Assembly (NCBI GenBank): GCA_963777955.1
Contig: CAVZSQ010000019.1
Span: 224,001 to 288,000, forward strand
DNA: 64,000 nucleotides
Origin: Calditrichia bacterium
GTDB taxonomy: Bacteria > Calditrichota > Calditrichia > JAJRVZ01
Reading direction: 5' to 3'
Below the pieces are notes generated by a model. It was not told the origin of the DNA, made no database searches, and worked only from the letters and a program-made list of their open reading frames with translations. A program made the position numbers and the translations under genes. Shown piece after piece: positions 1-64,000 of the stretch. Position 1 is the stretch's first letter. Each line of letters opens with the position of its first letter.

Positions 1-1
1 G

Positions 2-253
2 GACGGTGTTTTAATCTGCGGATGTCATCCCGGTGATTGTCATTATCATGAGGGTAATTATAAATGCCTGCGCCGCTTCCACCTGTTACAAAAATATCTC
101 GAACAGATGGGAATCAATAAAGAGCGTATACGCCTGGAATGGGTCAGCGCCTCCGAAGGGAAACGATTCGCTGAAGTTGTAAACAGCATGACCGAGACCA
201 TAAAAAAACTGGGTCCGTGCGAAGTTCGTCAAACCATGGAAAAACTAAATTAG
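2..253 (+). CDS. mvhD: Hydrogenase iron-sulfur subunit delta (MvhD/FlpD family), 5'-truncated by window edge
   Basis: Manual translation from nt 2: DGVLICGCHPGDCHYHEGNY...RIRLEWVSASEG...*. It has the GC..GDCHY..GN and WVSASEG motifs and lies directly upstream of the small and large subunits. Not in the ORF track. Confidence 0.92.
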   Translation, partial: DGVLICGCHPGDCHYHEGNYKCLRRFHLLQKYLEQMGINKERIRLEWVSASEGKRFAEVVNSMTETIKKLGPCEVRQTMEKLN

Positions 254-267
254 CAGGGAGAACAAGG

Positions 268-1248
268 ATGGCCGAGGTTCAGCAAAAACCAAAAATAAAA
301 ATGGCCGTTTACTGGGGTGCAGCATGCGGTGGTTGTTGTGTATCGGTACTCGATGTCCATGAAAAATTATTTGACGTGGTGGCCGCTGCCGATCTGGTAT
401 TCTGGCCGATTGCCCTGGATATTAAATACAAAGACGTTGAAGCGATGCCGGATGGTCATATCGATGTCACCCTGTTCAATGGTGCTGTGCGTAATAGCGA
501 GAACGAGCATATGGCCAAACTGCTGCGCCAAAAGACAAAAGTACTGGTAGCCTACGGTTCCTGTGCGCATATGGGCGGGATTCCCGGTCTGGCCAATTTC
601 AGTACTAAGGAAGAAATTTTTAAAAGGGTTTATCTGGAGAGCGAATCCACCATTAATCCCGATAAAATTATGCCCCAAACTAAATTCCAGGTAAAAGAAG
701 GCGAACTTGAATTGCCGGTTTTTTATAACGATGTACGGGCCTTGAACCAGGCGGTTGATGTGGATTATTACCTGCCCGGTTGCCCACCGCAAACGGAACG
801 ATTACTGGAAGTATTTATGGCCATCGTCAGCGGTGCCACTCTTCCGCCTAAAGGATCGGTGGTCGGTGCCAACGAAAAGGCGCTCTGTGACGAATGTGAA
901 CGCACCAAGAGCGATGCTAAAACAATTAAAAGATTTTACCGGCCTTATGAAATTGTCGATGACGGTAAAACCTGTTTTCTGGAGCAAGGGGTTATTTGTA
1001 TGGGTCTGGCCACCCGCGGTGGTTGCGGATCACGCTGTATCAAGGGTAATGCCCCCTGCCGCGGTTGTTATGGGCCACCGATCACGGCACCCGATGCCGG
1101 CACCAAAATGATGTCTTCACTGGCGACCATGATCGATTCCAACGATGCGGATGAGATACAGAAAATTGTCGGGCAAATCGCCGATCCGGCCGGGACTTTT
1201 TACCGGACCAGCCTGCCCACTTCGATTATCAGGAGGAAACTAGCATGA
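268..1248 (+). CDS. mvhG: [NiFe] hydrogenase small subunit (MvhG-like)
   Basis: CGGC, GSCAHMGG, PGCPP and C-terminal Cys clusters (CDEC, C..EQG..CMG..TRGGC...C...N.PCRGC). Start set at ATG 268 after a purine-rich RBS. Confidence 0.9.
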   Translation: MAEVQQKPKIKMAVYWGAACGGCCVSVLDVHEKLFDVVAAADLVFWPIALDIKYKDVEAMPDGHIDVTLFNGAVRNSENEHMAKLLRQKTKVLVAYGSCAHMGGIPGLANFSTKEEIFKRVYLESESTINPDKIMPQTKFQVKEGELELPVFYNDVRALNQAVDVDYYLPGCPPQTERLLEVFMAIVSGATLPPKGSVVGANEKALCDECERTKSDAKTIKRFYRPYEIVDDGKTCFLEQGVICMGLATRGGCGSRCIKGNAPCRGCYGPPITAPDAGTKMMSSLATMIDSNDADEIQKIVGQIADPAGTFYRTSLPTSIIRRKLA

Positions 1249-2706
1249 CGCGGATAACCATCGATCCGATTACCCGTCTGGAAGGACATGGCAAAATAGA
1301 AATTTTTCTGGATAATGCCGGTGATGTGGAAAATGTATACTTTCAGGTCCCCGAATTACGCGGCTTTGAAAAATTCTGCGAAGGCCGGCCAATCGAGGAA
1401 GTTTCAGCGATTGTCACCAAGATCTGCGGAGTGTGCCCGGGTTGTCATCACATGGCAGCCGGTAAAGCGGCCGATGCCGTTTTTGGTGTGGAGCCGACAC
1501 CGACGGCTAAGAAGATCAGGGAATTGTTTTACATGGCTCATTTCGTCCACAGCCACATTGCCCATTTTTATGCTCTGGCCGCCCCAGATTTTGTAGTCGG
1601 ACCCACTGCCCCTCCGGCCGAGCGCAATATTCTGGGAGTGATTGCTAAAGTCGGTGTGGAAATTGGCACGGAAGTGATCAAACAACGCCGTATTGCCCAG
1701 GAAATACAGGCACTACTGGGCGGCCACCAGACCCATGTTGTACTGAATATCCCGGGAGGTGTGCGGAAAGGTTTGACTGAAGAACAACGTCTTGATATAG
1801 TCAAGAAGGCCGAGGGCTTCGTCGAATTCGCCAAATTTTCGTTAAAAATCTTCAACGATGTGGTTCTGGCCAATAAACAGTACGTCGATATTATACTTAA
1901 CGGTCCCTATTCCTTAAAATTACATTCCATGGGTCTGGTGGACGAAAACAATAAAGTCAATTTTTATGATGGTAAAGTACGGGTTGTGGATACTACCGGT
2001 AAAGAACATTGCAAATATGCCCCCCGCGAATACCAGAAGTACGTGGCCGAACGGGTTGAACCATGGAGTTATCTGAAATTTCCATACCTCAGGCAGATCG
2101 GTTGGAAAGGATTTGTAGACGGCCAGGAATCCGGGATTTACCACGCCACACCTCTTTCGCGTTTGAATGCTGCCGATGGTATGGCCACCCCGCTGGCTCA
2201 GGCCGAATATGAAAGGATGTATGCAACTCTGGGCGGGAAACCGGTCCATGCCACGCTGGCTATGCACTGGGCCCGTTTGATTGAACTCCTCTATGCGGCG
2301 GAACATTGTTTAGAACTGGCCAAAGATAAATCCATCACTTCCACCGACTTGCGGGCCAAACTGGATAAAAAGCCCAGCGGAAGGGGTGGGCATCGTTGAA
2401 GCACAGCGCGGCACCCTGACTCACCATTACTGGACGGATGAAAAAGGTATCATTACCAAAGCCAATATCATAGTCGGCACAACCAATAACAATGCAGCCA
2501 TCTGTATGTCGTTGAAGAAAGCCGCACAGGGATTGATAAAAAAAGGCGTACCGGTGACCGAAGGTATGCTCAATATGGTGGAAATGGCTTTCCGGGCTTA
2601 TGATCCATGCTTTTCCTGTGCCACCCACAGTTTACCTGGAACAATGCCCATGATAGTAAACATACATGATTCAGCAGGGATTATAATTCAAACTTTAAAA
2701 CGATGA
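1245..2706 (+). CDS. mvhA: [NiFe] hydrogenase large subunit (MvhA-like), split by one extra base near 2380
   Basis: N-part has TRLEGH and L1 ICGVC..CH. C-part has EAQRGTL and L2 RAYDPCFSCATH plus a cleavable C-terminal tail. ORFs 1245..2399 and 2386..2706 join if one base is removed. Confidence 0.9.
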
Positions 2707-2732
2707 AGAATTCTATTTAAAGCAAGTAGTAT

Positions 2733-2759
2733 ACAGGGGCGGGTTTTTCTCGCCCCTGT
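2733..2759 (+). terminator. GC-rich hairpin after mvhA (terminator/attenuator or REP-like)
   Basis: ACAGGGGCG-N9-CGCCCCTGT followed by TTATTT. Confidence 0.55.
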
Positions 2760-2778
2760 TTATTTAAGGGCTGGTTAA

Positions 2779-3246
2779 TTGAAAAATACAACTTTAATTC
2801 TGGGCATTGGTAATGAGATCCTTAAGGATGACGGTATCGGCCCTAAAATCGTCAGCCGGCTGGCTGGTGAATTTCCAGCAAGTGACTTCGACTATCAGTC
2901 AGCCAGCCTGGGCGGATTGGAATTAGTTGAATTGATCCGGGGTTATCAAAGAGTAATCTTAATCGATGCAATTAATACAGGCCAGGGTCAGGTAGGGGAT
3001 GTATATTTCTTTACACCTCAGGATTTTAAGGAAACATTACATTTGTCAAATTTACACGATATCTCTTTCCTGCAGGCGCTGGAATTAGGCAGACATATAA
3101 ATATCCCAATCCCTGAAGAGATCCAGATTATCGCTATTGAAATAAGGGAAGATAAAGTCTTTGGTGAAGATTTCAGCCCTGAATTACAAAACCGCTATGA
3201 ACAGATCTATAAATCAATTAAAGATTACCTTAAAAAAATCGGGTGA
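2779..3246 (+). CDS. Hydrogenase maturation protease (HyaD/HybD/HycI family)
   Basis: GIGN.I..DDGIG, IDA and SxLH motifs; follows the large subunit. Confidence 0.9.
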   Translation: MKNTTLILGIGNEILKDDGIGPKIVSRLAGEFPASDFDYQSASLGGLELVELIRGYQRVILIDAINTGQGQVGDVYFFTPQDFKETLHLSNLHDISFLQALELGRHINIPIPEEIQIIAIEIREDKVFGEDFSPELQNRYEQIYKSIKDYLKKIG

Positions 3247-3286
3247 GGATTAAACTGGCAAATAGATACTGCAGGTTAAGCGCACA

Positions 3287-3697
3287 TTAAGTATCAGCCA
3301 ATACAATTTCATAGTCACTGCTCAATTCCACAGCTTTCTGCAGGGTAGCATAGATCGAACAGTATTTAGTATTGCTTAGTTCAATAGCACGCGCAATTTG
3401 ATGATCATTCAGATTGTGCCCGGTGAACTTGTAATGGATATGAATTTTCCTGAATTGCCAGGGCGGTTGATCTTCACGTTCACTTTCCACTAATAGCTGC
3501 ACAGCGGTCAAATGCTGGCGTTGTTTTTGGATTATATCGACCACATCCCAGGCCGAACACCCGGCCAGGCTTAACGGCAGCAGATCGGCGCCGTTCACAC
3601 CCCAGGGCTGGGTCATGACAATCGGAAAATCGTTACGGTCTTTTAACAGAAAAACTTTATCCCGGATCCAATCTACTTGTACATATTCACTGGTCAT
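3287..3697 (-). CDS. OsmC/YhfA family protein
   Basis: LAGC...DVV and KYCS.. two-Cys pattern. Start is ATG 3697 or 3745. Confidence 0.85.
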   Translation of the reverse strand: MTSEYVQVDWIRDKVFLLKDRNDFPIVMTQPWGVNGADLLPLSLAGCSAWDVVDIIQKQRQHLTAVQLLVESEREDQPPWQFRKIHIHYKFTGHNLNDHQIARAIELSNTKYCSIYATLQKAVELSSDYEIVLADT

Positions 3698-3798
3698 GAT
3701 TTCAGTTAAAACTGGAATTCCTGATGTAACATTCCGAACCCGCATCAGTTTTTTTTGACAGGAAGATATTTCTGTGGTCAGCGATTCAACTTTGATAA

Positions 3799-4404
3799 TC
3801 AGAGAATAAAAGTAGCGAGCCCGATTCCTATGAATATTCGATCCTGATCGATAACTTCACCTTCTTCAATCACAGAAATTCCATACTTAAATTGCATCGT
3901 TATGCCGGTATTACCCGACAGGTGATATAAAATTCCGGCTCCCAGGTCGAACTCGCCCTTTTGATCCCCAACGTCGTTTGAATAAAACAGATAATCAGTG
4001 AAAATATAAGGCCGCCATCTATCTTTCCCAAAATAGTATTTGAATATGGGCCCCGCATAAGTCAGACTGGCATTTGTGACTGATTTACCGTCAATATCTG
4101 AGCTTAGGTTCTTATAGGTAAACAACAATCCCAAGGATAGATTATTCATCAGAAAATGTGAAACACCCACATCGACCTGAAATGTTTCCATTATTAATTC
4201 CGCATCAGCTGTTAAATCATACGTGGTTGTCAGACGGTCATAGAAAATGGATCCATTAATTTCAAAAGAACCTTTGCTGGTCAGCAGAGCTGAATTAATC
4301 TGGGTGGTTACATCGGTATAAACTTTTTTTAAATCGGTTTCCTGGGCCAGTATCTGTGAACAGACGATGGCAAGCAGAACAATGAGTATCGACAATCGTT
4401 TCAT
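3799..4404 (-). CDS. Outer-membrane beta-barrel protein
   Basis: Signal peptide, alternating hydrophobic strands, GP.FKYYF and terminal IGLATF strand. Confidence 0.7.
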   Translation of the reverse strand: MKRLSILIVLLAIVCSQILAQETDLKKVYTDVTTQINSALLTSKGSFEINGSIFYDRLTTTYDLTADAELIMETFQVDVGVSHFLMNNLSLGLLFTYKNLSSDIDGKSVTNASLTYAGPIFKYYFGKDRWRPYIFTDYLFYSNDVGDQKGEFDLGAGILYHLSGNTGITMQFKYGISVIEEGEVIDQDRIFIGIGLATFIL

Positions 4405-4490
4405 ACCCTTTTCTCCTCAATTGAAGTAAATTCTTTAACAAATAGCAGATGAGATTTTCTAGGGATATACGCAGGTTCTGGCTGAATGAC

Positions 4491-5130
4491 TCATGATTTT
4501 TTTAATAACCAGGTCACTCCGGTAACCTCACTCTCCAGCACATCAATTTCATCCTGCTGCGCCCGCAGATACCCTTCGAATAATTCCTTTTTCTGCGGAT
4601 GCTGTTCTGTTAATTCGCGAATCCGCAGAACGATCCACTTATACATTTCAGCATTTTCTTCAGTCAATACCGCCGGCCTTCACAAAATACGTCAATAGCG
4701 ACAGGGTTTTCTGCGGATCGCCGCAGATCCAACCGACCGAGCCCATGATAACCAGGTCGTATAATTCCGCACCCGTTTTGAATTCTCTGATATCCCCGCA
4801 CCCGAAGCGGCACATCGACTGTACACCGTATTCTTCCGCCTGGCCTGATGCCTCGGCTACAAACGCGGGCAGGCCGTCGAGGCCATAGCAATTGAAGCCG
4901 AACTCTCTGGCCAGATTCACCGAAATAGCCCCTTTCCCGCAGCCCAGGTCCAGCACACTGATCTTGCCCTGGCGGTGCAGGTTATGTTTCTTAATCAGAT
5001 CAATAATACCGTTTACCGGCGTTCCTAACTCCCACAAATCCTGTAATAAATAAACCAGGTAGGGATAGATCCCGGCATCCTGGTTCCCATCAAGCGATTG
5101 CAAAACACTTTTTTGCAGGTCGTCCAGCAA
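4491..5130 (-). CDS. Class I SAM-dependent methyltransferase, frame break near 4665, possibly internally shortened
   Basis: VLDLGCGKG motif I. A C-terminal segment EENAEMYKW...HPQKKELFEGY...WLLKKS* continues in another frame to 4491. Confidence 0.75.
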
Positions 5131-5142
5131 AATTAATCCTGC

Positions 5143-5880
5143 CTAATTTAATTTTCTGATCATGATCTTCAGATCTTTTTTATCCTTCAACAATTCAACC
5201 AATTCCTGAACATTTGTATCCCCGAAGTGATAGGGATACAGAACCTTAGGATTGAACATACGGACTGCCCTGGCCACCATTCCCGGTGCCATGGTATACG
5301 GCAGATTCATCGGCAGGAAGGCAATATCGATATCTTTCAGATTTCTCATTTCCGGTACATTCTCCGTATCGCCGGCGATATATATTTTTATATTACCAAA
5401 AGTCAACACATAACCATTACCAATCCCGCGGGGATGGAAAGGCTCTCCGTTATCCCTTTTATTAACCAGATTGTAAGCCGGCACCGCTTCCACCTTAATT
5501 CCCTGTACAACTTTACTCTCCCCGTTCTTTAAAATGGTTCCCATTTTAATTTCTTTGGCACAGGTGGCGGTCAGGATCAAATCCGTTGTCGGTTTCTTAA
5601 TAGTGGTGATTGCATTTTTATCCAGATGATCCCCATGGTGATGGGTGACCAGGATAATATCCGCCGGGGGAAGATTAGAATAATTGGCATACTGCCCCAC
5701 CGGATCGACGTGGATAACCAGGTTGTTGTACTGGAATATCAAAGTTCCATGTCCGATAAAGGTAACAGCAATATCTCCCGTTGTTGTTTTGATCGTATCC
5801 GTTTGAAATTGAATTTGCGCCATTGACACGGAAGCCCCGATTAGACCTGTGAAAAATAAAGTATAGATTAGTTTAATCAT
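5143..5880 (-). CDS. MBL-fold metallo-hydrolase (UPF0173/UlaG-like), secreted
   Basis: THHHGDH, YIAGDT and YPYH motifs; signal peptide. Confidence 0.88.
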   Translation of the reverse strand: MIKLIYTLFFTGLIGASVSMAQIQFQTDTIKTTTGDIAVTFIGHGTLIFQYNNLVIHVDPVGQYANYSNLPPADIILVTHHHGDHLDKNAITTIKKPTTDLILTATCAKEIKMGTILKNGESKVVQGIKVEAVPAYNLVNKRDNGEPFHPRGIGNGYVLTFGNIKIYIAGDTENVPEMRNLKDIDIAFLPMNLPYTMAPGMVARAVRMFNPKVLYPYHFGDTNVQELVELLKDKKDLKIMIRKLN

Positions 5881-5921
5881 ATAATTCTCCTTTAGAATTA
5901 ATTTAAATCGTTAATTCTTTA

Positions 5922-5949
5922 GTGGAGACGCACGGCGGTACGTCTTCAC
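5922..5949. repeat. REP-like imperfect palindrome
   Basis: GTGGAGACGCACGGCGGTACGTCTTCAC; shares AGACGCACGG with 6311..6338. Confidence 0.5.
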
Positions 5950-5951
5950 GG

Positions 5952-6293
5952 TTAATCGCGATTAAAATGCGGCATGGAATCCGGTATAACAATTGCTATT
6001 TCCATAAAACCACTGTACTGGCCATTCAGATACCAGGGGGTTTGATATATCAATTTCCTGATATTACGCTTATTAATTGTATACACATTAATCTGTTGTT
6101 TGTTCATCAGTTCCTTGAGTTTGCTGCGGGCTGGTTCCGGATGACACTCCAGTAGATTCGATCCTAACAATTCTATACCACCCTCATCCTGAAATGATTT
6201 TATGGCCTGATCATTCAGCTCCAGGATTAAACCATCGGTATCACAGACGGTAATGGCTCCGTTAAATTCTTTTACCCATTTATTTTCATTCAT
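5952..6293 (-). CDS. Stand-alone PAS-domain protein
   Basis: AITVCD.DG.I..LN, G.NLLECHP and PWY..G.Y.G..E PAS pattern. Confidence 0.8.
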   Translation of the reverse strand: MNENKWVKEFNGAITVCDTDGLILELNDQAIKSFQDEGGIELLGSNLLECHPEPARSKLKELMNKQQINVYTINKRNIRKLIYQTPWYLNGQYSGFMEIAIVIPDSMPHFNRD

Positions 6294-6310
6294 ATTTGCA
6301 CCTTAAGTTT

Positions 6311-6338
6311 TAGACGCACGGCCGCCGCAGGTCTCTAC
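6311..6338. repeat. REP-like imperfect palindrome (degenerate copy)
   Basis: TAGACGCACGGCCGCCGCAGGTCTCTAC. Confidence 0.45.
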
Positions 6339-6347
6339 AGTATGTTT

Positions 6348-6761
6348 CTATGAATCTTCATCATGACGAACTCTCTGACGCTTAATTTTTATTTCTCCCC
6401 GCATATGTTTTTGTTCCAGGCGGCCCAATGTCACACTCAGAGAAGGTTTGGTAATCTTTCTTTTCCGCAGAATCTTGCCGGCCTCCTGCAGTAATTGTTC
6501 CAACCGTTTTAAGGCATCACGGCGATTGGCCTGCTGGGTACGGAAGCGTTGCGCACGGATGATCAGTACCCCATTTTTATCCGCTTTTTTGCCAGACAGG
6601 TGTTCTAACCTTTTTTTGATATGTTCCGGAATTGAAGTTGAATTGCGGATATCAAAGCGCAGCCGTACCGCGGTGGAAACCTTGTTTACATTTTGTCCGC
6701 CGGGACCCGCCGAACGGACAAACTCGAATGAAATTTCAGATTCTTTAATCTGATAAGACAT
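6348..6761 (-). CDS. arfB: Alternative ribosome-rescue peptidyl-tRNA hydrolase ArfB
   Basis: RSAGPGGQNVNKV, R.Q..NR..A and basic C-tail. Likely start ATG 6761. Confidence 0.92.
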   Translation of the reverse strand: MSYQIKESEISFEFVRSAGPGGQNVNKVSTAVRLRFDIRNSTSIPEHIKKRLEHLSGKKADKNGVLIIRAQRFRTQQANRRDALKRLEQLLQEAGKILRKRKITKPSLSVTLGRLEQKHMRGEIKIKRQRVRHDEDS

Positions 6762-6816
6762 GTGCAAAAATCCCTCTGTGTAAAATTCGCCGTATAGTAT
6801 CATGTTTTTGCTATGG

Positions 6817-7660
6817 TCAATTTAATGCCAATCCCGTGTCAGTAATCTTTATTGTTCTGCCGGTACCCATATTAATAAATTCTTCACCATATGCGTCTCT
6901 GAACATTTGAATTTGCTTGTCACCCGTACAGTGTGTGGCACCGCATTTCCGTACTTCCAGTTTTCTAAATTCTTTTATTATTTCATGCACTGCTGCATCG
7001 GAATGTTCTAACAGATGAAATCCACCCAGGACCAAATATATATCTTTGTTTAAAAGTTTTTTTGCTGCCTTCAGTATATTCAATAATGCCCTGATGAGAA
7101 CAACCGGTGATGATCACCAGACCTTGTTTTGTATTGATGATCATTGATTGTTCTTTTATCTGTCCACCCATCTCTCCGCTCAGGAATACATTGCGGCAGA
7201 TCTCGACCGGTTTATCCACCCGTGTGATCTTTTTTATTCCAGTCTTTAAACCAAAATCTTCGGAAAAAGATACAGGTACAAATGCAGGAATATCCGGATT
7301 TCGTGAATATACTTCTGGAATCCCGCCGGTATGATCCTGGTGCTCATGCGACAGAATCAATTGCTCGACCTGTCGCAAATCAACATGTAAAATGTCAATG
7401 TTATTAACAAGTATACCACCAATTCTTCCGGTATCGAATAGTATGGTTTTTTCTAATCCTTCGATCAAACACGAAAAACCCCAGTCGGATTCGGTTTCAG
7501 GCTTATAAATATAATTATCGACCAGGATTGTGATCTTAAGCGTGTCGCCGACCATCGCAGGGACAGAGCGGGGTGTCTGCATTAGTTGTAATGAAAACCC
7601 GGTTGTGCTTAAAACATTGATCAATAAGGTCGCAAAGACAAACCGTTTCAACCAGGACAT
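6817..7660 (-). CDS. MBL-fold metallo-hydrolase (7,8-dihydropterin-synthase-like), frameshift near 7080
   Basis: LFDTG, SHEHQDHTGG and ITGCSH in the first ORF; GGFHL and THCTG in the second. Confidence 0.85.
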
Positions 7661-7710
7661 AGGCTAGTTCCTCATTTGATTATATTACTCATTTTCATAT
7701 CGCCTTTTTT

Positions 7711-8832
7711 TCAATAGGCCAGGCGTACAACATAGTTATTCTGCTGAGTCAATAAAGCCGCGGAATTCTTTTCAATCGTCAGTGGCAAAATAAAATCGGG
7801 TTTACCGCTGCCGAAATCAACTTTATCAGCCGGCAATTTCGTCAGATTGGTGACCAGGCAGCCGTTCCGCGGATCGTAAGGATTGAGTTTGTCCCATTGT
7901 TTTGTGTCAATCAAATGTTCCAGTTCCTGCAGATATTCCAGGTATTTTCCCCTGGTGATAACCGGAACCGCTTTTCTGATCTGCCTGGCAATGGTATTAA
8001 TATCCGATTCCTGAATCGATTTTGTTTCAAATTTTGTCACAGCAAACAGCAGGGGATTTCCAAAATATTTTGGGCCATATTCAGCAATTTGCCGGCGTAC
8101 ATCCATAGGTATGGTCAACTCAGCCGAACTGTTAAAATAATCCTGCCGCAGGACCACTTTCTTAAGGACCATGGCAGATAACAGGTCATTTGCCGAGACA
8201 GTCGTGTTGAACTGATGTTTAATATCCCTGATCGCTTGATACACCTCTGCTTTTGGAACATGCTCAATTTTGACCGTGTATTTCGCATCATGCACTGGTG
8301 GTTTTAATCCGCTTGATTTGAATAAAAATTCTCTTAGCCTTGTTCGCCGGTGCCGGGGTTTATACAACAAACGGGTTATATATTTTTTAAACAGAACCGG
8401 GTTGCTGCGGCTGATAGCAGCCAGGACACTCAAAAAATAAAAATAACTATAGCCGTCCCCGGCCAGATGATTCATTTTAGGTATCAGTACCGTGCCATTG
8501 GAATACTGTATAATCTGCAAATGAAATAATTTTTTCAGAGTCACCGGACTGAATTTGCTGTATTTGTCAAACAAGCCGGCGGAGGTATCTTCTGAATCAA
8601 TTTGCTGACCCAGGCTCTTCTCAGCCAAACAATCACTTTCGGTGTAGCGGTCAAAATGGATTTGCCCGGCACGGTACTCGCCGAATAATGGCCAGAAATC
8701 AGCAGATACATTTTTCAAAGCCGCACGGACTTTAGCTGTCTTTAATTTCTGTTTATAAAAAAATGCCATCTCGATAGGATAAATCCCGTTTGTAAAAACC
8801 GAATCAACCTGTGAGATATTCAGTGTTTTCAT
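7711..8832 (-). CDS. CoA-dependent acyltransferase (BAHD/transferase-like)
   Basis: HxxxDG (NHLAGDG), SANDLL, D.R, YFGN and C-terminal DFGSGKP (cf. DFGWGKP). Confidence 0.75.
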   Translation of the reverse strand: MKTLNISQVDSVFTNGIYPIEMAFFYKQKLKTAKVRAALKNVSADFWPLFGEYRAGQIHFDRYTESDCLAEKSLGQQIDSEDTSAGLFDKYSKFSPVTLKKLFHLQIIQYSNGTVLIPKMNHLAGDGYSYFYFLSVLAAISRSNPVLFKKYITRLLYKPRHRRTRLREFLFKSSGLKPPVHDAKYTVKIEHVPKAEVYQAIRDIKHQFNTTVSANDLLSAMVLKKVVLRQDYFNSSAELTIPMDVRRQIAEYGPKYFGNPLLFAVTKFETKSIQESDINTIARQIRKAVPVITRGKYLEYLQELEHLIDTKQWDKLNPYDPRNGCLVTNLTKLPADKVDFGSGKPDFILPLTIEKNSAALLTQQNNYVVRLAY

Positions 8833-8856
8833 TCTGTGACGCCATACCCGTTTGAT

Positions 8857-10062
8857 TTATTTTACAGGGCTTAATCTCAACAACACTACATCATGTCCGG
8901 CCAGTTGCCGGTTGAATTTCTTTTTGGTAGTGCCCAGATCTTTTTTAGACCATAAATCGCGGACAGCGAAGATTTGTTGCTTGAAATTTATATCCCGCCG
9001 GGACAAAGAATCGGAAACTGTATGTTCGCTCCAGGGGAATTCAATGCTTTTGACCTCAGTCCCGCGATTGAGAAAACAGATTGCCCACCGGCCGGCAGAT
9101 AATGGTTTAAACCAGATTTCAATATTATCCTGTGCCGAGTATTTAAATCCCTGCACACCCAAAGAATCCTGGTCGATGCTGATCACTTCCTGATTAGTCA
9201 ATATCTGCAGGGTTTCCCTGGACATATTTTGCAGATCATTTCCGGCCATCAGCGGCGCAGCCAGCATACACCACATGCTAAAATGTGCCCGGTCTTCGTT
9301 CACCGACATACCATTACCTACTTCCATCATATCAGGATCGTTCCAGTGGTCCGGTCCGGCATGGCTGCGCAATCCTTTTTGCATGTCCAATATTTGCATA
9401 ACACCCCATGATTTCCAGGTACCATGATCGACCACCCCATCAAAAACAGCACTGATATCGCCGGTAGTCCGCCAGAGATGACCGATAGATTTGCCCCATT
9501 CCCACGGTTTATTACTACCCCATTCGCACATACTAAAAACGATCGGACGCCCGGCGGCATACAGGGCATCGCGCATGGTTAAATATGCGCCTTCGGCTTT
9601 GAGCCCTTCGGTATTACACCAGTCATATTTCAGATAATCCACACCCCATTCGGCATACTTCAGGGCATCCTGGTATTCGTGTCCGCGCGAACCCGGCCGG
9701 CCGCCGCAGGTCTGCGACCCGGCATCCGAGTATATGCCGAATTTCAATCCTTTAGAGTGGATGTAATCGGCCAGGGCTTTGATACCGGAAGGAAAACGCT
9801 GCGGATCAGGTTGAATAAATCCGAGCTGATCACGCTGGCCATGCCAGCAATCATCGATTACAATGTACTGATATCCGGCTTCTTTCATGCCGCTGCTGAC
9901 CAGTGCATCGGCGGTTTCACGGATCAGTTTTTCGCTGACGTCGCAGGAAAATTTATTCCAGGTATTCCAACCCATTGGCGGAGTCAGGGCCAAACCGTTG
10001 AATTTTTGGGCGAATAATGGCAGGGTCAACATAAAAATGAATAAACACGTCAATTGTTTCAT
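8857..10062 (-). CDS. Alpha-galactosidase, glycoside hydrolase family 27
   Basis: TPPMGWNTWN, IDDCW, DYLKYDWC, WRTTGDI and WNDPDMM motifs; signal peptide. Confidence 0.95.
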   Translation of the reverse strand: MKQLTCLFIFMLTLPLFAQKFNGLALTPPMGWNTWNKFSCDVSEKLIRETADALVSSGMKEAGYQYIVIDDCWHGQRDQLGFIQPDPQRFPSGIKALADYIHSKGLKFGIYSDAGSQTCGGRPGSRGHEYQDALKYAEWGVDYLKYDWCNTEGLKAEGAYLTMRDALYAAGRPIVFSMCEWGSNKPWEWGKSIGHLWRTTGDISAVFDGVVDHGTWKSWGVMQILDMQKGLRSHAGPDHWNDPDMMEVGNGMSVNEDRAHFSMWCMLAAPLMAGNDLQNMSRETLQILTNQEVISIDQDSLGVQGFKYSAQDNIEIWFKPLSAGRWAICFLNRGTEVKSIEFPWSEHTVSDSLSRRDINFKQQIFAVRDLWSKKDLGTTKKKFNRQLAGHDVVLLRLSPVK

Positions 10063-10279
10063 GATTTTTTCCCCTATATTAGGTTATATTTTTTTGAATT
10101 TTTTTAAAAGAGCTGATTCAATGCGATATTTATTCGTATACAAGGTCACATGTCTACTCCCTAGAAAGCATATCTGAATATTACAGGGAAATTAAAAATC
10201 TCTTCCGTCCTTCACTACAAAATAATATAGACATATAAATTTATCATGACAATCACAATTTAGAATGAAATCATATTGA

Positions 10280-10906
10280 TTACCTGTACAACCCCCCGGT
10301 CTGTTCCATCCAGCCGGCTATTGTTTCCACTGCCCGAGAGATATTATTATCCGAGACATCCAGAATCAGCGCCGGCAAAACCGACTCTGCCAGCAGTTTT
10401 CGCAGCAAATCCTGCTCAGCACTAAATTTATCCAGATCATCATATTGCGCCGGTTTACCCGATACTTTAATCCGTTTCTTCCGGGCTGCAGCAAATGATT
10501 CCGGCCGGCGGGTACATAAAACCACTCTGAAACCAAGCGGCAGCAATCGCTCTTCCAGCCAACTAAAATCGTACTTCTTCTGGTAGACCATTAACTGATA
10601 CATCCGCGTGGACAGATGAAAGCGGTCCACAATCCAGGAATAATAAGGCAGCAATTCGAACAAATGCAGCCAGGTGCGGTAAGTTTCCATGGCCCGTTCT
10701 TCTTCTGCCGGCTCAAAATTGATCAAGCCCCGGCCCCAGGGGAAATTGGTAAAAGCACACCATTCAGCAGAAATCAAGGGTGAGTGGTAGCGGTACTTGC
10801 GCGGACCCACAATACGCGGATGTTCGTTCAGGGCAAAAGCGATTTCGGTTTTAAAAGTCAGACGGGTCCCTTCCAGTATTATTTTTGGACAAAGTTTTGC
10901 CGGCAT
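10280..10906 (-). CDS. Hypothetical protein with thymidylate-kinase-like P-loop fold
   Basis: IILEGTRLTFKT (atypical Walker A) and IVDRFHLS..MYQ (dTMP kinase DR.SxxxYQ motif). Confidence 0.6.
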   Translation of the reverse strand: MPAKLCPKIILEGTRLTFKTEIAFALNEHPRIVGPRKYRYHSPLISAEWCAFTNFPWGRGLINFEPAEEERAMETYRTWLHLFELLPYYSWIVDRFHLSTRMYQLMVYQKKYDFSWLEERLLPLGFRVVLCTRRPESFAAARKKRIKVSGKPAQYDDLDKFSAEQDLLRKLLAESVLPALILDVSDNNISRAVETIAGWMEQTGGLYR

Positions 10907-11251
10907 TTGCTGATCCTGAGTTTTTGTTTTAATCTGCTGATTAGATTAAAATTATACATTATAGCCTGTACATGCAATAAGTCGATTTTCGACGCTTGCA
11001 CCAGGGATGATTATACGTACCTTTTTCAAGTATCAATCAAATTTTCTTTTTATATTTCTATTTCATAAAAGAAACATAAATACCAGGGATCTCGTACAAG
11101 TTTGTACCATAAGTAGTACCCATTATCAGAATTAAATAAAATGATGAAATAAAACCCTGTTGAGGAGGGTTATTAGTTAGCGTATGCAACATATTTGACT
11201 GGATACTAACTATGATTAACGGCTTACTAACACACTACAGGAGGATTTTAT

Positions 11252-14008
11252 ATGCGTCATCGATTAATTACGTGGCGGGTGCTGTTTCTGCTAATACTTC
11301 TGCCCGTCGTGCTCATCGGCCAGGGGAATAAGATGAGCGGAAATCTGCTGATTGACATCCCCTACCAGAAATTTGTGCTGGATAACGGGCTGACCGTGAT
11401 CATACACGAAGATCACAAAGCACCCATTGTTGCTGTAAATGTCTGGTATCATGTAGGTTCTAAAAATGAAAAGGCAGGCAAGAGCGGTTTTGCCCACCTG
11501 TTTGAACACCTGATGTTTAACGGCAGCGAGAACTTTAATCAGGACTATTTCCAGGCCATGGAACGGGTTGGTGCCACCGATCTGAATGGTACCACTAATG
11601 AGGATCGCACCAATTATTTTCAAAACGTACCGGTCTCCGCTTTCGAACTGGCTTTGTGGATGGAATCGGATCGGATGGGACACCTGCTGGGAGCTGTAGA
11701 CCAGGCAAAACTGGATGAGCAGCGCGGTGTGGTTCAAAATGAGAAACGCCAGTATGAGAACGAGCCGTACTCGATCTCCGAAGAATTAATTACCAAGGCC
11801 GTTTGGCCGGCCGGGCATCCCTATGCCCATACTGTTATCGGATCGATGGAAGATCTGACCGCTGCCTCGATGTCCGATGTACAGGAATGGTTCCGTACCT
11901 ATTATGGTCCGGCCAACTCGGTCCTGACCATTGCTGGTGATGTACAGCCCCAGGCGGCACTGGAACTGGTCAAAAAATATTTCGGCGATATTCCTTCCGG
12001 TCCCCCGGTGGCCAGATTCGCTTCCTGGATCAACAAACGCACCGGCACTATTCGCCAGCAGGCACAGGACCGTGTGCCTCAGGCCAAGTTATATCAAGTC
12101 TGGAACATCCCTGGCTGGGGAACCGCCGGTGCCTGTCACCTGGACCTGATCAGCGATGTACTATCCGTGGGAAAATCATCCCGCCTGTATAAACGGTTAG
12201 TATATGACGAACAGATTGCGACCAATGTCGCCGCATACATTGATATCAGAGAAATCGCCGGATTATTCATCATCGAGACAACTGCCAAACGCGGTGAAGG
12301 TCTAGATAAGATCGAACAAGCGATCAATGAAGAACTGGCAAAATTTATAAAAGCTGGACCTACAGCGGAAGAACTGGATAGGGCAAAAACCGCTTATGAA
12401 GCTAATTTTATTCGCGGTATCGAGCGCATCGGTGGTTTTGGCGGGAAATCGGATATTCTGGCCCAGAATCAAGTTTACGGCGGCATACCGGATTATTACA
12501 AAACTACCTTGAACAGGGTCAAGACACTCACGGTCAAAGACCTGCAGCAGACTGCTGCCGAATGGTTGGCCGACGGAGTTTATAACCTGGAGATACATTC
12601 GTTCCCGGAATATAGCAATAACTCCACTGACAGCACCCTGCGTAAAAATATGCCCACGGTGGGTGAATCACCAATGGCCAAATTCCCGGCGATGCAGAAG
12701 GGTGCCTTGAGCAACGGTCTAAAAATTATCCTGGTAAAACGTCCAGCTGTACCGCTTATTAATTTCAGCATGCTCTTCGATGCCGGTTATGCGGCCGATC
12801 AACTGGCCACACCGGGTACAGCCAATCTGGCTATGAATATGATGGATGAGGGGACTAAAACCCGCTCCGCCCTCCAGATCAGCGATGAGTTACAAAAACT
12901 AGGCGCCACTTTGAGCACAGGATCCAATCTGGACATGTCACGTGTTTTCATGTCGGCACTTAAATCCAAACTGGAACCATCACTGGCCCTGTATGCCGAC
13001 GTTATTCTAAATCCCTCATTTCCACAACAGGACCTGGAGCGGCTGAAAACACAAACAATTGCCGGGATTCAGCGTGAAAAGGCTGAACCGATGACCATGG
13101 GCTTCCGGGTATTACCGACATTATTATATAGCCAGGAGCATGCTTATGGCACACCTTTCACCGGTTCCGGATTCGAAGCGACCGTGGCCAAGTTGACCCG
13201 TGAGGACGTTGTGAAGTTTCATCAGAACTGGATTAAACCGAATAATGCGACTTTAATCATCGTCGGCGATGCCACCCTGGCCGAAGTTCAACCTGTACTG
13301 GAAAAAGTTTTTGCATCCTGGAAACCGGGTGAAGTTCCCAGTAAAAACATCACGGATGTAGCTCAGAAAAAATCACAGGTATACATTATGGATAAACCCG
13401 GTTCGCCGCAATCGGTTGTTTTTGCCGGATTCGTTACATTACCCCAGAACAATCCTGATGAAATTGCCATTCAGGCGCTGAATACCCTGCTGGGTGGCTC
13501 ATTTACCTCACGGATTAACATGAACCTGCGTGAAAACAAGCATTGGTCCTATGGTGCCCGTTCGATGGTTGTCCAGGCTACAGCCCAACGTCCTTTCTTC
13601 GTTTTTGCGCCGATACAATCCGATAAAACGAAAGAATCGATGATCGAGATCGACAAGGAATTGCATGAGATTCTGACTAATCGTCCAGCCAGCACAGAAG
13701 AAGTAAGCAAAGTAAAAAATAATTTAAGTTTGCGTCTGCCGGGACAATGGGAAACCAATAACAGCGTGGGCAATTCGGTGGAAAATATCGTGCGGTTTAA
13801 ATTAGCCGACGATTATTACGATAAATATGCACAGGCTGTACGCTCCCTCTCCACCAGCGAAGTAGGTACAGCAGCACAAAAACTATTGCACGCGGACAAT
13901 ATTATCTGGGTAATAGTCGGCGATAAAGCCAAGATTGAATCCGGTATCCGTGAATTGAATTATGGTGAAGTAAAATACCTTGACGGCGATGGTAAGGTGA
14001 TGCAGTAG
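11252..14008 (+). CDS. M16 family zinc peptidase (PqqL/pitrilysin-like)
   Basis: HLFEH inverted zincin motif, duplicated M16 domains, signal peptide, GGAGG RBS. Confidence 0.95.
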   Translation: MRHRLITWRVLFLLILLPVVLIGQGNKMSGNLLIDIPYQKFVLDNGLTVIIHEDHKAPIVAVNVWYHVGSKNEKAGKSGFAHLFEHLMFNGSENFNQDYFQAMERVGATDLNGTTNEDRTNYFQNVPVSAFELALWMESDRMGHLLGAVDQAKLDEQRGVVQNEKRQYENEPYSISEELITKAVWPAGHPYAHTVIGSMEDLTAASMSDVQEWFRTYYGPANSVLTIAGDVQPQAALELVKKYFGDIPSGPPVARFASWINKRTGTIRQQAQDRVPQAKLYQVWNIPGWGTAGACHLDLISDVLSVGKSSRLYKRLVYDEQIATNVAAYIDIREIAGLFIIETTAKRGEGLDKIEQAINEELAKFIKAGPTAEELDRAKTAYEANFIRGIERIGGFGGKSDILAQNQVYGGIPDYYKTTLNRVKTLTVKDLQQTAAEWLADGVYNLEIHSFPEYSNNSTDSTLRKNMPTVGESPMAKFPAMQKGALSNGLKIILVKRPAVPLINFSMLFDAGYAADQLATPGTANLAMNMMDEGTKTRSALQISDELQKLGATLSTGSNLDMSRVFMSALKSKLEPSLALYADVILNPSFPQQDLERLKTQTIAGIQREKAEPMTMGFRVLPTLLYSQEHAYGTPFTGSGFEATVAKLTREDVVKFHQNWIKPNNATLIIVGDATLAEVQPVLEKVFASWKPGEVPSKNITDVAQKKSQVYIMDKPGSPQSVVFAGFVTLPQNNPDEIAIQALNTLLGGSFTSRINMNLRENKHWSYGARSMVVQATAQRPFFVFAPIQSDKTKESMIEIDKELHEILTNRPASTEEVSKVKNNLSLRLPGQWETNNSVGNSVENIVRFKLADDYYDKYAQAVRSLSTSEVGTAAQKLLHADNIIWVIVGDKAKIESGIRELNYGEVKYLDGDGKVMQ

Positions 14009-14027
14009 GTTTATGCTTTAAATAATG

Positions 14028-14255
14028 AAGGTTAAAGGCCAAAGGTTAAAGGGTAAAGAAATCTATTTTATCTTTACCTTTTTACCTTTGGCTTTTATTT
14101 AAGATTCCTGTCAGCGTACGATTAAGCGAGCCACGTGCTAGCTGGAATTACATTGTTGCCTTTACCCTTTATCCTTTTCCCTTTCTTTGTGCCTCTGTGC
14201 CTGCCTTACGGCAGGTCTCCGATCTGTCTAACGCCAGATCTCCGACCTTTGTGCC
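14028..14255. repeat. Intergenic array of inverted 7-mer and 8-mer tandem repeats with embedded hairpins
   Basis: AAGGTTA AAGGCCA AAGGTTA AAGGGTA, then complementary TTTACCT-type arrays twice, TTTGTGCC/TCTGTGCC octamers and CCTGCC-TTAC-GGCAGG. Confidence 0.7.
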
Positions 14256-14258
14256 TTA

Positions 14259-15743
14259 TTACTCAATATACTGCTCCAGCACTCTGATAATCCCCTGTTC
14301 ACATACCTTACAGTAGGGTTTTGTGCCCTTGGAGAACATGATACAATCCAGCATGGGGCGGTACAAACCCGTGGTTGAATAGCCGGCCCCTTCAAAAGCG
14401 CCAACCATACCGTTATATTTGCTGTTTTTTAGAAAGGTATCCAGCTGTGCGGTAAGAGTACGGTCTATATTTTTGCTTTGAGCCTGAAGTTCTTTGATTT
14501 TAGCGGCATTCAGGGTGCTATCCTTTTTCAATTCCGTTATTTCTTTATTCAACTGGCGCCGTTTTGCCACCCAGGCCTGGCCCAGGGAATCGTACCCGGC
14601 CTTCTCCCAGGGTGTGGGCAGGGCGATAGCGGGGGTCATGAAGTTTTTCCACTTCAGTTTATTCGGATCCAATAATGCCGTGATATTATAATCGATCGGC
14701 TCCACCCCTTTTGGATAAAAGTCATTATAAGCAACATCCGAACTGTAATATTCGTCGGCCAGGCCGCCAAAGGAATGTCCGAATTCATGCAGAAACACAT
14801 ATTCAGTCCACTGGTTATCAGTGGTAAAAGTACAATAAAGATTGTAAATACCTCCGCCGCCGTAGCGCGTATGATTAACCATGATGACAATGGCCTCATA
14901 GGGGACAGCTGCGGCCAGATCGCGTATCGACTTGTTATCTTCAGTCAGCATATACCGTTCCAAACCAAGTGAATGGAAAGTAGTGCTTAAGACCGTTCTT
15001 TTAAAAACTCCGGCACCCGGTTCATCCACACCGCTTTCCAATGACGGCTTAAAAATACCATAAATGTTGAATTTATCTTTCAGGGATTTATAGGGTGGCT
15101 GGTTAAGAAATAACTGCGTCACTCGTTTCAGATCGGTTTTATATTTATCCTCTTCATCAGCAGTATATCCCTCGGCCAGGATAACGATATCCGCTTTACT
15201 GTGCGGATCGCCGCTGTAATTACTGTTCATGACCTTAACCGAACGATCAGTGAAATTCTCCCGGATAATATAAATATTATGCGGATCGATTTCGGTCGCA
15301 AATAATTCATGTAACTGATTCATCCGATCGCGCCCTTCCAGTACGAAACGTACCTTATTCCTGGGCATGGGGATCAGCACGGACTCATGGTAGGTTCTCG
15401 CTGTGCATTGCAGGGCCGGATCGCTGGTTTTATACTCGCCGAAATAACTATCGAATCCCCGCGAGAAAATCAACTTATTTGTGGCCAGATCATAAATTTT
15501 AACGCAATACCGGCCGAGGTTTAATGGGTCAATAAGCCGGGTCCGGCTTCCCGCCCAGATACCATAGCGGTAACAATGATCCAGGGTGATCATTTCATGT
15601 TTTGCATCACCGCTGTGAAAATAATCGATGCGCAGGGTCTGGTCAGTAAAAAACTGAGCAAAGTTTAACGATGCCGGTACCTGGGCCTGCAAAAATAAAG
15701 GCAGAATTAGAAGTACATAAACGATGCTTTTTAATAATCTCAT
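14259..15743 (-). CDS. Peptidase M64 (IgA peptidase family)
   Basis: AEGYT, YGGGG, HEFGHSFGGLADEY, FEGAGY, CIM and C..C motifs. Confidence 0.93.
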   Translation of the reverse strand: MRLLKSIVYVLLILPLFLQAQVPASLNFAQFFTDQTLRIDYFHSGDAKHEMITLDHCYRYGIWAGSRTRLIDPLNLGRYCVKIYDLATNKLIFSRGFDSYFGEYKTSDPALQCTARTYHESVLIPMPRNKVRFVLEGRDRMNQLHELFATEIDPHNIYIIRENFTDRSVKVMNSNYSGDPHSKADIVILAEGYTADEEDKYKTDLKRVTQLFLNQPPYKSLKDKFNIYGIFKPSLESGVDEPGAGVFKRTVLSTTFHSLGLERYMLTEDNKSIRDLAAAVPYEAIVIMVNHTRYGGGGIYNLYCTFTTDNQWTEYVFLHEFGHSFGGLADEYYSSDVAYNDFYPKGVEPIDYNITALLDPNKLKWKNFMTPAIALPTPWEKAGYDSLGQAWVAKRRQLNKEITELKKDSTLNAAKIKELQAQSKNIDRTLTAQLDTFLKNSKYNGMVGAFEGAGYSTTGLYRPMLDCIMFSKGTKPYCKVCEQGIIRVLEQYIE

Positions 15744-15756
15744 AAATCTCCCCTTT

Positions 15757-16659
15757 TTATTTTTCTTTAAGCAATGATTCCCTGGCTTTAATCAATTCCT
15801 GTTTTTGCTTTTTGGATAATTGCGGGTAGTGCAGTTTCAAATCAGCGATAGTCGAAACCAGAATATCCGCTACCAGGGCCCTGGTTATCCATTTGTGATC
15901 GGCTGGAATCACATACCAGGGCGCCCAGCTGCTGGAGGTTTCATTGAGCATCTCTTCGTAGGCTGACATATATTTGCTCCACAGTCCACGCTCGGCCACA
16001 TCCGCAGCAGAAAACTTCCAGTTTTTCTCCGGATTTTCTAAACGCTCCAGAAACCGTTTCTTCTGTTCTTTTTTTGATACATGCAAAAAGAATTTAAGCA
16101 CAATAATGCCATTACGTACCAGGTGCCGTTCAAAAGCATTGATGTCATTGAAACGGTTCTGCCAGAAAGACCTGCGGTTTTCTCCGGAAGGTAGTTTCTG
16201 GGCAACCAGCCATTCCGGGTGCACCCGTACTACCAGCACCTCTTCGTAATAGGATCGGTTGAAAATACCTACGCGGCCGCGTTCCGGGAGGGCTTTCATA
16301 CAACGCCATAAAAAGTTATGATCCAATTCCTCGGCTGACGGTTGTTTAAAACTGAATACCTGGCAGCCCTGGGGATTCAGACCTGACATCACATGTTTAA
16401 TGGTGCTGTCTTTGCCGGCCCCATCCATCGCCTGCAGAATCACCAGCACAGAATAGTTATCACTGGCGTAAAGCAGATCCTGTGCTTCAGCCAGAGCCAG
16501 CAGATCCTTTTCCAGGACTTCTTTTAACTTTTCTTTTAATGCCGCTTTATTCTTCGGCCGCATTTCAGCGTGATTTACAAAATCGGTAGGAAAATCTTTT
16601 AATTTAATCTTTTCAGCGGGAGAGATCTGTACTGCCTGAATGATTTTTTTTGAAAACAT
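15757..16659 (-). CDS. ppk2: Polyphosphate kinase 2 family protein (probably class III)
   Basis: QAMDGAGKD, FNRSYYEEVL, KNWKFS..D and APWYVIPAD.K motifs. Likely start ATG 16659. Confidence 0.93.
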   Translation of the reverse strand: MFSKKIIQAVQISPAEKIKLKDFPTDFVNHAEMRPKNKAALKEKLKEVLEKDLLALAEAQDLLYASDNYSVLVILQAMDGAGKDSTIKHVMSGLNPQGCQVFSFKQPSAEELDHNFLWRCMKALPERGRVGIFNRSYYEEVLVVRVHPEWLVAQKLPSGENRRSFWQNRFNDINAFERHLVRNGIIVLKFFLHVSKKEQKKRFLERLENPEKNWKFSAADVAERGLWSKYMSAYEEMLNETSSSWAPWYVIPADHKWITRALVADILVSTIADLKLHYPQLSKKQKQELIKARESLLKEK

Positions 16660-16841
16660 CTTTAACCCCTTTTGTATTAAAACTTTCTGACTTACCTTAC
16701 ATATAAACATATCCACTCCGCCCGGAAGCGGATTGCCCAAGTACAGTAAAGATAAGAATTTTGATGATTTCATGAAATAAAAGTATTAATATTAAAGTTT
16801 GTTAAATAGTATATCTGTCATTTTAATAAACAAAGGAGAAA

Positions 16842-17682
16842 GTGATGAACACATTTTTCAGGATTGGTTTCGTATTCTTATTAACGCTTATTTTGTTAAC
16901 CAACAACAGCCCGGCTCAGACCAGAAATGTGCAGGTCAGTCCGGCTGCTACCGCGGTACAGACCGTCGGAATAACCGATATCACGGTTACCTACCATCGT
17001 CCTGGTGTCAAAGGACGCGTGATCTGGGGCGAACTGGTTCCTTACGATCAGATCTGGCGGACCGGTGCCAATAATGCCACCACGATCGAATTTTCGACCG
17101 AGGTAACCGTCGCCGGGACCAAGATTGCTGCCGGCAAATACAGTCTGTTCACCATTCCTGCCCGTGAAGAGTGGACAATCATCATTAATAAAAACACTAC
17201 CCTGTCGGGAACAGACGGTTACAAGCAGGAAGAGGATGTCGTGCGCTTCAAAATAAAACCACAGGCAACAGAGCATCAGGAATGGATGATGTTTACTTTC
17301 GAAAACCTGTCAAAGAGTTCCGCTGATCTGGTGCTATGCTGGGAAAAAATGAAGGTGGCTTTCACTATTAATGTAAATACAGATGACCTGGTTCTAAAAG
17401 GTTTTAAAACAGATCTTGGCTGGCAATCTGCTTCCCGCGCTGCCTCTTATTGCCTGGACAATAATGTTGCCCTGGAAGACGGCAAAAAATGGATTGATCA
17501 GTCACTGGCCGTGGAAAGAAATTACTGGAACCTGACCCTCAAGGCCAGATATCAGGCCCTGGACAAAAATAACAAGGCAGCAGCAGAGACCATGCAGGAA
17601 GCACTTGACCTGGGACAAAAAATGGAAAGAAAACCATGGAATTTAGATGCAGATGGAAAAATTACTTAAGGAATGGAAATAG
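16842..17682 (+). CDS. DUF2911-domain protein; extra base near 17651, corrected end ...MEKLLKEWK*
   Basis: SP, YHRP.VKGR.IWG.LVPY..IWRTGAN signature; signal peptide. Confidence 0.88.
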
Positions 17683-18580
17683 CAAAGTATAATATAGAAT
17701 TCTTTATAACTTGCCTGCCAATCGCAGGCAAGTTATAAAGATCTATGGTACTCTCAGTCGGCGAAGCTATAAGCGAATCCGGGGGCATTGAAATTTTTAC
17801 TCTTATCGTATCCAGACCGGGCACGACCACTTCAACTCCAGGCAGAATATTAATTCTTGTACGCGGTACTTTTAAAACCATCATACTATCCTGAAGTACT
17901 TTCATTTGATCTCTTAATTCCTGTTCATAATTATCCTTCCAGACCAGCCATTTTTGTTTCTCCAGTTCTTTAAGCACTTTGACCATCTCCCGATCCGAGT
18001 TACGTAACAGCTCCATGCGCAACTGACTGTCGATAATCACCTGCAGATTGGAATCGTACTGGAAGAGCCGGCGATTGACTAACTCTTTTTGCTTTTCTTT
18101 TTCTTTTAAATTCTTTTCAAAGATATATACCTTTTTTAAATGATCCCCCAATTCCTGCCATTTTTTTCCGTCTTCAGGAGAAGGTAGATATGTATCCGGA
18201 TCCGGCTGCCCTTGATTTACTGTTATTTTAGTTTCACCCGGTATTGGTATATTCAAGGCTAATTGCATAGTTTCTTTGACTTTATGCAAGCGCAAACTAT
18301 CCTCAAGATTTTCCACATTTAAAATCTCTGCTGCCAGTTTTTCTACCTGACCCGGCGTAACTTTTTTCTCTTCAACTTGCTGTTTGAACTGATCATAAAG
18401 TTGGGTTAATTCTTCTTTATTCTTATTTTCAGGGATCACCGCCATTAACTTACTGCCGAGGAAATCCAGGTAATGATTAATGTTTTCAGTATCGATCTTT
18501 TGCACGATAAAATAAATACTCATACTGAAAATAAAGATCAAACAGATAGCCAGGGTAATATTATTCAGGTTTTTTTTCAT
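17666..18580 (-). CDS. Hypothetical membrane-anchored helical protein (true stop may be near 17745)
   Basis: N-terminal TM segment, then a charged coiled region. The ORF reads through the 17701 hairpin, which suggests a 3' frame error. Confidence 0.65.
   Translation of the reverse strand: MKKNLNNITLAICLIFIFSMSIYFIVQKIDTENINHYLDFLGSKLMAVIPENKNKEELTQLYDQFKQQVEEKKVTPGQVEKLAAEILNVENLEDSLRLHKVKETMQLALNIPIPGETKITVNQGQPDPDTYLPSPEDGKKWQELGDHLKKVYIFEKNLKEKEKQKELVNRRLFQYDSNLQVIIDSQLRMELLRNSDREMVKVLKELEKQKWLVWKDNYEQELRDQMKVLQDSMMVLKVPRTRINILPGVEVVVPGLDTIRVKISMPPDSLIASPTESTIDLYNLPAIGRQVIKNSILYFAISIP
17701..17741. terminator. Probable bidirectional terminator between convergent genes
   Basis: Perfect 18-bp arms: TCTTTATAACTTGCCTGC-caatc-GCAGGCAAGTTATAAAGA. 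Confidence 0.7.
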
Positions 18581-18661
18581 GATTGCTCCTGCCACAAACC
18601 AGCAAGAAAATCGGAATTAATAATTATTACTTTATTTGTATAAAAAGTATTCTAAGCCAAT

Positions 18662-18688
18662 AAACGTGAATAAAGCATAAATGTTTCA
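18662..18688 (-). promoter_or_regulatory. Putative ECF-sigma promoter
   Basis: TGAAAC-N16-CGTTT on the minus strand, about 80 nt upstream of 18580. Confidence 0.5.
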
Positions 18689-18909
18689 GATTTATCTTAA
18701 ATTATAAAGTCTGTTAAGGCAATTAATAAATCCGAATTTTATGAATTGATTCTGTTTAATTAAAATCGTATATATATTTGAGTTTTCAACCAACATATGA
18801 AAGACAACCGGGTTAAACCAGGGTGAGGGCGATTAAAAACATAAAATGAATCTGCCGGCCGTATTTTTTAACATTACTGCCTCAGATCATATTAACACAG
18901 GACAGCAAC

Positions 18910-19605
18910 ATGGACGAACCAAAAAAAGCACAAAGAATCATCAATACGCTGACCGGTCCGTGGGAGAAAAAACACCTGCCATTGTGGGCCCAGGCCTTAC
19001 CACCATGGATAAATTCTGATCACCTGACCATCCTGGGAATTCTGGCCGGATTTATTATCGGTGCCGGTTATATATTATGCCGATACTCACATTGGTGGCT
19101 GCTGTTGACAAATTTCGGATTACTGGTACACTGGTATGCCGATAGTCTGGATGGGACACTGGCCCGCATCCGGCATAAGGAGCGGGAACGTTACGGATAC
19201 TTCGTCGACCATATGAGTGATGCCTGGACTACACTTATACTCTGTGTTTCGATTGGTTTCTCTACTATGATGCAACTGGATATAGCATTGTTCGTGGCAA
19301 TCGGTTATCTGCTGATGATGGTTTATGCACACGTGCGCGCATATACGCATCATGATTTTGTATTATCCTACGGCCGCTTCGGACCTACTGAAGTACGGAT
19401 AGTAATCGCTCTGCTTAATTTCGTGCTCATTTTCTGGAATCCCGTCATATACCGGCAGGGATCAGAAGTACGCACCCTGCTGGATGCAGCAGGATTTACC
19501 ATAGGTTGTATTTTCATCATTATTTTTATGACTGTGGGTATCCGGGAAGCCATCAAACTTGACCGGCTGGACCGGGCTCATCATACGCCTGATCAGATCA
19601 ATTGA
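18910..19605 (+). CDS. CDP-alcohol phosphatidyltransferase family protein
   Basis: DSLDGTLAR...YGYFVDHMSD signature; multiple TM segments. Confidence 0.9.
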   Translation: MDEPKKAQRIINTLTGPWEKKHLPLWAQALPPWINSDHLTILGILAGFIIGAGYILCRYSHWWLLLTNFGLLVHWYADSLDGTLARIRHKERERYGYFVDHMSDAWTTLILCVSIGFSTMMQLDIALFVAIGYLLMMVYAHVRAYTHHDFVLSYGRFGPTEVRIVIALLNFVLIFWNPVIYRQGSEVRTLLDAAGFTIGCIFIIIFMTVGIREAIKLDRLDRAHHTPDQIN

Positions 19606-19643
19606 TAGCCTTCCCTACCCTGACGTCAGAGTAAAACCTAATC

Positions 19644-20577
19644 ATGCAATTCAAAGATTATTATCAGATATTAGGCGTAGATAAAATAGCTACAGCGGCA
19701 GAGATACGCAAAGCTTATCGGAAATTAGCTGCCCAGTATCATCCTGACCGTAATCCGGGCAATACTGCATCCGCAGAAAAATTTAAGGAAATCAATGAAG
19801 CCAATGAAGTGCTCAGCGACCCGGAAAAACGAAAAAAGTACGATCGCTTCGGACAGAACTGGAAACACTACCAGGAATCCACACCCCCGCCACAGGGGGA
19901 TTTCAACTGGTCGGAAGCCTTCGGCCGGCAGCAGGGCTCAGACTGGGCAACCATTCGCTGATTTTGACATCAATGATCTTTTTGCCAGACGGGACAGTAA
20001 CGACTTCTTTGAAATGCTTTTTGGTTATTCGTTCGACAACACAACAAGACCAAGACCTTCCGGCAGGAAAGGACGGGATATTACTGCGGAGACAAAGATT
20101 TCTCTCGAAGAAGCCTATCATGGCACTACCAAACTTTTCCGCTTAAACGATCAGACACTGAAAGTGGCAATTCATCCCGGCATTAAAAACGGACAGGTAT
20201 TAAGGTTGAGCGGTAAAGGTGCAGCAGGCAGAACTGGAACAGCCGGAGATTTATATATAACTGTCAATATTGAAACACATCCCCGGTTCAGAAGAGAAGT
20301 CCATGATTTATTTACTGAAATTTCTGTCGATCTCTATTCAGCCATCCTTGGCGGGCAGGTGGATGTGGACACCTTTAAAGGTAAGGTTCTGCTGACCATA
20401 CCTCCCGGAACAGATAACGGTACTACTTTAAGACTCAGTGGTATGGGCATGCCCCAGTATGAACAACAGGACAGCTATGGTGATTTATATGTAAAAGTAT
20501 GGTTAGCTATTCCCCGTAATTTATCCGCGGAAGAAATAGACTTGTTTAAAAAACTCAATGCTTTACGAAGCCGGTAA
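19644..20577 (+). CDS. DnaJ-class co-chaperone without Zn finger (CbpA-like), frameshift near 19935
   Basis: KDYY..LGV and HPD motif in the first ORF; DnaJ C-domain (GDLY, IPPGT..G..LRL.G.GMP) in the second. Confidence 0.9.
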
Positions 20578-22543
20578 TTCCCGGCCAGTTATCTGTACGG
20601 AACGGAGAAGCAGGCAGTCCTTCTTTATTATATAAATTACATCCTTCCGGATTATCCGCCCAGGCATAACGCACCGCGACCGGTTTCCTGATCGTATCAT
20701 GCCAGACCACCACGGAATTGCCCTCGATCCTGGCCATCGCCCGAATAAATTTGCGATCTGCAGCGGCAATCGTAAAACCCTGCAACACATCACCATCTTT
20801 AATGATCAATCCGCTGCCCATATGCTTGAATTGCAGGCGGATCTTGCCGCTTTCAACTTTCATCCGTTCATAGACTGGACCTGAAAATACAATTTTTTCA
20901 CCATAAGCTACTTTTCGGGCCGCCAGCGCTAAACGTCTGCCCACTTCCTGTTTATTTTTGGGATGGATGTCTTTTGCTTCACCAATATCAATCGCCACGG
21001 CCAGACCGGTATTTTTTAATTTCAGAGCCATTGACTGGGCTTCACGCAATTCAGCCCAACTGCTCTCTCCCGGTTCCGGGAGTGCAGGATTATAATTTGC
21101 CAGCTGAACAATCAGGAAAGGAAAATCGGGTATATGCCAGGCTTTCCGCCAATCTTTGATCATCAACGGTAACAAGGTACGATATTGATAGGCCCGGCCG
21201 GTATTCGATTCACCCTGGTACCAGATAGCGCCCCGGATGTTCATTTTCACCAATGGATGGATCATGGCATTGAATAAAAATGTCGGTGTGTCCTGAATCC
21301 TCGGGGAGGGGGGCAATACAGGTTTATCAGCCAGAGACATACCCGGCCGGTACTTCCAGGAACCGGCCAGAGGGATGGACAGGGCTCCGCTGGAATTAGT
21401 CAACTCCAGGTGTATATCACCGGGCTGGCTTTGCCACAAACCGCCTTCACCGTAAAAATTTAATACATGAATGACCAGAGAATTGGCACCTGGATTTAAA
21501 AATTCAGGATTCAGCGAATATACGCGCGGTTTATCCCAGATCGTCATCCGACCCACTTCTCTGCCATTTAACCAGGTTATATCCCACTCATCTATCGGAC
21601 CAAGGTGCAATACTGCCTTTTGTATCTGGGTCACTTCCGCAAGATTAAAATTGATTCGGTACCAGACCGATCCTTCATAGCGGCCTAAAGCAGAAGAATC
21701 CCAGACCTGCGGAACGGACATACTGAGCCAATCCTGGTCATTAAACGCAGGATCCGACCATAATGGTTTGCCGTCTTGAAAACCCTGGTCTTTAGCCAGA
21801 ATAGATTGTTCCCACGCTATTAATTTCTGCAGATGAGCAGTTTCGGTTTTCTGCACATCCCAGTTTATGTCATCCATCTTTGCGACAAAGGGTCGAAAAT
21901 CGGACACCTTGCGGATGGACTCACGACTGACCCATGCCTCAATGACAGTACCGCCCCAGGAAGTATTGATCAGTCCGACCGGTATCCCCAGTTGCTGATG
22001 TAAATCTCTACCAAAGAAATAAGCCAGCGCCGAAAATTCCGGTATACTGGTGCTGCTGCAAACTGACCAGCCACTCCCGGCGACATCGTCTGATGGCTGG
22101 GAACAGGTTGATTTCGGTACGGTAAACAACCGAATAGCTGGGTAATCAGCGTCGTCAATTTCCTGGTTATAATTGGTTATTTTCCCCCATCCGGCCAGAG
22201 GCATCTCCATATTAGATTGACCTGAACAGATCCACACCTCCCCTACCATAATATTCTGCAGATTAATTTCAGTTTTACCGCTGATCTTCATTTCAAATGG
22301 CCCGCCAGCCGCGCCAGAAGGCATGTGCACGGTCCAGGTACCATCTTTAGCCGTATTAGTCCGCATTTCTTTATCCCGGAAAACGATCGTGATTTTTTCT
22401 CCCGGGTCAGCCCAACCCCAGATGGTACATGAAGTTTTCTGCTGTAAAACCATATTATTACCAACTAATTTGGGCAATTTAATCCCTGCATCAGCCGGAT
22501 TAATTATCATCAGCATGAATAGGATCAACACAATAATTTTCAT
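20555..22543 (-). CDS. Sialate O-acetylesterase (SASA) family with inserted sugar-binding domain
   Basis: GEVWICSGQSNME, WGGT.IEAW, WYQGESN, DIHPKNK and VRYAW motifs. Confidence 0.92.
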   Translation of the reverse strand: MKIIVLILFMLMIINPADAGIKLPKLVGNNMVLQQKTSCTIWGWADPGEKITIVFRDKEMRTNTAKDGTWTVHMPSGAAGGPFEMKISGKTEINLQNIMVGEVWICSGQSNMEMPLAGWGKITNYNQEIDDADYPAIRLFTVPKSTCSQPSDDVAGSGWSVCSSTSIPEFSALAYFFGRDLHQQLGIPVGLINTSWGGTVIEAWVSRESIRKVSDFRPFVAKMDDINWDVQKTETAHLQKLIAWEQSILAKDQGFQDGKPLWSDPAFNDQDWLSMSVPQVWDSSALGRYEGSVWYRINFNLAEVTQIQKAVLHLGPIDEWDITWLNGREVGRMTIWDKPRVYSLNPEFLNPGANSLVIHVLNFYGEGGLWQSQPGDIHLELTNSSGALSIPLAGSWKYRPGMSLADKPVLPPSPRIQDTPTFLFNAMIHPLVKMNIRGAIWYQGESNTGRAYQYRTLLPLMIKDWRKAWHIPDFPFLIVQLANYNPALPEPGESSWAELREAQSMALKLKNTGLAVAIDIGEAKDIHPKNKQEVGRRLALAARKVAYGEKIVFSGPVYERMKVESGKIRLQFKHMGSGLIIKDGDVLQGFTIAAADRKFIRAMARIEGNSVVVWHDTIRKPVAVRYAWADNPEGCNLYNKEGLPASPFRTDNWPGITGFVKH

Positions 22544-22814
22544 CTGCCACTCCTTAAACCATATACTCAACGACTAATATCGAAGATACATAAACAGGTT
22601 AAAAATAATATACAAATTTTATATCAATCAAGCAGATCAATTAAATAATTTTGAAACAGATTACATAATCAGCTAAATCTATCTGGCAGCATTTCTTAAT
22701 TATAGAAAAAGTGTATGTATAATAATATAAATTTAAGATGAGTATGATGATCTAAAATGGAAAACCAGAATAATCAGATTACAGGAAAAAAGAATTTAAA
22801 ATACGGATATAACA

Positions 22815-23198
22815 CTAATTTTTCTCAAGGTATTGCTGGGTCAGTTCTTCCAGAGTCTTGCGGGTTTTGAAAGAATTATAGGGCTTGCCCTCACCGTAAG
22901 GTGAGAACTGGATTCCGGCCAGTCCGGAATTCTGTACCCGGATTTTATTCGTCCAGACGACCTGCCCGCGAACATTGAATTTTTCTTCACCCGGAACAAT
23001 AATTTGCAGAATTAACAGGCAGCCCGGACGCAGTTCTTCTTTTATCTCAATGCAGGCTCCATTCTTGGTTATATCTTTCAGATTGGTCGGACCATTAAAA
23101 CGGCTAAACAGATTTATCTTTTTATGAATCTTATATAAACTTTTAGCTCCTGGTATCGAAAATCTCTCCAGATGCCGGCGCTCCTTAAAATCTTCCAT
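22815..23198 (-). CDS. Stand-alone PilZ-domain protein
   Basis: ERRHLERF (RxxxR) and DITKNG (DxS/TxxG), GQVVW, GIQF. Confidence 0.85.
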   Translation of the reverse strand: MEDFKERRHLERFSIPGAKSLYKIHKKINLFSRFNGPTNLKDITKNGACIEIKEELRPGCLLILQIIVPGEEKFNVRGQVVWTNKIRVQNSGLAGIQFSPYGEGKPYNSFKTRKTLEELTQQYLEKN

Positions 23199-23534
23199 TA
23201 CCTCTCGAGCATTTTCTTAAAAGATTCTTGAATATCCAGATTAATTCATCTTAATTTAGACTATAATTTCCCAAAACCACTGAATTTATTCAGTGACCGT
23301 GGTCACACCTTTATCCAATCCATTAATTTAAAAAATATTGAATTTATATTATAAACAATTATATTATATCTATTAAAGTACTACCGGACAGCAGTTGACT
23401 TATACCGACGTTAAGATTTGATCCGTTGAATTATATTTTTATTGAAGTTTAATATTATCTGTTTAGAGTGAAGAACACAGAATTAGATCAAGCGATTACA
23501 GTACCGGGATGAATAGTTATCATTATAAATTCAA

Positions 23535-24209
23535 ATGAGGAGAAAAAAAATGAACCGTAAGTTAAGCATAGGATTATTGTTGCTGATCTCGACGATTATA
23601 TACGCTCAGGAATACCGGGTGGGTGATCATGAGTTGATTTTTATGCCCACAGCCTATACCATGGATAAAGGCTCAGCATATTTTTCAGACTATGAATTGT
23701 TTTTCCTGAATTACACCTTTGCGCCGACATCTACCACGCATGTTGGTCTTTTTACTCTATTTCCAATTACTGCTGATTTTCTGGAAACCGCTACTGTGGG
23801 TGTAAAACAGAACTTGGTACGCGGTAGCGGTGTCGCTGATGCCGCCTGGGCTACCTTTACTCCAAAAGGTTCCATTCTTACTATCGGTGATGTTGTAAGC
23901 ATAGGAAAACCGTCCCATGGCTTGCATATAGCTGTCAGCGCAATCACCGATCTGAATTCAGACAACTCAGATTGGTACGCGGTTTATTTGGTCGGCTATC
24001 GTTACGATTTTTCCAGAAAAGCATCACTGCTGCTGGAATACATGAATGCCCAGGTACTCATGGATGAAGGAGATTTTAACGGTCTGATCAGTATAGGCAT
24101 TCGTTTTCATAGCGAGAGTATTGCCTGGGAGATCGGCGGTTTCAGGCCTCTGCATGAAACCGGAGATTTTTTCTTATTTCCTATAGTAAAAGGTACTTTT
24201 CTATTCTAG
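23535..24209 (+). CDS. Hypothetical exported protein, probable outer-membrane beta-barrel
   Basis: Signal peptide, amphipathic strands, C-terminal Phe. Confidence 0.65.
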   Translation: MRRKKMNRKLSIGLLLLISTIIYAQEYRVGDHELIFMPTAYTMDKGSAYFSDYELFFLNYTFAPTSTTHVGLFTLFPITADFLETATVGVKQNLVRGSGVADAAWATFTPKGSILTIGDVVSIGKPSHGLHIAVSAITDLNSDNSDWYAVYLVGYRYDFSRKASLLLEYMNAQVLMDEGDFNGLISIGIRFHSESIAWEIGGFRPLHETGDFFLFPIVKGTFLF

Positions 24210-24247
24210 TCGTATAAAACCTGATCGTTTAAATTTTGATACAAAAT

Positions 24248-24276
24248 TGAAAGGGGTGCAGCCCGTTCCCTTTTCA
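24248..24276 (+). terminator. Putative intrinsic terminator
   Basis: TGAAAGGGG...CCCTTTTCA hairpin 40 nt after the stop. Confidence 0.45.
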
Positions 24277-24487
24277 TTATCTATATTCACAATTACCCGG
24301 ACTCCTGCGGCCTATCTTGTTTAAATCTTATGCCTTCAGGGATTCGATCACAATAGAATAAAAATTATTCAGCAGGTCTGCGACGATTAATATTTTGTCT
24401 ATAAATTTATATTTATATATTTTTAAATATTTATTAAGTTGAAATATTTATGCAACCAGGTCAACGAAATTAAAGGGAGTTAATCTT

Positions 24488-25333
24488 ATGAAAACTTTGA
24501 TGAAAATGATTGTGCTGATCAGTATCTGTGGCATAATCCAAGTGGTCATTGCGCAGGAGGCTGAAAAGAAGGAAGAAATCAAATACGGCTGGCTAAAAAG
24601 CATGGTGGGTAATGTCGGTTTCACGCAGAATGCCTTCGATAACTGGGTTAAGGGGGGTGAAAATTCCTGGTCCTGGCAATCGGATGTACTGGCTAAGTTT
24701 ACCGAAAAACAACCGAAATATGAATGGGCTAACAGCGGTAAATTATCTTACGGAAAGACTCAGGTCGGGAAGCAAGAAGCCCGTAAAGCAGCCGATGAAA
24801 TAAAACTGGAAAGTGTATATACCTATATGATTAATTGGCCGATGAATCCATATGTTTCAGCGATGGGCCAGACCCAGTTCAGCAAGGGCTATAATTATAC
24901 TGATAATTCAAAAGTGGAAATATCCAATTTCCTGGATCCAGGATATTTTACTGAAAGCATCGGATTTAAATATGCCCCGTCCGAGATTATCCAGACCCGT
25001 ATAGGTGCCGCCTCCAAACAGACGGTTACCGATAAATTTGCCGGCATTTATGCTAAAGGTGATAAATTCAGGGTCGAGTACGGTGCTGAAGCGGTGACTG
25101 ACCTGATCGTCAAACTGGGACAGAATCTTTTATACAACTCAAAACTGGAACTGTTTTCGACGGTAAAACGCTTCGATGAAATCGACGTTAACTGGGACAA
25201 CATGTTCAGCGTAAAAGCCAGCAAATATATTAATGTGACCTGGAATTTAAGACTGTATTATGATAAAGATATTTCCTTGCAGCGTCAATTGAAAGAAACG
25301 CTGGCTGTCGGACTTACCTACACTTTTCTGTAA
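24488..25333 (+). CDS. DUF3078-domain outer-membrane protein
   Basis: Q..F.NW.KGGEN, RK..DEI.L.S, P.Y and YD.D motifs; terminal GLTYTF. Confidence 0.82.
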   Translation: MKTLMKMIVLISICGIIQVVIAQEAEKKEEIKYGWLKSMVGNVGFTQNAFDNWVKGGENSWSWQSDVLAKFTEKQPKYEWANSGKLSYGKTQVGKQEARKAADEIKLESVYTYMINWPMNPYVSAMGQTQFSKGYNYTDNSKVEISNFLDPGYFTESIGFKYAPSEIIQTRIGAASKQTVTDKFAGIYAKGDKFRVEYGAEAVTDLIVKLGQNLLYNSKLELFSTVKRFDEIDVNWDNMFSVKASKYINVTWNLRLYYDKDISLQRQLKETLAVGLTYTFL

Positions 25334-25335
25334 AA

Positions 25336-27357
25336 TTATGATAATTCTCCGGCAATTAATTCGGCAATATCCTTGACCGCCAAGGCCGATCCGGTTCCGA
25401 TTTCATTACCGGCATCGCGCAGCATGGTCAGGCAGAACGGACAGGCGGTACACAAAACAGATGTACCGGTTGATTCAGCCTCCCTGTATCTATTGCGACG
25501 GACGGCGTCCTGTCCCGTTTCTTCTTCCTTCCACATGTTGCCGCCGCCGGCTCCACAACAGAAACTGCGATTTTTTCTGCGGGTCATTTCAATCAATTCT
25601 ATACCAGCCTGTTCTAAAACCTGGCGCGGCGGATCAAAGACTCCATTGTGCCGCCCAAGATAACAGGGATCGTGAAAGGTAACAGTTTCATTGCCGGTCC
25701 GGTTCAGAGCAAGTTTTTTCTCGGATATCAACCGGGTTATGACCTGAGTGTGATGTACAACTTCATAATTGCCGCCGTATTGCGGATACTCATTTTTTAA
25801 AGTGTGCAGGCAGTGCGGACAGGTTACCACGATTTTTTTAACCCTGGCAGCGTTGAGGATGGCAATATTCTTTTCAGCCAGCATGGCAAACAAGTATTCA
25901 TTGCCGGTTCGACGCGCACTATCGCCGGTGCAGGATTCTTTGTTACCCAGCACGGCAAAATTTACATCAGCCCGGTTGAGAATTCGAACAAAAGCACGGG
26001 CAACCTGTTGTCCGCGCTGGTCAAAAGCTCCGGCACAGCCTACCCAGTACAGGAGCTCAAAATCCGGATTCTGCTCGACGGTTTTTACCATTAATCGCGA
26101 ATCCTCTTTCACCCATTCCAGACGGTCCTTATTCAGATTCCAGGGATTTCCGTTCCGTTCCATGCCGTTAAAAGCAGTCTGCAATTTGTGCGGGAATTTA
26201 GCTGCGCTCAGCACCTGATCGCGGCGAATGTTGAGGATATCATACATTGGTTCATTGCCCACCGGACAGATTTCCACACATGCCGCACAACTGGTACAAC
26301 CCCATAAGGCCGACTCGCTCAGGGCAAAATCCAGCAGGGGGGCACTGCTCCGCCCTGCCCTGATTAAGTCGTACCGTTGCTGATTGATATAATAGCGCTT
26401 GTTGATTTCCAGTGCGGCCGGACTTAATTCTTTACCGGTCAGGTACGCCGGACATACTTCCTGGCAGCGGTTGCACATGATACAGGCATACGCATCGATT
26501 AACTGTGATTTGTCCAGATGTTCCAGACGATTTACACCGAAATGGTCGGCGGAGGCATCTTCCAGGTCCAACTTTTCCAGTGTCCCCGGTGCATTACGCT
26601 GCTTTTTTGTCAGATAATTGACAGGACCCATGAACAGGTGGGCATGCTTGCTCAAAGGGAAATAAGGAATGAAAACCAGGATCAGTCCGATGGCGCCCCA
26701 CCAGGAGATATGATGCAAAACAGCAAGGGTTGGAGGATTAATGGAAATCCAGTAACGCGAAAGCAGCGATGCCAGGGACTGGCAGGGATCCCCTGTACCT
26801 GACTGAGCCAGTTTAAAACTTTCCCCCAAGAACCGGAGGCCGACGTGAAAAAAAATGAATAGTCCGACGATCAGGGAATCGCGGAGGATACCCCGGCGTA
26901 CAGGTTGATAGATCAGGACATTTTCTCTGATCTGCAAATGAGTTGATTTAAATATGAATCGCCTGATTAAAAAGAAAACTACCGCCAGCAGGCACAGAAC
27001 ACTGAAAACATCGACAAAAAGGCGGTACAACCTACCCGGTTGGGTATCATGGATGAGACTATTAAAAGCCAGACTGAATCCGGCAATGACATCAAACAGG
27101 TTGACCAGGAAATACAGCATGAAAGCCCAGGCGATTAAAGCATGGATGATGCTGATCAACGGCCGGTTAGTGAAAACGGTACGCTGGGAAATTAAAACGG
27201 ATATTGCCCTGGTAATTCTTTTAAAAGGATGGTCAAAATATAGTTTCCCCTGCCCGCGGTTGATGACTTTGATCATAGTGGAAAATGTACGCCAGCACAG
27301 GAGCAAGCATCCTAAGGACAGGACCACGAATATAATTTTCTCCGGAAGTGAGAGCAT
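25336..27357 (-). CDS. Membrane-bound (Fe-S) oxidoreductase, FadF/HdrD-like with two CCG domains
   Basis: N-terminal TMs, CxxCxRCxxxCP and CxxCxxCxxxCP, WVGC, CPHC, HDPCYLGR, CCGAGGG, ACPFC. Confidence 0.9.
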   Translation of the reverse strand: MLSLPEKIIFVVLSLGCLLLCWRTFSTMIKVINRGQGKLYFDHPFKRITRAISVLISQRTVFTNRPLISIIHALIAWAFMLYFLVNLFDVIAGFSLAFNSLIHDTQPGRLYRLFVDVFSVLCLLAVVFFLIRRFIFKSTHLQIRENVLIYQPVRRGILRDSLIVGLFIFFHVGLRFLGESFKLAQSGTGDPCQSLASLLSRYWISINPPTLAVLHHISWWGAIGLILVFIPYFPLSKHAHLFMGPVNYLTKKQRNAPGTLEKLDLEDASADHFGVNRLEHLDKSQLIDAYACIMCNRCQEVCPAYLTGKELSPAALEINKRYYINQQRYDLIRAGRSSAPLLDFALSESALWGCTSCAACVEICPVGNEPMYDILNIRRDQVLSAAKFPHKLQTAFNGMERNGNPWNLNKDRLEWVKEDSRLMVKTVEQNPDFELLYWVGCAGAFDQRGQQVARAFVRILNRADVNFAVLGNKESCTGDSARRTGNEYLFAMLAEKNIAILNAARVKKIVVTCPHCLHTLKNEYPQYGGNYEVVHHTQVITRLISEKKLALNRTGNETVTFHDPCYLGRHNGVFDPPRQVLEQAGIELIEMTRRKNRSFCCGAGGGNMWKEEETGQDAVRRNRYREAESTGTSVLCTACPFCLTMLRDAGNEIGTGSALAVKDIAELIAGELS

Positions 27358-27462
27358 ATTTTTCCAATGCGGTTGACTATTCTATAGAGTCAGGAATTCA
27401 ATTATGAATAATAATTTGAATTTAGAGGGAGCTAATTTTAAAATCAAACCATTTGTAAAGAA

Positions 27463-27717
27463 CAGGCATTCAGGCACCAGGGTACTGAGTAACCCCTCGA
27501 CTCCGCTCGGGGAACGCCAAACCGGTCGTCGAGCGAAGTCGAGACGACCCTTAACTCGTCATTCCGGGCATGTCGAAGACCTGGCGCAGACAGGATCCGG
27601 GATCTATCTTGATCAAAATAGCAGAGAATATCCCCTCCGTAGAGGCATGGAATCCCGGTTTTGGCGGGAAAAAGGGGTGTGTGATTAAATCAGGGACTGG
27701 TTGTGACCTGTCCCTAT
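27463..27717. repeat. Composite cluster of palindromic repeat units
   Basis: CAGGCATT/CAGGCACC octamers; inverted pair CTCGACTCCGCTCG and CGAGCGAAGTCGAG; GTCATTCCGGGC...GATCCGGGATCT; AGGGACTGGTTGTGACCTGTCCCT. Confidence 0.65.
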
Positions 27718-27729
27718 AATGATGGTTAA

Positions 27730-28215
27730 TTATACCTGCAAATTACTCAAAACCAGTTTTCGCTTGACCGGGCTCAGGTAATCCACGAATAAAATTCCAT
27801 TTATATGATCGATCTCATGCTGGATAACCCTGGCCATCAGCTCGTCGTATTCTTCAGTCTTCTCCTCACCGTCAAGGGTCTGATATTTAAGGGTTATCTG
27901 CTGCGGGCGCAACACATCTTCGCGCACGCCGGGAACAGACAGGCAGCCCTCTTCCATTTTGATTTCGCCCTTGGTTTCCACGATAACCGGATTAACAAAG
28001 ATCAGCGGACCGAAATTCTTATTCGTTTCTGAAATATCGATCACGATTAATCGTTTGGACACGCCGATCTGAGGTGCAGCCAGACCAATGCCTTCCGAAT
28101 CGTGCATGATATCAAGCATTTCATGGGCCAGGTTGTGCAAACTTTCGTCAAACTCAGTGACTTCCCTGGCCACTTTGCGCAGCACATCATCGCCGATAAT
28201 TCTTATCCGGTACAT
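27730..28215 (-). CDS. def: Peptide deformylase
   Basis: GIGLAAPQIG, EGCLSVP and QHEIDH motifs. Confidence 0.97.
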   Translation of the reverse strand: MYRIRIIGDDVLRKVAREVTEFDESLHNLAHEMLDIMHDSEGIGLAAPQIGVSKRLIVIDISETNKNFGPLIFVNPVIVETKGEIKMEEGCLSVPGVREDVLRPQQITLKYQTLDGEEKTEEYDELMARVIQHEIDHINGILFVDYLSPVKRKLVLSNLQV

Positions 28216-28288
28216 AACTTCCTGCTGTCCTCAATTACCTGTTCGTATCTTTATTAAAATACAAAATAATTCCCCCCATACACAAGAT

Positions 28289-28320
28289 AAAAAAAGCCCC
28301 ATAAATTTCTTTATGAGGCT
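28289..28320 (-). terminator. Intrinsic terminator after the IscA/HesB gene
   Basis: Minus strand AGCCTCATAAA-gaaa-TTTATGGGGCT followed by a T-run. Confidence 0.7.
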
Positions 28321-28370
28321 CAGATGGTAATGAAGATTCCCCGGCCTTCATTATCCAGTATTAACTTTAA

Positions 28371-28694
28371 CTAGGCTTGAAAAGACGAACCGCATCCGCA
28401 GGAGCCCTTGGCATTGGGATTTTTAAAAGTAAAGCCCGATCCGGTCAGGTCTTCGGCATAATCAACTTCCATACCAGCCAGGTACAGGAAACTTTTTGCA
28501 TCTACCACGATCCGGATCCCTTTTTCATCAAACTGCTGATCCTGTTCATCCTGCTGCGTAACAAAATCAAGAGTATAGGTGAAACCGGCACACCCTCCGC
28601 CTCTCACCCCCAGGCGTAGAGCGCTACCGGTTTTATTATCGCGCACTAATAATTCTTTAACCTTCAGTGCTGCTTTATCTGTAAGTGTAATCAT
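28371..28694 (-). CDS. Iron-sulfur cluster assembly accessory protein (IscA/ErpA/HesB)
   Basis: GGGCAGF.Y and NPNA..SCGCGSSF. Confidence 0.95.
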   Translation of the reverse strand: MITLTDKAALKVKELLVRDNKTGSALRLGVRGGGCAGFTYTLDFVTQQDEQDQQFDEKGIRIVVDAKSFLYLAGMEVDYAEDLTGSGFTFKNPNAKGSCGCGSSFQA

Positions 28695-28808
28695 AGTTAT
28701 ATTTGATCCTTATTTTTAGGTCGACATTGTTTTTTATAACATTTTTTTCAGAAATAATATTTCCTGAAATTATTTTATTTATAGCAGGGGAAGAGAAATT
28801 CGAAGGTA

Positions 28809-30809
28809 TTATTTGCTTTTCGGCGGTTTTTTAGTTTTTACATTTTCCAGGGTGTAAAACGCCCGGAGTAATTCAACCAGATTAAGATTATAAGCTAATG
28901 TTCCATTGGCACGATGGGGTTCATCACCCTCACAGATTTCTGAAATATATCCGGCACCCTGTTTATAGAATAACTCGCTGAATCTATTGACGTATTCCCG
29001 CAACATCTCAACCGTTTCGGCATCCTTGCCTCTGAATCGTAAGACCGCATCTATGTATAATCCAACGGTCCAGGGCCAGACAGCACCACGATAATAAGGC
29101 GGGTTCTTTTTAGTAACCTCAGTTTCCAGTTTACCGGTATATGCTTCATCGCGAACCGAAAGGGTACGCAGTCCATAGGGAGTCAATAACTCTGCTTCAA
29201 TCTGCTGTAAAACCAGGCTGCCGTTCTTCGAATCCACGATAGGAAATGGCAAGGCAATTAAAAAAAGTTGATTGATCCGGAAAGAACGATCGCTAAAGTT
29301 TTCACGGATCAGATCGTAATAGCGTTTTTGCTGATCATCCCAGAAATAAATTAAAAAAGAGTTCCGGCAGTTGATAGCCATGCGGCTGAATCGTTTAGCC
29401 AGCCTCTTCTTACCCAGTTCCTTGCAGAAGAACTCCATTATTCTTAAGGCATTATACCACAAGGCGTTAATTTCCAGCATTTTGCCATAACGCAGTACCT
29501 GCCCCTCCTGGTTGCGCAAAGGAATCCAGCTGGTGGCGGTTTCCTGATCCCCGCTGAAAATCAGATGATCCTTATCGCTGTAAATATTATGCCGTGTCCC
29601 GGTTTCATAAGCATTGATGATGGAGAGACAGGGATTTAATAAAACTTGTTCCAGATAGGAGTTATCCCTGTTCAGACCATAAAAGAAGTAAAGAAAATTG
29701 ATAAATAAAAGACTATTGTCGGCATAGCGGTCGTCGCTGCCCCGATTCTCAAAAGGATAGCGAAACGGCAGCAGACCTTCGGTCAGTTGGTTCAGAAACC
29801 GTTCAATGATCTGCTTGATTTTATTCTGATTATCCAGCAGCACGGTCAGACCCGGAAGGGAAAACAACATTTCGCGGGTTGAAACCTGGTAATGATGGTA
29901 GGCAGGCAAAATCAGGTCCGGTTGCTTTTGGGAATCGATGATACTGCCGCGCACTTTTTCAACCAGGTCCAGGCAAAAATCAGAGTCGTGCACAAACACC
30001 TTTGAGCGGCTGGAGCGGAATTCTTTTTCACGCCGGTATAATTCTTCATAATCAAAATTGCTGAGCCGTTCAGTGCTGATAAACAGATCCAGCGTTTCAT
30101 AGGCTTCCAGAGTACAGGAAAAAAATCCCGGATTGAGCAGGTCTTCGGTCGGCGACTGTCCCTCCGCTGTGTTTTCAGTATATCCGGGCAGGTACTTATA
30201 ATTAAAGTACCATAAGGGCGCAGGGGTAAATTTCCCCTTCAGATAAAAAATATTCAGTGCCGGCATCTCGGCTTTGGGAAGAAAGCGTACCATATTTTCT
30301 TCCAGATAACTATCCGTATTGATATAAGGCAACTGATGGGACAGTTCGTTAGTTTTACGGAAAGCAATTATCGGTTTCAGAATTAATTGCAGGGCCGCTC
30401 CCTGATTTTTGTTGGCATAACGCATCACCAGGGTATTCTGGTCATGCAACAGGAATAATGTTTTTTCCAGCCGTTGGTTATTTATTATATAAGTGAAGCG
30501 GGGAAAGGGATTGATACTGACCTGCCGCAGGTACTTATAGCCGTCCGGAAATACGGCACCGGTGTATTGATTAGCAGAGATCTCATAAATATAATGATCG
30601 ATGAATACCGACTCTTCGAACTTGGACAACAGGATTAACCGGTCATTCATTGATCCGCTGGGAATTGCCAATAGTCCATGATAACACCGACTATTCAAAC
30701 CGTACAGTGTCGAACAGGCAAATGTTCCCAGATTATTTATTTCCAGCCACTCCTTATTGATACTGAAGTCAAAATTTTGTAACTGGTCCCGATCATATTC
30801 AATTCTCAT
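28809..30809 (-). CDS. Glycogen debranching enzyme-like (amylo-alpha-1,6-glucosidase family), degenerate active-site motifs
   Basis: EWLE.N.LG, YHGLL, EINALWYNAL, LLTPYGLRTLS and G.VWPW retained; WMD and GRD motifs altered. Confidence 0.82.
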   Translation of the reverse strand: MRIEYDRDQLQNFDFSINKEWLEINNLGTFACSTLYGLNSRCYHGLLAIPSGSMNDRLILLSKFEESVFIDHYIYEISANQYTGAVFPDGYKYLRQVSINPFPRFTYIINNQRLEKTLFLLHDQNTLVMRYANKNQGAALQLILKPIIAFRKTNELSHQLPYINTDSYLEENMVRFLPKAEMPALNIFYLKGKFTPAPLWYFNYKYLPGYTENTAEGQSPTEDLLNPGFFSCTLEAYETLDLFISTERLSNFDYEELYRREKEFRSSRSKVFVHDSDFCLDLVEKVRGSIIDSQKQPDLILPAYHHYQVSTREMLFSLPGLTVLLDNQNKIKQIIERFLNQLTEGLLPFRYPFENRGSDDRYADNSLLFINFLYFFYGLNRDNSYLEQVLLNPCLSIINAYETGTRHNIYSDKDHLIFSGDQETATSWIPLRNQEGQVLRYGKMLEINALWYNALRIMEFFCKELGKKRLAKRFSRMAINCRNSFLIYFWDDQQKRYYDLIRENFSDRSFRINQLFLIALPFPIVDSKNGSLVLQQIEAELLTPYGLRTLSVRDEAYTGKLETEVTKKNPPYYRGAVWPWTVGLYIDAVLRFRGKDAETVEMLREYVNRFSELFYKQGAGYISEICEGDEPHRANGTLAYNLNLVELLRAFYTLENVKTKKPPKSK

Positions 30810-30869
30810 ATAGAATTTTTAATCTCCCGGTTATACTTTCATACTTTAAAGATAACTTGATTACCACCG

Positions 30870-32061
30870 CTAATCCGGTTCTGCCGGATATTTGATCAGC
30901 ATCCAGGAGAACGCGGCAACCGCAAAGGGAATTGCCTGTTCATCCAGATCAAAATAACCGGAATGCAGTTTTCCATGCATGGAACCATCATTAATTCCGA
31001 CACGAAAAAATACACCCGGCACTTTACCGAGATAATGGGCAAAATCTTCACCACCCAGCGTACGGCTGCGCGGTATTATTTTTTTACTGTCCATGATCCC
31101 GGCCAGTATTGAGCGAACCCGGTCGGTTACCCGGGCATCGTTTATTACCGGAGGCGCCCCTTTGATGAAAGTAAAGGTACCCTGTGCCCCCCATTTATTA
31201 CTGGCAGCCCTTACCGTAGCATCGATCAGAGACAGTAATTTCTCAGCCTGCTCGTTATGGGTCACCCGCAGCGTACCTTCGGCCGTGAAGCGGGAGGCAA
31301 TCAGGTTATAACTCTCCCCGCAAATGATCCGGCCGATGGTAAACACCAGCGGCTGATCGATTGTTTCCAGACGGTAGATACTGCCATACAACTCAGTCTA
31401 ACACCGACACACCGATAAAGCAGGGATCGACTGTATCTGCCGGCCGGGCCGAATGCCCTCCCGGACCACATATTTCAATTTTTATTTGAATCGATTGAGC
31501 AGTGATCCAGCCCGGTAATAAACCAATGGTACCGGTATTCAGCGACGGATCAGCATGCAGGCCAAAGACCGCTGTGATCCCATCCATTTTACCGGCCTGT
31601 ACAAAATCGATAGCCCCTCCGGGAATTGGTTCTTCAGCATGCTGAAAGATAAAGCGTATATTCGTATTAAGATACTGCTGAAAACGGGCCAGCGTCCAGG
31701 CTGTCCCCAGCACCACGGCGGAATGAAAATCATGACCACAGGCATGGCATACATCTGGTACACTTGAACGGTAAGCTACTTCTTTTTGATCAGCAACAGG
31801 CAGGGCATCAAGGTCGGCACGCAAAGATAACCATGGTTTATTTTCTGCCAGAATCAGATCGCAGCAAAATCCGGTAGGTCCCACCATATCAATATTAAAA
31901 TTATATTTCTCCTGCAGCCGCTTGCGCAGATAAGCCGATGTATTGTATTCCTGCCGGCCTATTTCCGGATGGATATGTAAATATCGGCGAATATTTTGTA
32001 ATTCAGGAAACAATTCCCGGCAATAAGCAGCAATCTGGTCAAAACTGATCGGTTCTGTCAT
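30870..32061 (-). CDS. M20 family amidohydrolase, frameshift near 31395
   Basis: H.HPE.G.QE, RADLDAL, HACGHD.H, QHAEE, GGH.ARP, GGEDF and LHS motifs. Confidence 0.9.
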
Positions 32062-32148
32062 GGCGCTAATATATAGGTTATAGAACAAAAATAAAATATT
32101 TAATTCCCACCCGGATCTGTCGCCAGGCATGCTGATCAGGCGTGCCTT

Positions 32149-33039
32149 TCAGGCACGCGGGTGAAATTCCTGGTATACCTGCTTCAGATACGTACGATCC
32201 AGGTGGGTGTAGATCTGGGTAGTGGAAATATCCGCATGTCCCAGCATTTCCTGCACCGCACGCAGATCCGCACCCCCCTCCAGTAAATGGGTTGCAAAGG
32301 AATGACGGAAAGTATGGGGATGAACCTCTTTTTTTATACCGCAGTTCCGGACATGCGCCTGTAATATTTTCCAGAATCCCATACGGCTTAAAGGTTTGCC
32401 GCGGGCATTCAAAAAAGTAATGCCTCTGGAACTGCGCTGGCGATCCAGCGCAGGCCGTGCCTGATCCAGATAGCGCCGGATCCACTGCAGGGCGCGATCC
32501 GATGCAGGTACCAGCCGTTCCTTTGATCCTTTGCCCAGAATGCGCACGAATCCTTCTTTAAAATATATCTCCCGGATCGGCAGGTTCAGTAATTCAGAGA
32601 TGCGCAGACCACTGGCATAAAGCAGTTCAATCATCGCCCGGTCTCTGATTCCGCCCGGTTGATCAATTTTGATCGAGGTTAGAATTTTTTCTATTTCCGG
32701 AAAAGACAGTACATCCGGCAGATATCTTCTGATCTTCGGACCATCAACATTCTCACATGGATCAAAATCCAGCACCTCTTCCATTAACAAAAACTTATGG
32801 AACGAACGTATGGCGGAAAGATTTCTGGCCAGTGATGAAGCGCTTAAGCCCAGTTCGCTCAGCATTTGCAGCAAACGCCGGACATGACGATCCCTGATCT
32901 GAACAGCCCGTTGGATATCCTGGGATTCTAAAAAGGCAATATAGCGGCTGAGATCCTGCTGATAGGCTTGAATGGAATTTTCGGATAAATTTTTTTCGAA
33001 TCTTAAAAAGGTGAGGTATTGCTGCAGATATTCATTCAT
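32149..33039 (-). CDS. xerD: Site-specific tyrosine recombinase XerD
   Basis: RDRAM.ELLYASGLRISEL, GKGSKERLVP, HPHTFRHSFATHLL.GGADLR.VQEMLGHADISTTQIYTH. Confidence 0.95.
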   Translation of the reverse strand: MNEYLQQYLTFLRFEKNLSENSIQAYQQDLSRYIAFLESQDIQRAVQIRDRHVRRLLQMLSELGLSASSLARNLSAIRSFHKFLLMEEVLDFDPCENVDGPKIRRYLPDVLSFPEIEKILTSIKIDQPGGIRDRAMIELLYASGLRISELLNLPIREIYFKEGFVRILGKGSKERLVPASDRALQWIRRYLDQARPALDRQRSSRGITFLNARGKPLSRMGFWKILQAHVRNCGIKKEVHPHTFRHSFATHLLEGGADLRAVQEMLGHADISTTQIYTHLDRTYLKQVYQEFHPRA

Positions 33040-33491
33040 TTAGTCTTTACGGTACTTTTATCATGCAACAGATGTTCGGCCAGGGACAGTGCTACACCGG
33101 ACAACATCACTTCGGATCCAAGTTTGGTGAAATCACTGGTCAGCAGGGCTGAATCCACATTACTATAAACCGAACAGGCAGCAGCTCTCTCGACGATTAT
33201 ACCTGAAAGGCGACCGTTATATTCCCCGATAAAAACGACTTCTCCCAGTACATCACTGGCTACAAAACCTGTACAGAAATGCAACTGCATATGCGCGCAG
33301 GGCGTAAAAACATTTACCAGATTCCCTTTATTTGCACCAATAGCGATATCCAGAAAAATCTCCAGGGTCAGCCGGCGACCCTGTTCCTGGTCCTGCAGCA
33401 GCGCCCGGAATTGATTGCCCCGCTTGCTAAACTTTGTATTCAGTACCTTTTCAATCTCGCCAATTCTGGTATCGGTAAATTTAAATTTCAT
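33036..33491 (-). CDS. Hypothetical protein, stop overlaps the xerD start
   Basis: 151-aa ORF with AAGG RBS, packed between bshB1 and xerD (ATGA overlap). Confidence 0.75.
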   Translation of the reverse strand: MKFKFTDTRIGEIEKVLNTKFSKRGNQFRALLQDQEQGRRLTLEIFLDIAIGANKGNLVNVFTPCAHMQLHFCTGFVASDVLGEVVFIGEYNGRLSGIIVERAAACSVYSNVDSALLTSDFTKLGSEVMLSGVALSLAEHLLHDKSTVKTK

Positions 33492-33511
33492 GAGCCCTTT
33501 CCTTATCTCGT

Positions 33512-34234
33512 TCAGTACATAGTATACGTAAAAAAATCCATGACGTTACCAATTTTTAAAATCCCGTCAAAATAATAAGGTTCGCCATACTGACAGTTCA
33601 CCTGCTGTCCGTAAAACCTGGCCCGGGTGGTGATTGATTCCAGGAACTCCGGCCGGCTGATATACGTACTTTCTGCCTGATTTGTTTTAAAGAATTGTGA
33701 GCGATATGCCTGGATGGCGGCCATTTTTGTATCCATATCTGCGGAGATGTCTACTACAAATGATGGAGTGAAAATCCGGTGCAGCATGTAAGACAGGACC
33801 AGGCCGGGACGATAAAATTCCTGGCCATCTGTAATTTTTTTTAAACCAGCCTGGTAAATCGCTGTCCTGGCCAGCGCTGCTGCTGCCTCGTGATCGGGAT
33901 GACGATCATGCTGAAAGGGTATCAGACACATTCTGGGACGCCATTTACGAACAATTTTTATTACTTCCAGACGGTGTTCGGGTGTGTTAACCAGATTCCC
34001 GTCGGGTAAGCCCAGATTCCCGCGCCAATCCAGTTTCAGGATGGCACTTGCCTGCTGACTTTCCTGTTTTCTTTGTTCAGTATTCCCCTGCGTGCTTAAT
34101 TCACCTGCACTCAGATCCAAGATCCCGGTGGTATAACCTTCGCGTTTGGCCCTGGCCAGCAATCCACCGCAAAACAACTCGGCATCATCCGGATGAGGAC
34201 TGATAGCCAGCACATCAAGAGAAGTCAACAGCAA
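33512..34234 (-). CDS. bshB1: Bacillithiol biosynthesis deacetylase BshB1 (PIG-L family)
   Basis: HPDDAEL.CGG, GEL.T.G, DRHPDH, AY.SQF and R..G.....YGE motifs. Confidence 0.88.
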   Translation of the reverse strand: MLLTSLDVLAISPHPDDAELFCGGLLARAKREGYTTGILDLSAGELSTQGNTEQRKQESQQASAILKLDWRGNLGLPDGNLVNTPEHRLEVIKIVRKWRPRMCLIPFQHDRHPDHEAAAALARTAIYQAGLKKITDGQEFYRPGLVLSYMLHRIFTPSFVVDISADMDTKMAAIQAYRSQFFKTNQAESTYISRPEFLESITTRARFYGQQVNCQYGEPYYFDGILKIGNVMDFFTYTMY

Positions 34235-34362
34235 CCCCGTCTATTTGGTTACAACTTAAATATTTTCATTAGATTATTCGAAAATTTAATTAAATAGAAT
34301 GGCAAAGGAAATAGAAAATTATATCCATGTGGAGGTTGCCGGAATAGATTGTGGAGAGAAAG

Positions 34363-34391
34363 AAAAACCGGGCGGGAAACTAAGCCCGCCC
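34363..34391 (-). terminator. Intrinsic terminator of the ECF operon
   Basis: Minus strand GGGCGGG-cttagttt-CCCGCCC followed by ggTTTTT. Confidence 0.7.
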
Positions 34392-34429
34392 ATGAACGCC
34401 AGAAATTAAGTCAAAATCAAATCTGCAGT

Positions 34430-34750
34430 TCAGGTTTTTTCTACAATCACCGCAGTACCGTAAACCAGAATCTCTGCAGCCATCTGCATAATATATGAAG
34501 TACTGAAACGTACACCGACAATGGCATTAGCCCCCAGTTTTTCAGCTTCGGTAACCATCCGGTCTACAGACTGATCGCGTGATTCAGCCAGGAGTTTAGT
34601 GTACTCCTCGATTTCTCCGCCGATGATATTTTTGAAAAGAGCCGCGATGTCTTTTCCGATATGCCGGGCCCGGACCGTATTCCCTTTCACTAAACCGACA
34701 ATTTTTATTACCTTCATCTGAGGAACATCAAAAGTTGTTGACAGTATCAT
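34430..34750 (-). CDS. YbjQ/UPF0145 family protein
   Basis: GGE...YT.LL..SR, GANAIVGVRF and YGTAV. Confidence 0.92.
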   Translation of the reverse strand: MILSTTFDVPQMKVIKIVGLVKGNTVRARHIGKDIAALFKNIIGGEIEEYTKLLAESRDQSVDRMVTEAEKLGANAIVGVRFSTSYIMQMAAEILVYGTAVIVEKT

Positions 34751-35208
34751 CGTTCCACCTCTTTGTATTTGTCGACTTTTCTGACCATCAGTTTTTCCCT
34801 TAAAACAGAGACAAATAAAATCACACCGCCGATAATAAGGATGAAAATACCGAATTTTAAAACCGGATTAATGGTATGATCGGCCAGCAATTCTGTTACA
34901 GCCGTCCACACGGCAAAAGTCATCACGATGATTGCACCGAGTGAGACCAGAATCCAGCTAATCCCGCGTTCCAGCCGGTTATATACGTTCCGCCAGTATT
35001 CATCCCAGTACATATCAGGTAATATTTTAAATTTCATAGCGCCGGTTACCTCCTTCAACTTTTTAAGTTGATTATAACTTTTCTGGTAGCGGGGATCTGC
35101 CGCAATTTTCTGCTCGAGCAGAGCACTCTCTGCTGCCGGAAGTTCCCGGTCCAGATATGCCATTATCTTTAAGTTTATATTCTCTTCCGGGTAATGAAGG
35201 TCATTCAT
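34747..35208 (-). CDS. Membrane-bound anti-sigma factor
   Basis: MAYLD.EL anti-sigma domain lacking Zn Cys/His, two TM helices, overlaps the ECF gene. Confidence 0.8.
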   Translation of the reverse strand: MNDLHYPEENINLKIMAYLDRELPAAESALLEQKIAADPRYQKSYNQLKKLKEVTGAMKFKILPDMYWDEYWRNVYNRLERGISWILVSLGAIIVMTFAVWTAVTELLADHTINPVLKFGIFILIIGGVILFVSVLREKLMVRKVDKYKEVER

Positions 35209-35755
35209 ATTCCCTCCCCAATAATTTGGCTAATCTCTGGCGAGCATAATATAATCTGGACATAACGCTGCCGATCGGAATTTCCAGCAGCAGGGAGATT
35301 TGCTCATAAGACTGATCATTAAATTCCTTCAGCATAATGATCTCCCGGTCCTGTGTTTTCAACCTGTTCAGGGCAGTCCATAAAAGTTCTCTCATTTCAT
35401 GTTCCTCGAAGATCTCATCCGGTCGTAAGACTGCCAGTAACTGGTCCTCAGCGATTTCCTGTTCTCCATCAGCTGACAGCGGCCGGCTGCGGCTGCGGTG
35501 ATGCTGATGATTAATACAAATATTCTTGACAATTTCATAAAGCCAGGTATAGAAATTTTTGCCCGTTTTAAATGATTTTATCGAACGGAAAGCGCGACAA
35601 AATGCTTCCTGCGAGAGATCCAGCGCATCATCACGATTTCCGCTATACAGCAGGGCCAGCTGATAAGCCCGCACTTTGTATTTTTCCACCAAAAAGCGGT
35701 AACTCTCTGTTTTACCCATCTGACATTCCGTTATTGCTTGTTCATCCTCGTCCAT
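35201..35755 (-). CDS. ECF RNA polymerase sigma factor
   Basis: DALDLSQEAF, FYTWLY.I..N and SYEQIS..L.IPIGSVMSRL..AR. Confidence 0.93.
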   Translation of the reverse strand: MDEDEQAITECQMGKTESYRFLVEKYKVRAYQLALLYSGNRDDALDLSQEAFCRAFRSIKSFKTGKNFYTWLYEIVKNICINHQHHRSRSRPLSADGEQEIAEDQLLAVLRPDEIFEEHEMRELLWTALNRLKTQDREIIMLKEFNDQSYEQISLLLEIPIGSVMSRLYYARQRLAKLLGREYE

Positions 35756-35950
35756 ATCTGATCCTTAAGCATGTTGCTGTTCGTGGAACATTACCGTAAC
35801 CTTTACTGCAAATCAGCATTATCATCTGCACTATATACCTGTCAGAATAATGTTTATTCAATAGATTTTGAGAAATATTTATATACTTCCTGTTCCTGGC
35901 CTAAACCGGAAGTTGTGTAATTAGTCGAATTTACCCGCTGGCAGGTGAAA

Positions 35951-36709
35951 TTAAATCTTCTGTTTTTTGAAGAAATTCACGTACAAAATTAAGAGGACAC
36001 CCGATAAAAAAAGTATAATACTGATTAATTGCGCCTCTGACATGAATCCAAAAATATATTTCGGATCGGTACGCCAGAATTCGGTGATAAAACGCTCAAT
36101 ACCCATGCAAACTGCGAACAAGCCGAACATCGTACCTCTCTTAAAGTTATTCTTACGCACCGACCATAGGATCAGAAATAGCGTGGTTAAAAACAGTGTA
36201 TCATATAAGGGTGTTGGATGCACTCTTTCCAGGGTTGGTACTACTCCCCTGGGAAAGGCCATAGCCCAGGGAACATCACCGGGCGGACCATAACAGCCAT
36301 CACCGGACAGAAAACAGCCAATCCGGCCCATACCCTGGCCCAGCAGCAGCAGTGGACCCATTAAATCGGCAACCAGCAGGAAAGGTAATTTTTTGCGCCG
36401 TATCCACCAGGTCACTGCCAGTAAGCCGCCGATGGCACCACCATACCAGACCAGCCCGGCTCCTGAAAATACATTGCCCCAGAAATCCTGTACCAGCAAA
36501 TCAGGATTTTGAATCAGATAATATATTTTAGAACCCACAATTCCGCCAATTATGGCTGCGATAATGATAGACCCGGCTAATTCCCTGTCCCGGCCAACAC
36601 GCAGCAGTTCCCGTTCCAGTAAATAGCCACATAACAAAAAACCCAGAGCGGCCATTAAACCATAACTGTAAATCGTAACCGGACCTAATTTCAAAATCTC
36701 GGGGAACAT
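35951..36709 (-). CDS. lgt: Prolipoprotein diacylglyceryl transferase
   Basis: I.SYG, GLVWYG, GR.GCF..GD.CYG, HPT.LY and RF..EF.R. Confidence 0.9.
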   Translation of the reverse strand: MFPEILKLGPVTIYSYGLMAALGFLLCGYLLERELLRVGRDRELAGSIIIAAIIGGIVGSKIYYLIQNPDLLVQDFWGNVFSGAGLVWYGGAIGGLLAVTWWIRRKKLPFLLVADLMGPLLLLGQGMGRIGCFLSGDGCYGPPGDVPWAMAFPRGVVPTLERVHPTPLYDTLFLTTLFLILWSVRKNNFKRGTMFGLFAVCMGIERFITEFWRTDPKYIFGFMSEAQLISIILFLSGVLLILYVNFFKKQKI

Positions 36710-37000
36710 AGTTACCTCGTTGTTTAGTAATCACTTACTGCTGTTTACTCAGATGTATGAACCAGATTTAAATATTTAATTTAATCAGAACCGTCGTATT
36801 AAACCTAAAGAAAATTTTAAAAATAATCGATCAGCAGCTGATTCCCGAGAGAAATCCGGATAAAATAGTCGTAATTGAATTTTAGCAAAAAGTATATTGC
36901 CCTTTGAACCTAATTGGTCGTAATTTGTCATGTTCTTCACTCCACTTGTATAAAAAGAATAAAAAACCAGATTTAAAACCTGAAATGGAGTTAATAGATC

Positions 37001-39358
37001 ATGCCCGCCAAAAAGACCAAAACCTACAGTTCAAAAGTAGAACAGCTCGCTGTCTCCCGCACCGGCCAGGCATTGCGCTATCCACCCACCGAAAAGGTCA
37101 ATGTCATAATTGTTGAAAACGTCCCGGATTTAGGAAAACTCACCGCTTTGCGTTTTCTGGAGTGGGCTCAGAATAATGAAGGTTGGTCAGTCTCGCTGCC
37201 GACAGGAAAATCTCCGGTTCAATTTATTAAATGGGTTAGCAGATTAATGGGCAGTTGGGATAATCGTGAAACCCAAAAGTTTCTGGACAAAAATGGTGTG
37301 GATCCCGGTCATAAACCGGACATGAAGAGTTTCCATTTTATTCAAATCGATGAATATTACCCCATCAGCGGCGAACAGCACAACAGTTTTTATTATTTTG
37401 TCAGCAAGTTCTATGTAAAAGGATTTAACTTCGATGCGAAAAAGGCTTTGTTGATTAATGCCAACTCCATTGGCATTCCACAGAATGAGACACTATATTC
37501 GATCTGGCCGGATCGCCGTGTCGATCTGAATCTGCGCATTGGTCAGGTAAAAAATTCACAGGAGATCAAGCAGAAGAAAGTATTGGAAGCTGTGGACCAA
37601 TTCTGCACTGATTATGAGAGTAAAATACGTGCTCTGGGCGGAATCGGATTTTTTCTCGGCGGCCTTGGTCCTGACGGCCATATTGGTTTTAATGTCAGAG
37701 GTACCGATCATTTTTCAGCAACCCGCTTGACCTCGACCAATTATGAAACACAGGCATATTCTGCGTCAGATCTGGGCGGGATGGAAATTTCACGCCACCA
37801 TCTGGTGATCACCATCGGTCTGCAAACCATTGTCAATAATCCGGCCACGACCGCCATCCTTATTGCCTCGGGTGAAGCCAAAGCGCAGGTTGTCAGGGAT
37901 GCCATCCAGCAACCGAAAGATAATCAGTACCCGGCCACAGTATTGCACGATCTGGAAAATAGTGCCTTTTACCTGACTAAAGGCGCTGCAAAATTATTGT
38001 CGGAACGGCAATATCTTGAAATTCAAAATAGTAAAGTTGTCGCTCCCGCTCTGGAACACCGGATTTTAATTGACCTGGCCATTAAAAGAAATAAGCGCCT
38101 GACCGATCTGAACAGAGCGGATATGTCTGCAACCCGCAGCAGTAAGGAACTATTGGAACTGTTTAAAGATGCCTATAAAGAGCATCTGCATGATCTGGAA
38201 CAGGAATTACAAAAAAGAATCACTTCTGCCCTGATCATACCACAGAATCAGGTTTTCCTGCACACTGCACCTCAGCATGACGAGATCATGCTGGGCTATT
38301 TCCCCTATCTGCTCAGGTTGATACGCGAATCGAGCAACACCCATTATTTTAATTATCTGACCAGCGGATTCTCTGCCATAACCAATCATTATATGCACCG
38401 GTTGTGCAGTAAATTAAAATGGTTTCTAAACCGTTCCGAATTCCGCCAGTTAGGCCAGAACAATTATTTTGACCCGAATAATATTTCCGCCAGGAATCAG
38501 GATGTTCTGCTCTATCTCGATGGTATTGTGGCTAACAGTGACCTGATGAAAGATGAGGCCATTTCACGGCGACTGCTGCGCAATTTTATGGAAATATTTG
38601 AAGATGATAGTTTTACTATTCTGAATAACCGGGTAAATGAATTGTTGAATTATTTCAGCACCCTGTATTCGGGTAAAAAAGAGTTGCACTATATCCAGCA
38701 ATTGAAAAGTATGATCCCTGAATGGGAATCCGATGTAAAATGGGGACATTTCGGTTTCCGCAGTGAGTCGGTCATTCATTCCCGGCTGGGATTCAACCGG
38801 AGAGAAAATTTTGCCGAGGAACCGGTAAACGACCGTGACCTGGTTCCGCTGCTCAATAATCTGAAAAAAATAAAACCCACGGTGATCACTGTTGCCCTCC
38901 ATCCTGAAAGTAGCGCTGTCGGCACTTCTTATAAGGTTCTGCAGATTTTAGCCCAGGCTTTACGGATTTACTGCCAGGATACTAATCGCCGGGATATTGA
39001 GATTTGGGGTTATCGCACGGTGTGGTTTCGTTTTCACCCTGCCGAGGCTAACTTTTACATCCCGGTTAATCTGAACAGTTTTGCCATTTCCTCTTTTACC
39101 TATATGAATTCTCTGGTTTCACAGACTGAAACCTCATTTCCCAGTTATGAATATGATGGACCGTTGATCGAGTTAGCCCAAAAAATACAGGTGGAACAAT
39201 ATCAGCAGATAAAAACTTTGTTGGGTAAAGAATACTTTCTGGATAATTCTTCTCCGCTGATCCGGTCAACCCGGGGTATGATCTATCTTAAACGGATGAC
39301 GCCGGACGAATTATGGCAGACAGCACTTGACCTGAAAAAAATCATGGAAAATCCATAG
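37001..39358 (+). CDS. Glucosamine-6-phosphate deaminase-like protein fused to a PIG-L-type domain
   Basis: LPTG.SP, QIDEY, GPDGHIGFN, GEAKA and YPAT.L (NagB); C-terminal half of LmbE/PIG-L type. Confidence 0.8.
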   Translation: MPAKKTKTYSSKVEQLAVSRTGQALRYPPTEKVNVIIVENVPDLGKLTALRFLEWAQNNEGWSVSLPTGKSPVQFIKWVSRLMGSWDNRETQKFLDKNGVDPGHKPDMKSFHFIQIDEYYPISGEQHNSFYYFVSKFYVKGFNFDAKKALLINANSIGIPQNETLYSIWPDRRVDLNLRIGQVKNSQEIKQKKVLEAVDQFCTDYESKIRALGGIGFFLGGLGPDGHIGFNVRGTDHFSATRLTSTNYETQAYSASDLGGMEISRHHLVITIGLQTIVNNPATTAILIASGEAKAQVVRDAIQQPKDNQYPATVLHDLENSAFYLTKGAAKLLSERQYLEIQNSKVVAPALEHRILIDLAIKRNKRLTDLNRADMSATRSSKELLELFKDAYKEHLHDLEQELQKRITSALIIPQNQVFLHTAPQHDEIMLGYFPYLLRLIRESSNTHYFNYLTSGFSAITNHYMHRLCSKLKWFLNRSEFRQLGQNNYFDPNNISARNQDVLLYLDGIVANSDLMKDEAISRRLLRNFMEIFEDDSFTILNNRVNELLNYFSTLYSGKKELHYIQQLKSMIPEWESDVKWGHFGFRSESVIHSRLGFNRRENFAEEPVNDRDLVPLLNNLKKIKPTVITVALHPESSAVGTSYKVLQILAQALRIYCQDTNRRDIEIWGYRTVWFRFHPAEANFYIPVNLNSFAISSFTYMNSLVSQTETSFPSYEYDGPLIELAQKIQVEQYQQIKTLLGKEYFLDNSSPLIRSTRGMIYLKRMTPDELWQTALDLKKIMENP

Positions 39359-39375
39359 TGCAAAATTATTGAAGA

Positions 39376-39801
39376 GTGATCATGAAATCGTATCGTAAAG
39401 AATTGTGGTTCAATACTCCTGCGCGCCGTGAGTTCATTAATATTACGTCGCAAATAGAAGTATGTCTCAGAGAGAGCGGCATCCAGGAAGGACTCTGTCT
39501 GGTCAATGCCATGCACATTACGGCCAGCGTCTATATCAATGACGATGAAAGCGGATTGTTGCAGGACTATGATGAATGGTTGGAAAAATTGGCACCCCAT
39601 GAGCCGGTATCCCGATACCGGCACAATCGTACCGGCGAGGATAATGGCGATGCCCATTTAAAGCGTCAATTGATGGGCCGGGAAGTGCTGGTGGCGGTGA
39701 GCAGCGGTAAACTGGATTTCGGACCCTGGGAGCAGATCTTTTATGGCGAGTTTGACGGACGCCGGCGCAAACGCGTACTGGTGAAAATTATCGGAGAGTG
39801 A
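39376..39801 (+). CDS. YjbQ/UPF0047 family protein
   Basis: [26 protein letters not shown]. Confidence 0.93.
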
Positions 39802-39806
39802 ACACA

Positions 39807-40478
39807 TCACAAGTCAACGGGATTTGTGTTTAAATCCACAGGTAACAGATTTATTGCTGCTAAATACAGCAACAGTTTATCCTCGGCCTCCAGTATCTCC
39901 ATAACCCGCATATTGTGCATTGAATCCCAGACTGCCTGCGCAGAAACTTTTTCATCCACGGCTACCTTTTCCAGAGTACCAAATTCCTTGTACTTCCAAT
40001 AGCGATTAAAGGTCAGCACATTCCATCTTCCTTTTATCGCATTCATCAGGTTCAGGATGGTATTAATCAAAAGATCACTGGTTTCATTATCCGTCTTGCA
40101 GCAGGTGATTTGTTTTTTTTTCTTCAATAACGACAGGGCTTCGCTGGCACGGTGAAAAGCCGGTCCATCCATCTCGACCGGAATCTTGCTGCCCATTTTC
40201 TGAATGGTTCCCAACCCTATGCCATAGCGTATTTGCAGGGGGAACAGCAGTCTTTCAAATTCCAGCATAACTTCGAAAGCATTCTTTAAATCCGCTAATA
40301 CCCCCTGGAATTCATCCCCGCGGGTGAGCATGAACGGAGCTTCGATAACATCGGCTTTTTTCTCATTTATCTGGATAATAGCGGATTTTAAATATAATTG
40401 TCCCTCGTACCGTGCGTCCTGCGCCATTTTACGGGAACCGCATACATCACCGATTATAACCGCTGCACTATTGATCAT
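39807..40478 (-). CDS. SatD family protein (nucleotide-cyclase-like palm plus C-terminal HTH)
   Basis: IIGDVCGS, TRGDEFQG, RYGIGLG, DGPAF.RA and HTH-like VA....VS.QAV. Start ATG 40478. Confidence 0.82.
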   Translation of the reverse strand: MINSAAVIIGDVCGSRKMAQDARYEGQLYLKSAIIQINEKKADVIEAPFMLTRGDEFQGVLADLKNAFEVMLEFERLLFPLQIRYGIGLGTIQKMGSKIPVEMDGPAFHRASEALSLLKKKKQITCCKTDNETSDLLINTILNLMNAIKGRWNVLTFNRYWKYKEFGTLEKVAVDEKVSAQAVWDSMHNMRVMEILEAEDKLLLYLAAINLLPVDLNTNPVDL

Positions 40479-40479
40479 A

Positions 40480-41040
40480 TTACTGCAATAATATCTTATA
40501 TTTACATTCGAAACAGTCCGGTTGGCTGGCACATGATTCTTCGATCAATTGTACTTTTCTGGCGCCGCACAGGCGCAAGCCTTCGGCAATGAATCCCTGC
40601 TCGCTCAGGCACACATTGCGCGGAATCGGCTGGCCGTAATCGGTACAGACCAGCACCGTCTTTTTATCCAGCACATTGATTTTAGTCTCACCCGTACCGA
40701 TCAGCATCTCACGCAAACGGCTGAATTGATCCAAAAAATCCACCGGTTTCTGCTCACTCAGGTAAAGTTGAAAATATTTGGGCATCAGGTTCTGTGCATT
40801 CCATTGCCCCAGTTTTCTGAACTCTTCCAGATCCCGCTTGAAATGTACCTCAAGTAATTTCTGATCGATGGCGACCAGTAAATCATCGGCATACAGATTT
40901 GCGGTATCTACAGGTTGTTTGGCAAAATTATGGTCTGCCGTACTGATGGTATCCAGGAATTCCTGGTATACCGTTGTACCATATTTTTTCTCCAGGTACT
41001 CAAATCTGCTTAATAAAACTAATCCTTTGATCCATGGCAT
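40480..41040 (-). CDS. Hypothetical V4R/HNOX-like (TIGR02265-like) small-molecule-binding protein
   Basis: IKG......YL..KYG N-terminus, G..NA, C....G....L...G and E..C......C.Y C-terminus. Start ATG 41040. Confidence 0.6.
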   Translation of the reverse strand: MPWIKGLVLLSRFEYLEKKYGTTVYQEFLDTISTADHNFAKQPVDTANLYADDLLVAIDQKLLEVHFKRDLEEFRKLGQWNAQNLMPKYFQLYLSEQKPVDFLDQFSRLREMLIGTGETKINVLDKKTVLVCTDYGQPIPRNVCLSEQGFIAEGLRLCGARKVQLIEESCASQPDCFECKYKILLQ

Positions 41041-41044
41041 ATGG

Positions 41045-42253
41045 TCATTCCTGTCCCGTAAAATAATCTTCAAAATGTTTTTGCAATCCGGTAAAATAAG
41101 CAGCATCATTGTTTGTTTGATTGATGATGCCCTGAACGAATTCTGCAGAACCGCCCCCCTTTAACGATAATGCCTGGCCATGCTTGCTGAGGAACCCCAG
41201 TACGTTTTGGTTATGTGCAGCAGGAGAGCGCATGGTGAAGTTCAGTTGTTGAGGGGGTTCGCCGCTGGCGATAAAACAGGGTTTATTATTCTTTTCCAGC
41301 CAGAAACCGCTCAATTTACCTGCCTGTTCACTCGTCGTCAGATCTGCGATCTTAAAGAAACCGCAGGAACTGCCGGTATGCAGTTCACCGGCATAGGCCC
41401 GCAACCATTTTTCGGTAACAGTTTTCAATTGCCTGTTCAACTCCCGCTGTTCATCCAGCAGCGTTTGTACCCGCGGAGACAGGTCATCGATTTCCATACT
41501 GAGCAGGGTGCACAACCGTTGGGCCTGATCATTCAGTTTGGCATAATATTCATAAGCCGGCCGTCCTATTTTGCTCTGCACACGGATGTGCTTGCGAATT
41601 TTTTCAATACCGATGATTTTAATTAAACCGATCTCGCCGGTATGCTGAACATGGAGTCCCCCGCAACCGGTACAATCATGCTCCCCGATCTGGATAACCC
41701 GGATGGGATCATCATCCACCTTGATATCGCGCCGTAGATTGTACTGAGTCAGGTCTTCCCGGTAGATCCACATTTGCTTCACCGCTATATTTTGTGCGAC
41801 AATCCCGTTGGCATGTTCTTCAGCTGACCGCAATTTTTCGGGAGTAATGCCGGGGGTATTCAACTCGATCAATGTATTTTCACTGCCCAGGTGTACCGAA
41901 ACGGTTTCCAGTTTAAAAAGCCGGCTGAAACTTGCTGAAAGCACATGCTGGCCGGAGTGCTGACGCATATTATCATAGCGATAATTCCAGTCCAGTTTCA
42001 TCTCCACGGCCGGCGGTAATTTTTCCATCAGCAGGTGCCAAACGGTTTCTCCATCTTTTTGTACATCCCGCACTTCATAACCATTGATCCAGCCGCGATC
42101 TGCAGACTGGCCCCCGCCCTGCGGATAAAAAATGGTCTGTTGAAAGGCGAACCAGTTGCCGCGTTCATCCTGTTTCTGATCGATAACATTCGTTTGTAAC
42201 TGTAGTAAGTAAGGTTCTGAAAAATACAGCAATTTTTTCCGGTACTCCTGCAT
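41045..42253 (-). CDS. Alanyl-tRNA editing protein (AlaX-L type with DHHA1 domain)
   Basis: FYPQGGGQ..D.G, MRQHSGQH, CGGLHV..TGEIG and KGGG..QG. Confidence 0.88.
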   Translation of the reverse strand: MQEYRKKLLYFSEPYLLQLQTNVIDQKQDERGNWFAFQQTIFYPQGGGQSADRGWINGYEVRDVQKDGETVWHLLMEKLPPAVEMKLDWNYRYDNMRQHSGQHVLSASFSRLFKLETVSVHLGSENTLIELNTPGITPEKLRSAEEHANGIVAQNIAVKQMWIYREDLTQYNLRRDIKVDDDPIRVIQIGEHDCTGCGGLHVQHTGEIGLIKIIGIEKIRKHIRVQSKIGRPAYEYYAKLNDQAQRLCTLLSMEIDDLSPRVQTLLDEQRELNRQLKTVTEKWLRAYAGELHTGSSCGFFKIADLTTSEQAGKLSGFWLEKNNKPCFIASGEPPQQLNFTMRSPAAHNQNVLGFLSKHGQALSLKGGGSAEFVQGIINQTNNDAAYFTGLQKHFEDYFTGQE

Positions 42254-42281
42254 CGGTAAAATTTGCTCCGGCGTAATAACG

Positions 42282-43698
42282 TCAGTCAAGTTTGAAATAC
42301 CTGCGGTAGTTAATTTTAAATCCCTGCGGATGATACTCTCCCGTTTCCCTGGATACCTCGTATCTGCCTTTATATTTATTGGCCGCAATCAATTGCAGGA
42401 GATCGATCATTCGGTCTACCTCGGATTTTGTATTATACATCCCGAAACTGATCCGTACCGCGCCCGGGATGGTACGGCGATCATGATGCAGGATATTTTC
42501 TTCCAGGACCTGGGATTGTTCGATGGTTACCCCCAGCAGGCATTTCACATAAGGGTGGGCACAGAAGCAGCCTGTACGTACGCCAATTCCCCCTTCATAA
42601 TTGAGAATAGCCCCTACCAGTGCATGGGATTTATCCTGCAGGTTAAACGATATTACCCCCAAACGTTTTTGTACACTTTTTTCATCCACCGAACCATAAA
42701 TCGTAATTCCCGGGATCTGTTTTAATTTTTTCAGTGTATAGGCGGTAAGTTCGGCTTCATGCCTGGCAATTTTTTTCAGACCAATCTTCTGTACAACCCG
42801 TAAGGCCTTAGCCAGGGCGATCGCACCGGCGACGTTGGGTGTGCCAGCTTCTTCTTTCTCCGGCGCATCGGTCCAATAAGCATAATCGTCGGAGACCAGG
42901 GCCACGGTGCCCCCGCCCACCATATCCGGATCCCCTTCCTTGAAGGTATCGCGGTCGGTAATCAGCACCCCGAGTCCAAACGGGGCATAGATTTTATGAG
43001 CGGAAAATGCCAGAAAATCAATATGCCGGGGATGGCCAACCGGTTTAATATCGATCGCGCGATGCGGCACCAGTTGGGCGGCATCAATCATAATTTTGGC
43101 ACCATAGCGATGTCCCGTTTCCGCAATTGCTTCCAGATCGTTAATATAGCCGGTTACATTGGAGGCAGCGGTCATGGCCACCATACCTACCCGACCTTTG
43201 TTTTCTTCCAGTTTGGCGATAAAATCATGCCAGTCCAGACGACCCAGACTGTCTACATTGACATGAATTACCGGCCGCCGGAATCTCCAGGGCAGGTCAT
43301 TGGAGTGGTGCTCCATTTTGGAGACAAGAATAACCGAATGTTCGGGCAGGGGCACGCGGTGAGCCAGTTTATTGATCGCCTCTGTACCGTTTTTACCGAA
43401 GATGACCAGATGATCCCGGGTGTTGATCCGGAAAAATTCAGCTCACAATTTCCCTGGCCATTTCAAAATAATGCGTGCTTAGTAATGATTTGAATCCGGT
43501 ACCGCGATGTATATTAGAATACCATTCCATAAATTCGTTTAAAGTATCCAGCACCGGTTGCAGGGTAGGCGTACTGGCGGCATTATCCAGGTATACATAG
43601 GGCACATGTTTTCCGTTCAATAAAGGGACTTTCTTATTGATACCCACAACCTGCCGGCGAATATTCGTTAAATTCAGATTCTGTCGGGTGGTTTTCAC
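42282..43698 (-). CDS. Class V PLP aminotransferase / cysteine desulfurase-like, frameshift near 43443
   Basis: YLDNAAST, EHHSNDLPW, ASNVTG, DAAQ, SAHK, EAGTP and RTGCFCAHPY. Confidence 0.88.
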
Positions 43699-43715
43699 GG
43701 GAACACTTCTTGTCT

Positions 43716-44283
43716 TTATCTAAACATTTTAGCGCGTATTACAAAAATCAGAGCCAGCGCGACTATTACTATAAAGGTACTTCTTTCGCTTCTGAGGGCA
43801 CCCGCAAAATCGGGTCGTACATTACTTCGCTGCGGGTAAGGGGACAACCTGGGTAAAAAACGAGGCACCGCTTCCCGGTAGTGAGCAAATTTTTCGCCAA
43901 ATAGTTCTCTTAATTTTTTTTCTTCTACTTTAATGATCAGTATATATTGCAGTGAAAAAAAGAAAATTGCCAGATACAGTAAGTAAGGCAAACATCCACC
44001 GAAGGCAATCACCACCCCGCAGTACATAAAGATATTCCCCAAATATAGCGGGTTACGCAAATGAGCATAAGGACCGTTGCTGACCAGTTCCGGTGCCCCG
44101 ACTTTTCTGGTCCGCGTTGCCGGGCCCGCATAACTTACACCCCATAAACGCAAGAGTTCACCCCACAGGATAAGCAGCAATCCAAGATTGATTAATCCCA
44201 GGCTCAGGTTGCTGATATATCACTGCGATCACAAAAAATGGTATGGGGGTGTAACCCCGGATTTTAAATAATATTTCACCCAT
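43716..44283 (-). CDS. ICMT/PEMT-family membrane methyltransferase, frameshift near 44200
   Basis: Reconstructed N-terminus MGEILFKIRGYTPIPF from ATG 44283; GPYA..RNPLY.GN, EE..L...FG and VPRF.PR. Confidence 0.85.
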
Positions 44284-45316
44284 TTTTCAAAACCGACCTT
44301 TCTTTCACTACCCGGGTATGTTCATCAATTTTTGCCAAAACCTGGTTGGCCAGATGCAAGGCAGCCAATCCGTCTTCCCCGCTTACTACTGTTGCGGTAC
44401 CGGAGATAATGCTCTCCAGGAATCGGGTCAATTCATACTTTAATGGATTTATACCGCTCTTCTGTAAACGGTTATATTTTATTTCTTTCATGTCAGCGCC
44501 GCTGCCTATCTGTCCCAGGTTGAATGCCAGTGTTCCATCATTGAAAGTTTTTTGCCCACCCTGGGCACCCCCCTGCGGAATAAAATAGATCTCCGAGAAT
44601 CCGTCGACAAAATCCAGGGAAATATAGCTATTGGGTTGGAAGATACGCATTTTTCGCATTTTTTTTGCTGAAATCCTGCTGGCGGTAATATTAGCCACAC
44701 AACCGTTTTCGAATTGCAGCCGGGCATTGGCAATATCAATTGTATCCGAAATAACGTTCACACCACTGGCCGCAATATTAACCGGTTTGCTTTTAACCAG
44801 CGCCAGGATCAGATCCAGATCGTGGATCATCAGATCCAGAATCACGGCCACATCAGTACCACGCAGATTGAATGGTGCCAGGCGATGGGATTCAATAAAT
44901 AAAGGATTAATATCCACATCGGCCAGGGCCAGCACCGCAGGATTAAACCGTTCAATATGTCCTACCTGCAAGAGCTTCCCCTTTTCCCGGGATAAAGTAA
45001 TTAATTGTTCGGCTTCACTTTCTGCTGCACAGATCGGTTTTTCGATGAACAGGTGACAATTATGCTGTAAGGCCTGCATAGCCGTTTCAAAATGTGCGGA
45101 AGTAGGCGTGACGATGCTTACAGCATCCACCTGTTCCAGTAACTTTTCTCTCTCCTTAAATACTGCCAGATTTAATTCGGCACCTACCCGCTCCGCGATC
45201 GACTGATCCAGATCATGTACACCCACCACTTCGGCCAGATCGATTTCTTTTAACAGGGCAGCATGTAATTTTCCCAGATGACCGACACCCAGTATGCCAA
45301 CTTTAATTTTATTCAT
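44276..45316 (-). CDS. Gfo/Idh/MocA oxidoreductase (GnnA-like)
   Basis: G.GHLG..H, EKP, VGHIERFNPA, DLMIHDLD and TASRIS. Confidence 0.88.
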   Translation of the reverse strand: MNKIKVGILGVGHLGKLHAALLKEIDLAEVVGVHDLDQSIAERVGAELNLAVFKEREKLLEQVDAVSIVTPTSAHFETAMQALQHNCHLFIEKPICAAESEAEQLITLSREKGKLLQVGHIERFNPAVLALADVDINPLFIESHRLAPFNLRGTDVAVILDLMIHDLDLILALVKSKPVNIAASGVNVISDTIDIANARLQFENGCVANITASRISAKKMRKMRIFQPNSYISLDFVDGFSEIYFIPQGGAQGGQKTFNDGTLAFNLGQIGSGADMKEIKYNRLQKSGINPLKYELTRFLESIISGTATVVSGEDGLAALHLANQVLAKIDEHTRVVKERSVLKNG

Positions 45317-46601
45317 GTTTACTTTCCTCAAAATCTTCTATTGCGGATAATTTATAATTTTCATCTTTGTCTTCATCTACGAAAGTAACTTTTTTCTTTA
45401 ACGAACGGTAATACCAGATTTCATATGGTTTACCACTGGTTGAATACCGGTTAGTTTCCACACTGTCCGGTATACCCTGAGACAGCAGCGCATATCCCCG
45501 GTCGGTTTGCCACCCCTCAACAAAGCGCAAACCATATCTGGAATTTGCCATATCCACCCGGCGATAAAATTCATACTGGATTTCATTCAGAGGAGTTCCC
45601 GGTGTCGGATCCTTCCCTCGCCAGTAATCGTCAAACCACTTTTTTTTGTCTTGTGCAGACAGATCTTCCATCCTGTCCCACTCAGCTGCAGGCATGATCG
45701 CTTCAAGCGGGCGCAGGGCCAGACCGAATTCATACAGATAGACCGGTTTTTCATACCAGATCACCAGAAATTCTTTTTGCACCAGAATTGAATTTTTACC
45801 TGATTCGATTTTGTAACGCAGCAAATGCCGGCCTTCTTTCAGCACGTTTTTATCTATCCATTCTCTGAATACTGCCAGGCCCGGTTTGGGAGAAATATGA
45901 TAGGTTTGATTTTTAATAATTATCTCCTGCGGACCCGGTTGTTCTACAAGTTGCGAGACGATTAAAAGGGAATCCGGCTCCTTCCGGCCAATATAAAAAT
46001 TCGCCAAAAACGGCTGGTCAAATTCGATAATGGGTATTTGCCCGGCGATAGGGATCTCTGCACTCAAACTATCACGCGTTGAAAGCAATTTAATCTCTGA
46101 AACGGTAATTGGATTTTTTTGAAGACTGGGAATGGTTAATTTGCTTTTTAAGATCGAAATCCTGCGCGTTGCCTGATCGGTGAGCTCCAGAAAAAAGATA
46201 TAAATCCCCTCCGGCAGCGGCAGATTGAATACCTTATCATCGTTATGAAAAATCCGGGAGGAGTTAGTTCTTTCGAAGTGTGATTCCGTTATGGATTCTT
46301 TCCAACTGGTTGAAAAAACCGGAGCGGCGGCTTCATTTTCCCTGATTAAAACAGAGATATCATAACTGGCCTGATAATCATCGTCCACTCTGGTAAACTG
46401 CAACATATCATATTGAATCTTTAAACAGATACACAGTATCGGCTGCCCAGCGGTCTCTGAAAATTTCAGATAGGGATCACAATACAGTCTGGGTTTAACA
46501 TCAATGTCAAATCCATAACGGGTATTCCGACGGCCGGTGTCCTGACCCGGTAAAGACTGGCTGATCAGGAACAAAATCATAAAACATATCACGCGCCGCA
46601 T
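45309..46601 (-). CDS. GWxTD-domain protein
   Basis: W..KDPTP.T..NE...E.Y.RV..AN, GWQTDRG and EIWYY; signal peptide. Confidence 0.88.
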   Translation of the reverse strand: MRRVICFMILFLISQSLPGQDTGRRNTRYGFDIDVKPRLYCDPYLKFSETAGQPILCICLKIQYDMLQFTRVDDDYQASYDISVLIRENEAAAPVFSTSWKESITESHFERTNSSRIFHNDDKVFNLPLPEGIYIFFLELTDQATRRISILKSKLTIPSLQKNPITVSEIKLLSTRDSLSAEIPIAGQIPIIEFDQPFLANFYIGRKEPDSLLIVSQLVEQPGPQEIIIKNQTYHISPKPGLAVFREWIDKNVLKEGRHLLRYKIESGKNSILVQKEFLVIWYEKPVYLYEFGLALRPLEAIMPAAEWDRMEDLSAQDKKKWFDDYWRGKDPTPGTPLNEIQYEFYRRVDMANSRYGLRFVEGWQTDRGYALLSQGIPDSVETNRYSTSGKPYEIWYYRSLKKKVTFVDEDKDENYKLSAIEDFEESKHE

Positions 46602-46758
46602 ATTTACTCCCTTTTAAAAAATTTAACCAGAATACTTTATCAATGCAAGGATTGAAACCATGCCTGAGAGCAGATAATTTGAACAGCTACACAGTGGAAT
46701 TATAATCGTCGCAATAAACCGGGAAAATTGTCGTAATTAAATAGGCAGTTTTTCCGGA

Positions 46759-47520
46759 TTACCCTGAACTCCGGCAGAATTGATCTTTTAAGGTCTGATA
46801 GGTCGGATCATCTATATAATGGTAAAGAAATAATTTTTCGACAATCCAGCAGCAGCGCCAATATAACCAGCGACTGGTTCCATCGGCGCGAATGCTCAAG
46901 GGCCTGGGGATGACTGCCGTCAGGCGGATCATCTGCTCCAGACTCAATTCGGAAACCGGCACGGCAAAGTAATGCTGCGCCGCAGCTTCCACACCAAAAA
47001 TACCAGGGCCAAATTCGATCACGTTCAGATACAAATGATAGATTCTGGTTTTCGATAATTTCTTTTCCAGCCGGCGGGCAATCAGGTACTCTTTGATCTT
47101 CCGGAATACCGATTTTTCAGTAGAAAGATAAAGGTTTTTGGCCAATTGCTGTGTAATGGTACTGCCACCACGGGAATATTCGCCAGTCTGCCAGTTTTTT
47201 TTCAAAGATTCCTTCAATTCTTCAAAGTCAACCCCTTCGTGTTCAAAGAAACTGGCATCTTCACTGATACGGATGATCTTTTTTAACATATCCGGCACGG
47301 CAGAGTAGGCGACCCACTTTTGCTTGATTACAAATTTAATCCCATTTTCATTTGCTTCGCGGCGTCTTTGCTCTATCAGCGCTGTGGTTTGCGGATTCAC
47401 TTTTTCCAAGTCGGCGGGGTCCGGTAAGGTTACCAACAGCCACAACAGATAAATCACCAGCAGGCCAACGACAGCCAGCAAACCGCCTGATAACCATTTT
47501 TTTATAAATATTTTTCTCAT
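46759..47520 (-). CDS. mtgA: Monofunctional peptidoglycan transglycosylase
   Basis: SEDA.F..H.GVD, RGGSTITQQLAKNLYL, RK.KE and YLNVIEFG.GIFGVEAAA. Confidence 0.92.
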   Translation of the reverse strand: MRKIFIKKWLSGGLLAVVGLLVIYLLWLLVTLPDPADLEKVNPQTTALIEQRRREANENGIKFVIKQKWVAYSAVPDMLKKIIRISEDASFFEHEGVDFEELKESLKKNWQTGEYSRGGSTITQQLAKNLYLSTEKSVFRKIKEYLIARRLEKKLSKTRIYHLYLNVIEFGPGIFGVEAAAQHYFAVPVSELSLEQMIRLTAVIPRPLSIRADGTSRWLYWRCCWIVEKLFLYHYIDDPTYQTLKDQFCRSSG

Positions 47521-47556
47521 CTGCTGCTCTTAGCTAAATCTGATCGCTGTTGAAAT

Positions 47557-48554
47557 TTATTCCCGGAAAAGGTCGGCTGCGTAAGGAAAAATACTGAAAA
47601 TCCCGCCGGTGTGCACAAATAGAATATTTTTTGATACAAGCGAGCCTTGCTGCAGCAGAGTTTGCATACCTAACACAGCCTTGGCCGTGTAAACCGGGTC
47701 CAGAATGATCCCCTCCTGCCGGGCAAATTCTTTGATTACCCTGATCTCCGCCTGGTCGAGCAGGCCATACCCCCTGCCTACGAATCCATCGATCACAGCA
47801 ATGTCGTTTTCCGAACATGAGCAGCCATAACCATAATGATCTTTAAAATCCCTGATAATCCCCATTATTTTCCGGCGACAGAAATCGGCATTATTGCATA
47901 CATTGATCGACACAATCTGCAACGAGCTGTCAAACAATAATTTTCCAAGCAGCAATCCGGCATGGGTCCCGCCTGACCCGGTACGCTACGATGACCGTAT
48001 CGATCGGCAGGGATTGATCCCGTATCTGCGTTAAAATCTCTGCAAAACACTTAATATAGCCCCAGATCCCGAGGTGATTGGACCCGCCTTCAGGGATACA
48101 GTATCCTTTTTTTCCTTTTACCTGCAAATCCGCCGCCTGTTCCGCCATCAGTGCATCGATCTGTTCATACTCCCGGGCAGTTACCGGAATTATATCCGAT
48201 TGCAGCAGTTTATTGAGCAACATATTGCCAGCGGGAATCCCTGCCCGCCGTCGAAGGTCTTTTGAGAAATAAAACCGGTTTCAGGCCAAGTTTAACAGCC
48301 ATAAAAGCAGCCGTACGACAATGATTTGATTGAACACTGCCGCAGGTTAAAATATGGGTGGCTTCTTGTTGAATTGCATCGTTTAACAGGAACTCTAATT
48401 TCCGCACTTTATTTCCGCTGACTTCCAGACCGGTCAGGTCATCGCGTTTAATCCAGATCGAAATACCGGAATTCTTTGCCCAGCTGGCTTTAAGCGGTGA
48501 AATAGGTGTAGGTAAATTTGATAATATTATAGATTTGGGAAAAGATATATTCAT
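47557..48554 (-). CDS. D-cysteine desulfhydrase/ACC deaminase family PLP enzyme, frameshifts near 48245 and 47985
   Basis: KRDD.TG...SGNKVRKL, QSNH, IPEGGS, reconstructed TGSGGT.AG and LDPVYT.KA. Confidence 0.88.
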
Positions 48555-48582
48555 CTATTTTCTCTGAATACCAATCCACCTT

Positions 48583-48999
48583 TTAATTCAAGCCTTCATC
48601 GATCCAGATTTTGACGCCATTGCTGTTATTGGTATTGAGATAAGGTCCATCCAGAGGCATGCGCGGTTTATCCAGATATGCTGCCAGGAGAATTCTGTAC
48701 AGAGCACTATTTTCACCATCGCCGTTGATTACCAAAGGAATATTACCATTGATATAGTGATTAATTATAGCATAGTAATTTGTAAGGTCCAGGCCACCGG
48801 CCTGATCGCTGGTGGAGTGGCAGCCGCTGCGGCTGGTACATTTAGCTACAAGCAGATCCTGGATATTTTTGGCATATGTCAAATTACTGTCCGGTAAAAC
48901 GAATACCCGGTCTTCCGGATTGGTACCGTTATCCTGGCAGGTACTGATGATCACCAGAAGAGATGCCGATAAAAAAATCAACAAATAATACTTTTTCAC
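48583..48999 (-). CDS. Putative lipoprotein with cytochrome c-like domain
   Basis: Signal peptide ending in Cys; C-X5-CH, distal MP and WI..G, as in Planctomycete-type cytochrome c domains. Confidence 0.6.
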   Translation of the reverse strand: MKKYYLLIFLSASLLVIISTCQDNGTNPEDRVFVLPDSNLTYAKNIQDLLVAKCTSRSGCHSTSDQAGGLDLTNYYAIINHYINGNIPLVINGDGENSALYRILLAAYLDKPRMPLDGPYLNTNNSNGVKIWIDEGLN

Positions 49000-49150
49000 C
49001 GGAATATCCTCTCCTTGAAAATGGCTCAGATCATTTAGCAGATTACTTGTTTATGCTTGATAAATCTGGTCAATTTTATTATTTTAAAATTAAAATTGCA
49101 ATTACAAACCTATAAATTCAAGCCATCCATGGATTTACCTAAGGAGATAC

Positions 49151-50665
49151 ATGGGCGATAAGGATGCAGCACGGATTTTGGTCGTAGAAGATCATGCAGA
49201 AATGCTGCAGGTCTTGAAGAAATTTCTGAGTGAACGCGGATTTGAGATTATTGAAGCAGAATCGGGGGAAATTGCTTTAAATCTGATCAACAAGACAAAA
49301 CCTGATATAATATTGTTGGATGTTATGTTACCTGGTATTTCGGGTATTGAGGTCACCCGGCAGGTCAGGACCAACGGATTCAGTGATAATTATATTCCGA
49401 TCATCATGCTGACCGCCAAGAGCGAAATTAAAGATGTGATCAGCGGTCTGGAGGTGGGTGCTGATGATTACATCATTAAGCCTTTCAGTTTCGATGAATT
49501 GATCGCCCGGGTAAACTCCGCGATCCGCATCAAGCGGCTTAATGATAATCTGCGCCTGAAGACGATTGAACTGGCGAATGCCAACCAGAAAATATACCAG
49601 TTGAATCAGGCTTTAATCGAGAAAAATAAAGAGTTACGGAAAAAAATCTATGACCTGCGCAATATTTTTGATATATCGCTGGAATTGCATTCCATACTGG
49701 ATGTAGATAGATTAATTAATTCGACCCTTTTGTCTTTGATTGGCAAGTTCAGTTGTAAAAGCGCTGTTTTTTTTCTATCGGCTAAAAGACATGAACACCG
49801 CCTGGCCGTGATCAATTCAAAAGGTCTATACAAATCAGAAACCGAAAACATGGTGATCCAGAAAAGCGATCCTTTGTTGACGCACCTGGCCGATCACCCC
49901 AATCCCATGCTGTTAAAGGATCTGCCGGTACCGATCAACAAATCGGCAGGTGTACAGGCCTTACAGAAAATTGGTATTGAACTGATCTCGCCTATCTCTT
50001 CTATTCATGAGGGGCAAAAGGCTTTGATCTGTCTGGGTCCGCGGGTCAATAATAATCCTTACACGGACAATGAGATAGAACTATTAATGACCGTCAACAA
50101 TATCGTTTCCATTGCACTCTCCAACGCTGCTCTGTATGATGAAGTCACGGAATTGTCCTATACCGATGGTATGACCGATCTGCATAATTACCGCTATTTT
50201 GAAATGCGTTTACGTGAAGAAGTATTACGGCATGCCCGTACCAAACAAGACGTATCCTTGATCATCATGGATGTGGATTTCTTTAAAAATTATAATGATA
50301 CTCTGGGCCATCAGGCCGGTGATATTGTGCTGAAGAAATTAGGCCATATCCTGAAAGAGACGGTTCGTGAGAACGATATTGTGGCCCGCTACGGCGGTGA
50401 AGAATTTGCCGTGATACTTCCGGGAGTGAGTAAAGAGGGAGTGATCATACTGGCCGAAAGGTTACGGGCCCGGGTGGAGGAAACAGATTTTCCCAATGAA
50501 GAGGTTCAACCTTCCGGCAGTTTGACCATCAGTGTGGGTACCGCTTCTCTGCCTTATGATGCCCAGGATAGTTCAAATTTAATCTACAAAGCAGATACCG
50601 CGTTGTATACTGCAAAACGCAGCGGTCGCAATCGCGTGGTTCAGTATAGTACCGATCTGAAATAG
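49151..50665 (+). CDS. Response-regulator diguanylate cyclase (REC-coil-GAF-GGDEF)
   Basis: REC (ED, D, T, KP), D.D.FK.YND..GH..GD, RENDxxxRYGGEEF. Confidence 0.93.
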   Translation: MGDKDAARILVVEDHAEMLQVLKKFLSERGFEIIEAESGEIALNLINKTKPDIILLDVMLPGISGIEVTRQVRTNGFSDNYIPIIMLTAKSEIKDVISGLEVGADDYIIKPFSFDELIARVNSAIRIKRLNDNLRLKTIELANANQKIYQLNQALIEKNKELRKKIYDLRNIFDISLELHSILDVDRLINSTLLSLIGKFSCKSAVFFLSAKRHEHRLAVINSKGLYKSETENMVIQKSDPLLTHLADHPNPMLLKDLPVPINKSAGVQALQKIGIELISPISSIHEGQKALICLGPRVNNNPYTDNEIELLMTVNNIVSIALSNAALYDEVTELSYTDGMTDLHNYRYFEMRLREEVLRHARTKQDVSLIIMDVDFFKNYNDTLGHQAGDIVLKKLGHILKETVRENDIVARYGGEEFAVILPGVSKEGVIILAERLRARVEETDFPNEEVQPSGSLTISVGTASLPYDAQDSSNLIYKADTALYTAKRSGRNRVVQYSTDLK

Positions 50666-50669
50666 GTCA

Positions 50670-51791
50670 ATGAAAATAGGAATAACTTGTTATCCAACCT
50701 ACGGGGGCAGTGGAGTAGTGGCTACCGAGCTGGGCAAACGCCTGGCCCTGCTTGGTGAGGAAGTTCATTTTATTTCCTATGCCCTGCCCTATCGTTTAAG
50801 CACCTTTACAGCCAATATATTTTTCCACGAGGTTGACGTTTTACATTATCCGTTATTTCAGTATCCGCCCTATACTCTCTCCCTGGCCTCCAAGATGGTG
50901 GAAGTCGCCGAACGGCATCAACTGGATCTGTTGCATGTGCATTATGCTATTCCCCATGCCACCAGTGCTTATCTGGCCCAGCAGATGCTGGCCAGCCGGA
51001 AGTTAAAATACATCACCACCCTGCATGGCACAGACATTACCCTGATCGGCAGTGATCCTTCCTTTTTTAATATCACCAAATTCAGTATAGAAAACAGCAG
51101 CGGTATTACGGCTGTTTCACAGTATTTGAAAAACGAAACTGAGCATGTCTTTAAATTGAAAAAAAATATTGAAGTAATTTATAACTTTATTCCCATTGAA
51201 ATTTCGGTTTCTGCCGACAGAAAAAAACTGCGAAAAAATTTTGCCGGGGATGATGAATATGTTCTGACCCACATTTCCAATTTTCGTCCTTTAAAGCGCG
51301 TTACCGATCTGGTACCCATTATCAAAAAAGTGTCCCAACATAAAAAAGTAAAATTGCTGATGGTGGGTGACGGACCTGAGCGGTATAAAACCGAAGAACA
51401 GTGCCGCCGGGAAAACATATGTCAGCAGGTTTTCTTTTTAGGAAAACTGGAAAATATCCAGGACATTCTGGCCATTTCTGATCTGGTACTTATTCCCAGC
51501 GCCTCGGAAAGTTTTGGACTGGTAGCCCTGGAGGCTCTGGCTTTTGGTGTTCCCTGTGTATCGACCAATGCCGGCGGATTGCCGGAAGTCAATCGTCACG
51601 GGGAAACCGGTTTCACGGTAAACATCGGTGATCTGGATGCTTTTGCCGAGGCAATTTTAAACATTTTATCCGATCCAGCATTAGCCCGGGCCATGTCGCA
51701 GCGTGGCCGTGAGGTTGCTGTAACTGAATTTTCAGCGGCAAAAATTATTCCACAGTATCTGAAATATTATAAAAAGATTTTAAGTGCCTGA
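50670..51791 (+). CDS. bshA: N-acetyl-alpha-D-glucosaminyl L-malate synthase BshA
   Basis: CYPTYGGSGVVATELG, HVHYAIPHA, TLHGTDIT, HISNFR..KR and ESFGL.ALEA. Confidence 0.95.
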   Translation: MKIGITCYPTYGGSGVVATELGKRLALLGEEVHFISYALPYRLSTFTANIFFHEVDVLHYPLFQYPPYTLSLASKMVEVAERHQLDLLHVHYAIPHATSAYLAQQMLASRKLKYITTLHGTDITLIGSDPSFFNITKFSIENSSGITAVSQYLKNETEHVFKLKKNIEVIYNFIPIEISVSADRKKLRKNFAGDDEYVLTHISNFRPLKRVTDLVPIIKKVSQHKKVKLLMVGDGPERYKTEEQCRRENICQQVFFLGKLENIQDILAISDLVLIPSASESFGLVALEALAFGVPCVSTNAGGLPEVNRHGETGFTVNIGDLDAFAEAILNILSDPALARAMSQRGREVAVTEFSAAKIIPQYLKYYKKILSA

Positions 51792-52518
51792 AGAACCGTA
51801 CATCATTTCACATCGCGGCGACAGAGTAAATGCCGTGGAGAACACGATTCTGGCCTGTGAATTGGCCGTTCAACATGGTGCGACTGCGTTAGAGATTGAT
51901 ATCCGGCAGACCGCTACCGGGGAGATAGTGGTTTTTCATGACTTTTCGCTCAAGCGTATGTTCATGAAACAGAATTATGTCGGCCGGGTGGGATTGACAG
52001 AACTCAAAACCTATCCCTTTGTTATCAACGGCAGGCCACAACCTCAGGTGATCGATACATTAGATGCCCTGCTGGACCGGTTCAAGAATCGTTTGCCAAT
52101 CAATCTGGATGCTAAAACAATTCATTTTTTTGATTTTAAATTCGCCGATAAAATTATTTCCACAATAAGAAATCACAATCTGTTCGACCGGGTCTGGATT
52201 TCCTGCTTCAATCCGTTCCTGCTGCAAATCTTAAAAATAAAATATAATAAAATCCGTACTGGTTATCTTTTCCAGCGTTTAACCTGGATGCATACCGCTT
52301 ACGATCTGGTCACGGCTACCGATGCCTGGCATCCCCATTACAAGGTGCTCGATGATTACCTGATGGAGAAAGCGCTGAAACATGACAAGCAGATATATGT
52401 GTGGACAGTAAATGATGAAGAAACTCTGCGGCAAATTTCAGGTTATCCGGTACAGGGGATCATTACCGATGAAATCAAACTGGTCAGGAAATATTATCTT
52501 CGTCAGAATCCGGGTTAA
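51784..52518 (+). CDS. Glycerophosphodiester phosphodiesterase family
   Basis: SHRG, ENT, E.DI, HD, VWTVN and GIITD. Confidence 0.9.
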   Translation: MPEEPYIISHRGDRVNAVENTILACELAVQHGATALEIDIRQTATGEIVVFHDFSLKRMFMKQNYVGRVGLTELKTYPFVINGRPQPQVIDTLDALLDRFKNRLPINLDAKTIHFFDFKFADKIISTIRNHNLFDRVWISCFNPFLLQILKIKYNKIRTGYLFQRLTWMHTAYDLVTATDAWHPHYKVLDDYLMEKALKHDKQIYVWTVNDEETLRQISGYPVQGIITDEIKLVRKYYLRQNPG

Positions 52519-52523
52519 GACGG

Positions 52524-53057
52524 TCAGGCCAGAATATGTTCCAATCTGGATTTAAAAACTTCAAAGTTATCCTGGCCCCACAGGCAGAAACTGACTTCTT
52601 CGAGTTTACAGGGTCTCTTTAAAAATTCCACTACGATCATCAGCATGATCTCTGCGCATTTAACGACGGGAAACCCGAACACGCCTGTGCTGATGGCCGG
52701 AAAGGCAATTGATTTCAGATCATGTTCTTCTGCCAGCAGCAGGCTATTCATCGTAGCGTTGCGCAATTTTGTCTCTTCATCACCTTCACCGAACTGCGGC
52801 CCCACTGCATGAATGACATGCCGGGCTTTTAACCGGCCGGCCGAAGTTAATACTGCCGCGCCTACATAAGTTCCGCCGATGCGGTTGCACTCTTCCTGGA
52901 TGGCGGCTCCGCCTTTTTCCCGAATCGCTCCGGCAACACCCGAGCCTAAAATTAATTGGGCATTAGCGGGATTGACAATCGCATCAACTTCAAGGTCGGT
53001 GATATCACCTTCCATTAATACTAACCTGGCCTGGTTTATTTTATAATCTGCTTTCAT
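52524..53057 (-). CDS. Macro domain protein (YmdB-like)
   Basis: GDIT...VDAIVN.AN, G.GVAGAI, VIHAVGP and FPAISTGVFGFP. Confidence 0.93.
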   Translation of the reverse strand: MKADYKINQARLVLMEGDITDLEVDAIVNPANAQLILGSGVAGAIREKGGAAIQEECNRIGGTYVGAAVLTSAGRLKARHVIHAVGPQFGEGDEETKLRNATMNSLLLAEEHDLKSIAFPAISTGVFGFPVVKCAEIMLMIVVEFLKRPCKLEEVSFCLWGQDNFEVFKSRLEHILA

Positions 53058-53084
53058 AATTCTTCCGCATAATTTTAGATTGCC

Positions 53085-53429
53085 TTACACTCTGGAGAAA
53101 CTTTTAATTGCTGCTGCTGTGTTTTCATAGATATCAAAAACCTTATCCAGGCGCGTTATCTGGAATACGTAGCGGACCGCGGGCCGCAGCCCTGCCAGTT
53201 TGATATCGCCGTTGTTCATGCTGGCCTGTTTCAAGCCGGCCAGCAGAGAACTGAGGAATGAACTGTCGGTGAATTCAATCTGGCTCATATCAATGATGAC
53301 TTTTGTACTGCCTTCTTTTATAAGCTTGGTCAATTTTTCTTTAAGTAAGTCGGCCGTATCAACAGTGGCCCGCTTAATCTCTACACTGAAAATCAGGATA
53401 TCATCAAGCACTTCACTTTTGATGGTCAT
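53085..53429 (-). CDS. STAS-domain anti-anti-sigma factor
   Basis: IID.S.IEF.DSS.L and VFQITRLDKVF.IY. Confidence 0.9.
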   Translation of the reverse strand: MTIKSEVLDDILIFSVEIKRATVDTADLLKEKLTKLIKEGSTKVIIDMSQIEFTDSSFLSSLLAGLKQASMNNGDIKLAGLRPAVRYVFQITRLDKVFDIYENTAAAIKSFSRV

Positions 53430-53585
53430 TCAATGTTTTCCTCCCCGGCTTTTACCAGTGTACGGCTACGGCTGACCTTTGGGGATAGTATATTTAAGAA
53501 ATTGCTGAACCGCAATATTAAAATCAATTGGTTTAATAAAATGAGCATTTCAGTTACTTTATTCAGAGCTAAAGATACTTTTGCT

Positions 53586-55136
53586 TCAACGCTGAAAATT
53601 GCAGAGCAGCACGCAGATTTTATCCTGCCAGCCATTGATCAGCGGAGTGGGAACAGTATAGTTGTTCACCAGCAAGGAAAACAGGAACAGCTCATTGTCG
53701 GCAGAATAAATATAGCCGGAGAGGTTGCGTACATGTCCTATAAATCCTGTTTTAGCGTGCACCCTGGATTCAGCCGGTGTTTTTTTCATCCGGTTTTTCA
53801 GTGTTCCATCCACACCCGTAACCGGCAGGGAAGCATAAAAGTAATCAAAGTAAGGATGGCGTGCCATGAAACGCAATAAGGTACTTACAGCATTCGGTGT
53901 AATCAGGTTATTTCTGGACAGACCCGATCCGTCCACCATTGAAAATTCCATATCGGAAATACCTATTTCTTTCATCTGGTTGAGCACGATCAGAGTACCT
54001 GCTGCCGCAGTGGCCTGCTGGCCATATTCCGCGGCCAGGGTCACCAGCAGTTGTTCCGTATATAAGTTCTGACTGACTTTGTTGGTAATCTCGATAATTT
54101 TCGCCAATTCCGGTGAAGAATGGGTCAGCAGGACCCGGCAGCGATCATAGGAAATCCGGTTCAATTCTCTGTTTGTACGCAAGGAACCATGGAGTATGAT
54201 CCCTCTCGATTCCAGGACCTCAGCCAATACAGTAATAAAATATAGGGCGGGATTCTCCACCGAGATCGACTCCTGGTAAGGTGGTTTGTTTTGTGGAATT
54301 TCATTTTCGGCAATGACAATATTTTGCAGTCGCGGTCGGTTCAGGATTAAGGTTTGCACAGAATCAGCCGCTGTGGTTCTGGCCCGGTTTTCGATAACGA
54401 AGAAACGGCTGGGAGGCATTATACTGATCTTTGGTCGAAGACCAATCGTATCATTGGGCACCACCGTGACATCGACACAATTATCATTCAAGGTGAGAGC
54501 GCTGATGGGCGCGGCATACCAGAAAGGTTCATCATCCCATTGCCAGCCGCTGCCCAGCGGATCAGTCTGGAAGTACGATTCATCGCCGATCAGGTCACCG
54601 TTAATTTCTTTGATGCCTAAATTAAGCAGGGAGTCAGCCCAATTCCCAAAAACCTGGCGTACATCCCCGTTATAAAAACGCGGAGCAATGGTCGGGTCTC
54701 CTTTACCGCGGATAATCAGATTCCCCTGCAGTATATTTTGCTCAATTTTACCGTCGGTATAGATCGCAGTGCGAAATCTGAAAAGCGGGCCAAATTTTAA
54801 CAAGGCTGTAGCTGTGGTAAAGATTTTCAAATTGGAAGCAGGGATAAACAACTTATGGTCATTCTGCCGGTAAAGCACTTCCCCGTCAGAGGCCGCTTCT
54901 ATATAAAGACCGATCTGGGCGTTAAACAAATTAGGATCGCCGGTCAAATAGGCAATCTGTTCACGCAACAGATCTATCTTGCGGCCAGGAATGCCCTGCT
55001 GATTGCCTGGACGGGAAACGCATTGATATTGAATACTGCCCGCACTGAGAATAATCAGCAAAAAAGCACGGGTGCCATATTTGTAGAGAATACGCAACCG
55101 CCTGAGGTATTTCGCTGAGGGTTTGTATACTTTCAT
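53586..55136 (-). CDS. dacB: D-alanyl-D-alanine carboxypeptidase/endopeptidase PBP4
   Basis: PASNLK, GDP, SQN, DGSGLSR and AKTG. Confidence 0.93.
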   Translation of the reverse strand: MKVYKPSAKYLRRLRILYKYGTRAFLLIILSAGSIQYQCVSRPGNQQGIPGRKIDLLREQIAYLTGDPNLFNAQIGLYIEAASDGEVLYRQNDHKLFIPASNLKIFTTATALLKFGPLFRFRTAIYTDGKIEQNILQGNLIIRGKGDPTIAPRFYNGDVRQVFGNWADSLLNLGIKEINGDLIGDESYFQTDPLGSGWQWDDEPFWYAAPISALTLNDNCVDVTVVPNDTIGLRPKISIMPPSRFFVIENRARTTAADSVQTLILNRPRLQNIVIAENEIPQNKPPYQESISVENPALYFITVLAEVLESRGIILHGSLRTNRELNRISYDRCRVLLTHSSPELAKIIEITNKVSQNLYTEQLLVTLAAEYGQQATAAAGTLIVLNQMKEIGISDMEFSMVDGSGLSRNNLITPNAVSTLLRFMARHPYFDYFYASLPVTGVDGTLKNRMKKTPAESRVHAKTGFIGHVRNLSGYIYSADNELFLFSLLVNNYTVPTPLINGWQDKICVLLCNFQR

Positions 55137-55171
55137 GGAATAGAAGGTGATCGTTGAATCACGCTAAAACT

Positions 55172-55196
55172 AAAAGGGCGGTTTAACAACCGCCCT
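55172..55196 (-). terminator. Intrinsic terminator after the HU gene
   Basis: Minus strand AGGGCGGTT-gtta-AACCGCCCT followed by TTT. Confidence 0.75.
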
Positions 55197-55201
55197 GATT
55201 A

Positions 55202-55475
55202 TTACCTGACTACGTCCTTCAGACCTTTTCCTGCTCTAAACACTGGTACTTTTCTGGCTGGAATTTTAATAGTAGCGCCGGTTTGAGGATTACGGCCCAT
55301 ACGCGCACTACGTTTACTTACATTAAATGTACCAAAACCAACCAAGCCGACACTATCACCTTTTTTCAATGCAGTCTTTTACTCCTTCCAAAAAACTGTC
55401 CAGTGATGCTTCTGCATCTTTCTTAGTCAGACCGGTTTTCTTGGACATATGATTCACTATCTCTTGTTTAGTCAT
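55202..55475 (-). CDS. hup: DNA-binding protein HU, one extra base in an A-run near 55378; missed by the ORF track
   Basis: MTKQEIV...TKKDAE then GFGTF....[26 protein letters not shown]. Length 274 nt = 273+1. AAGGAGG RBS. Confidence 0.93.
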
Positions 55476-55699
55476 TCAATTCCTCCTTATATATGACATG
55501 TATGACGGTTGTTAAATCTTTATATTACTTGCAGCATTTATTTTCAAATGCAGGATGGAAAAATTTCCCAAAAGAAGGTTTAAAAGTCAAGTAAAAAGAT
55601 AATGAACATGCGCTTAAACATGTCAGCAGGGGAGTCAGGTTACTCTGGTGGGAAAGAGGGACAATAGGCTGATATTACTAATACCCGGACGGGCAGGAT

Positions 55700-55885
55700 T
55701 TACTGGCGGCAGAAATCATCGCTATTTCTGATTTCGTTTTTAATAATTGAAGAAACCACTGTCTCCAGTACCTCGCTGCGATCATAAAATTTATTACGAA
55801 TGCGCAACTGAATTAATTCTATTTTTTCTTTCTCAAATTCTTTATTAACCGGAGCCAATTTTTTCCCCTTGATGTTCTCTTCCAT
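55700..55885 (-). CDS. Small FlgM-like anti-sigma28 candidate (61 aa)
   Basis: EKIELIQLRIRNKFYD..EVLE.VV..I resembles the FlgM C-terminal sigma-binding helices; sigma28-type promoter upstream; downstream of fliA. Confidence 0.6.
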   Translation of the reverse strand: MEENIKGKKLAPVNKEFEKEKIELIQLRIRNKFYDRSEVLETVVSSIIKNEIRNSDDFCRQ

Positions 55886-55911
55886 TCTCTCACCGCTTTC
55901 CTCTATGATAA

Positions 55912-55938
55912 TAGTCGGTTTGATCAGTAAGAACTTTA
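55912..55938 (-). promoter_or_regulatory. Sigma28 (FliA)-type promoter
   Basis: TAAAGTTC-N11-ACCGACTA vs consensus TAAAGTTT-N11-GCCGATAA; 26 nt upstream of ATG 55885. Confidence 0.7.
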
Positions 55939-56004
55939 TTAATGTTTCCGGTAAAAAGCATTTTGGCTGGAAACTGTACAACGGCAGGATGGCGGAACTG
56001 GCAG

Positions 56005-57153
56005 TTAAGAACGGGTCAGACTTTTCAGTTCTACAATAAAACGGTTACCGACCGGATTCTCTATGTCAAGCAACATTTTCCCTGCATGTGCATCGATAGC
56101 CATTTTGCAGAAAGTCAGTCCTAAAGCACGTTCCACGCGGTAACCCTTATTCTTTAATTCAACCTGGGAAAACTCATCAAATATTTTATCCTGGTATTTT
56201 TTAGGTATTTGGGTGCCATTATCATGTACGGTAAAACGGACACCATCGAGATCGATTTTTTCTGTTTTCAGCACCACCTGACCACCGTCTCCGACATTAT
56301 TTGTGGCGAAACTGATCAGGTTTTCTATTACCCGTTCTATTACCGACTGATCTAAAATCATTTCGTCCAGTTCCGGGTCAAGATTAAGTTGAACCATTTT
56401 GTTGGCATTTTCCGGATATTCGCGCACACGCTGAACGATATTGGTAATAATTGTATTAATTTTGGCCATATCCCGCTTCAGCGTAAGGGTGCCATCCTTG
56501 ATCCGTGAGATATCCAGCAGATTGACAACCATACGCAACAATTGCTGTACTCCGCGTTCGATCCGGTTGGAATATTTTTTTAAGTTATCTACCGACGTCG
56601 AACCTATGGTCATCTCCATCATCTGCAGATTCCCCTGGATGACGAACAGGGGATTCTTCATATCATGCACGATCAGATTCGTGAGGTCTTCCTTGAATTT
56701 ATCCATATGCAACAGCGTTTCATTCTTTTTAGCCAATTGCAGATTCTTTTCCTGCAATTCGTCATGATATTCTTTCAGGCGCAGCAACGACTTGACCCGG
56801 GCCAGTAATTCAACATTCTCAAACGGTTTGGAAATAAAATCATCCGCCCCGACATCCAGAGAATGTATTTTATCTTTCAGATCTTTCAAAGCGGTAATCA
56901 TGATGATCGGGATAAATTTTGTCCGCTGATCATTTTTTAACCGTTCACATACACCAAAACCGTCCAGTTTGGGCAACATAATATCCAGCAGGATGATCTG
57001 CGGATTTTGCCGAAAGGCAAGTTCCAATCCGCTTTCCCCGTCAGTTGCCGTGAAAATCTGATACCCCTGAGGTTTCAGGAAGTATAATAATAAATCCAGA
57101 TTCTCCTGGCTGTCTTCAATAATTAAAACTTTTTGCTTTTTGGATGCAGGCAT
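56005..57153 (-). CDS. Hybrid REC-HisKA-HATPase protein with degenerate ATP-binding boxes
   Basis: Intact REC and HDMKNPL H-box; N-box NLISFA, G1 DNGTQ, G2 ERALG. Confidence 0.88.
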   Translation of the reverse strand: MPASKKQKVLIIEDSQENLDLLLYFLKPQGYQIFTATDGESGLELAFRQNPQIILLDIMLPKLDGFGVCERLKNDQRTKFIPIIMITALKDLKDKIHSLDVGADDFISKPFENVELLARVKSLLRLKEYHDELQEKNLQLAKKNETLLHMDKFKEDLTNLIVHDMKNPLFVIQGNLQMMEMTIGSTSVDNLKKYSNRIERGVQQLLRMVVNLLDISRIKDGTLTLKRDMAKINTIITNIVQRVREYPENANKMVQLNLDPELDEMILDQSVIERVIENLISFATNNVGDGGQVVLKTEKIDLDGVRFTVHDNGTQIPKKYQDKIFDEFSQVELKNKGYRVERALGLTFCKMAIDAHAGKMLLDIENPVGNRFIVELKSLTRS

Positions 57154-57327
57154 AGCGCTAACCGGTTTTGTTTGTTCTTACGATTAATAAAATATAATAT
57201 AATCGTTCTTTTAATTCCAAACATTTTTATTTCGGTTAACACCACTCTGAAGTGGTACGGGATATATAAAATAAATAATGCAGTTATCTTAGATCAGATC
57301 CAGTTGTTCAGCTATCAGACGACCGGC

Positions 57328-58086
57328 TCAGGCATAAATCATTTTGTTGATTGATTTTTTCAGTTTACCCATCGTTTCAGAATGAATCTGCGAAATTCTT
57401 GATTCCGATACATTCAGTATCTGACCGATTTCTTTAAAGGTCAATTTTTCATAGTAGTAAAGGGTGATGGCCAGCCTGGTTTTCTCCGGTAATTGCTTTA
57501 TGGCTTTTAATAAAATTCGTTTCATTTCTTCCTCTTCCATTTTAAAATCGGGATTCTCTTCTTCTTCATCTTCGATCATATCGTAGAGATTTTGTTTATA
57601 GGTGTCATCAATAGGTTTATCTAAAGAAAGCATATTCACGCTGGTAATTTCCTTTTTCCAATTCTGTAATTCACTCATATCGATGCTCAGGCTTTTGGCG
57701 ATTTCCTGATCAGAATATGACCCGCCAAACTTCTGATCCAGTTCAACCATTTTTTCCTTAATCATGTTGGTTCGACTGCGCAGTGAACGCGGGATCCAAT
57801 CCAGTTTGCGTAATTCATCGATGATTGATCCTTTAATCCGCGGGATCGCATAGGTTTCAAACTTGATTCCATAATCCATATTAAATCGTTCCAGCGCTTC
57901 GACCAATCCCAGGATCCCAATATGATAAAGATCTTTTTCCTCGATAGCATGTGGAAAGTTTTTGATCATTTTGCGGACTACATATTTTACCAATCCAAGA
58001 TAACGCAGCACCAATTCCTGGCGCAACCGGGTGGTGGCGTTGGCTTTGTACATTTTCCAGAGTTGCATTGTAGTTAGATTTTTCAT
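57328..58086 (-). CDS. fliA: RNA polymerase sigma-28 factor (FliA/WhiG family)
   Basis: FETYA..RIKG.I.DELR..DW.PRS.R and LYYYE.LT.KEIG.IL.VSESRISQIH. ATG 58086 has a GAGG RBS (58101 is the alternative). Confidence 0.93.
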   Translation of the reverse strand: MKNLTTMQLWKMYKANATTRLRQELVLRYLGLVKYVVRKMIKNFPHAIEEKDLYHIGILGLVEALERFNMDYGIKFETYAIPRIKGSIIDELRKLDWIPRSLRSRTNMIKEKMVELDQKFGGSYSDQEIAKSLSIDMSELQNWKKEITSVNMLSLDKPIDDTYKQNLYDMIEDEEEENPDFKMEEEEMKRILLKAIKQLPEKTRLAITLYYYEKLTFKEIGQILNVSESRISQIHSETMGKLKKSINKMIYA

Positions 58087-58122
58087 GGGACCCTCGTTCA
58101 TTAATAGTGCGAATAAAATGGA

Positions 58123-58139
58123 TGCATTTTATATGCCAA
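58123..58139 (-). promoter_or_regulatory. Sigma54 (RpoN) -24/-12 promoter upstream of fliA
   Basis: TTGGCATATAAAATGCA (GG-N10-GC); AT-rich tract with IHF-like TATCAATAAGATA at 58180..58192. Confidence 0.65.
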
Positions 58140-58297
58140 TTTTTTTAAATTTTCGATTATTAGTTTATAACTTTATTATTATCAATAAGATATAAAAATA
58201 ACTAGCCTGCCGGTTACACTCTTAAATCACCGATTTCAAGTCCAAAATGCCTTGATTTTAAACACCTCAACTGACTGAAAATCGGACACTTGCTGGC

Positions 58298-58330
58298 CCA
58301 CCTTAAGGGTGCCATGCACCCTTAAGGTGG
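58298..58330. repeat. Perfect 15-bp inverted repeat
   Basis: CCACCTTAAGGGTGC-cat-GCACCCTTAAGGTGG. Confidence 0.8.
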
Positions 58331-58407
58331 TATGGTTTGGTATAAATTTTGATATGTATTTATGGAGGTTCAAACCATCGGAAAATCGTTAAATATGAGC
58401 AAACATT

Positions 58408-59132
58408 ATGCAGAAAAAGTTATATCAGCTAATCAATACTCTACTATTTCAACCCATACATTGATCTTTTCTTCCCTGCTCTGTGTTTTATTTGCGAAAA
58501 CCGTTTGGAAAGTAATCGTAAAATTGTTTGTATTCACTGTTTAAAGCAAATCCCTGGATCTGATCCGGCAGCAAATGCTCCCTTTCCCGATAAAAAATTT
58601 AATCAGGCTTTTATTCTGTACAATTTTAATGAAAGTGTCCGCCTGCTTGTTCATCTGTTAAAATATAAAGGTTACTTTACGCTGGCGGATTACTTTGCCG
58701 ACGCTATCGTGCAATCATTCCCCCGGTTGTTGAATACCAATTATGATTATATCCTGCCTGTACCTTTGCATCAAACACGGTTACGGGAAAGAGGTTTTAA
58801 TCAAAGCGCTATACTGGCAGCCGCCATCGGCAAGGAAACTGGGCCGGGCCATGTCTGAAAATATTCTGACCCGCCGGCGTAATACTCCTTCCCAGACTCA
58901 TTTGAACCGAACTCAGCGGCTGCGGAATGTTAGTGATGCTTTTTATTGCCAGGCTATCCGTTCAGATGCCCGTATTCTGATCATAGATGATGTCATTACC
59001 ACCGGTAGTACGGTTAACGCCTGTTGTCAGGCTATGCGGCAGGCCGGAGCTGCCGAGATCGATGTACTGGCCCTGGCGCATCCAGCAGCGACTGCAGCGC
59101 ATGATTTAATCAGCAATGCAGAAATTATCTAA
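58408..59132 (+). CDS. ComF family phosphoribosyltransferase-like protein, frameshifts near 58456 and 58832
   Basis: Reconstructed FP..C..C...C..C Zn ribbon, LKY, PVPLH..R..ERGFNQS and IIDDVITTGST. Confidence 0.88.
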
Positions 59133-59163
59133 ACAGTGAAGTTTGACAGAGGTATAAATTAAA

Positions 59164-60402
59164 TCAAATCGGCTTAACTCCCGCAATTTTGCGATAAGCC
59201 AGCCAGAAAAGAAATAGATCGCAGAAATAGACCATAACCAGGGTCCAGGCTGCGCCCATGATTTCATAGCGAGGTATGATCAAAAGACCTAAAATAATAT
59301 TCAGGGTTGGAATGATCATCGAGATGTTACGCACTGTTTTACCTGCTCCGCGCGCCATCAAAAACAGAGCAAATGGTTTACTGATACTCGAGAATCCGAA
59401 AGCCAGAGCCAGCGGTAACATAATATCCACGGTGGGCAGATATTCTGCAGAGAATAGATTGAGGATGATAAAACGCCGCATAAAAATAAATATACATACC
59501 GAAGATACCACGAAAATTATATTGATCTTTATCACCCGGAAATCTATCCGGTTTTGGACTGCAAAACGGTTAAACATCGTAGTGGCTAATGCCGATGAAA
59601 AATGTGATAAAGGGAAAGTCAGTGCATAACCCAGGTAATAATAGGCCAGTGCTTGCGCCGGTAAAAAAAATGAAATTATAAATTTATCCCCGTGAAAAAG
59701 GATTTCACTCCAGATATTACTCAGGTAAAGATGAACACCGTATGACTTCAGATCATTCCATATGCCTCTGGCCGAGTTTTTGAATAATTTAAACGATGGT
59801 CGCATATAAACTGTAATCCAGAGCAGGGAAATAGCAAAACCGACGAAAAACATATTCAGCGACTGAATCAGGTCGAATTGATTTAGAAAAATAATCAGCA
59901 GCAGCAGGCCTAAATAGAATATTCTTGGTAAAACGGTAAGCAGGGACAATAATTCAATATGACCGGTGCCCCGCAGGGCCAGTACGTAATAGGAATGCAT
60001 CAGTATCAAACCAACCCAGAGTGCAAAGTGCAGACACAAATCGCCGATTTTAATTTCAAAGAAACGGTCACTGCATGTTGCCAGCAGCAGGAAAAGCAAA
60101 GTGTAGATGATACTGAACGCCGCGGAAAAAAGGACGCCTGATCCCAGTATCTTTTTGCGTTCCGCTGAATCCGGGCTGACGGCCAGCAAATGGGAAGCGC
60201 TTTCGAACAGGCCGAAACCAAAAAATGAACGGCTGAAGAATAGTATGATGATAAAGAAAGAGTATCGTCCGTACTCAACGAGATCCAGGTAGGTCGTATT
60301 CAGTTTAGTAACCAGCCAACCCAAAAATATATTTAGAATCAGCGCGGCAAAGTACAGACTGGTTTCGATTACTGCCCGGCCGCCAGGTTGTCGCACCATC
60401 AT
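59164..60402 (-). CDS. Oligosaccharide flippase (Wzx family)
   Basis: Many hydrophobic TM segments, YG.YS, DK..I..F and N..L...IP.Y..MGAA. Confidence 0.82.
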   Translation of the reverse strand: MMVRQPGGRAVIETSLYFAALILNIFLGWLVTKLNTTYLDLVEYGRYSFFIIILFFSRSFFGFGLFESASHLLAVSPDSAERKKILGSGVLFSAAFSIIYTLLFLLLATCSDRFFEIKIGDLCLHFALWVGLILMHSYYVLALRGTGHIELLSLLTVLPRIFYLGLLLLIIFLNQFDLIQSLNMFFVGFAISLLWITVYMRPSFKLFKNSARGIWNDLKSYGVHLYLSNIWSEILFHGDKFIISFFLPAQALAYYYLGYALTFPLSHFSSALATTMFNRFAVQNRIDFRVIKINIIFVVSSVCIFIFMRRFIILNLFSAEYLPTVDIMLPLALAFGFSSISKPFALFLMARGAGKTVRNISMIIPTLNIILGLLIIPRYEIMGAAWTLVMVYFCDLFLFWLAYRKIAGVKPI

Positions 60403-62104
60403 TAATTCACCGCAGCAGCATTAATCGCTTTGCTCAGATCGTATATTCTCAATTCGGGTCCCTTTCGCCACAACCCCGGTTTGAATATCTGTATCGGTTT
60501 ATAATTGCTCTCAACCTGCCGATAAAAATCGCGGATCACCTTGATCCGGTCGATTATCATCGGCGGATATTTTTCGATCGGTGCACGTTGATAAATCTTA
60601 TATAAAGGTTTTATTGGTAATCAGAAAACCAACCCCTTCGCTCCGCAGGCGTTTCAAATCTTTGCGCTGGTTGCGCGACTCGTCAATAGCGTAACGATTC
60701 GTGCCGGCATAGGTTACACTCGAATCCTGGTACCAGATCGAATTCAGGGAAATATTCCGTTTATCCGTACGATATTTTTCCAGTTCAGTTTTAACCGCTG
60801 CCGGCAAATATACTGATCCCGCTCCGTATTCCACATATCGATCGATGTCAAATATTGCTAAATCATATTGATAGTTGTCATAACAGTATTTCTGATTCGG
60901 TTGATGATTGCTGATAAGCCAATCGCTTGCTTCCTGACGGGTATCCCGGTTCAGATATAGGATATCATGATAGACACTGAGTACCAATGATGGGACAAAT
61001 ATCAGAGCCAGTAAAAGTATTCTTTGCCACCCCTTTTTAAAGAAATGCAGGTACACATATTCCAGCCAGGCCGTGCCGAAAATTATCCAGATCGGGAATA
61101 CCGCGAACAGATAATCCAGACCTTTTTTTTGCCAGGAACCGACATACAAAAAGGTCAGACAGCACTATCAACAGTTGCGGTAAATAATATTTGTTCTGTT
61201 TCCATAATACAAAAACTGTACCAGCAATAAAGGTGAAACCTATCCCCCATTCTTTACCAAGCAGATGAATGATTTCCCAGACATAATTAATCCCCTGTTC
61301 GCTCGAAACTGCGATACCCATTTGATCCGATATGTAGAAAAATCCTGCCAGGTACTTGCCGGGAATCACCAGCCAGAGCGGATTGGTTAGAAAAAAACTG
61401 ACCGCGATGCCGGCAATAGAAACTAGAGTAGTTTTAAAATAGTTAAATTTGTATTTGCGGTATAAACCATAATCAGCAATCAGGATCCCGATGACCAGAA
61501 CCCCGGCGTTATACTTGGCTGCAATCGCCAGACCACAGCACAGACCCTGAATGAATAAATATGACCAGCGCGGCGCATTATCGATGATCACAAAAAACAA
61601 AACCGTCAGGGTTGCAAAAAAGAGCAGGAGGGTATCAGGCGTTGCATTCCCGCTGAATTCGATATAACATTGACTCAGGCAGACCAGCGTTGCTGCTACC
61701 CCGGCAAAAAATTTTCCCCGGTATTTTTCTAAAATCCTGTAAGTCAGGTAAACCGTCAGCACCGCTACTAAAAGATTCACCAGACGTCCGAGCAAAATGA
61801 AATTAGTAGGGTCGATCAAAAATGCAACTGCAAAGGCTGTCTGGTTTGAAAAATAACCGATTAAGTTTCCCAGCAGATAATAGCAGCCGTAGAGGGTCAA
61901 TAAAATATAGGAATAGAATGTCGGGTAGACATAAATCAGGGGATCAAGTGACTGCCGGGCGCCCATATTTAACGATATTTTAGCCAGGTACATTTCAGTG
62001 GAATTTTCAACGATCGGAAGACAATCCCAGGCTGCCGGCAGCCGCAGGACCACAGCTATGATCAAAAGACCATAAATAAATTGATTAGCCCTGAAACTGC
62101 GCAT
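60402..62104 (-). CDS. GT-C fold membrane glycosyltransferase (ArnT/PMT family), frameshifts near 61160 and 60600
   Basis: P....YP, GR, PD, GLA.AAKY, NP and DTR..A..W motifs; frames rejoin to a stop at 60402. Confidence 0.78.
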
Positions 62105-63210
62105 AGATTTGAATAAGTTTTTTCTGCTCATTTTCCCAATTCAGTTCTTCCGCGGCCCGTAAGGCATTTGCTTTCCATACTTTTAAGCGGTCGTCATCCG
62201 TGATCATCCCGGTTATAACCTGACTGAGCGTCTTGATATCATCCGGATCGACGCACACTCCGCATTTGTATTTATCGATATAATAGGTAAAGGTCTCAAT
62301 GTTACTGCACAATACCGGTAAACCGGCCATCATATATTCAAAAAATTTATTAGGTAAAGCAGCGGCATAATTTAAACTACTCGCTTCGAATAGAACAACT
62401 CCCAGGTCACCCTGGGCAGAAGTCGAGACCAGTTCCGTGGTCGGGATAAAATCATGAAAGAAAATGCGTTCTTGCTGATGCTTGGCCAGCACTAAATTTC
62501 TTAAAACCGGCTCAAGTTCTCCATTACCTATCAGATGCAATTTGATCCTGTCGTTTGTCAAAGCTATAGCCTGAATCAGTTTTTCCAGGCCCCGGCCCGG
62601 TTTAAAAAAACCCTGGTATATAATAATTTTATCATCGTTCTTCCTGATACGGAGCCGCACCAGTTTGGGATCGGCACGTTCGTATCCTGGTAAATTGCGG
62701 ATGATGCGGACCTGTTTTAAAGCGGGATAACGGTCGCGGAATCGTTCCCCTAGTTTTTCAGAAACCGTTAAAAGAATCTGTACACGTCGCAGTAGCTATT
62801 CGTTCGGTCAATAACCACAAAAACCGGCTGACTCTCTTTTTCCTGAATATTTCCAGTCCGGCATAGTATTCGTGGGCATCATAGATTAAGGCCGCGCGTC
62901 GTAACCAGGAAGCACAGGCCGCGGCCGGCAGGACCCACAGATCATGACAATGGATCAAATCATATTTTCTGCACAGCAGCAGAAAAAATAACTGCAGATT
63001 AATGCTGATAAACTTTATAGGCCCGCCGCGATAAAAGACCGTGAAGACACGCCGCAAACAGAATTTTTCTCTGCGTTCAATCTTAATTTCTCCCGGCCGG
63101 CCCAGAGCATAAACCTGAACCTTATGACCCAGATGCACCGCTGTATCAATCTGGTTAAAAATACGGCGTTCATAATCGATCGGGCTGATGGTTAAATGAC
63201 AGAGGTACAT
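62085..63210 (-). CDS. Glycosyltransferase family 4, frameshift near 62793
   Basis: IHCHD, IYDAHE, YQG....RGLE and PNKFFEYM.AGLPV. Confidence 0.9.
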
Positions 63211-63265
63211 ACAAATTACCAGAAATTATTCAACATTCTTTAAAGTGAAAATCTGCCTAGCTATT

Positions 63266-64000
63266 TTAAGAGCGGTTAAGCACCAGTTCCATTTTTGTTT
63301 TCTCTGTATTGATAGTATAACTTCGTTCAGCAACCTGCTCTATCTGGATTTCTGCGGGGCTTTTTAACCTGCCTGATCCGATAATCTCGATCGAAAACGT
63401 ACGCAAGCCGACCGGCTTTTTAATTATCCAGACTTCCCTGGTCCTGGTCTGCAGCTCCGGAAATATTTCAATATGTTCCTTGAACTTAGACCATTTATAA
63501 TGTCCTGACAGAGTGTCTACATAAACTCTCCGTTGATCCAGTTCGGCGATCAGCTGATTCCATAATTCCCGGTAGGTGGGTTGCAGGAAATTACTGGGGT
63601 GCAACAGGACCACCAGTAATCCATGAAAACGTGATACCTGCCCGATGATGAGTTGCATCATGTGCCGTGCTGCTGATAGATCGCCCGAAGCGGATACCAG
63701 ATTATGATCAAAAAAGGCCAGAGAAAACTCCAACAGAGCCAGGCTGCTGTCCTGTTCCCAGTCAAAAGTGAAAAAAGGATGCCCGGTTCCGGCTCTGAAT
63801 CCCGCTTGATAATTATAAGCCAGACTCGAGTCATAGGCAAAATGTGCTGCCTCGGCTGCCTGCCATAATCCGGGATAAAGCGCCCGCAGATAATGTTGAC
63901 GCAGACCGGCACATTTGCTGCCGGTGATGGCTTCTAATTTACGCTTCTCAGCCAGATATTTCTTACGCTGCTTGAAAGCATTTAAACTGGAATGTAAACC
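63266..64000 (-). CDS. Polysaccharide deacetylase (NodB-like), 5'-truncated by window edge
   Basis: Frame open from 64000: GLH, G.RQHYL, YDSS, GFRAGT..PF and LLHP. Confidence 0.82.
   Translation of the reverse strand, partial: GLHSSLNAFKQRKKYLAEKRKLEAITGSKCAGLRQHYLRALYPGLWQAAEAAHFAYDSSLAYNYQAGFRAGTGHPFFTFDWEQDSSLALLEFSLAFFDHNLVSASGDLSAARHMMQLIIGQVSRFHGLLVVLLHPSNFLQPTYRELWNQLIAELDQRRVYVDTLSGHYKWSKFKEHIEIFPELQTRTREVWIIKKPVGLRTFSIEIIGSGRLKSPAEIQIEQVAERSYTINTEKTKMELVLNRS

Follow-up and report, generated by a model that had tools for sequence, protein, structure and literature searches.

Promoters recognized by sigma28 conform to a consensus of the TAAA-N15-GCCGATAA type. In the FliA-FlgM checkpoint of Vibrio and Pseudomonas, sigma28 is accompanied by FlgM, whose gene is under a sigma28 promoter, and the pair stands below a sigma54 tier with its enhancer (PMC3930126; PMC8306008). 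FlgM is relieved by export, with Helicobacter pylori as an exception (PMC8306008; PMC3930126); there, relief is thought to occur without secretion, needs FlhA and controls flagellin (PMC3930126). Sigma factors of the flagellar clade have been redirected to non-flagellar genes in Streptomyces (WhiG-RsiG) and in other actinobacterial lineages (WhiG1/WhiG2); flagellar and non-flagellar paralogues can coexist in actinobacteria, and in these lineages FlgM is lost and an unrelated, c-di-GMP-dependent anti-sigma factor is used (PMC7005675; PMC12871210). The sigma28 of Chlamydia, a non-motile bacterium, has a small regulon (PMC4598750). As described in the available parts of these sources, neither WhiG nor the Chlamydia sigma28 is paired with FlgM (PMC7005675; PMC12871210; PMC4598750).

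The locus considered here belongs to a genome of the class Calditrichia (4.24 Mb, 91.8% complete; hereafter G000). The window, i.e., the whole stretch of 64,000 nucleotides that was analysed, lies on contig C19. Its minus strand carries a block consisting, in order, of a sigma54 site, a sigma28 gene, a hybrid kinase-like gene, a sigma28 promoter and a 61-aa ORF, between comF and hup. All five elements, which had been noticed in an initial annotation of the window, are confirmed at their positions on this strand, and Pfam and NCBIfam matches bear out the neighbors named there, namely comF, hup and, at a distance of 2.3 kb, a STAS gene. The features are as follows:

58248..58290, minus strand: tandem palindromic upstream activator sequence (UAS), a putative enhancer-binding-protein site (from conservation)
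58122..58139, minus strand: sigma54 -24/-12 promoter, TTGGCA-N7-TGCAT, TTGGCATATAAAATGCAT (from conservation and matrix score)
57328..58101, minus strand: sigma28 of the FliA/WhiG family, 257 aa (TIGR02479, 249 bits, cut-off 189.6)
56005..57153, minus strand: REC-HisKA-HATPase_c hybrid, 382 aa, predicted to be kinase-dead (Pfam)
55912..55938, minus strand: sigma28 promoter, TAAAGTTC-N11-ACCGACTA (20.9 bits, conserved motif)
55700..55885, minus strand: mini-FlgM, 61 aa, C-terminal helices only (profile-profile match)
55202..55475, minus strand: hup (HU), frameshifted in this assembly (Pfam Bac_DNA_binding)
53085..53429, minus strand: STAS anti-anti-sigma gene, probably outside the module (linkage survey)

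The block shares three things with the Vibrio/Pseudomonas checkpoint: a member of the sigma28 family, a sigma28 promoter in front of the gene for a FlgM homologue, and an overlying sigma54 tier with an enhancer. It differs in that the genome has no export apparatus, the FlgM homologue is only 49–69 aa long, no flagellar targets are present and a pseudokinase separates the two genes. A presumed relief without secretion is the point of likeness to H. pylori, but FlhA is needed there, whereas flhA is absent from 14 block-bearing genomes here. The WhiG lineages, in which paralogues coexist as they do here, have lost FlgM, whereas a truncated FlgM is kept in Calditrichia. Chlamydia belongs to a different phylum, and the available part of its source describes neither FlgM nor a sigma54-driven block of this kind (PMC4598750). 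Our literature search on the module or its class, which did not extend to subscription papers, found no paper on the module.

Conservation of the block in Calditrichia

The class survey comprised 61 Calditrichia genomes, and 40 of 57 relative loci were inspected. The sigma factor is present at an identity of at least 51% in 58 of the genomes, the hybrid in 57 and a match to the small-protein profile likewise in 57, while FHIPEP (flhA) is matched in 39, two of these being partial only. The block is found in families f1, f3, f5, f7 and f8 (block families); families f2, f4 and f6 carry a flagellar system, A, that is discussed below. The hybrid directly follows sigma28 in 31/31 block-family loci, the window included, and the small ORF comes next in 30/31, the remaining one having it on another contig. 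Conservation of the three-gene order, on which the initial proposal of a dedicated switch depended, thus extends over five families. All 30 loci that the small-protein profile matched in a species-level genome collection are assigned to Calditrichota, Calditrichia or lower taxa. The cultured Caldithrix abyssi has orthologues of the hybrid (P0106) and of the mini-FlgM (P0188, annotated as hypothetical).

The second line of evidence is the persistence of the block in genomes without flhA. Of the 35 block-family genomes, 21 have flhA; the block is kept in all 14 that do not, with both promoters present wherever the DNA covered them. In three pairs of flhA-less genomes (dS 0.3–1.3), purifying selection acts on all three genes, with dN/dS of 0.014–0.037 for sigma28 and 0.09–0.15 for the mini-FlgM; the hybrid, saturated in one of the pairs, has 0.024–0.065. 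The block is a real, selected, class-level regulatory module, which would operate as a FliA-FlgM-type switch below sigma54.

Sigma28 and its sigma54 promoter

The identification of the sigma gene as fliA holds: it scores 249 bits against TIGR02479, well above the cut-off of 189.6, and Pfam finds regions 2, 3 and 4. Its orthologues in the five families are 63–98% identical. An alternative start is possible 5 codons downstream.

The sigma54 site upstream, a GG-N10-GC box at -24/-12, has the best intergenic score in G000 with a matrix built from relatives only, and is present in 29/29 block loci that have upstream DNA. The check for rpoN and enhancer-binding proteins suggested at the outset was positive, as rpoN lies 5 kb outside the window and the genome encodes about 17 full sigma54 activator domains. 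Farther upstream, two TGTCG-N~7-GACA-like boxes, 24 bp apart, form a putative enhancer; relative to the sigma54 site, they are located at -152 and -128. Across block loci, the boxes are 23–24 bp apart and about 130–150 bp upstream of that site; the best box reaches at least 10 bits in 28/29 loci versus 1/29 reversed controls, with a matrix trained on the same loci. This matrix finds a single UAS-sigma54 pair in all of G000 and, independently, recovers the tandem in a relative, where it precedes the system A flgB promoter. A search for IHF sites between UAS and promoter, run without a control and hence given no weight, matched 19/29 loci with one mismatch.

The search for a cognate activator took in 60 of 103 activator loci from four relatives. 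Several G000 activators have orthologues in these relatives (e.g., C19:416068, 64–67% identical in all four); among the activators compared, none has a UAS of its own that would mark it out. A 33-bp palindrome at 58298–58330 was set aside because it also occurs on C12 and C13 and is thus a dispersed repeat.

Mini-FlgM and its sigma28 promoter

The promoter before the small ORF had been described as near-consensus, and this is well founded: at 20.9 bits, it is one of five sites in G000 that score at least 19 bits. A sigma28 footprint precedes the small ORF in 30/30 loci, so that a cognate sigma28-type promoter can be predicted throughout.

The FlgM-like nature of the encoded protein emerges at the level of the family. 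The window protein by itself matches nothing in Pfam or NCBIfam; the family profile, in contrast, aligns with 25 flagellar FlgMs of relatives at an hhalign probability of 96.9% (E 1.8e-10) over 38 C-terminal columns. Outside its own family, this profile finds flgM of fliD-flaG-flgM operons, including three above the Pfam cut-off. Among 1.84 billion representatives, 23 of the 40 next-nearest proteins scanned (of 41) match Pfam FlgM, 9 of them above cut-off. Direct matches are scarce, with just 4/30 members matching PF04316 at E up to 1 (best E 2.6e-4) and 1/30 matching TIGR03824. The mini-FlgM stays below the cut-offs of both models, as do most flagellar FlgMs of the class. In the Atlas, FlgM-named clusters of short proteins appear at 0.84–0.86, which is a lead only.

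The homology is to the C-terminal sigma28-binding domain of FlgM, and binding itself is predicted. Mini-FlgMs have 49–69 aa, compared with 99–147 aa in flagellar FlgMs; the FlgM of H. pylori is also short. The N-terminal export region and the upstream helices are missing: the upstream helix motif, defined from the flagellar FlgM alignment, is found in 25/25 flagellar FlgMs and in 0/30 mini-FlgMs. In FlgM, the N-terminus, which is missing here, carries the export signal, and the C-terminal part, which is retained, binds region 4 of sigma28.

The loss of the helices that block region 2 raises the question of whether the mini-FlgM inhibits at all; it might instead be a weak modulator or have another target. 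The universal absence of the helix motif and the 4/30 Pfam matches agree with this, as does a PDB search with the family profile that returned chance matches only and no FlgM chain. We regard such an ineffective inhibitor as decidedly unlikely in view of the retained C-terminal FlgM pattern, the sigma28 promoter in 30/30 loci and the co-occurrence with the sigma factor.

Partner switching through the nearby STAS gene, one of the modes of FlgM relief initially suggested, is rejected. The STAS gene is linked to the block in 7/10 f1 loci and in no other family, i.e., its synteny is confined to the family level, and no association of the sigma gene with STAS and RsbW-type genes that holds across families was found. 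A single RsbW-like gene with a sigma28 site occurs, in G053, and none in G000. The RsiG anti-sigma model PF22802 has no match in G000, and control genomes are likewise unmatched. The other neighbor, hup, follows the mini-flgM in 10/10 f1 loci and is intact in G001.

The degenerate hybrid

HisKA-type folds with a degenerate ATP-binding domain are known from ChpT, Spo0B and DivL. The same combination characterizes the histidine pseudokinase PsmA (PMC12963549). PsmA is described as lacking the His and the phosphatase motif, which in HisKA proteins is D/E-x-x-T/N (PMC12963549); in the hybrid, by contrast, neither has been lost, and an intact receiver domain is present at the N-terminus.

The alteration of the ATP boxes recognized in the initial annotation proves to be a property of the whole orthologous group. 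In the alignment, an N-box Asn that is present in 31/31 other kinases of G000 is replaced by Phe in the window and by Phe or Tyr in 37/37 orthologues; the second Gly of the DxGxG G1 box is absent in 37/37, and the G1 Asp is lost in 8/37. The receiver Asp57 (37/37), His163 of the H box (36/37) and the H-D-x-x-N phosphatase motif are kept. Pfam detects no sensor domain. Because the His, the phosphatase motif and the receiver are all retained, the hybrid fits a relay or a phosphatase, a role that we infer from this residue pattern.

The retained features could also be read as those of a kinase that is active in spite of an unusual nucleotide pocket and would then be the true sensor of the module: besides His163, the first N-box Asn278 (35/37) and G1 Gly313 are kept, and many orthologues have a G2-like GRGLGL stretch. 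The aromatic substitution of an otherwise invariant Asn, the lost G1 Asp and the lack of a sensor domain make this highly improbable. Alternatively, the hybrid might sequester the mini-FlgM (or sigma28) according to its phosphorylation state, thereby replacing export as the release. Its location between the two genes in 30/31 block loci would suit such a role, and so would the strong conservation of its ATP-lid region despite the broken pocket, as expected of a binding surface. Sequestration nevertheless appears unlikely, since the same degenerate hybrid occurs in system A, whose full-length FlgM is encoded far away, since neither phospho-acceptor, Asp or His, has been lost, which suits a relay, and since G024 and G032 have the sigma factor and a short FlgM with no match to the hybrid.

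The description of the hybrid as embedded in the cascade is correct with respect to its position between sigma28 and the small ORF and less so with respect to its expression. A sigma70-like promoter precedes it in 18/29 loci versus 1/29 controls, for which reason it resembles an input more than an embedded output; the window's own sigma-hybrid spacer has no match to this pattern.

The putative sigma28 regulon

A matrix scan of G000, along the lines initially suggested, gives five sites of at least 19 bits versus 0 in the reversed genome; hits that do not exceed 17 bits occur about as often as expected by chance (12 vs 10). Three of the top sites are intergenic, located before mini-flgM, an IHF-like gene that follows mutS, and a gene of a polysaccharide cluster on C26. 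The top sites C3:115610 and C22:691279 lie inside genes and were rejected as promoters. The predicted regulon of G000 is thin. Across the 61 genomes, a strict pattern has 106 matches versus 35 in controls, some of these matches arising by construction. Among 86 of these sites that were examined, 37 lie inside ORFs, and the recurrent targets are mini-flgM, the IHF-like gene and the polysaccharide-export gene wzc; another recurrent site, within a 163-aa ORF of other families, was dismissed as coding conservation.

A site 159–217 nt before the IHF-like gene is present in 12/30 loci (two of them discovery loci) versus 0/30 controls, while 18/30 loci have none at 13 bits. Analogously, a site precedes wzc in 20/49 loci versus 1/49 controls; it is found in 17/24 loci of f2, f4 and f6 (seven of which form the discovery set) but in only 3/25 block-family loci, and the wzc of relatives has no match in the G000 assembly. 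The Chlamydia sigma28 target hctB is a histone-like gene. The IHF-like target of the block is its parallel.

Judged by the footprints before the IHF-like gene and wzc, the output of sigma28 is probably non-flagellar and partly surface-related. This part of the proposed self-contained switch stands; self-containment does not, because the sigma54 activator is encoded separately. Type IV pili were rejected as an output, there being no PilB or PilT above cut-off in G000.

Flagellar systems and the origin of the block

FlhA and flagellin have no match in G000. A comparison with this genome was also made for 317 ORFs that lie in flagellar regions in three relatives; among them, the listed structural and export genes of G013 and G014 matched generic paralogues only. 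Neither a flagellar type III export apparatus nor flagellin was thus found in the 91.8% complete assembly, and a genome-wide search for a flagellar system, which would have spoken against the initial proposal, found none. The block does not belong to the flagellar export checkpoint, since the export apparatus that defines the latter was searched for and not found. A ParA-CheW-MCP-CheA chemosensory cluster lies on C13, outside the window; like rpoN and the tandem UAS, it does not figure in the initial annotation.

The class has two flagellar systems. System A, sampled in five loci from f2, f4 and f6, has a fliA 54–57% identical to the window sigma and the gene order flhA-flhF-flhG, fliA, HDOD, GAF kinase, the same hybrid, fapA. 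Its flagellin promoters are of the same type as the sigma28 site of the block, and an HU gene follows its flgM as hup follows mini-flgM in f1. The fliA of system B is 28–34% identical to the window sigma and lacks the hybrid. Flagellated block-family genomes carry system B (its FliA in 12/13 loci inspected), so that they have a separate FliA beside flhA and a full-length FlgM beside fliD.

A quick tree divides the block, A and B sigma factors into three groups (support 81, 89 and 91); the stem that leads to B is long, and the tree does not fix the root. On the grounds of identity, gene order and the shared UAS, rather than of a rooted tree, the block looks like a condensed regulatory remnant of an ancestral system A that is intact in f2, f4 and f6. 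Five genomes of f2/f6 that lack a full flhA hold a parallel relic; it comprises an FlgM of 80–98 aa (in the four where it is called) and hup and, where the contig extends, fliW and a region-4-only ORF. A full flagellar set is described for Caldithrix abyssi in a paper whose main text does not contain "sigma" and whose supplements may list block genes (PMC5317091).

It is conceivable that the block is still a flagellar regulator, which helps to transcribe system B in flagellated members and lingers elsewhere as a vestige. The regulon of G000 is small, flhA is found in 21/35 block-family genomes, and the system B cluster of G013 has 12–15-bit matrix sites before motA, an activator and a glycosyltransferase, so that cross-talk of sigma28 with system B may occur. 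Yet system B is equipped with a FliA and a FlgM of its own, and four of its flagellin promoters lack the TAAAG...CCGA motif that those of system A show. Together with the retention of the block in 14/14 flhA-less genomes, with both promoters where the DNA covered them, and the purifying selection on all three genes in the three flhA-less pairs, this renders a flagellar role improbable.

Proposed mechanism

On balance, we lean towards the explanation that the block is a remnant of system A that is kept for non-flagellar targets and runs a cascade of four steps. In the first, an enhancer-binding protein on the tandem UAS would activate transcription of sigma28 from the sigma54 promoter; the sites are conserved. 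In the second, sigma28 would transcribe a small regulon that comprises mini-flgM always, the IHF-like gene in many species and polysaccharide genes in some. In the third, the mini-FlgM, homologous to the FlgM C-terminus, would bind region 4 of sigma28 and, because it cannot be exported, act as a stoichiometric buffer and as negative feedback; sigma28 would become active once its sigma54-driven synthesis outruns the buffer, or if the buffer is degraded. A threshold or pulse would thereby replace the assembly checkpoint. In the fourth, the hybrid, predicted to be incapable of autophosphorylation, would serve as an Asp-to-His relay or a phosphatase, and its target would most likely be upstream, i.e., the receiver domain of an activator rather than FlgM. 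More speculatively, the IHF-like target might act back on the sigma54 promoter and so complete a positive loop.

Several lines of evidence favor this explanation: the block in 14/14 flhA-less genomes under dN/dS of 0.014–0.15, with no flagellar genes in G000; the separate FliA and full-length FlgM of flagellated members; the gene order, hybrid, flgM-hup linkage, UAS and promoter type shared with system A; the site excess before the IHF-like gene and wzc; and the hybrid's own sigma70-like promoter. Counted against it are the thin regulon of G000 and its 91.8% completeness, the rarity of the wzc site in block families, the 18/30 siteless IHF-like loci, the window spacer without a sigma70 pattern, the unresolved root and the fact that no activator could be pinpointed.

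A bolder version, which we put forward tentatively and consider rather doubtful, is that of a class-wide, export-independent switch, in which FlgM was shortened, apparently more than once, to a titration buffer. A His-Asp relay devoid of kinase activity would be wired to this buffer, IHF would feed back on the sigma54 promoter of the switch, and the whole would run a nucleoid/polysaccharide (sessile or developmental) program.

Implications

In Calditrichia, FlgM outlives the export machine, which poses the question of how an export-sensing anti-sigma factor is relieved without export. The conserved enhancer of the module, both its promoters and its pseudokinase are open to testing, and a cultured member of the class, Caldithrix abyssi, exists. 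The module also opens a first way into the gene regulation of a sediment phylum that has received little study. Should the class-wide, export-independent switch prove true, the block would represent an extant intermediate stage, linking the flagellar FliA-FlgM checkpoint to sigma factors that, like WhiG, have been repurposed fully.

Surroundings of the block in the window

The block with the FliA-type sigma factor and the 61-aa mini-FlgM is accompanied in the window by the following features:

49151-50665, diguanylate cyclase with REC, GAF-like and GGDEF domains, at a distance of 5 kb
55202-55475, hup, frameshifted; intact in the related genome G001
58298-58330, 33-bp near-perfect palindrome
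58400-59132, comF, frameshifted; intact in G001

The palindrome is a small dispersed repeat, since further copies are found on contigs C12 and C13 of the same genome and in G001. Split genes are numerous elsewhere too, which suggests that these, together with the hup and comF frameshifts, are assembly indel errors.

Chemosensory genes and flhA traces

The window's own genome, which is without flagella, carries a chemosensory-type cluster:

C13, 178252-187817, ParA-like, CheW, MCP, Hpt-rich and CheA-hybrid genes

PilB and PilT had no match above cut-off in this genome. Partial matches to the C-terminal part of FHIPEP lie inside 600-1800-aa ORFs of G024 (C8, C5) and G032 (C109), neither of which has a full flhA.

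Sigma28-related elements in relatives

Nine strict sigma28-type sites, one of them preceding an RsbW-like gene, are present in the flhA-less genome G053, the sigma28 regulon of which is possibly expanded. A 73-aa MerR-type HTH gene has a sigma28-type site in two genomes of family f5 (loci L271 and L274).

An ORF of 77-86 aa, consisting of sigma region 4 alone, adjoins fliW, close to flagellin or flgM genes of flagellar system A:

L195, 17435-17692
L203, 6050-6283
L199, 5243-5500

This ORF is retained in flhA-less genomes and had no match in the window's genome. It could be a decoy for FlgM.

FlgM variants

Many 143-168-aa proteins among the next-nearest outside the mini-FlgM family (P0267-P0306) contain two FlgM-like C-terminal stretches in tandem, as does a 177-aa protein located after flagellin in L074 (G005). 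Several relatives have an adjacent flgM gene pair. Atlas clusters of 63-67-aa FlgM-like proteins are most frequent in Latescibacterota, Fibrobacterota and Planctomycetota; short FlgMs may be recurrent in phyla beyond Calditrichota.
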